Part shown: positions 1 through 28,694 of the stretch, piece by piece
Position numbering within the stretch: position 1 is the stretch's first letter
How the letters are laid out: every line of letters begins with the position of its first letter
Source of the DNA: a virus
Lineage: Duplodnaviria > Caudoviricetes
Virus record (IMG/VR): IMGVR_UViG_3300047275_000809
Location: 1 to 28,694 of that record
Length of the DNA stretch: 28,694 nt
Direction: 5' to 3' (one strand)
Made by a program: the position numbers and the translations under genes
Notes under the pieces: generated by a model
Seen by the model: only the letters and a program-made list of their open reading frames with translations
Told to the model about the DNA's origin: nothing
Database searches by the model: none

Positions 1-350
1 TCAGCCAAGAACTGGAGAGCGCCCTCAACCAAGCCTTCGCCTTTGCCGCCGAATACGTCGGCCTGGAACCGCCCGAAATCACCATCGACCGCGACTTCGA
101 CTACTACCGCCTGATCGGCCAAGACGTTTCCGTCCTCACCCAGCTCAACCAACTCGGCAAGATCAGCGACGCCATGCTGCTGGAGATCCTGCGTCGCGGC
201 GAAGTCCTCCCGGACAACATCAACATCGAGGACGAAGCCGAGGCCGCCGCAATGGACGCCACCGCGCTAGTCGAAGCCTCCGAAAACACCGGCGACGACG
301 ATATGGAAGAGCGCGCCGCCAATACAATGACCACATCGGAGGCTGAGTGA
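1..350 (+). CDS. Portal protein, C-terminal part (DUF4055-like), 5' truncated by window
   Basis: Frame starting at nt 3 is open to TGA 348-350 and reads SQELESALNQAFAFAAEYVGLEPPEITIDRDFDYYRLIGQDVSVLTQLNQLGKISDAMLLEILRRGEVLP followed by an acidic tail. This is the I..DF / G.IS....L.RG.VL pattern of DUF4055 portals. It lies upstream of the head genes and is not in the ORF track. Confidence 0.8.
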   Translation, partial: SQELESALNQAFAFAAEYVGLEPPEITIDRDFDYYRLIGQDVSVLTQLNQLGKISDAMLLEILRRGEVLPDNINIEDEAEAAAMDATALVEASENTGDDDMEERAANTMTTSEAE

Positions 351-351
351 C

Positions 352-690
352 ATGGCCGTCTACCCTGGCACCTTTAACATCCGCCTCCAGCGCCGCGCCG
401 ACTACAGCCTGTCCCTCCAACTCAAGGACAGCACTGGCACCCCAATCAACCTAACCAGCTGGACCGCCTACGCCCAAGCCTGGAACCGCGACCGCACAAC
501 AAAATACGCCGACTTCGCTATCACCTACACCGACCGCCCCACCGGTCAAATCGCCATCGCCCTCACCGACACCCAAACCACCTCATTCCCCAACGAATGC
601 TATTACGACGTCCTGCTGGAGAACCCCAGCGGACTCCGTGAGTATTACCTCGAAGGCACAATTTACGTCTCCGAGGGCTACACAGCATGA
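352..690 (+). CDS. Small beta-sandwich virion adaptor protein (BppU N-terminal-like)
   Basis: 112 aa: NIRLQRRADYSLSLQLKDSTGTPINLTSWTAYAQ...GQIAIALTDTQT...YYDVLL...YLEGTIYV. GGAGG lies upstream and the stop overlaps the next start (ATGA). Confidence 0.7.
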   Translation: MAVYPGTFNIRLQRRADYSLSLQLKDSTGTPINLTSWTAYAQAWNRDRTTKYADFAITYTDRPTGQIAIALTDTQTTSFPNECYYDVLLENPSGLREYYLEGTIYVSEGYTA

Positions 691-2327
691 CCACCGTAAA
701 CATTGACAACGACTACAGAATCGTCGTAGTCAACGACAGCAACGGTGACACCGCGATCGTCACCGCCCCCAGCCCCGCGGTCATCGTCGAAACCACCGGC
801 CTGGGACCCCAAGGCCCGGGCGGCATCGTGGCGGCCTACGCCAACATCATCGACACCACCGACCAACCCCTAATCAGCACCACCGCCGCCCAAGCCCTCA
901 CCCTTAACACCACCCTTGAAAGCCGCGGCATCAGCGTCACCAACAACAGCCGCATCAACTTTGAACTCGCTGGAACCTACAAAATCCTCGCCTCCCTCCA
1001 AATCACAAACAACAGCAACGACATCAGCGAAGTAAACGTCTTCTTCAAACAAAACGGCACCACTATCACCAATAGCAACACCCGCATTGACCTAGAACCT
1101 CGCAAATCGGTCAGCGAGGTTTATCACGGCTGCTTCACTATTGAATTTCAGCTAACAGTCGCCAACAACGACTACATCGAGCTGTACTGGGTCGCCGACC
1201 ACCTCGGCATCACTATTGACACAATTCCCGCCGACGCGTATCACCCCCAAGCCCCCAGCGCCATCGTCAACGTCGCCCAAGTCATGTACTCCCAGGCCGG
1301 AGTACCGATTGGCGGCAACACCGGCGACGTCCTAGTCAAATCCACGGGCGTCAACTACGACACCGCCTGGACCGACGCCCCAACAGTAGACAAGCTCGGC
1401 CTTGACCTAACTGCCGCCGAAACCGTCAGCCCCGGCCAACTTGCCTGGAACGCCACCGAAGGCACGCTCGACGTCGGCACCCCCGGCGTCACCTACCAAC
1501 TGGGCCAAGAGCTGGCCTTCCGCTGCAAGAACGTCTCCGCCGACGTGATTACCGACGGCGAAGCCGTCATGTTCATGGGCGCCGACAGCACCACCGGCCA
1601 CCTTGAAGTGGCCCACATGATCTCGAACGGAAGCGTCCCCGGCTATGCGTTCTTCGGCGTCGCCACCGAGCCCATCGCCGTTGGAGCCATCGGCTACGTC
1701 ACCACCCTCGGCAAAGTCCGCGGCATCGACACCAGCGCCTACCCCGAGGACTCTGTGCTCTGGCTGGATCCTGCTGTCCCCGGCGGCTTCACGCTGACCG
1801 AGCCTGCTGCGCCCGCGCTGAAAGTCCCAGCCGCCGCCGTCGTTAAAAGCCACCCTACCGAGGGCATCCTTTTCGTTCGCGCCGAAACCGGCCGCACCAT
1901 CGCCCAATGCCACGACGTCGAGATCGGCCTCGGCGCCCAAGACCGCGAATATCTCGGCTGGAGCGAGGCCATGCAGCACTGGATGCCGCTCCCCGTCCCT
2001 AATGCCGCCCCGCGCTCGATCACAATCGCCGGCCCTAAATCAGGCGACAACTTCACACTCTTCCGCACCGACGTCGAAACCACAATCAACACCGTCACCG
2101 CCCTCGTCAGCGGCACTAGCCCCAGCGTCACCTACGAAATCCGCTACGCCGCCAACCGCACCTCCGCCGGAACGCTCGCCACGGTCAGCGAAACAGTGAC
2201 CAACACAACAACCGGCGACACCGCCACCGTCCAAAACCAGCCCATCCCAGCCAATTCCTACGTCTGGCTGGTGATTACCTCAGTCGCGGGTACAGTAGGA
2301 GAAATGAACGTCACCATCGCTTTCTGA
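687..2327 (+). CDS. Mosaic fibre/decoration protein (GPQGP linker, C1q/BclA-like domain, capsid-cement-like domain)
   Basis: 546 aa, beta-rich. Motifs: GLGPQGPGG, RINFELAGTYKILASLQI...NDYIELYW, GVPIGGNTGDVLVKS...YDTAW, FFGVATEPIAVGAIGYVTTLGKVRGIDTS. Confidence 0.65.
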   Translation: MTTVNIDNDYRIVVVNDSNGDTAIVTAPSPAVIVETTGLGPQGPGGIVAAYANIIDTTDQPLISTTAAQALTLNTTLESRGISVTNNSRINFELAGTYKILASLQITNNSNDISEVNVFFKQNGTTITNSNTRIDLEPRKSVSEVYHGCFTIEFQLTVANNDYIELYWVADHLGITIDTIPADAYHPQAPSAIVNVAQVMYSQAGVPIGGNTGDVLVKSTGVNYDTAWTDAPTVDKLGLDLTAAETVSPGQLAWNATEGTLDVGTPGVTYQLGQELAFRCKNVSADVITDGEAVMFMGADSTTGHLEVAHMISNGSVPGYAFFGVATEPIAVGAIGYVTTLGKVRGIDTSAYPEDSVLWLDPAVPGGFTLTEPAAPALKVPAAAVVKSHPTEGILFVRAETGRTIAQCHDVEIGLGAQDREYLGWSEAMQHWMPLPVPNAAPRSITIAGPKSGDNFTLFRTDVETTINTVTALVSGTSPSVTYEIRYAANRTSAGTLATVSETVTNTTTGDTATVQNQPIPANSYVWLVITSVAGTVGEMNVTIAF

Positions 2328-2330
2328 CGA

Positions 2331-2750
2331 ATGGCCACCTTCAACAAGTTCCACTCCTTCGTTGAGGCCCTGGCCGAGAAGGTACATAACCTCGGCAGCG
2401 ATACCTTGACCGTGGCGCTTAGCGACTCTGCCCCCGTTGCAACCTACACGCAACTGAGCAACATTACCCAAATTAGCTATACCAACATCCAAAACGGCAC
2501 CACCACCGGCCGCAATCTGGCCGGCGTGACCAGCGCCCAGACCAGCGGCAGCTACAAGCTCGACGCCAACGATCTGGTGCTTACTGCTACGGGCAGCGTT
2601 CCGACGTTCCGGTACGTCGTGCTGTACAACGACACCGCCACCAACGACGAGCTGATCGGCTGGTACGACTACGGCGCTGCGGTTGACCTGCTGAACGGTG
2701 AAACCTTCACGATCACCTGGGACGCTGCTGGCATCCTGACCCTGGCCTGA
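2331..2750 (+). CDS. Small virion fibre subunit (possible gp80-like 'bead' protein)
   Basis: 139 aa: MATFNKFHSFVEALAEKVHNLGSDTLTVAL...FRYVVLYNDTATNDELIGWYDYGAAVDLLNGETFTITWDAAGILTLA. This type of phage structural protein usually precedes a long repeat protein. Confidence 0.65.
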   Translation: MATFNKFHSFVEALAEKVHNLGSDTLTVALSDSAPVATYTQLSNITQISYTNIQNGTTTGRNLAGVTSAQTSGSYKLDANDLVLTATGSVPTFRYVVLYNDTATNDELIGWYDYGAAVDLLNGETFTITWDAAGILTLA

Positions 2751-2772
2751 TAACTGATACGGAGGCGGGACC

Positions 2773-4545
2773 GTGGCTGTTGCCCATAGTGCTGCCTCAG
2801 AGTCCCATACAGGGACAACAGGCTCAACCAACCAGACAGCGTTCAGCTGGACGCATACGCAAACGGGCACGCCGCAGGGTGTGCTCGTTTTTGTGCATGT
2901 TGCCAACAGCACGGGCAACCCGGTCAGCAGCGTCACCTACGGCGGCGTGACGCTGGAGCGAGTCTCGGGGGGTGCTGCGATCGACAGCGCTGGCGAGGCC
3001 GGCCGGACTGATCTGTTCTTCGCTGGTTCGGGCCTAGGCGCCGGCAACCAGACGATCACGGTCAACCGGGCCAACACGACCAACATCATGTATGCGTCGG
3101 CTGCCACGGTGACGGCGGCCACGGATACCAACGTCACAGGCATTGTCCTACTGCAGGGTGATGGCGCCCTAACGGTGCAAAACGTCACTGATGGCGGCGC
3201 ACCAACCAACAGCCTGCGCTATGCAGCGGCCTACTCAGGCCTCGCAGCACCACCGCCGGCTGGCACCGGCAGCACGCTGCTGAACTCGATCGACTTCGGC
3301 AACTACGGCATCGCGCTAGTCCGCGAGACCACGGCCGGCACTGGTGCCCGCAACGTCGGCTTCAACAACGCCACCACCGACGACCGGGCAGCAGTCCATG
3401 TCGCGGTGCGGGAGCTGTGGAACCGCACTGATACGCAGACGGTTGGCGCCTTCACGCTGACGGGCAACGCCGCCACCTTCACCAAGGCCAGCCCGAAGGT
3501 CATCACGGGCGAGACGGGTGCTTTCACCCTGACGGGGCAGCCGGCTGATCTACGCCACAACCCGGACATCGCGGCGGGCACTGGTGCCTTCACACTGTCC
3601 GGCCAGCCAGCCGACACCCGCCACAACGTCGTCATCGAGGGCGGCACTGGGGCGTTCAGCCTTACCGGCAACGACACCACCCTGACCGAGGCGACGCCGA
3701 AGGCGATCACCGTCGAAACAGGCGTTTTCACGCTTACCGGCAATCCTGCCGCCGTCACCCGAGGCTACGCAATAACCGCCGAGGCCGGCACGTTCACTGC
3801 TGCCGGCCAACCGGCAACCCTGCTCCACAACCCCCGCATCGAAGCCAACACCGGCAGCTTCGCGCTGTCGGGTGGCGCCCCTGTCCTGCTGCGCGGTCGC
3901 TACCTAAGCGGTGGCGCTGGCACCTTCATCGAGACGGGTCAGCCGGCCACCTTCCGCCGAACCTGGGCGGTTCAGGCGGCCACCGGTGCGTTCAGCTTCA
4001 CCGGCAACCCGGCCAGCCTCACCGAGCTTGGCGCCTACGAGATCGACCCAATCGTTGGCGCGTTTTCGCTGACAGGGCAGCCGGCGTCTCTGGCCCAAAG
4101 CCAGACCTTGCCGGCGGCCACCGGCACGTTCAATCTCACTGGCCAACCAGCCGCACTAATCCAGGGCTACCGCCTCGAAGCCGGCACTGGCGCATTTGCC
4201 TTTACAGGCAACCCGGCCGCACTTACCACCCAAGCCGCTGCCGAACTCCAAGCAGACCTCGGTACCTTTGCACTCAACGGCCAACCCGCCGCCTTTACCG
4301 CAACCCGCCAGCTCTCCGCATCCACTGGCGCGTTCACCTACACCGGCAACGCCGCAACCCTCACAGCAGGCGGCGCCCCAACCCTGTCCGCCGATACCGC
4401 CAACTTCACGCTAACCGGCAATCCGGCCACCTTCTCCTTTGTCAATGTCTACTCCCTCTCCACAGCTACCGGCATCTTCAACCTGACTGGAACACCTACC
4501 GCCTTTAACTACGACCAACGCCGCCGCGTCATTTTGATCTTCTAG
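2773..4545 (+). CDS. Fibre protein: N-terminal ~215-aa globular beta domain plus 16 repeats of 22-24 aa
   Basis: GGAGG at 2761-2765 precedes the GTG start. Repeat consensus G(A/T)F(T/S)LTG(Q/N)PA-x(12-14). Confidence 0.75.
   Translation: MAVAHSAASESHTGTTGSTNQTAFSWTHTQTGTPQGVLVFVHVANSTGNPVSSVTYGGVTLERVSGGAAIDSAGEAGRTDLFFAGSGLGAGNQTITVNRANTTNIMYASAATVTAATDTNVTGIVLLQGDGALTVQNVTDGGAPTNSLRYAAAYSGLAAPPPAGTGSTLLNSIDFGNYGIALVRETTAGTGARNVGFNNATTDDRAAVHVAVRELWNRTDTQTVGAFTLTGNAATFTKASPKVITGETGAFTLTGQPADLRHNPDIAAGTGAFTLSGQPADTRHNVVIEGGTGAFSLTGNDTTLTEATPKAITVETGVFTLTGNPAAVTRGYAITAEAGTFTAAGQPATLLHNPRIEANTGSFALSGGAPVLLRGRYLSGGAGTFIETGQPATFRRTWAVQAATGAFSFTGNPASLTELGAYEIDPIVGAFSLTGQPASLAQSQTLPAATGTFNLTGQPAALIQGYRLEAGTGAFAFTGNPAALTTQAAAELQADLGTFALNGQPAAFTATRQLSASTGAFTYTGNAATLTAGGAPTLSADTANFTLTGNPATFSFVNVYSLSTATGIFNLTGTPTAFNYDQRRRVILIF
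3445..4506 (+). repeat. Coding tandem repeat, 16 units of 66-72 nt (GAFTLTGQPA-type)
   Basis: Units counted in the translation from GAFTLTGNAA to GIFNLTGTPT. They are diverged at the DNA level. Confidence 0.85.
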
Positions 4546-4576
4546 TAAGGTAGAACCGTCCAAGTAATACACAATC

Positions 4577-5284
4577 GTGCCCGAAGATCTTCAAGCGCCC
4601 ACCCCTCCCGTGGAGACTGGAGCGCCTCAGCCTGTGGCTGACACCCCCGATCTGGCCGTCCAACTCGAAGCCCTTCGTGCGAAGAACCAAGAACTGATCG
4701 CCGAGCGCCGCAAGGACCGCGAAAACCGCGAAACCCTGCAAAAACAACTCGACGAAATCCGCGCCGCCCAAGAACAAGCCAAGACCGCCAAACTTGCCGA
4801 ATCCGGCGAATACAAAACCCTCTGGGAAGAGGCCCAGCAAACTGTTGCCGCCCTCAAACAAGAACTCGCCACCAAAGAATCCGAGGTGGAGCAAATCCGC
4901 CAGGGCTTCACACAAGAACAACTCCGCGCCAGCGCCATCGCCCAACTCTCCCAGGCTGGTGCATTGGCACCCGATCAGCTGTATCGTCTATTGCAGGAGA
5001 ACCTCCGCGCCAAAGAAGGTAAGCCTGTGGCTTATGTCGGCGGCGTTGAAGTTCCGATCGGCGAGTATGTCGCCAACTTGAAGAACCCCGGCAGCGGTTA
5101 CGAGCATCATTTTGCAGCTACGAATCGCGCCGGCATGGGTGTAGCAGGCAGTGCCCGCTCCACCGCCCTCCCCGGTCAAGCCAACCCGTGGTCTAAGGAC
5201 AGCTGGAACATCACTCAGCAAATGATGATGCTCGCCAGCGACCCCGACAAAGCCCGGCTGTTGAAAGCCGAAGCCGGCCTCTAG
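4577..5284 (+). CDS. Capsid scaffolding protein
   Basis: 235 aa with a long coiled coil (LEALRAKNQELIAERRK...GEYKTLWEEAQQ) and a C-terminal NPW...QMMML motif. It lies directly upstream of the capsid gene. Confidence 0.85.
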   Translation: MPEDLQAPTPPVETGAPQPVADTPDLAVQLEALRAKNQELIAERRKDRENRETLQKQLDEIRAAQEQAKTAKLAESGEYKTLWEEAQQTVAALKQELATKESEVEQIRQGFTQEQLRASAIAQLSQAGALAPDQLYRLLQENLRAKEGKPVAYVGGVEVPIGEYVANLKNPGSGYEHHFAATNRAGMGVAGSARSTALPGQANPWSKDSWNITQQMMMLASDPDKARLLKAEAGL

Positions 5285-5296
5285 CCCCTGTGGGGC
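5284..5296 (+). promoter_or_regulatory. Triloop hairpin GCCCC-TGT-GGGGC in the capsid leader
   Basis: Perfect 5-bp stem right at the scaffold stop; one of several C-NGT-G hairpins. Confidence 0.55.
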
Positions 5297-5328
5297 ACCT
5301 CCCCAACCGACTCCACCGGAGCTAACCG

Positions 5329-6444
5329 ATGTCTTCTTTTGCAGGTAACTACGGCGCAGGTTCAACCTTCCTCACGAACCTCGTCACCCGCCCCGAGTTC
5401 CTTCAGTACACCGCCGAGGGCATCTTCGAGCAATCGAAGTGGATCCAAAGCGGCATCGTGCAGCGCAACGCTGCACTGGACGCCCGTGCTGGCGGCACCC
5501 GCGTGCGCGTGCCTTTCTTCGACCCCATCGCCCCGACTGAGACCCAGATCCTCAGCACCAACACCTGGGGCGGCGGTGGCGGCTATCTCGTTCCCTCGAA
5601 CGTGACGGCCGACGAGCAGATCATGACGATCCTGCACCGCGGCTTCGCCTACGCCGCTGACGACCTCAGCAAGCTGGGCTCTGGTGCCGACCCCCTGGCC
5701 CACGTCCGCAACCAGCTGACCGCCGCCATCAACAAACTGAAGACCGCCACCCTGGCTGCCCAGCTGCTGGGTCTGTTCGGCGGCATCAGCGGCGCCGGCG
5801 TCCTCGGCCCCAACCAGACCGACAAGTCCTTCGCTGGCGTCCCCGGCTCCATGCTGGAGGGCAACTTCCTGAATGTGGCCAACGTGGTGGCTGCCAAGGC
5901 CAAGCTGGGCGAGCGCGGCGACGAGCTTGACTCGATCGCCATGCACTCCAACGTGGCGTACTACCTCCAACAGGTAGGAATGCTGGTTTTCAGCACCTCC
6001 TCCCTGGCCACCGGCGGCGCCATCACCTGGGCTGGCGGCGGCGTGGGCGTCACTGCCCCTGAGGTCGCCACCTTCGCCGGCCTCCGCGTCGTGATCGACG
6101 ACCAACTGACTGCCCTCACCGGCGGCACCGCCACCCACGCCAAGAAGTACCCCGTGTACCTCTTCAAGTCGGGCGTCGTGTCCGAGGGCGTGCAGCAGGA
6201 TCTGCGCCTCGCCGCAGACCGCAACATCCTCTCCATGCAGGATGTGCTGGCCGTCGATTACCACTACGGCTACCACATCACTGGTACCAAGTGGGCCGCC
6301 GCTGGCGACAACCCGGACAACACCACTGGCGCCGGCAACCTTGCCGCCACCGCCAGCTGGAACCTGGTGTACTCCACCACCAAGATGGTGCCCATCGCCC
6401 GCCTGCTGGTCAACACTCCGTTCGACACTTCTGCCTACGCCTGA
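5329..6444 (+). CDS. Major capsid protein
   Basis: 371 aa: RPEFLQY...SKWIQSGIVQRNAALD...RVRVPFFDPI...ILHRGFAYAADDLSKLGSGADPLAHVRNQL...DRNILSMQDVLAVDYHYGYHITGTKW. Strong codon bias, followed by a terminator. Confidence 0.9.
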   Translation: MSSFAGNYGAGSTFLTNLVTRPEFLQYTAEGIFEQSKWIQSGIVQRNAALDARAGGTRVRVPFFDPIAPTETQILSTNTWGGGGGYLVPSNVTADEQIMTILHRGFAYAADDLSKLGSGADPLAHVRNQLTAAINKLKTATLAAQLLGLFGGISGAGVLGPNQTDKSFAGVPGSMLEGNFLNVANVVAAKAKLGERGDELDSIAMHSNVAYYLQQVGMLVFSTSSLATGGAITWAGGGVGVTAPEVATFAGLRVVIDDQLTALTGGTATHAKKYPVYLFKSGVVSEGVQQDLRLAADRNILSMQDVLAVDYHYGYHITGTKWAAAGDNPDNTTGAGNLAATASWNLVYSTTKMVPIARLLVNTPFDTSAYA

Positions 6445-6463
6445 TTTCAGCCGTAGTCAAAAC

Positions 6464-6495
6464 AAAGGCCCCCGAGTTGGGGGCCTTTTCTTTTT
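6464..6495. terminator. Bidirectional intrinsic terminator after the capsid gene
   Basis: AAAGGCCCCC-GAGTT-GGGGGCCTTT followed by TCTTTTT, with an A-run upstream. It sits between convergent genes. Confidence 0.9.
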
Positions 6496-6778
6496 ACCCA
6501 ATCTGCGCCAGTCGCAACTTTTCCTGCGCCTCAAACACATCGTTCGTATTCATCGTCATTTTGTACGACTGCAGGAACAACTGGTTAATCACATCAAAGC
6601 TGACCTGCAGCTGCTCATGAATCTCCTGGGTCGTCGCCAGCTCTTCATTACGCAGCCGCCGAATCTCAGCCGCCACATCTTCCAGCTTGCGCACAGTTTT
6701 ACCGGGCAGCGCAGGATTGGCCTTTTCCGTTTTGGTCTCTACGCTGACCTCGGCATCAGCGCTTTTACGAGCAGGCAT
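6494..6778 (-). CDS. Antisense hypothetical protein, HTH-like
   Basis: 94 aa. IRRLRNEELATTQEIHEQLQVSFDVINQLF resembles a helix-turn-helix. It has its own -10 (GCTATCCT on the - strand, hexamer 6805-6810) and ends in the terminator. Confidence 0.7.
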   Translation of the reverse strand: MPARKSADAEVSVETKTEKANPALPGKTVRKLEDVAAEIRRLRNEELATTQEIHEQLQVSFDVINQLFLQSYKMTMNTNDVFEAQEKLRLAQIG

Positions 6779-6971
6779 GAAACTGGTACGTCTCTACGTG
6801 TTACAGGATAGCCGCCGCAGCTACGAGGACATTCCCTACGGCCCACACCTGGAACGCATCGCCGAGATCGAAATGTCCGGCGGCGACGTCTACCACGCCA
6901 GCCTGCTTACACCATCGGCCCCAGCAAGGAAATTCCGCACACCGGCTAGACTCAAACAAAGACCGATGTAG
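6777..6971 (+). CDS. Hypothetical protein (64 aa, MKLVRLYVLQ...)
   Basis: The ATG at 6777 overlaps the divergent gene's start, and the stop is 2 nt before the next GTG. No upstream promoter was seen. Confidence 0.45.
   Translation: MKLVRLYVLQDSRRSYEDIPYGPHLERIAEIEMSGGDVYHASLLTPSAPARKFRTPARLKQRPM
6945..6952 (+). promoter_or_regulatory. -10 box GCTAGACT for the head-tail joining genes
   Basis: TAnnnT hexamer about 21 nt before GTG 6974; member of a recurrent motif. Confidence 0.55.
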
Positions 6972-6973
6972 CC

Positions 6974-7504
6974 GTGCCCGCTGCTATTGATGCCACTCTT
7001 AGCGGCGCCGCGGCCAACTCGTACGTGACGTTGGCGGCTGCCGACACCTACTTCGAGACCGTCCCCGACAGCAGCACCTGGACGGATAAAACCACCGACG
7101 CCAAAAACCGCGCCTTAATCTCCGCCACGCGCTGGATCGACGCGCTCAGCTTCTACGGCGACCGCTGCACTGAAACCCAAGCGCTGAAGTGGCCCCGCGA
7201 CAACTACACCGTTGACGGCGTAGACCTCGCCTGCAGCCTGATCCCTCAGGGCATCAAAGTTGCCACCTACGAACTGGCACGTGCCCTCGCCAACGACACC
7301 GACTCCATTACCAGCACCAGCGGCACGGGCAGCGTCTACGACGAAGTGGAACTCGGCGACCTCCGCGTCAAATACAACAAAGCCACCCAGACCTCAGGCG
7401 TCATCAACAACGTCTTCGACGTCTACCCTTGGCTCCAGTCCTACCTAGGCCCTTACTGCATGGGCGGCGCCGGCAACCATGCTGTCCGCCTATTCCGAGG
7501 ATGA
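6974..7504 (+). CDS. Head-tail adaptor (DnaT-like family)
   Basis: ANSYVTLAAADTYF...RALISATRWID...QALKWPR...IPQGIKVATYELA; located after the capsid gene. Confidence 0.8.
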   Translation: MPAAIDATLSGAAANSYVTLAAADTYFETVPDSSTWTDKTTDAKNRALISATRWIDALSFYGDRCTETQALKWPRDNYTVDGVDLACSLIPQGIKVATYELARALANDTDSITSTSGTGSVYDEVELGDLRVKYNKATQTSGVINNVFDVYPWLQSYLGPYCMGGAGNHAVRLFRG

Positions 7505-7505
7505 C

Positions 7506-7883
7506 ATGAGCCTCGTAGACACTGTTTTCGCCAGCATCCCCGCCCCCCTCATCTCTGACTGGGGCCAAACAGTCACGTACATCAAAACCTCTACACCCCG
7601 CAACTACAACCCCACCACCGGCAACGTTGACGGCGCCGACGTAGAACTCTCCGTCAAAGCCGTCATCACCAATCTCTCCGCCCGCGAATCCGAAGGTCTC
7701 TACCAATCCACCGACCTGAGAATGATTATCAGTGCCAGTGAGCTTGGCGCTTACTACCCCACCGAAGCCGACCGCATCCGCTACACCCAGGCTGGAGAAA
7801 CCCGCGAGGCCAAGATCGTGGCCGTCACCAGCTACCGCGGCGACTCCCCCATCATGCACACTTTCATCCTGAGACCCCAGTAA
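7506..7883 (+). CDS. Head closure/stopper protein
   Basis: Likely start is ATG 7506 (MSLVDTVF...WGQTVTYIK...YNPTTG...EADRI...FILRPQ); synteny supports the call. Confidence 0.7.
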   Translation: MSLVDTVFASIPAPLISDWGQTVTYIKTSTPRNYNPTTGNVDGADVELSVKAVITNLSARESEGLYQSTDLRMIISASELGAYYPTEADRIRYTQAGETREAKIVAVTSYRGDSPIMHTFILRPQ

Positions 7884-8458
7884 TGGCGATAAATAACCTT
7901 TTACGACTGGTACGTCAGCTGGATGAGGTGGCTGCAACAACGGTCTACAACGGACCAAAAGCCTGTGCCGAACGTGTAGTCCGTGAACTGCAACAAGCTG
8001 GACCTAGCTGGAGCGGACAGTTTTCTAATTCGTGGGAAATAACTACTCCTTCCCGTACAGCATCAGGTGATGGAGGTAGAGGAGAACCTCGGCCCGTGTA
8101 CACCCCTCCAATCACCGGCCGCGAAGCTGCCACGAGTTTTATTACACGCAACAGCGTCGTATTTCGTATTAGCAATAATGCCCCGCACGCCCTTGAAGCC
8201 ATTGATGCTGTCGAGCATGGCCGCGAGTACTGGGCGCGCCGCTCCTCAGCTGCTCCTCAAACACAACTCGGACAACGTAAATGGGAGGTATTGCCGCAGG
8301 CTCGCCAAAATGCAAGTTACCGCGGTCAGGTAGGCGGCGGTGGTGACGGTGTTTCCACGCGGACGGCGCCACTGGACTGGTTTGCCACTTATGCCAGTGC
8401 CAATCTTAATCGTGCGGTACAGATTGCAATGGACTCTGCTATGAATCGCCTGCGATGA
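7883..8458 (+). CDS. Neck/tail-completion protein (HK97 gp10-like)
   Basis: LQQAGPSWSGQFSNSW...FRISNNAPHA motif; synteny; overlapping stop/start. Confidence 0.65.
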   Translation: MAINNLLRLVRQLDEVAATTVYNGPKACAERVVRELQQAGPSWSGQFSNSWEITTPSRTASGDGGRGEPRPVYTPPITGREAATSFITRNSVVFRISNNAPHALEAIDAVEHGREYWARRSSAAPQTQLGQRKWEVLPQARQNASYRGQVGGGGDGVSTRTAPLDWFATYASANLNRAVQIAMDSAMNRLR

Positions 8459-8886
8459 ACTACCAAGCCATTCGCGCCGCTGTCGAGAATCCGTTACTCA
8501 GTGCCTTCAACGGCCTGGTGCCTGCAGTACCGGTCTACTTCGACAACATCACGGCCGTCCCACCCAACACAACAACCGAATACGTCCGCGTCAACGTCAC
8601 ATTCGGCATCACCAACGAACCAACGCTGACCTCCAGCGTTGATTTTGCCCGTGGAGCGATCGTCATCCGTATTTTCACGGAAAAGGGCCGCGGTCCTGCT
8701 CGTAACCAAGAACTGCTGACCACAGCCGTCAACGTCTTGGAAACACTCAACAATGCTCCAAAAACCGGCACTGGCGTCTATTTCCGCGTTGGTGAAATTA
8801 ACGGCCCCACATTTTCTTCTATCGAAGATGCCCCCCATTTCGTGGGGCGAATTGAAACTTCCTACGTGGCCACTGTGCTGTCGTAG
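8455..8886 (+). CDS. Tail terminator protein
   Basis: 143 aa: VPVYFDN...EYVRVNVTFG...RGAIVIRIFTEKGRGPAR. Immediately precedes the tail tube gene. Confidence 0.75.
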   Translation: MNYQAIRAAVENPLLSAFNGLVPAVPVYFDNITAVPPNTTTEYVRVNVTFGITNEPTLTSSVDFARGAIVIRIFTEKGRGPARNQELLTTAVNVLETLNNAPKTGTGVYFRVGEINGPTFSSIEDAPHFVGRIETSYVATVLS

Positions 8887-8904
8887 GTAGTGTTTAGTAC
8901 AGGC

Positions 8905-8934
8905 GCTAACCTGTATTAAGCCGGGCAGTGCCCG
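8905..8934 (+). promoter_or_regulatory. Tail tube promoter (-10 GCTAACCT) and 5' hairpin CGGGC-AGT-GCCCG
   Basis: Hexamer at 8907-8912 inside the inverted repeat TACAGG-N6-CCTGTA; hairpin at 8922-8934. Confidence 0.55.
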
Positions 8935-8964
8935 CCCAGAAACCTCTTTCCTTGGTACGCCCCT

Positions 8965-9738
8965 ATGGCCACCACCGTTCTGTCCGGCACGTCCGGCGCC
9001 CTCTACTACAAACCCGCCGGCACAACTGGCACCTTTGCGGAGACTGACGTCAACGCATCCACCGACGTCATTACCGTCGCTCCCTATCTGAACTTCAAGG
9101 TGGGCGACCCTGTGAAATTCAGCGTGGTGAACAGCCAAACCGGCGGCGCCGGCACCGGCACCCTTCCTGCCGGCATCACCGGTGGCACCACCTACTACGT
9201 GCTCTCGTACACAGCTAACACTGGCGCACTGACCGTTTCGGCTACTGCCGGCGGCGTCATCCTGCCTATTACGGACGACGGCACTGCGGTTGCCCCGAAC
9301 GAGTTCCAAGTCGCCTATGCCGACTACGCGGTCGTCGGTCAAGTCCGCGACTGGAGCTTTGAGATCAGCCGCGCCGAAATCGACGTCACCACCATCGGCC
9401 AAACCCCCGGTCAGTACGTCCCCTTCCGCAGCTACATCGCCGGCTTCGCCGACGGCTCTGGTACGGCCACGGTCTACATGACCGATGAGGATGCCGCCCT
9501 GTCCAACCGCATGATCGAGGACGTGCTGCAGCGCCAGCAAAACGGTGCCGCCTTCAAGCTCTACACCGACCGTGTGTTTAGCGGCGGCACCCTGAGCGAA
9601 ACCCTCAGCCGCTCGATCGCCTTCGACGCAGTGCTGACCTCGGCCAGCCTGAACATCAACCCGGACGACGCCCAGTCTGTGACTGTGAACTTCCGTCCGG
9701 CCGCCACCCCCACCTTCGACCTGACCCGCTCTGCCTGA
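8965..9738 (+). CDS. Major tail tube protein with an inserted accessory domain
   Basis: LSGTSGALYYKP...[insert]...VGQVRDWSFEISRAEIDVTTIG...FRSYIAGFADGSGTATVY...SVTVNFRP. Strong codon bias and a terminator. Confidence 0.9.
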   Translation: MATTVLSGTSGALYYKPAGTTGTFAETDVNASTDVITVAPYLNFKVGDPVKFSVVNSQTGGAGTGTLPAGITGGTTYYVLSYTANTGALTVSATAGGVILPITDDGTAVAPNEFQVAYADYAVVGQVRDWSFEISRAEIDVTTIGQTPGQYVPFRSYIAGFADGSGTATVYMTDEDAALSNRMIEDVLQRQQNGAAFKLYTDRVFSGGTLSETLSRSIAFDAVLTSASLNINPDDAQSVTVNFRPAATPTFDLTRSA

Positions 9739-9765
9739 TAGCCTCTTGGGGCGACCAGTTTCAGC

Positions 9766-9792
9766 ACCCCGGCCTCCCAGCCGGGGTTTTTT
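9766..9792 (+). terminator. Intrinsic terminator after the tail tube gene
   Basis: ACCCCGGC-CTCCCA-GCCGGGGT followed by TTTTT. Confidence 0.9.
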
Positions 9793-9803
9793 ATTTCTAG
9801 TCC

Positions 9804-9811
9804 GCTACACT
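9804..9811 (+). promoter_or_regulatory. -10 box GCTACACT for the tail chaperone
   Basis: Directly after the terminator and 23 nt before the ATG; the identical octamer occurs at 24486-24493. Confidence 0.55.
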
Positions 9812-9834
9812 ACAAGCAACCCACCAAGGTCTGT

Positions 9835-10182
9835 ATGCCTGCTCCAAGTTCGCTCCGCGCCATCGACCGCCTCAAAAAAGCGGCCAACCTGGAGCCCGCC
9901 AAACGCGTCGTGCAGCTTTCGGACGGCAGCGAGTTCGAGATGTGGGTCACCCCGCTGACCATGGCCGAGCGCGAACGCGCCCAGAAGCAAGCCAAATCTG
10001 ACGACGCCAACGCCTTCGCCCTCCAACTCCTGATCGCCAAAGCCCTCGACGACACTGGAGCAAAACTGTTCAGCGCCGGCGAAATCGACGTCCTCAAAAA
10101 CGAAGTCAAGGACAAGGACCTCCAGTCCCTGATGCTCGCGATCCTGACCGATGACGCCGAGCCCATCGACCCAAAGCCCTGA
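9835..10182 (+). CDS. Tail assembly chaperone (lambda gpG-like), short form
   Basis: 115 aa between the tube and tape measure genes; ends GAC CCA AAG CCC TGA. Confidence 0.85.
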   Translation: MPAPSSLRAIDRLKKAANLEPAKRVVQLSDGSEFEMWVTPLTMAERERAQKQAKSDDANAFALQLLIAKALDDTGAKLFSAGEIDVLKNEVKDKDLQSLMLAILTDDAEPIDPKP

Positions 10183-10367
10183 GTGCCGAACTCCGTAAGG
10201 ACAACTGGCTGATGCTCCAGTTTGGCGTCGCCAAGGAACTCGGCCTCAGCCTGAGCGAAGTCCGCACCACGATGACCGCCGAGGAATTACTCGGCTGGAG
10301 CGCCTACTTCCAGATCCTGAACGAGGATCAACAGAAGGAGATCGAAAAGGCCAAACGCCGCCGCTAA
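10170..10367 (+). CDS. -1 frameshift extension of the tail chaperone (gpGT-like, 177-aa fusion)
   Basis: In-phase slippery heptamer C CCA AAG at 10170-10176. The -1 frame reads PKALSAELRKDNWLMLQFGVAKELGLSLSEVRTTMTAEELLGWSAYF...KRRR to TAA 10365-10367, with the typical gpT 'LG.sl.E....MT.eE...W.AY' pattern. Confidence 0.9.
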   Translation, partial: PKALSAELRKDNWLMLQFGVAKELGLSLSEVRTTMTAEELLGWSAYFQILNEDQQKEIEKAKRRR

Positions 10368-10382
10368 CCCGGCGGCTTTTTT
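10357..10382 (+). terminator. Intrinsic terminator after the frameshifted chaperone
   Basis: GCCGCCG-CTAACC-CGGCGGC-TTTTTT, with the stop codon in the loop. Confidence 0.8.
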
Positions 10383-10420
10383 GTCACGTAAACTGAAGTA
10401 CCAGAGTGTGACGCAGCGCC

Positions 10421-13400
10421 GTGGCCTACAGAGCCGACATCGAAATTGCGGTACGCGGCGCCCAAGAACTCAAGCGACTGCAAAATGAGATCTCGGCCAC
10501 GTCAAAACTGGTAGACGGCCTCAACAACTATCTAGAGAATATCGGTTCCGGGGGTGTTGTACGCAGCATAAACAATTTAAAAACCATTGTTGGCGATGCT
10601 GCCGCGGCATTCGACCGCGTGGCGCTGAATACTGATGAAGCTGTTATTGCCGCCCGCAAATACGTTACGGCAACAAACGAACTTAATGCGGAATTGCGCG
10701 AGCGTGCTGCTCTACTAAAGACTGTCAACGAAGAGGAACGAAAAAATAAACTTGCTCGTGCAGGTATTCGTGAAACAACTCAATACGCTGGCCCTATAGG
10801 CCCCGGCCCGGCATCGCCCGTTAATTCGTTAGTTGGGCAAAAATCCCCAGTAGCAGAGCGCGTTCAACGCACTCTTCGCGCACGCCAAGACGAGCTGGAT
10901 CTCCAGCAAGCTCTGCTGCGCCTAGAACAAAAAAGCACTGCAGAACACAACAAAAAAGTACGAAGCCAAGAAGCTCTTATACAAGGTAAAAGGGAAGTGC
11001 TGGCACTCTTGGACCAAGAGGCCCAACGACAAAAGTTTCTCGCTGGTGCGTCGGGCACAGCAATGCAAGGACCCCTTGCAGGCCCTGGCGCAATGGGCTT
11101 CCCCGTCGCTTTACCTCTTAGCAAAGCAGAACAAAAAGGACTTGAGACAGAAGCAAGAAAGCAGCAGATCTTGGAGCGAATGGCTGCAACTAGACAGCAA
11201 CTGATTAGTTTGACTGCCAATTTACAGCGTCTAGATCAAAACTCTGCTGTAGCCATTGCCGATGCCGAAAGAAATCAACGCCGACTCAATGCTGCAAAAG
11301 AGCGCGAGCTTCAAATTTCAAAACAAGGCGCCCTCATTGCGGGGCGGTTCAGCCCAATCGGTGGCGCGGAAAATATCCCTGGATCTCCAGCCGCACGCGC
11401 CGCAGCATCACGCAGAGGTAAGGAAGCCGCAAGCAACGCCATTATCGGCGGTGCATTTCCGCTACTGTTCGGCCAAGGAATGGGTGCTGCGGTAGGCGGC
11501 GGTCTTGGCGGCGCTGCCGGCGGACTACTGGGCGGCCAATTCGGTTTTGGCCTATCCCTCGTTGGCACCGCATTAGGTCAAGTGTTTGACACTGCCGCAC
11601 AGGCAGCCGCAGATTTTACTAAAGAACTTAAAGAAACTGGAGATGCTACCGGAGCATTAGAGCAAGCTCTAGGCGGTTTGGACAAAGGCACCCGTACATC
11701 TATCCAAAACCTTGCTCGCTCCGGCCAACAAGCCGCTGCCGCAAAAGAGTCATTTAACGCCCTCGCTCAAGAGATCGGCGTCGAGCAAGCAGAAGCACTC
11801 AAACGTGCCGGCGAAGCCACTACGGAATGGGGTAAAAATTTTCAGACGTGGTTGACAAAAACGTATGCCAATATTGTGATTCTTGGGGAAGCAATTAACA
11901 ATAATTTTCCCACGTGGCCCGGTATCCAAGCCCGCACATCAGTATTTGATTTAGTGGAAGGGCAACCCCCATCACCTATCAACACAGAAGCACAAGATCG
12001 CCTAGAAAATTTAACCGGAGAAAATAAGCTGCTGGAGCGCCAGGTCGCCCTGTCACGTCTCACAGCAGACGCATCAATAGACCAGCGTCTCCAGCTGGAG
12101 CGTCAAGTTGCCTTACAGCAATATGTAAACGAAGCTGTGCAGCTAGAGCAGCAACTCAAGCAAAAATTACTTTCTCAACAGGAATACAATCTGCGTTTAA
12201 GGCAGGCGGAGTTGTCTCTTACACGTGAAATTTTTACTGTAGAGAACGCTGCACAGCAAGCGCGTCAGCGCCAGGCAGAGGAAGCACGGCAAGCAGCAGA
12301 ACGCGCTGCTCGCGCCGCCGAACAAGCCGCCAAAGAGCAAACCCGTGCCTACCAAGAATCTCTACAACTACAAAATCAGCTATCCCAAACAGTGCTGGAA
12401 GAGTACAGCAATTTAACAAGAGACGTCAACGAGTATAGGGGTATAATAGCAGGTTACGAAAAGCTCAACATCTTATTAGATAAACGCCTACCTATACAAG
12501 AAGAGATACTTAATTATGAGCGCGCTATAGCACGTACGTCCGATGCGTACGCAGCTAATCAAGGCGCCATAGAAGCTATTCACGATAATCGTCTCAGTAA
12601 TTTACGTCGTGAACATGAGTACCTAAAAGCAAATCTTACTATCCAAAAAGAACGTGCAGTCTTGGAGCAAACTGCTGCCATGACAGAACTAGCCCGGCAA
12701 AATAGCCAGCGTCGTGTAACGGGACAAACCGAAATAGACCGTTTGACAACCCGACTGGAATCCCCTTTTGAAGGAGAGCAAATGAAAAAACAAATGCTGC
12801 TTTTAGACCAGTACACCCGGCGTATGGATGAACTACTTCCTATACAGCAACGTATGCAAGATCTACAACGAGATATCGAAGCAGCTGCTCAAACGCCAGG
12901 AGTATTTACTGAGGATCAAGTAAACGCGAAAAAAGCCGAACTAGCTATTCAAACAGATCAATTAAAGCAGTTACAAGCTGAGCTGCAAATACGAGACCGT
13001 CTAGAGCAGCAGTTGCTGCGTCAACAAGAAATATATGCACGTTACGGATTTATTGCTGACGAAGTATCCCGCGCCCTAAGCGACTCCATTACCGGTCTCA
13101 TCACCGGAACAACTACCGTCGCTGAAGCATTCGGCCGCATGTTTGAAAACATCGGCAAAGCCTTCATCGACATGGCCACCCAGATGCTGGCGCAAAAACT
13201 AATCTTCAGTTTGTTCGGCTCCCTTTTAGGCGGACTTGGCGGTGGCATAGGAGGCAAAGGACTGGAGCCCACTAGCGTAGGCGGTAACGCCGCGTTTATG
13301 GATAGAGTCTTTTCGACACCTCTTGCCGGAGCCAGTTATGCAGAAGGCGGGTTTGTCACTGGACCGACCCGTGCCTTGATCGGTGAAGGCGGCGAACCCG

Positions 13401-13705
13401 AGTACGTCATCCCAGCCAGCAAGATGCGCTCCGCCATGAGCCGCTACGCATCCGGTGCCCGTGGCGCCAGTGTTATTCCCACCTCCGGCCAGACCGAATC
13501 TTCGGACACAAGTGCCGTCACTAGCAGCCCCATTGACGTCCGCTACACGGTGGAGCGCATCAACAACGTGGAGTACGTGACAGCCGACCAGTTCCGTGCT
13601 GGTATGCAACAGGCTGCCGCCCAAGGCGCCCAACGCGGCGAGCAACGCGCCCTGCGCAGCCTCCAGCAATCCACCGCAATCCGTAGCAGGGTCGGCATCA
13701 AATGA
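10421..13705 (+). CDS. Tail tape measure protein
   Basis: 1094 aa, helical and A/Q/E/L-rich, with Gly-rich hydrophobic segments and C-terminal YAEGGFVTGPTRALIGEGGEPEYVIP. Follows the chaperone. Confidence 0.9.
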   Translation: MAYRADIEIAVRGAQELKRLQNEISATSKLVDGLNNYLENIGSGGVVRSINNLKTIVGDAAAAFDRVALNTDEAVIAARKYVTATNELNAELRERAALLKTVNEEERKNKLARAGIRETTQYAGPIGPGPASPVNSLVGQKSPVAERVQRTLRARQDELDLQQALLRLEQKSTAEHNKKVRSQEALIQGKREVLALLDQEAQRQKFLAGASGTAMQGPLAGPGAMGFPVALPLSKAEQKGLETEARKQQILERMAATRQQLISLTANLQRLDQNSAVAIADAERNQRRLNAAKERELQISKQGALIAGRFSPIGGAENIPGSPAARAAASRRGKEAASNAIIGGAFPLLFGQGMGAAVGGGLGGAAGGLLGGQFGFGLSLVGTALGQVFDTAAQAAADFTKELKETGDATGALEQALGGLDKGTRTSIQNLARSGQQAAAAKESFNALAQEIGVEQAEALKRAGEATTEWGKNFQTWLTKTYANIVILGEAINNNFPTWPGIQARTSVFDLVEGQPPSPINTEAQDRLENLTGENKLLERQVALSRLTADASIDQRLQLERQVALQQYVNEAVQLEQQLKQKLLSQQEYNLRLRQAELSLTREIFTVENAAQQARQRQAEEARQAAERAARAAEQAAKEQTRAYQESLQLQNQLSQTVLEEYSNLTRDVNEYRGIIAGYEKLNILLDKRLPIQEEILNYERAIARTSDAYAANQGAIEAIHDNRLSNLRREHEYLKANLTIQKERAVLEQTAAMTELARQNSQRRVTGQTEIDRLTTRLESPFEGEQMKKQMLLLDQYTRRMDELLPIQQRMQDLQRDIEAAAQTPGVFTEDQVNAKKAELAIQTDQLKQLQAELQIRDRLEQQLLRQQEIYARYGFIADEVSRALSDSITGLITGTTTVAEAFGRMFENIGKAFIDMATQMLAQKLIFSLFGSLLGGLGGGIGGKGLEPTSVGGNAAFMDRVFSTPLAGASYAEGGFVTGPTRALIGEGGEPEYVIPASKMRSAMSRYASGARGASVIPTSGQTESSDTSAVTSSPIDVRYTVERINNVEYVTADQFRAGMQQAAAQGAQRGEQRALRSLQQSTAIRSRVGIK

Positions 13706-14163
13706 CAACACAAGCATTCGCCCAGTATCTAACACTTACAGGCAGCCAAAGCCTGTACTTTCAAAACTACTGGATCGGCGAAAACGTGAGCTATAACGGC
13801 AACGTTTACGGCTTCCTACCTTTCGGATTTAGCGGGGCCACGATCACAAAATCCGGCGACAACCAACCGGCTTCGCTCGCGTTCCCTAACAATTCTCTAG
13901 CGCGGGGCTGGGCTGAAACCGCTATTAGAGAAGAGTGGTTAGTGACGTGCCGCGTAATGCTAATTAACCCGGACGACCGAAACACGCCCACCCTACTCAG
14001 CACCTACACAGCCCAAGTAGTGTCTGGTGCTTGGGGAGACACCATTATTGAGGTTCGCATGGCATCTGTCCTTGATGCTGTCGGCGCGGACATCCCACGC
14101 AAAAAACTCACAAAGCAGTTGGTCGGCAACCTGCCAATTACCTCCAGCATCCGACTGCAGTGA
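13702..14163 (+). CDS. Minor tail/hub protein (lambda gpL/DUF1833-like)
   Basis: YGFLPFGFSG...SLAFPN...SVLDAVGADIPRKKLT; positioned after the tape measure gene. Confidence 0.65.
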   Translation: MTTQAFAQYLTLTGSQSLYFQNYWIGENVSYNGNVYGFLPFGFSGATITKSGDNQPASLAFPNNSLARGWAETAIREEWLVTCRVMLINPDDRNTPTLLSTYTAQVVSGAWGDTIIEVRMASVLDAVGADIPRKKLTKQLVGNLPITSSIRLQ

Positions 14164-14519
14164 TCGACCTTATCGGACGCCCCTACAGGCTTGGGGCAGA
14201 CGGCACTGAAGGTGCTATTGACTGTATCCACCTCGTCTACACAGTTCTTGCGCGCCTCAACATCAGCACCCCCCAGTTCAATGCTGCCTGGTACACCGCC
14301 AGTTCTAGACGTATTGCCCGCGATTTGTTGCGCTGGGGAAAGCGGATTGACCGGCCTGCCTATGATGGCGACGTGGCGCTCCTCCCACAGGAGGCGGCAG
14401 CGTTCGCGGTGACATGGCAGAACGGCCTTTTTTACATCAACCGGGACCTGGAGAAAGTGGCATGGTGCCCTATCGGCACAATGCCGAAATGCCGCTGCTT
14501 CCGTACGAAAAACAGCTGA
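14160..14519 (+). CDS. NlpC/P60-like tail protein, probably catalytically degenerate
   Basis: LIGRPYRLG...AIDCIHLV...DGDVALL; no His follows the GD strand. Confidence 0.75.
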   Translation: MIDLIGRPYRLGADGTEGAIDCIHLVYTVLARLNISTPQFNAAWYTASSRRIARDLLRWGKRIDRPAYDGDVALLPQEAAAFAVTWQNGLFYINRDLEKVAWCPIGTMPKCRCFRTKNS

Positions 14520-17500
14520 TCGAAGCGCTCGGCTGTACCGAACAGGAATACCGCGAATTCATCCAGTGGCGCGAGCGGCGCGTCTATGTAAGGCCCAGCG
14601 GGTACGAACACGTCCCCGACGTACAGGCCGATCTTGTAACTATTGCAATCAACTTAATTATCGGCATAGCTTTAACAGCAGCTTCGTATCTACTCACACC
14701 AAAACCAAAACTTGATAGCCCAGCCGGCGTACGACAAAAGCAACTTGGGGGTGTTAGCGGTCTTACTAACTACGCCCCGACACAAGGATTCGAGTCGATC
14801 CAAGACTTAGCTTCTTACGGCAACGTTGTACCTATCGCGTTTACCCGTAGAGAGGACCACCCCGAAGGCTTTTCAACCGGCGGCCTAGTGATCTCACCGT
14901 CGCTGGTGTGGTCGCGCATGAAGAGCTGGGGCGGCTTCCAGGTGCTGGAAATTGTCGCGGTCGCTGGCCAAGGCAAGATGGCCAAGCCCGATCGCGCCGG
15001 CATCTTAATTGGCAACAACGCCCTAGACGGCATTTACGACAGGCAGTTCCAGTTTTATTGGAACGGAGGCTACGAGGCCACCGGTCCCAACAGTCGTCTC
15101 CGCGGCGCTAATCTGCGGTACGGCGACTTGCAGGTGCCTGCGCCACCCGCTGCCAACGAGGACGCATTTGATACTCCAACCCGTCTTGGCACTAACGACC
15201 TAGGTTTCTGCGGAGCGTTTACGCCAAGCAACCAGACAAGATTTGGCGTTTACAGCGGCATACCCAACGGCACGCCATATCGCCCAAACTGGGAGATTAT
15301 ATCAGTATTAGACGACGCTGCTGATGAAAGTAAAGATCAAGCAATCACAAACCAGAAAAAGTTTGTAGATCCAACATTGCGCGAAACGCACCCTTACGGC
15401 GGTGGTGCTGTTTCCGGTGCTCGCGTCAAGTCTGGCATGCCAGGAACTGGCCGGAATTACGGCAGGCATGTCGGTGTAGTATCGCACAACGGATACGTTT
15501 TGCCAGATCCCTCTGTCGGCACCAACAGTTCGGGATACCGTCAGTGGGATGGACCCTACAAAACAGAGCGATTTGTGGAAAAGAACGACGTAATCGAGAT
15601 TTACGTCGGCTACGGACGGCAAAAAACTTCTCCGTTTAGCGCGTTTGGCGACTCTGTTGAAGTGCGTCTTGATGACATTCGCTCAACAATAGACGCGGAA
15701 GCTGTTGAGTTTGATCGCGAGTTTGCGCTCGGTGCGATATTCATGATTGGTCGTAGTACTTGGCAGGTTATCGAGCGCCCGACAGCGCCATTCAACACTG
15801 GCGGCTCGCATGCCATTATTACGCTTAAATGCCTAGAAAGCTGGAGCACTGCGCAAAACAAGATTGGCATTGTCGCTAAAGCAGCAATTCTAGAAAACGA
15901 ATCTTTGCCTTATCTGGTTGACATTGATGAGACATGGTATCCAATCCTCAAGGTTGATATTGGCAGCATTCGCAACACCCGTCCATGCGAGGTAACGGAG
16001 ATCGGGATCAAGTCTCAGGTATGGACGCGCTTCAATGGAATCACTAATTTCAACAGCATTCCCTCTCCGAGCGACTTGTATCGCTATAACGCTAAGAATG
16101 TTCAAGTTCGCGAAGGCAAGAACACTAGCTACGGGCATCGTGTTTCGTTTTTTGCCCTTGATGTTCGACCGGCTAACAGTGAGCCGTATGAAGACCTTAA
16201 CAAAAACGAGGGTTTTGTTAATCTTACCATTTTCGCCGTAAGCGGCAGCACCCCACAAGATATTTTCAGTTTCATTCGCATCCGGCATCCCGATCGCGCA
16301 GCGTACGAGTTTCGTCTGCGCCCCTTCAATAGCGCGGTCATTAGTCAGCAGGGCGACGGCAACAGCCCCGTCTTTGAATTGAACGGCGCGTTTTCCCCTT
16401 ATACTGAGCAATCGTTTGACACCTACTTAGGCACGTTTGCTGTTGGTGGTCGTGGCAGATACATCAAGCCACGAGACTATTACACCCACTACCAGATGGT
16501 CGCGAAGCCCGAGCTGCTAGGTAGTCTTGTTTATGGAGAATGGGTACCTGGCACGCCTAGGCTTGAATTATTGGGTGTTTTTTCAAACGCATCAAATGCC
16601 GTCGCTGACGCAAGAAAAGTCAGCAACATTATTTCCAAGTTTTGCCAAGATCAGGGCGCCGCTGACTACGATCCGTACTTTGTCAACTTGCCTGTTGGGT
16701 ACATCAAGGTCATTTCGGGATGGACATACGACAGGGATGCGCCCGCCCGATCCATGGTGATGACACTAACGCTTAAGGCGTATCAGTTGACCATCCCTGG
16801 AACGAGCCGAGACAAGTGGTGGCAAATCGTCAAAACCGAAATAGCAAGCGTCACTGGCGCGTGGGTGACTGGCGACACGTTTTCAAAGAACTACGCCGAT
16901 GTCGCCGGTGAGCAATGGCGCTTTGAGTATCGCTACGTGGTGCCCCCTACGACCTATGTCGAGTACGACACGCCGCGCTCTGCGACTCGCGTCTGGGAAA
17001 CATACAGTGGAATTGCGGAAGTATCGCACTACGGTGACTTAATCAATCGCAGCTGCGATAACGGGCCAGAACACGAGGTTGTCTACGTTAACGAAAGCCT
17101 CGCGGAGGATCGCCTAGTTGAATACAAGGGGTGCGCGATGATGGGCCTCAAACTTCAATCGAGCAACAACTTCAACAGCCTCGATCAAGTGCGCTGCTAC
17201 ATGAAGGACGGACTCGAAGTGGAGCGTCTTACCGACGGCGGCACCGGCTCCAGCAACCTTTTCACCGATCTGCTCTGGTACTTAGCTACCAACACTGATA
17301 CAGGCGCAGGCAACATTATTGACCCGAGCTTGATCGACCGCGACCAGTTGGCCGCTACTGGCAGCTATCTCCGTGCAAACCGCCTCTTTTACGACGACGC
17401 CGTATCTCAACCAACCAACCTACGCACCTGGCTTTCCGAGAAAGCCCCATCAATGCTGTGCTTTGTTGCAATCAAAAACGGCAAACTAAGCGTTAATCCG

Positions 17501-18262
17501 GCATTACCTACAGACACAAACGGCGTTATCGCTAATACCGCTCCTCCAATTAGCGCTATGTTTACCGACGGCAACATTATAGAAAACAGCTTCAACCTTG
17601 AATGGCTGGAGCTAGAGGAACGCAAACTTTTTCAAGCTGCCGTTGTCTACCGTCGCGCCCCCCTAAACAAACTGCCCCAGAGAGAAACGGTTGTAGTGCG
17701 CTACGCCAACTCAGGCGGCGACAGCTTGCCTTTGGAGGAATTCACTCTGGATCACATTACTAGCGAATCTCACGCTATTAAGGCGGCGAAGTATTTTCTC
17801 GCTTTGCGTAAACACATTACACACACAGTTAGCTTCCGTACGCTCCCGTACGGCCTCTCACTGGCACCTGGAGAATTCATCATGGTTGCCGTCGAGCAAA
17901 GCCCGTATGCCCCGGCAAACAACGGCATTGTTCAATCGGACGGCACTGTTGTCAGCGTCACCGCTTTAGTAGATGGCAGCTATCCCGTGTACTACTGGGA
18001 CCGCAGCCAGAGTGAAGTTGGCGAAGGCGTATTAAATATCACAGGTGGCATCGCACAGAATCTGCGTAACACTGTTTTTTCTCTGCAAGCCGTTGCAACC
18101 ACCACGCAGGTGTATCAGGTCGAAGCCTTGGACGTGGATCAAGACGGAATTGTAACTGTAAAGGCCAGCTGTTTTCCCGTCGATAGCCAAGGCTACAGCC
18201 TCGTCGCCGCCGACGTAGTGAGCGACAATAACTTTGAGATTGTCGGCCAAGGTGCAGAGTAA
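14489..18262 (+). CDS. Central tail tip/host-specificity protein (gpJ-like)
   Basis: The frame is open from 14414; the likelier start is ATG 14489 (MPLLPYEKQLIEALG). Contains a hydrophobic LIIGIALTAASYLLTPKP segment, YGNVVPIAF, FTDGNII and a C-terminal YQVEALD...VTVKA. About 1257 aa. Confidence 0.8.
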   Translation: MPLLPYEKQLIEALGCTEQEYREFIQWRERRVYVRPSGYEHVPDVQADLVTIAINLIIGIALTAASYLLTPKPKLDSPAGVRQKQLGGVSGLTNYAPTQGFESIQDLASYGNVVPIAFTRREDHPEGFSTGGLVISPSLVWSRMKSWGGFQVLEIVAVAGQGKMAKPDRAGILIGNNALDGIYDRQFQFYWNGGYEATGPNSRLRGANLRYGDLQVPAPPAANEDAFDTPTRLGTNDLGFCGAFTPSNQTRFGVYSGIPNGTPYRPNWEIISVLDDAADESKDQAITNQKKFVDPTLRETHPYGGGAVSGARVKSGMPGTGRNYGRHVGVVSHNGYVLPDPSVGTNSSGYRQWDGPYKTERFVEKNDVIEIYVGYGRQKTSPFSAFGDSVEVRLDDIRSTIDAEAVEFDREFALGAIFMIGRSTWQVIERPTAPFNTGGSHAIITLKCLESWSTAQNKIGIVAKAAILENESLPYLVDIDETWYPILKVDIGSIRNTRPCEVTEIGIKSQVWTRFNGITNFNSIPSPSDLYRYNAKNVQVREGKNTSYGHRVSFFALDVRPANSEPYEDLNKNEGFVNLTIFAVSGSTPQDIFSFIRIRHPDRAAYEFRLRPFNSAVISQQGDGNSPVFELNGAFSPYTEQSFDTYLGTFAVGGRGRYIKPRDYYTHYQMVAKPELLGSLVYGEWVPGTPRLELLGVFSNASNAVADARKVSNIISKFCQDQGAADYDPYFVNLPVGYIKVISGWTYDRDAPARSMVMTLTLKAYQLTIPGTSRDKWWQIVKTEIASVTGAWVTGDTFSKNYADVAGEQWRFEYRYVVPPTTYVEYDTPRSATRVWETYSGIAEVSHYGDLINRSCDNGPEHEVVYVNESLAEDRLVEYKGCAMMGLKLQSSNNFNSLDQVRCYMKDGLEVERLTDGGTGSSNLFTDLLWYLATNTDTGAGNIIDPSLIDRDQLAATGSYLRANRLFYDDAVSQPTNLRTWLSEKAPSMLCFVAIKNGKLSVNPALPTDTNGVIANTAPPISAMFTDGNIIENSFNLEWLELEERKLFQAAVVYRRAPLNKLPQRETVVVRYANSGGDSLPLEEFTLDHITSESHAIKAAKYFLALRKHITHTVSFRTLPYGLSLAPGEFIMVAVEQSPYAPANNGIVQSDGTVVSVTALVDGSYPVYYWDRSQSEVGEGVLNITGGIAQNLRNTVFSLQAVATTTQVYQVEALDVDQDGIVTVKASCFPVDSQGYSLVAADVVSDNNFEIVGQGAE

Positions 18263-18639
18263 TGCCCTACCCCTCGTTCAGCCCCACATCCCGTAGCACG
18301 ACCGCAGGCGACTACCCGGTAAAGACTTTTAAGTCCCAGTCCGGCTCTGAAGTGCGAATTTTGTACGGCAGCAAGCGCACCGGCATGGAACTCGATCTGT
18401 CGTACGACAACATCAGCGACAGTAACGCCGACGATTTTGTAAGTCACTACGACGAAGTAAAGGGCACCTTCAACACGTTTTCCCTGCCCACAAACGTTTT
18501 AGTCGGCTGGGGCGGCGACGCCTCGCAAATCAACGCGAGCTTGACTGGCAACCAGTGGCGGTACGCTGGTCCGCCTAGCATCAACAGCGTGCGTCCCGGT
18601 ATCAGCAGTGTGCAAGTCAAGCTGATGGGTGTTCTATAG
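18262..18639 (+). CDS. Distal tail protein (Dit/lambda gpM-like)
   Basis: PTSRS...FKSQSGSEVRILYG...LDLSYDNI...FVSHYDEVKGTFNTFSLP...WRYAGPP...VQVKL. Confidence 0.7.
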   Translation: MPYPSFSPTSRSTTAGDYPVKTFKSQSGSEVRILYGSKRTGMELDLSYDNISDSNADDFVSHYDEVKGTFNTFSLPTNVLVGWGGDASQINASLTGNQWRYAGPPSINSVRPGISSVQVKLMGVL

Positions 18640-18661
18640 ACTGGTGTAGGGAGGCTGAACG

Positions 18662-19093
18662 ATGGCCAAGGTTTACACCGGCAAAGATGGGCAGCTCCTG
18701 CTCGGCGCCAACACGCTTGTCAAGGTCACCAACTGGAGCCTGCAGGCCGACGTCGAGCTGCTGGAGACCACCAGTCTCGGCGAGGCTCACCGCACCTTCA
18801 CGCCAGGCATCAAGGGTTTTTCCGGTACGGCAACCCTGATCTACTACAAGGAAGACGACGGCAGTATTGACGCCAGCAGCCTTCTGACCAAAATTATCAA
18901 CACCAGTGCAAGCGGTTCATCCACAGCCGATGCCGCCACGTTGACCTTACGCTTAGCGGATGGTACGGACCTCAACGACGTCACGCTGACTGCGTACATC
19001 AACAGCGCAACTATTGGTGCCAGTGTCGGCGAGATTGTCACCACACAAATTAGCTTCCAAGCAACCGGCGCCTTGACTGGGGCGAGCGTCTAA
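18662..19093 (+). CDS. Minor tail protein with tail-tube fold
   Basis: YTGKDGQL...VTNWSLQADVELLETTSLG...RTFTPGIKGFSGTATL...ISFQATG parallels the major tube motifs. GGAGG ribosome-binding site. Confidence 0.75.
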   Translation: MAKVYTGKDGQLLLGANTLVKVTNWSLQADVELLETTSLGEAHRTFTPGIKGFSGTATLIYYKEDDGSIDASSLLTKIINTSASGSSTADAATLTLRLADGTDLNDVTLTAYINSATIGASVGEIVTTQISFQATGALTGASV

Positions 19094-19989
19094 TGGCTGT
19101 CTACCTTGGCACTTACGGCCGCGTCACACTAAAACGCAAAACGTCAAACGGCGTTAAAGAGTCTGTCGTAAACCCATCGGACGTCAACGTAAGCAGAAAA
19201 AGATTTTCCTTCGACTTCGATCCCGGTTTTTTAATCTCCGGTGACCAAGTAGAGATCACTAGCACAAACAACGCCACCTTAGCGTTCGTAAGCACAGCCG
19301 GCTGGAGCAACGGTGTAAAACAGTCCAGCGGAAAGTGGTTTATCCACGTGGACGAACTCGGAGGAATACGTCTCTATTCCACGTTCGGCGACGCCCTTAC
19401 AGGAGGCAGCACCAACGCGATCGCTTTAGACTCTATCGCTACCGATATACCCATAACTGTTGTGGTAGCTAATGCTGCTAATCGTATTCTCGGCGCAATA
19501 ACTAGCTACGAATTAAACACAAGTCGTGAGATGGTTGATACCACAGCGCTGTCAGAACAGTTCAGAAGTCAGTGGTCCAGTCTGATGTCCGGTTCCGGCC
19601 GAATTACTTGTCAGTGGGATTACAAGGATGCGTACGGGGGAGGCAACTACGAGACAGCAAACTACCTACTCCAGCTGGTGCTTCGTACGGAAGTCGGCTC
19701 GGAATTTAGTGCGCAAATGTTTCTTAAAACCAGTGGCTACAACCCTAATAACACGGTTACCGAAGCTGACGACCAAATTTATTACCAAATTGATGGTGTA
19801 TTAACCGCGTCTGCGCTGCAATTTACTCCCGACAGTGTTGTAGAAATGGTGGCAGATTTTGTGACTACAGGGCCAATTCGTTTGTTGGCTGATGTAGTTA
19901 CTGAATCGAAGGTACTGCAAGAGAACACGGATGACATTCTGCTTGAGCAGGACGTAACTGCTAGCCTGCTTCAAGAGGCTGAAGGGTAA
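19093..19989 (+). CDS. Tail-tube-like minor tail protein with insert and acidic C-terminal fibre-docking motif
   Basis: YLGTYGRVTLKR...[insert]...ITSYELNTSREMVDTTALSEQFRSQWSSLMSGSG...ADFVTTGPI; C-terminus VLQENTDDILLEQD. Confidence 0.7.
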   Translation: MAVYLGTYGRVTLKRKTSNGVKESVVNPSDVNVSRKRFSFDFDPGFLISGDQVEITSTNNATLAFVSTAGWSNGVKQSSGKWFIHVDELGGIRLYSTFGDALTGGSTNAIALDSIATDIPITVVVANAANRILGAITSYELNTSREMVDTTALSEQFRSQWSSLMSGSGRITCQWDYKDAYGGGNYETANYLLQLVLRTEVGSEFSAQMFLKTSGYNPNNTVTEADDQIYYQIDGVLTASALQFTPDSVVEMVADFVTTGPIRLLADVVTESKVLQENTDDILLEQDVTASLLQEAEG

Positions 19990-20003
19990 CCCGCTGGGCT
20001 GAC

Positions 20004-22331
20004 ATGGCAGACCTTAGGATTTCGGAACTCGCAGCCCTAGCCGGCGCCAACTTGGCAGCCGGTGACCTTCTGCCGATTGTTGACCTTTCCGCAAGCGAAA
20101 CCAAGAAGATCACCGTCACCGATCTGGTGGGCAATGCCACCACGCTGATCGCTGACGCCACGATCCCTGGCGCCAAGATCCTGTTCAGTGCCGGACAGAT
20201 TGCCGGCGCTTCCATCGCTACCGGCGGCATTGGCGCCACGCAACTGGCGGATGATGCCGTCACGGCCGCCAAGCTGGGCAATGAGTCCACGGTCGATCTA
20301 GTCACCACGCTGCCGGGCAGTGGTGCGTTCACCGGCCAGCTGGCGCTCGACACCGACGACCTCAAGGTCTACTGCTGGGATGGCAGTGCGTGGCAGTCGA
20401 TCAAGGCTGCAGGATCCATCAACAGCGTGGTGGGAGGCTCCAGCGGCATCGTCAATATCACCGTCAGCACGGCGGGCGATGAGGTCACGATCAACACGAC
20501 GCTGGACAACACCGCCGCCGCTGCCCAGTTCCTGGCTGGTCCAACGGCTGCTGCTGGCGCAGCAAGCTACCGCACCATCGCAGCTGGCGACCTTCCCACA
20601 GCCACGACTGGCGCCAAGGGCGCGGTGCAGGTCAACGGCAACGGCCTGGTGATGAGCGGCGACACGCTGCAGATCAACAACACTGTCACAGCCAACGCGG
20701 CGGCCTACCACGTCGTTCAGTACACCTCAAAAGGCTTAGTCACCGGCGGGCGCACTATCCAGTCAGGCGACTTGCCTCTAGCTGGAGCATCAAGCGTCGG
20801 CGCGGTATATCCGGGCAGTGGTTTATCTGTTGCCATCGACGGCCAGCTCAACCACAGCAGTTCTGTCACTGCAGGTACTTACCCCAAGGTCACGTTTAAC
20901 GCTCAGGGGCACATCACCGCTGGCTCGGCATTGGTAGCCGCCGATATTCCAGAACTAAGCACAGACAAGCTGACCAGCGGGTTCCTGCCGACCGACCGCA
21001 TCGCCAACGATGCAGTGACGGGAGCCAAGCTATCGAACAGCTCAACCGCTCAGTTTGGAGCGATCCAGCCAACGGCGGAGTACACCGGCCAGCTGTACTT
21101 CAACTCGCTGACCCGTGACATCTACATCTGGGACGGCAACGTCTGGCAGCCCATCGGCATCTCGGTGGGGGAAATCGTCTTTGCTGGTACATACGACGCC
21201 AACACCAACCTTGTTGCCAGCGTTACCAGCGACGGCACAGCTGTTGGACTGACAGTCGGTCAAGCGTTGCCGGCGGCTGCTGCCGCCAACAATCGCTACT
21301 ACCTCGTCGTCGCGGAGGCCGGCACTGGCGTGGCACCAGCGCCGACGGTCGCACTCAGCCCGCCGGACATCATCCTGTCGAACGGCTCGGCCTGGACCGA
21401 GATCGACGTATCGCAGACGATCACCTCACAGGTGGCGTCCAACGTGTCGGTGACTCCGGCCGGCGACATCAGTGCCACCAATGTCCAGTCAGCACTGGAG
21501 GAACTGGACAACGAGAAGCTGCCCAAGGCTGGCGGTACGGTCACTGGCAACCTTGAGATCGGCACAACCGGCACGCTGAGCTTCGAGGGCGCTACCGCCA
21601 ACGCCTTCGAGACCACCCTCGGCGTGGTGGATCCGACCGCAGATCGCACGATCAACCTGCCCGATGTATCGGGCACCGTGATCACCACCGGCGACACCGG
21701 CACGGTGACCAGCACCATGATCGCCAACGGCACCATCGTGGATGCCGACATCAATGCCAGCGCTGCGATCAGCGGTAGCAAAATCGTCGCCGCATCGACC
21801 AGCGTGGTCGGCGCGGTGCAGCTGACCGATTCCACTAGCAGCACCAGTACGACGACCGCAGCAACGCCCAATGCGGTGAAATCGGCCTACGACCTAGCGA
21901 ACGCTGCGCTGCCGAAGTCCGGCGGCACGATGACAGGCGCGATTACGTTCGCGGCCGGGCAGACGATCACCGGCTACGCGGCGCTGGCAACAGCGCAGAG
22001 CTTCACCGCAGCGCAGCGGGGCAGCGTGGTGGCGCTCACCGATGGCGCCACGATCACCCCGGACTTCGCGGCGGGCAACAACTTCTCGGTAACGCTCGGC
22101 GGCAACCGCACACTGGCCAACCCCAGCAACCTCACCGCTGGCCAAGCCGGCACGATCGTGATCACACAGGACGGCACTGGCAGCCGCACGCTGGCTTACG
22201 GCAGCAACTGGAAGTTTCCCGGCGGCACTGCACCTACACTGACCACGACGGCCAACGCTGTGGACGTGATCGCCTACTACGTCGAGAGCGCCACACGCAT
22301 TACCGCTCGCCTGATCTCGGACGTGAAATGA
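20004..22331 (+). CDS. Tail fibre protein
   Basis: 775 aa. N-terminus MADLRISELAAL...DLLPIVD...ETKKIT; GTYPKVTFNAQGHITAG; phage fibre repeat GAVQLTDSTSSTSTTTAATPNAVKSAYD; C-terminal adaptor domain TQDGTGSRTLAY. Confidence 0.85.
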   Translation: MADLRISELAALAGANLAAGDLLPIVDLSASETKKITVTDLVGNATTLIADATIPGAKILFSAGQIAGASIATGGIGATQLADDAVTAAKLGNESTVDLVTTLPGSGAFTGQLALDTDDLKVYCWDGSAWQSIKAAGSINSVVGGSSGIVNITVSTAGDEVTINTTLDNTAAAAQFLAGPTAAAGAASYRTIAAGDLPTATTGAKGAVQVNGNGLVMSGDTLQINNTVTANAAAYHVVQYTSKGLVTGGRTIQSGDLPLAGASSVGAVYPGSGLSVAIDGQLNHSSSVTAGTYPKVTFNAQGHITAGSALVAADIPELSTDKLTSGFLPTDRIANDAVTGAKLSNSSTAQFGAIQPTAEYTGQLYFNSLTRDIYIWDGNVWQPIGISVGEIVFAGTYDANTNLVASVTSDGTAVGLTVGQALPAAAAANNRYYLVVAEAGTGVAPAPTVALSPPDIILSNGSAWTEIDVSQTITSQVASNVSVTPAGDISATNVQSALEELDNEKLPKAGGTVTGNLEIGTTGTLSFEGATANAFETTLGVVDPTADRTINLPDVSGTVITTGDTGTVTSTMIANGTIVDADINASAAISGSKIVAASTSVVGAVQLTDSTSSTSTTTAATPNAVKSAYDLANAALPKSGGTMTGAITFAAGQTITGYAALATAQSFTAAQRGSVVALTDGATITPDFAAGNNFSVTLGGNRTLANPSNLTAGQAGTIVITQDGTGSRTLAYGSNWKFPGGTAPTLTTTANAVDVIAYYVESATRITARLISDVK

Positions 22332-22993
22332 GCATTTTCGGCACCACGCTGCTACTTGGCGCCTCTGACAGCGCACCAGCGCCAACTTTCATTGGATCTA
22401 ATACAACATTTAACACCAGTGGCAGCAACCTGACATTGACGACGCCAACAGGTACGCAAAATGGCGATTACATGATTGCTGCCATTGCAACAGCGCCTGC
22501 TGCAAGTAGCCATACGGCAACTGGCTGGAGCAATCTAGGAGTAAATTTTAGTAGCGCACCGGGGTTGAGATTATGGAAACGACTACTAACTTCTGCCCCT
22601 AGCGCTAATTACACTTTTTCTTGGACAGGAGGCGGCTACAACGCAGGCATTATTGCCACATTTCGCGATGCAGATGATGGTAACATTAACAACAACGGAA
22701 CATACACAAATAGTTCCGGCTCAGCAGCAGATTGCGGCAGCATTATTACTGCAGTTGCAAACACAATGGTTATTTGTGTCGCTGCCGTTGGTCATGGCAA
22801 CAACGGTCCATTAGCCCCTACGGGATTTACACAGATTGCTCGACTAGGTAGTGGCGGGACCGACAGTGGAGTTGGCGTTGGTATGCACTATAAAGTATTT
22901 GGATCTACTGGCTCAACAGGAACCATAACAACCGGCGGCGCAGGCGTTGCTGACGTTTACGTCGGCGGCTTGCGTTCCGTCGTTTTTGCGTGA
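22328..22993 (+). CDS. Putative receptor-binding/fibre-tip protein
   Basis: 221 aa, G/T/S-rich beta protein, coupled to the fibre gene by ATGA and visibly AT-richer than it. Confidence 0.6.
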   Translation: MSIFGTTLLLGASDSAPAPTFIGSNTTFNTSGSNLTLTTPTGTQNGDYMIAAIATAPAASSHTATGWSNLGVNFSSAPGLRLWKRLLTSAPSANYTFSWTGGGYNAGIIATFRDADDGNINNNGTYTNSSGSAADCGSIITAVANTMVICVAAVGHGNNGPLAPTGFTQIARLGSGGTDSGVGVGMHYKVFGSTGSTGTITTGGAGVADVYVGGLRSVVFA

Positions 22994-23493
22994 TCCCCAT
23001 GTACTTCCTCAACGGTCAACCTCTCTTTACCGGCCAGCCATTTACTGGCCCCGACGGCACTAAGTACCCATCTAACTGGCTGGAGCTATCCAGTAAAGCC
23101 GAGCGCGATAGCGTCGGCATTGTGTTTGAGCCGGATGCGCCAACATTCGATAGTGCGTTTTATGTTGGCTATTCTGATTCAGGAGAGCTTATCCCAAAAA
23201 ATCACGCCATTTTGGTGGAGCAGTATTCCGTTGATTGCCGTGGTCGCGCCTACGGATTGCTGCGTTCTACTGATTGGATGATTATCCGCGAAATTGACAA
23301 TGGCACCGCAGTTGATCCTGTCATCAAGCAATGGCGTGAAAACGTCCGACTAGCTGCTGCCGCCAAAATCACCGCTATTGAGGCCACTGCTGACACCGCC
23401 AGCCTTGCCGCGTACATTACCGGCGGCGACTACAGCACTTGGCCCAGTGATCCCAATGCTCCTGCTGGCGTTCCTCCTACTGATGGGGTTTAG
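22990..23493 (+). CDS. Tail fibre assembly chaperone-like protein
   Basis: YPSNWLELSS.AER..VGI; LLRSTDWMIIRE...WRENVR...WPSDP. Confidence 0.65.
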   Translation: MIPMYFLNGQPLFTGQPFTGPDGTKYPSNWLELSSKAERDSVGIVFEPDAPTFDSAFYVGYSDSGELIPKNHAILVEQYSVDCRGRAYGLLRSTDWMIIREIDNGTAVDPVIKQWRENVRLAAAAKITAIEATADTASLAAYITGGDYSTWPSDPNAPAGVPPTDGV

Positions 23494-23523
23494 TCTTCTA
23501 GCGATTAACCCACGCAGAGACTG

Positions 23524-23658
23524 ATGGCCGTCAAATCCAAAACCGCATTGGGACGCGTCGAGCACGCCCCAGGCAAACCCAAGAAAACGCGCCAAGGGCA
23601 GGGACAGCACAGCCTGCCTAACCACGGCCGCAAAAAACTACGCGGCCAAGGTCGATAA
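23524..23658 (+). CDS. Small basic protein (44 aa)
   Basis: MAVKSKTALGRVEHAPGKPKKTRQGQGQHSLPNHGRKKLRGQGR; -10 TAGTCT at 23491-23496. Below the ORF-track length cutoff. Confidence 0.75.
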   Translation: MAVKSKTALGRVEHAPGKPKKTRQGQGQHSLPNHGRKKLRGQGR

Positions 23659-23687
23659 GATGTAAAAAACGGGCTTCGCGCCTCATC

Positions 23688-23936
23688 ATGGACCGCCACG
23701 ACGAGGCCGCAAGCCCCCCAGACTCCCCATCATCCTTCACCCAAATTGTCCCGGCACTACTGACCGCCGCCGTAGTCGGCCTCGCCGGGCTCTTCATGCA
23801 AGTCGCCAAACTGGAGCAACTGGTTAACACCGTCGTCTCCGACATCCAAGAACTCAAAAACGACTCCAAGGAACGCCTCAACGACCTCGAACATCGCGTC
23901 CGCCAAATCGAAGTCAAGGTCACCCACGCAAAATGA
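23688..23936 (+). CDS. Single-TM coiled-coil membrane protein (holin/spanin-like candidate)
   Basis: IVPALLTAAVVGLAGLFMQV followed by a heptad coiled coil; near the lysis genes. Confidence 0.6.
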   Translation: MDRHDEAASPPDSPSSFTQIVPALLTAAVVGLAGLFMQVAKLEQLVNTVVSDIQELKNDSKERLNDLEHRVRQIEVKVTHAK

Positions 23937-24118
23937 CCGTCATCAACTCCAGCCTGTATCCCGAAGGCTACGCCCTGGAGCAGCTGGAGAACGAGCGCGG
24001 CGAAATTTATTACCGCGCCTGCAAAGGCAGTATCTGCCGCTACGCCGAAGACGAATACATCGCCCGCATGTACCTCGAAGGCATGGGCTGGAACCCTACG
24101 CAACCTCCTCTGAACTGA
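23933..24118 (+). CDS. Hypothetical protein (61 aa)
   Basis: ATGA-coupled to the upstream gene; codon usage matches the phage. Confidence 0.65.
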   Translation: MTVINSSLYPEGYALEQLENERGEIYYRACKGSICRYAEDEYIARMYLEGMGWNPTQPPLN

Positions 24119-24416
24119 TCCATTCCTCAATCTCCACCTCCAATCTGTGATTCCAAAAATCCTGCTGGCGAAACCACTCCCTCCACTGCTGACTCGCCTT
24201 CCTCACATTGCACGACAAGCACGCTGGAACAAGATTCTTGGGATGTGTATGCCCCCCTTTACTCTTAGCCAATACATGATCCAACGTCGCCGACCGACCT
24301 AAATCACAATCGCAGTACGCACACCGATTCCGCCACCGCCACAGGATTTCTTGCCTAAATCTTAACTTAGCCTCCTTTTTACTTAAGTATTCGCCATCGT
24401 CAATCTGATGGTCCAT
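24096..24416 (-). CDS. HNH endonuclease
   Basis: CAYC...TLDHVLAKSKGG...NLVPACLSCNVRK; start at 24416 or 24422; -10 GCTACCTT (hexamer 24437-24442). Confidence 0.9.
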   Translation of the reverse strand: MDHQIDDGEYLSKKEAKLRFRQEILWRWRNRCAYCDCDLGRSATLDHVLAKSKGGHTHPKNLVPACLSCNVRKASQQWREWFRQQDFWNHRLEVEIEEWISSEEVA

Positions 24417-24436
24417 ACGCATAGGTGGCTACATAA

Positions 24437-24493
24437 AAGGTAGCGAGTACAACCATCCCACGTACTGGCGTTCTTCTCTACTACAGCTACACT
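24437..24493. promoter_or_regulatory. Divergent promoter pair for the HNH (-) and holin/endolysin (+) genes
   Basis: GCTACCTT (- strand) and GCTACACT (+ strand) flank the inverted repeat AGTAC-N11-GTACT. Confidence 0.5.
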
Positions 24494-24515
24494 GACATCA
24501 GAATCCACATTTGAC

Positions 24516-24656
24516 ATGGATCCCACTACCGCCGCGGTCATTGCGATTGCAGTCGCCGCTATCTCCGAAGCCCTGAGCCTCTACCCGGGCATCCGCGCCA
24601 ACGGCATCATCCAAGCCCTCCTGCTTGTCGGCAAAACCCTCTTCCCAAAGCGCTGA
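24516..24656 (+). CDS. Small holin-like membrane protein (46 aa), short form
   Basis: MDPTTAAVIAIAVAAISEALSLYPGIRANGIIQALLLVGKTLFPKR; two hydrophobic segments; -10 GCTACACT at 24486-24493; upstream of the endolysin. Not in the ORF track. Confidence 0.75.
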   Translation: MDPTTAAVIAIAVAAISEALSLYPGIRANGIIQALLLVGKTLFPKR

Positions 24657-24883
24657 GCGCCGACACCACTTGGATGGTGCGGTTCGGCGCCACCCTGCAA
24701 CCCCGCCTCGACCGCGCCATCCAGGACTGGCACGACTCCCAACCTCCCGACCTTCCACCGCCTGTTGTCCTCGACCACCCGCTGGATCCAGAACTACAGA
24801 CCGGAGATAGCCGCTTGCTGGGCGGCGCCATGAGTATCCACGCCGCCTGGTCCGATGACCACAAACAAGCTCCGCCTAGCTGA
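24644..24883 (+). CDS. Predicted -1 frameshift extension of the holin-like gene (122-aa fusion)
   Basis: In-phase C CCA AAG at 24644-24650, a 6-nt spacer and a stem-loop at 24657-24690. The -1 frame is open through ORF 24674..24883. Confidence 0.7.
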   Translation, partial: PKALSADTTWMVRFGATLQPRLDRAIQDWHDSQPPDLPPPVVLDHPLDPELQTGDSRLLGGAMSIHAAWSDDHKQAPPS

Positions 24884-25982
24884 CCTGTTCCGGTATTACA
24901 GGGCACTCCCGCACCAGCTGGCCGCAGTGACTGAACTGGAGGCAGCCATCAATAAGGCCAACCCCCACATCCTGGGCCGCGACCAAGGCTGGTTCAAAAC
25001 CTGGAGCGTCGCCGGCAAACAGAGCGATTTCCCCAACACATGGGAGGGCGTCGTCGAGGCTGCCCGTGTCGCCGGAGCTAAATTCCCCGAACTCGTCGCC
25101 GCCCAATGGGCACTGGAATCAAGCTACGGCAAACTCGTCTCCGGCCGCAACAACTTTTTCGGCCTCAAAGGCACCGGCAGCGCCACCACAACCCAAGAAT
25201 TCATCAACAACCAGTGGATCACAATTACTGACAGCTTCCTTGATTTTCCGGACTTACTCTCTTCTGTCATCTACCTCGTCGATCACTGGTACAAGGACTA
25301 CAAGCAATACAAGGGCTGCAATAACGCCACCACCCGTGAAGACGCTGCCAAGTGGCTGGTCAAGGAAAAATACGCCACTGACCCTAACTACGCGGGCAAA
25401 CTAATCGCCCTGATGGACCAACACGCTGGTACAAACCCAGCCGTAAAGCCCAAGGAACGTATTCTCAAAGTCCCCTACGAATACCAGCTCGGCCCTGACG
25501 ATGGGGCCACCGGTTACCGCCAGTGCTTTAGCTCCAGCTGTGCAATGGTGGCGCGGTATTACGGCAAGATCTCAGGCGACTACGAGTACAACAAACTCCG
25601 TGCCCGCTTCGGTGATACCACCGACCCCAAAGCCCAACTAGCAGCCTTGAAAGCACTGGGACTGACCGCCTCGTTCGAGATGGACGGCACAGTGGAAGAC
25701 CTCGAAAACGAGATCAGCGCCGGCCACCCCGTCCCTGTCGGCTGGCTCCACAAGGGCCCTGCCTCTGCCCCCTCAGGCACCGGCCACTGGAGCGTCGTCG
25801 TGGGCTTCACCCCAACGCACATCATCCATAACGATCCGAACGGCGAGGCCAACCTCGTCAGCGGCGGCTACGTCAGCCACAAGGGTGGCGCCAACATCCC
25901 CTACTCCAGAAAAAACTGGCTACCCCGCTGGCTTGTTGACGGCAGCGACACCGGCTGGTGGATGAAAATCCGCACGAAGTAG
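24855..25982 (+). CDS. Endolysin: GH73 glucosaminidase plus C39-like peptidase
   Basis: AAQWALESSYG...NNFFGLKG...YATDPNYAGKL (GH73); QCFSSSCAM...GHWSVVVG...HNDP (Cys-His-Asp, C39-like). Confidence 0.85.
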   Translation: MTTNKLRLADLFRYYRALPHQLAAVTELEAAINKANPHILGRDQGWFKTWSVAGKQSDFPNTWEGVVEAARVAGAKFPELVAAQWALESSYGKLVSGRNNFFGLKGTGSATTTQEFINNQWITITDSFLDFPDLLSSVIYLVDHWYKDYKQYKGCNNATTREDAAKWLVKEKYATDPNYAGKLIALMDQHAGTNPAVKPKERILKVPYEYQLGPDDGATGYRQCFSSSCAMVARYYGKISGDYEYNKLRARFGDTTDPKAQLAALKALGLTASFEMDGTVEDLENEISAGHPVPVGWLHKGPASAPSGTGHWSVVVGFTPTHIIHNDPNGEANLVSGGYVSHKGGANIPYSRKNWLPRWLVDGSDTGWWMKIRTK

Positions 25983-25984
25983 CC

Positions 25985-26206
25985 ATGGAACCGCTTAAGC
26001 ACAGCACCGAGTCCGAGTTCCACAAGGCCGCCACAGACGCATGGCTCGTGGACCGCTTCAACAGCGGCGACTACCGCGGGCTACGCGAAGCCGCCCTAAT
26101 CCTCAACACGCTGCACCAGCTGGAACGCACAAAGTCGGCCTGGGCCATCCGCGAAGCCGCGAATAACCTGGCCGACCAATTCGGAATGGACCGTGACTCG
26201 GCCTAA
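25985..26206 (+). CDS. Hypothetical protein (73 aa)
   Basis: ATG 2 nt after the endolysin stop: MEPLKHSTESEF...WAIREAANNL. Confidence 0.65.
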   Translation: MEPLKHSTESEFHKAATDAWLVDRFNSGDYRGLREAALILNTLHQLERTKSAWAIREAANNLADQFGMDRDSA

Positions 26207-26388
26207 CCGGCCTGCCGCTCGTACGCCTGATGCAACCCGGTGTAGGTGGCGTGGAGCGGATGGTCCTTTTTATCGCGTCCATCTGCGAGGTATAACTCCT
26301 CCAGCCGATCCACCCGGGCCTGATCGGCCTGCACCCGAGCCCAAGCCTCCTGTGCCCACAGCGGCGGAGTCTGCGTTTCCTGCATCAA
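26203..26388 (-). CDS. Hypothetical protein (61 aa)
   Basis: Start overlaps the upstream - strand stop; LEELYLADGRDKKDHPLHATYTGL. Confidence 0.7.
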   Translation of the reverse strand: MMQETQTPPLWAQEAWARVQADQARVDRLEELYLADGRDKKDHPLHATYTGLHQAYERQAG

Positions 26389-26618
26389 CCTTCCCTCTTT
26401 TCTTGCATCAGTTTCGCCCTGGTGCGAGCAGCAGCCCGCGGACAGGTCGTGGAACGCACCAGCATAGGTTTCTTAGCAGCAGGCGGCGGCACCTCCACCC
26501 GCGCCTTCGGCCATTTGTAACGGGCGATCTCCAGCGCCCGAATCAGCGACTCTGCCCTCACCAGCTGGCGCAGAGCCCCCCGCCCGGGCAGCCAGATCTG
26601 CAGCTCATAGGTCGACAT
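26385..26618 (-). CDS. Hypothetical protein (77 aa)
   Basis: Likely start MSTYELQIWLPG at 26618, with a TGATG overlap. Confidence 0.7.
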   Translation of the reverse strand: MSTYELQIWLPGRGALRQLVRAESLIRALEIARYKWPKARVEVPPPAAKKPMLVRSTTCPRAAARTRAKLMQEKREG

Positions 26619-26833
26619 CACTTCCACGACCGCGGATACGCAGGCTCATCAATGCTGTGAACAAACACCGGACTGGTGGTGCATTCCATCACGGCCTTCG
26701 CAGCAGCAACCGCCCGCTCGTACGTCACCCAGCTCGACGCATCATCCTTGTTAGCCGTCAACCCGATCCCGTCCCCGGGCCCATACACCGCTGTGACCCA
26801 GCGATCCCCGGCCATCACCACGTAGCGCGTCAC
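26618..26833 (-). CDS. Hypothetical protein (71 aa)
   Basis: GTG start with -10 TAGGCT (26859-26864); coupled to the next gene. Confidence 0.7.
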   Translation of the reverse strand: MTRYVVMAGDRWVTAVYGPGDGIGLTANKDDASSWVTYERAVAAAKAVMECTTSPVFVHSIDEPAYPRSWK

Positions 26834-26912
26834 ACCAAAAATCCTTGACTACTGTGCAAGCCTAATGGCTTCCTGCCGGTACCGTCAGACTATGAAGAAA
26901 TCTGACTGAGCC

Positions 26913-27188
26913 TCATGCGTCTTGTTCCGACCCTTCCGGCGACTGCTTGGAGCGCATTCTTCCTTGTACTCTTCGCTGCACCGACTCCGCCCACGCCGCC
27001 TTATCTGCAGCCTCCGCAGCTCTGTAGTCCGAGGCCGGCAGAGCTTTTTCAAGTGCCGTATACACCATTTCACGTAGCATCCCGGTCACTTTTTTTCCTT
27101 CCCGCGCCGCCAGCTCCTCAGCCAGCTTGTACCGGTTCATATCCAGCAACAGCTGACAGTAAACCTTTTGTCCGTGGCGCAGCGGCAT
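26913..27188 (-). CDS. Ribbon-helix-helix-like transcriptional regulator
   Basis: Likely start ATG 27188. KVYCQLLLDMNRYKLAEELAAREGKKVTGMLREMVYTALEK fits strand-helix-G-helix. Extended -10 TGCTACTGT at 27212-27220. Confidence 0.65.
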   Translation of the reverse strand: MPLRHGQKVYCQLLLDMNRYKLAEELAAREGKKVTGMLREMVYTALEKALPASDYRAAEAADKAAWAESVQRRVQGRMRSKQSPEGSEQDA

Positions 27189-27238
27189 GACCGACCTATC
27201 TAATCTCTTACACAGTAGCATACTGCGACACACTAGAC

Positions 27239-27448
27239 CTACCAGCGCAAATCCTCATCCACCCCCTTCCTCCAGGCATTCGACTGCGCCACCCGCGCCC
27301 CACTCCTCTTCTGCCTGGAACCGCCCCGAATCCCCCGCGCCCACTCCAAAAACGCCGCGGCCCTCTGCAGATCCGCCGTCTTCGCCTGGCGCACCTCCCG
27401 CATCAACCACTCCATCACCAGCTCCCTACCCGTGCGAGCTGGACTCAT
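27239..27448 (-). CDS. Hypothetical protein (69 aa)
   Basis: ATGA-coupled to the upstream gene; basic and helical. Confidence 0.7.
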   Translation of the reverse strand: MSPARTGRELVMEWLMREVRQAKTADLQRAAAFLEWARGIRGGSRQKRSGARVAQSNAWRKGVDEDLRW

Positions 27449-27612
27449 GCGACTAACTCTGAGACCCGCAGCACCGACTGGACATGCTGCTCAGGACAAA
27501 GCTCCAGTGCCTTCTGCCGTGCGGTGAAGGCATCTGGAGCAGTAATAAAGACGTCGTGCATCGGGCCATGCCGCAGATACAACCGCACCCGATACTCGAC
27601 GTCGGTCGTCAC
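27445..27612 (-). CDS. Hypothetical protein (55 aa)
   Basis: MTTDVEYRVRLYLRHGPMHDVFITAPDAFTARQKALELCPEQHVQSVLRVSELVA; GTGA overlap with the polymerase stop and ATGA overlap with the next gene. Not in the ORF track. Confidence 0.75.
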   Translation of the reverse strand: MTTDVEYRVRLYLRHGPMHDVFITAPDAFTARQKALELCPEQHVQSVLRVSELVA

Positions 27613-28694
27613 TTGGCCTGGTCCCAGCTATCCCCGACCTTAGCCTCGGCAAGCGGCGGAATCTCCCCCAACCACTTAGCTTCTGCGGCTTCCATCACCG
27701 ACTGGAGCTGAACCGCCCAAGTTGCAGCGTGTTCTTCTACGACGAGCAGGATAATTTCGTCATGCACCACGCCGGCCAGCTGCACAACATCTTCCCCATC
27801 GGCCCTAAGTAACGGCCACAATTTGCCGAGCGTATGTTTGAGGACGGCTGCACCAGCGCCTTGGATTGGGGTGTTGCAACGCGTGGTGAGTTTGTTGTTC
27901 TCGCCCGGTAAAAACCGCCTGAGCCCCGAAACACGGACCGCGACAAATGGATTCTTCGCAGGCGCATTAGCAAGTGCAGCATTCGTGCGCTGCCATTGAC
28001 TGATGCCCTTATATGCAGCGTGGAACTTTTCCCGGACTTCCGCCGCCTCATCAAGATCCATCTGGATTCCCATACCTGCTGCATAGTTTCTGAGTCCTTT
28101 TGCACCCGATCCATATAACAATCCGAAGTTGGCCGACTTACTGACCTGGCGCTGCTCCTTTGTAACATCTTCCTCACTGACCCCATAAATCTGCATCGCC
28201 GTAATCGTATGCAGATCCTTCCCCTCCTGGAACGCCTGAGTCATAAGTTCATCTTGAGCTTCGGCAGCCGCCAGCCGCAGCTCCATCTGCGCGAAGTCCG
28301 CTACCACAAACTTCCACCCAGCTGGAGCCTGCACACAGGCCCTAAACCGCACATCCCGCGGAATCTGCTGCAGGTTGGGACTCATGCAACTCATTCGCCC
28401 TGTATCCGCCCCAAGCTGCAAATAGCTGGCACGAATAAACCCATCAGCCGCCACATTCTTTAACAAAGTCTCCGCCATCTGCCGCCGCTTCTCTACCTTT
28501 TTCCACCGCAAATAATCCGCAATAACCTTGTGGTCACCAATGTATTCCTGCAACGCCGACCGACTGGCACTCGGCTTATTTGTTTTCGGATCCACTGGAG
28601 CCTGCCCCAGCAACGCAGAAAACTTAACCAACAACTGTGCCGGGCTATTGAGATTAAACACCTGCGGATCCGGCTTCCCTTTCTTCTCACTCGG
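27609..28694 (-). CDS. polA: Family A DNA polymerase, C-terminal polymerase domain (5' truncated by window)
   Basis: FNLNSPAQL, TGRMSCMSPNLQQIP, motif A DFAQMELR, motif B RQVSKSANFGLLYG, NTPIQG, motif C VHDEI. The frame is open to the window end. Confidence 0.95.
   Translation of the reverse strand, partial: PSEKKGKPDPQVFNLNSPAQLLVKFSALLGQAPVDPKTNKPSASRSALQEYIGDHKVIADYLRWKKVEKRRQMAETLLKNVAADGFIRASYLQLGADTGRMSCMSPNLQQIPRDVRFRACVQAPAGWKFVVADFAQMELRLAAAEAQDELMTQAFQEGKDLHTITAMQIYGVSEEDVTKEQRQVSKSANFGLLYGSGAKGLRNYAAGMGIQMDLDEAAEVREKFHAAYKGISQWQRTNAALANAPAKNPFVAVRVSGLRRFLPGENNKLTTRCNTPIQGAGAAVLKHTLGKLWPLLRADGEDVVQLAGVVHDEIILLVVEEHAATWAVQLQSVMEAAEAKWLGEIPPLAEAKVGDSWDQAK

What the first reader, a model, noticed from the sequence alone, without database searches (positions are those of the whole stretch)
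24516..24883. Second programmed -1 frameshift, in a holin-like lysis gene
Seen: an unannotated 46-aa membrane ORF (24516-24656) ends TTC CCA AAG CGC TGA, giving an in-phase X XXY YYZ heptamer C CCA AAG (24644-24650). Six nt later there is a strong stem-loop: GCGCCGA 24657-24663 pairs with TCGGCGC 24684-24690, and inner CACCA pairs with TGGTG. The -1 frame has no stop until 24881 and absorbs ORF 24674..24883, whose own ATG is buried in the hairpin and has no SD. Predicted products are 46 aa and 122 aa, the latter with a Pro/Asp-rich soluble tail (QPPDLPPPVVLDHPLDPE), encoded just before the endolysin. Known: such heptamer/spacer/stem signals drive -1 frameshifting in phage tail chaperones. I know of no such case for a holin-type gene. 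Inference: one gene yields a fixed-ratio holin/antiholin or holin/spanin-like pair that sets lysis timing.
Basis: partly seen in the sequence, partly recalled or inferred. Interest (0 to 1): 0.9.

Follow-up and report, generated by a model that had tools for sequence, protein, structure and literature searches.

The report
Frameshift-extended cyanophage lysis membrane protein
A small membrane-protein gene just before the cell-wall-cutting enzyme of this likely cyanobacterial virus ends in a ribosome slip site that nearly all relatives with the downstream tail keep and most relatives without it lack, so it likely makes a short and a longer form, the longer one adding a domain that other cyanophages encode as a separate gene and that probably helps control cell lysis.

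Summary
The frameshift signal is real and under selection. Among 169 distinct relatives of the 46-aa gene, fetched with patterns blind to synonymous sites, 134 of 135 with the -1 tail keep C CCA AAR, against 6 of 34 without it (too few independent lineage changes for significance). Relatives also use A AAA AAG and G GGA AAG at the same place, and 83 of 135 have no ATG, GTG or TTG early in the tail. Four cultured Synechococcus phages carry the cassette. New here: the tail belongs to a cyanophage domain family that is also found as a separate coupled gene (S-CBS2, S-CRES1) and as a self-anchored single gene (phrog_3316, myoviruses, often beside wall hydrolases). The holin label rests on position and hydrophobicity only; no holin family matches. 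Shifting and any role in lysis are untested. Eight literature searches found no frameshifted holin-like gene. This scan noted what is probably the same kind of locus on other DNA before (e1-9799134).

The parts
24516..24656 (+). ORF1, 46-aa membrane protein (short product); relatives fall in phrog_22542, unknown function
   Evidence: hydrophobic segment residues 4-22, KD 1.87
24644..24650 (+). -1 slippery heptamer C CCA AAG, in phase
   Evidence: named as highly shift-prone in E. coli in PMC5009743
24651..24656 (+). one sense codon and the zero-frame stop; the -1 codon lying over the stop is CTG
24650..24883 (+). -1 frame tail, 77 aa, soluble; 18 aa shorter than in most relatives; completes the predicted 122-aa product
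24669..24725 (+). longer competing hairpin; its arms 24677-24684 / 24710-24717 match a long-range helix predicted in the main clade; buries the ATG at 24674
24794..24850 (+). conserved C-terminal motif of the tail (LGG-x-M-x-I-x-x-x-W type) shared with phrog_3316 and phrog_22672 proteins
24855..25982 (+). endolysin (glucosaminidase + C39 peptidase domains); its start lies 29 nt inside the end of the tail frame
23688..23936 (+). 82-aa protein with one membrane segment and a coiled-coil-like tail; the other candidate membrane lysis protein of the region
10170..10176 (+). [quoted passage not shown]

Best explanation
The 46-aa membrane gene before the endolysin ends in a conserved slippery site, so a fraction of ribosomes likely slip back one base and make a 122-aa form that carries a conserved cyanophage domain, which probably acts as a lysis accessory held at the membrane beside the short, likely holin-type form. 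Shown: signal, open frame, selection on both, family membership of the tail, gene context. Inferred: that tRNA-Pro and tRNA-Lys re-pair on CCC AAA, that the long form is the minor one, that both share a membrane anchor with the tail most likely facing the cytoplasm, and that the ratio tunes lysis timing (holin regulator rather than spanin). The frameshift is one of three ways in which cyanophages deliver this domain: fused by slippage, as a separate coupled gene, or with an N-terminal anchor of its own. I put the frameshift at about 0.9 and the lysis role, given the frameshift, at about 0.65.
For: Heptamer in 134 of 135 tail-bearing against 6 of 34 tail-less relatives; in an independent ORF1-selected set 31 of 32 against 5 of 34. 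In the 135, TTC 135, CCA 134, AAG 128, while the gene's two other prolines use CCA in 17 of 134 and 10 of 127. Three heptamer classes with different amino acids at the same place: C CCA AAG, A AAA AAG, G GGA AAG (S-EIV1); all three are named shift-prone in E. coli (PMC5009743, passages). No ATG/GTG/TTG in the first 12 tail codons in 83 of 135. Third positions of the -1 frame vary most even upstream of the window's ATG (entropy 0.54/0.48/1.21). The single tail-bearing locus without the heptamer has a GTG over the stop, as do S-CBS2-type separate genes. Tail profile scores 13-23 bits on four myovirus phrog_3316 proteins against at most 0.1 on their seven neighbours. 36 of 40 first long downstream ORFs tested carry wall-hydrolase domains.
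Against: No frameshift product has been observed. The tail/heptamer association rests on about 7 lineage changes; independent pairs never go the wrong way but are too few (p 0.25-0.5). No Pfam family among 149 ORF1 representatives and no named holin among homologues. In S-CBS2 and S-CRES1 the pair lies next to structural genes with no annotated endolysin in the stretch fetched, and the podovirus and S-CREM1 homologues lie by terminase, thymidylate synthase or ligase genes. Myovirus homologues have a basic N-terminus before the hydrophobic segment, which suggests a periplasmic domain and conflicts with the cytoplasmic tail inferred here. ORF1 works without any tail in 34 of 169 relatives. No 3' structure at stimulator distance is conserved in the window's clade.
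Confidence: 0.6

Rival explanations
1. The frameshift is real but the pair is not a lysis timer: it is a late membrane protein with another job (for example acting on a host membrane complex or excluding superinfection), and the 82-aa protein at 23688 is the holin.
For: No holin family match; pair not beside an annotated endolysin in S-CBS2 and S-CRES1, nor the podovirus and S-CREM1 homologues; the tail family was found only in Synechococcus phages at E below 0.1, which fits a host-specific target.
Against: ORF1 precedes a wall hydrolase in 36 of 40 tested loci and abuts the endolysin start within -8 to +21 nt in 21 of 34 tail-less loci; myovirus homologues of S-PM2, S-CRM01, S-CAM7, S-B68 and S-N03 follow lysozyme-like, endolysin or RlpA-like genes.
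Confidence: 0.2
2. The main use of the frameshift is to meter endolysin synthesis: shifted ribosomes end inside the endolysin start region and reinitiate there, the tail peptide being secondary.
For: Tail stop lies 23-35 nt past the endolysin start in 67 of 97 assessable loci; tail-less loci couple ORF1 directly to the endolysin; weak or no Shine-Dalgarno at these starts.
Against: The tail's C-terminal motif is kept as protein while its synonymous sites vary freely (78 distinct) and recurs in phages with other gene orders. Coupling may add to the protein role, not replace it.
Confidence: 0.07
3. No frameshift: the tail is a separate protein started by termination-reinitiation at the codon over the stop (CTG here) or at the ATG at 24674.
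For: This mechanism appears to operate in S-CBS2-type loci and L186/L302 (GTG over the stop); GTG lies over the stop in 7 and TTG in 26 of 135.
Against: The codon over the stop is CTA, TTA or GTA in 21 of 135 and never ATG; the ATG at 24674 occurs in 3 of 58 and is paired with probability near 1; reinitiation does not explain fixed synonymous sites in three heptamer classes.
Confidence: 0.06
4. The long form is a spanin-like or other periplasmic envelope-disrupting protein.
For: Proline-rich linker after a long predicted helix; myovirus homologues look like type II anchored proteins and S-PM2 p161 has a lipobox-like cysteine; ORF1 hits an Rz-like PHROG only at E 0.035 over 22 residues.
Against: No cysteine in ORF1 or tail; basic residues after the membrane segment suggest C-in; separately encoded tails have no hydrophobic segment (KD max 0.44-0.77 for S-CBP2, S-CBS2, S-CRES1).
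Confidence: 0.06
5. The fusion arises by transcriptional slippage rather than at the ribosome.
For: The A AAA AAG class has a run of six A.
Against: [quoted passage not shown]
Confidence: 0.01

Closest known systems
Lambda gpG/gpGT tail assembly chaperone -1 frameshift (PMC5009743, passages)
   Same: Heptamer near the end of a short gene, short and C-terminally extended products, often no clear stimulator; the window's own chaperone uses the same heptamer, one codon and a stop.
   Different: Here the gene is a membrane protein in the lysis region; the tail is not detectably homologous to the chaperone's T part (profile probability 0.33%).
E. coli dnaX and IS-type A_AAA_AAG sites (PMC5009743, passages)
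   Same: Same shift-prone heptamer class in 28 of 61 junctions and in S-CBS1, S-CBS3, KBS-S-2A.
   Different: dnaX uses a 5' Shine-Dalgarno stimulator and the shift shortens the product; here it extends it and no such element is seen in the window.
Holin/antiholin pairs: lambda dual start, P2 LysA as separate gene (PMC3091744, passages); T4 RIII cytoplasmic antiholin (recalled)
   Same: Two products sharing a membrane part, or a separate partner gene, next to a signal-less endolysin.
   Different: No sequence relation to any Pfam holin; the two forms would differ at the C-terminus by recoding; activity untested.
phrog_3316 (S-PM2 p161, S-CRM01 g111, S-CAM7 gp243, S-B68) and phrog_22672 (S-CBP4 gp49, S-CBP2 gp53), both of unknown function
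   Same: Shared helix motif and C-terminal LGG-x-M-x-[IL]-x-x-PW motif; length 97-139 aa, like the 122-aa product.
   Different: Single reading frame, own N-terminus unrelated to ORF1 (ORF1 profile at most 1 bit); similarity is weak and limited to the C-terminal half.
MS2 lysis gene (cited in PMC10885494 and in the reference list of PMC5009743)
   Same: Earlier proposal that a frameshift governs lysis gene expression.
   Different: RNA phage, single-gene lysis, the shift was said to cause early termination, and a later title in the same list attributes activation to termination at the coat gene; no extended isoform.

Membership tests
Programmed -1 ribosomal frameshift (G/GT, dnaX type) | In-phase X XXY YYZ heptamer close to the zero-frame stop | tested here: met
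   60 of 61 distinct junctions perfect, 1 imperfect (G AAA AAG), all one codon before the stop
Programmed -1 ribosomal frameshift (G/GT, dnaX type) | Open -1 frame conserved as protein from the junction, without a conserved start of its own | tested here: met
Programmed -1 ribosomal frameshift (G/GT, dnaX type) | Synonymous sites of the heptamer fixed beyond protein need | tested here: met
   lineage-corrected test underpowered
Programmed -1 ribosomal frameshift (G/GT, dnaX type) | 3' structure 5-9 nt downstream (optional in tailed phages) | tested here: inconclusive
   present in the window and as a rod from nt 7 in 15 A-class loci; not conserved in the main clade; none in 20 short-tail loci
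Programmed -1 ribosomal frameshift (G/GT, dnaX type) | Measured shift or junction peptide | not testable with these tools
   no reporter, proteome or ribosome profile available
Holin | Small protein with at least one membrane segment beside an endolysin lacking an export signal | tested here: met
   absence of a signal on the endolysin judged by inspection only
Holin | Homology to a described holin family | tested here: not met
   0 Pfam hits at E 0.01 for 149 representatives; PHROG hits are to unknown-function families
Holin | Timed membrane lesion that releases endolysin | not testable with these tools
   needs expression tests
Spanin (Rz/Rz1 or unimolecular) | Lipobox cysteine for the outer-membrane part | tested here: not met
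   no cysteine in ORF1 or tail
Spanin (Rz/Rz1 or unimolecular) | N-in, C-out anchor with periplasmic helical domain | tested here: inconclusive
   charge pattern suggests C-in here, N-in for myovirus homologues; no model of ORF1 was obtained
phrog_3316 / phrog_22672 domain | C-terminal motif and profile similarity | tested here: met
   9 of 36 tails hit phrog_3316 at E up to 0.1, best 0.002; local profile 7-34 bits on 12 homologues, neighbours at most 0.1; the window's own tail had no PHROG hit

The most novel reading that the evidence does not exclude
Cyanosiphoviruses build a holin and its regulator from one gene by programmed frameshifting, and the added domain is a cyanophage-wide lysis module, present in sipho-, myo- and podoviruses, that is delivered to the membrane by three interchangeable genetic routes; lineages switch between frameshift and coupled GTG start. 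This would be a new way to set lysis timing and would name the missing membrane lysis components of Synechococcus phages.
Probability: 0.4. Interest if true: 0.85.

Novelty: new variant of a known kind. Interest (0 to 1): 0.68.

Why it matters
In the papers I could search, frameshifting in tailed phages is described for tail chaperones and virion proteins, not for membrane proteins of a lysis cassette. If confirmed, it adds recoding to dual starts and separate antiholin genes as a way to make lysis-protein pairs. It also ties three unannotated PHROG families (22542, 3316, 22672) into one module, corrects the annotation of four cultured phages (S-CBS1, S-CBS3, KBS-S-2A, S-EIV1), and offers testable candidates for how Synechococcus phages cross the inner membrane.

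Tried and rejected
1) That the lysis gene copied the tail chaperone's frameshift cassette: the junctions look alike by eye, but profile comparison gave probability 0.33%, and 171 of 19104 window stretches matched the chaperone's downstream DNA as well; the heptamer class differs between the two genes on two contigs that hold both (L116/L065, L141/L077). Unsupported; convergence is enough. 2) The 34-nt hairpin as family stimulator: no consensus fold, core pairs 42-57 of 58 paired without two-sided change; 45-nt windows z -0.73 with tail against -0.44 without. 3) A 5' Shine-Dalgarno stimulator: an AAGGTG consensus lies 5 nt before the heptamer in the clade, follows the codons, and is absent from the window. 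4) Natural in-frame fusions as support: P0131, P0136, P0195 join both parts but may be sequencing or assembly errors; not counted. 5) AlphaFold model of a 95-aa relative's tail: pLDDT 68, pTM 0.34, one long helix and two short strands; only 1 Foldseek hit at E below 0.001, used as a lead only. 6) ESM Atlas: only hypothetical clusters. 7) Rfam: nothing in 23400-25200. 8) No RNA holder listed among sequencing runs. 9) A first DNA pattern was too narrow (2 loci). 10) No structure of ORF1 and no complex prediction were obtained because those machines were not available; binding of the tail to ORF1 or the endolysin is open. 11) Bacterial genomes (prophages) were not searched successfully.

Full report
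Setting. The window is a whole virus record of 28,694 bases, linear, about 64% complete, with siphovirus tail genes. The closest cultured carriers of the locus infect Synechococcus, so a picocyanobacterial host is inferred. The six runs holding half or more of the sampled words are freshwater or wastewater metagenomes.

Observation. The ORF, heptamer, stop and open -1 frame are as described. A tandem slip gives 45 + 77 = 122 aa. Such in-phase heptamers are rare here, 9 of 5274 codon positions. Contigs of X3 and X5 (one study, not marked as source) cross the junction without change. The endolysin (glucosaminidase + C39) starts 29 nt before the tail frame ends.

Tail-selected relatives. 193 of 221 candidate stretches encode a relative; the best 80 were kept. 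79 of them hold ORF1 (one is cut by the contig end); with the window they give 61 distinct junctions: C CCA AAG 30, A AAA AAG 28, C CCA AAA 2, G AAA AAG 1, always one codon before the stop; the -1 codon over the stop is CTG, CTA, TTG or TTA. This set was chosen by the tail, so I added two sets that were not.

ORF1-selected relatives. The best 80 of 162 loci gave 66 distinct junctions: tail and heptamer 31, tail without 1, heptamer without tail 5, neither 29. 134 of 135 with the tail have TTC CCA AAR, 6 of 34 without. One of the six is a short tail just under my 25-bit cut-off, three carry a different 26-aa -1 frame. Fisher's p of 5e-25 ignores kinship. On trees of the upstream 126 nt (163 rows) the tail changes 7 times and the heptamer 8 times; 3-4 independent pairs on supported branches never go the wrong way, p 0.25-0.5, so this test is not significant. 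The stronger control is internal: the gene's other prolines use CCA in 17 of 134 and 10 of 127, the slippery proline in 134 of 135.

Independent start. 83 of 135 have no ATG, GTG or TTG in the first 12 tail codons, 4 an ATG, 14 a GTG, 34 a TTG; in 47 the -1 frame has a stop within 10 codons upstream. The window's ATG is found in 3 of 58 clade members, and third positions of the -1 frame vary most even upstream of it. The one tail-bearing locus that lost the heptamer (L186 = L302) has GTG over the stop.

Cultured phages. KBS-S-2A, S-CBS1 and S-CBS3 end ORF1 with A AAA AAG, one codon, stop; S-EIV1 with G GGA AAG. Their records annotate two separate hypothetical genes or miss one part. [quoted passage not shown] The lysis gene prefers AAG (128 of 135), the tail chaperone AAA (50 of 67); by E. 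coli rules that hints at a higher rate in the lysis gene, an inference only.

RNA structure. The 34-nt hairpin is stable in the window (z -3.0 against dinucleotide shuffles; -3.4 against synonymous shuffles) but not conserved. The first 120 nt after the site fold better than synonymous shuffles: mean z -2.35 in 121 C-class and -2.40 in 29 A-class loci, against -0.3 in endolysin windows of 40 of 54 loci. In 90 main-clade junctions the excess sits in a long-range helix, nt 27-34 with 114-121 (mean pair probability about 0.35; 61-89 of 90 paired, with two-sided changes that may reflect two lineages); in the window, which lacks 54 nt between them, the same arms pair inside hairpin 24669-24725. That helix is too far from the site for a classical stimulator; it may mask internal starts (inference). 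20 short-tail loci show no such structure.

What ORF1 is. 2813 relatives among 8000 candidates; the 120 listed are unnamed or hypothetical; 236 representatives at 50% identity. Of 149 of the 150 listed, none hits Pfam and about 134, by my count, hit phrog_22542. One membrane segment and a basic amphipathic C-terminal helix suggest N-out, C-in (inference). I tested 40 of 104 distinct first long downstream ORFs; 36 carry wall-hydrolase domains. 'Holin-like' is therefore a statement of context.

What the tail is. Weak Foldseek hits were enriched for Synechococcus phages; a 34-aa motif search returned 13 records, all Synechococcus phages, most at E above 1. Following them gave three arrangements. 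(a) Frameshift-joined, as here. (b) Separate neighbours: S-CBS2 gp49+gp48 and S-CRES1 gp105+gp104 score 23 and 39 bits to the ORF1 profile and 34 and 18 bits to the tail profile, with no heptamer and their own GTG or ATG; 2 of 10 loci related to gp48 show an ORF1-like gene upstream, both with GTG at the stop. (c) Single genes: phrog_3316 in myoviruses, with their own hydrophobic N-terminus, after endolysin, lysozyme-like or RlpA-like genes in S-PM2, S-CRM01, S-CAM7, S-B68 and S-N03, two genes after a lysozyme-like one in S-SRM01, but not in S-CREM1; phrog_22672 in podoviruses after terminase or thymidylate synthase. The motif is conserved as protein, its synonymous sites vary. So the 122-aa product resembles in layout the anchored myovirus proteins. 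Which side of the membrane the domain works on is unresolved.

Mechanism. Most ribosomes stop and release the 46-aa protein; some slip on C CCA AAG and add the domain, tying it in fixed ratio to the same membrane anchor; their termination inside the endolysin start region may also feed endolysin synthesis (67 of 97 loci overlap by 23-35 nt). I favour a holin-type short form with a regulatory long form, at 0.6 overall.

Literature. Eight searches were seen as listings; I read passages of PMC5009743 (first 300,000 characters held), PMC10885494, PMC4591317, PMC4299906, PMC3091744 and PMC12846349. None of these describes a frameshifted holin-like gene; the frameshifts they attach to tailed phages concern tail chaperones and virion proteins, and 'holin' does not occur in the held text of the review. 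Subscription papers, including the original S-CBS descriptions, and supplements (for example PRFect's false-positive tables) were not seen and could hold a prior mention. T4 RIII is recalled, not looked up. Earlier notes of this scan describe a probably related 49/120-aa case and other frameshifted lysis genes; sequence look-ups found no match to them, and I count them as leads only.

Verdict. Real, selected frameshift signal in a new gene class; function inferred. New variant of a known kind, interest 0.68.

Noticed in passing
window 9835-10368: Tail assembly chaperone with C CCA AAG, one codon, stop; 63 of 67 distinct junctions keep C CCA AAR, 4 have imperfect forms; AAA is preferred there, AAG in the lysis gene.
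   Followed up: yes
L248, L257, L265 (after the ORF1 stop): Heptamer kept, but the -1 frame reads a different 26-aa arginine-rich tail behind an apparent GC-rich hairpin: possibly a second recruited extension.
   Followed up: no
L162 and L165, 1639-1730: Closest ORF1 relatives with heptamer and an unrelated 30-aa -1 frame that also has an ATG just after the stop.
   Followed up: no
L184 and L215, after 1620-1630: Distant ORF1 homologues followed by another conserved 58-60 aa ORF in the -1 frame with its own ATG.
   Followed up: no
window 24096-24422, minus strand: HNH endonuclease gene lying against the direction of the late genes, just upstream of ORF1.
   Followed up: no
window 24855-25040 and relatives: Endolysins share a constant N-terminal 60-aa domain while catalytic domains are swapped (lysozyme or glucosaminidase; M15 or C39).
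   Followed up: partly
L486 1699-1839 (S-EIV1): Unannotated ORF1 with a G GGA AAG site; no endolysin directly downstream, a lysozyme gene lies on the other strand about 1.4 kb away.
   Followed up: partly
proteins P0124, P0126, P0127, P0129, P0130: ORF1 relatives whose zero frame runs 35-50 codons past the lysine pair, so a stop right after the site may not be required; DNA not examined.
   Followed up: no
window 23688-23936: Membrane segment plus coiled-coil protein; similar proteins sit directly before or after ORF1 in S-CBS1, S-CBS3, KBS-S-2A and several loci. Candidate second lysis protein.
   Followed up: partly
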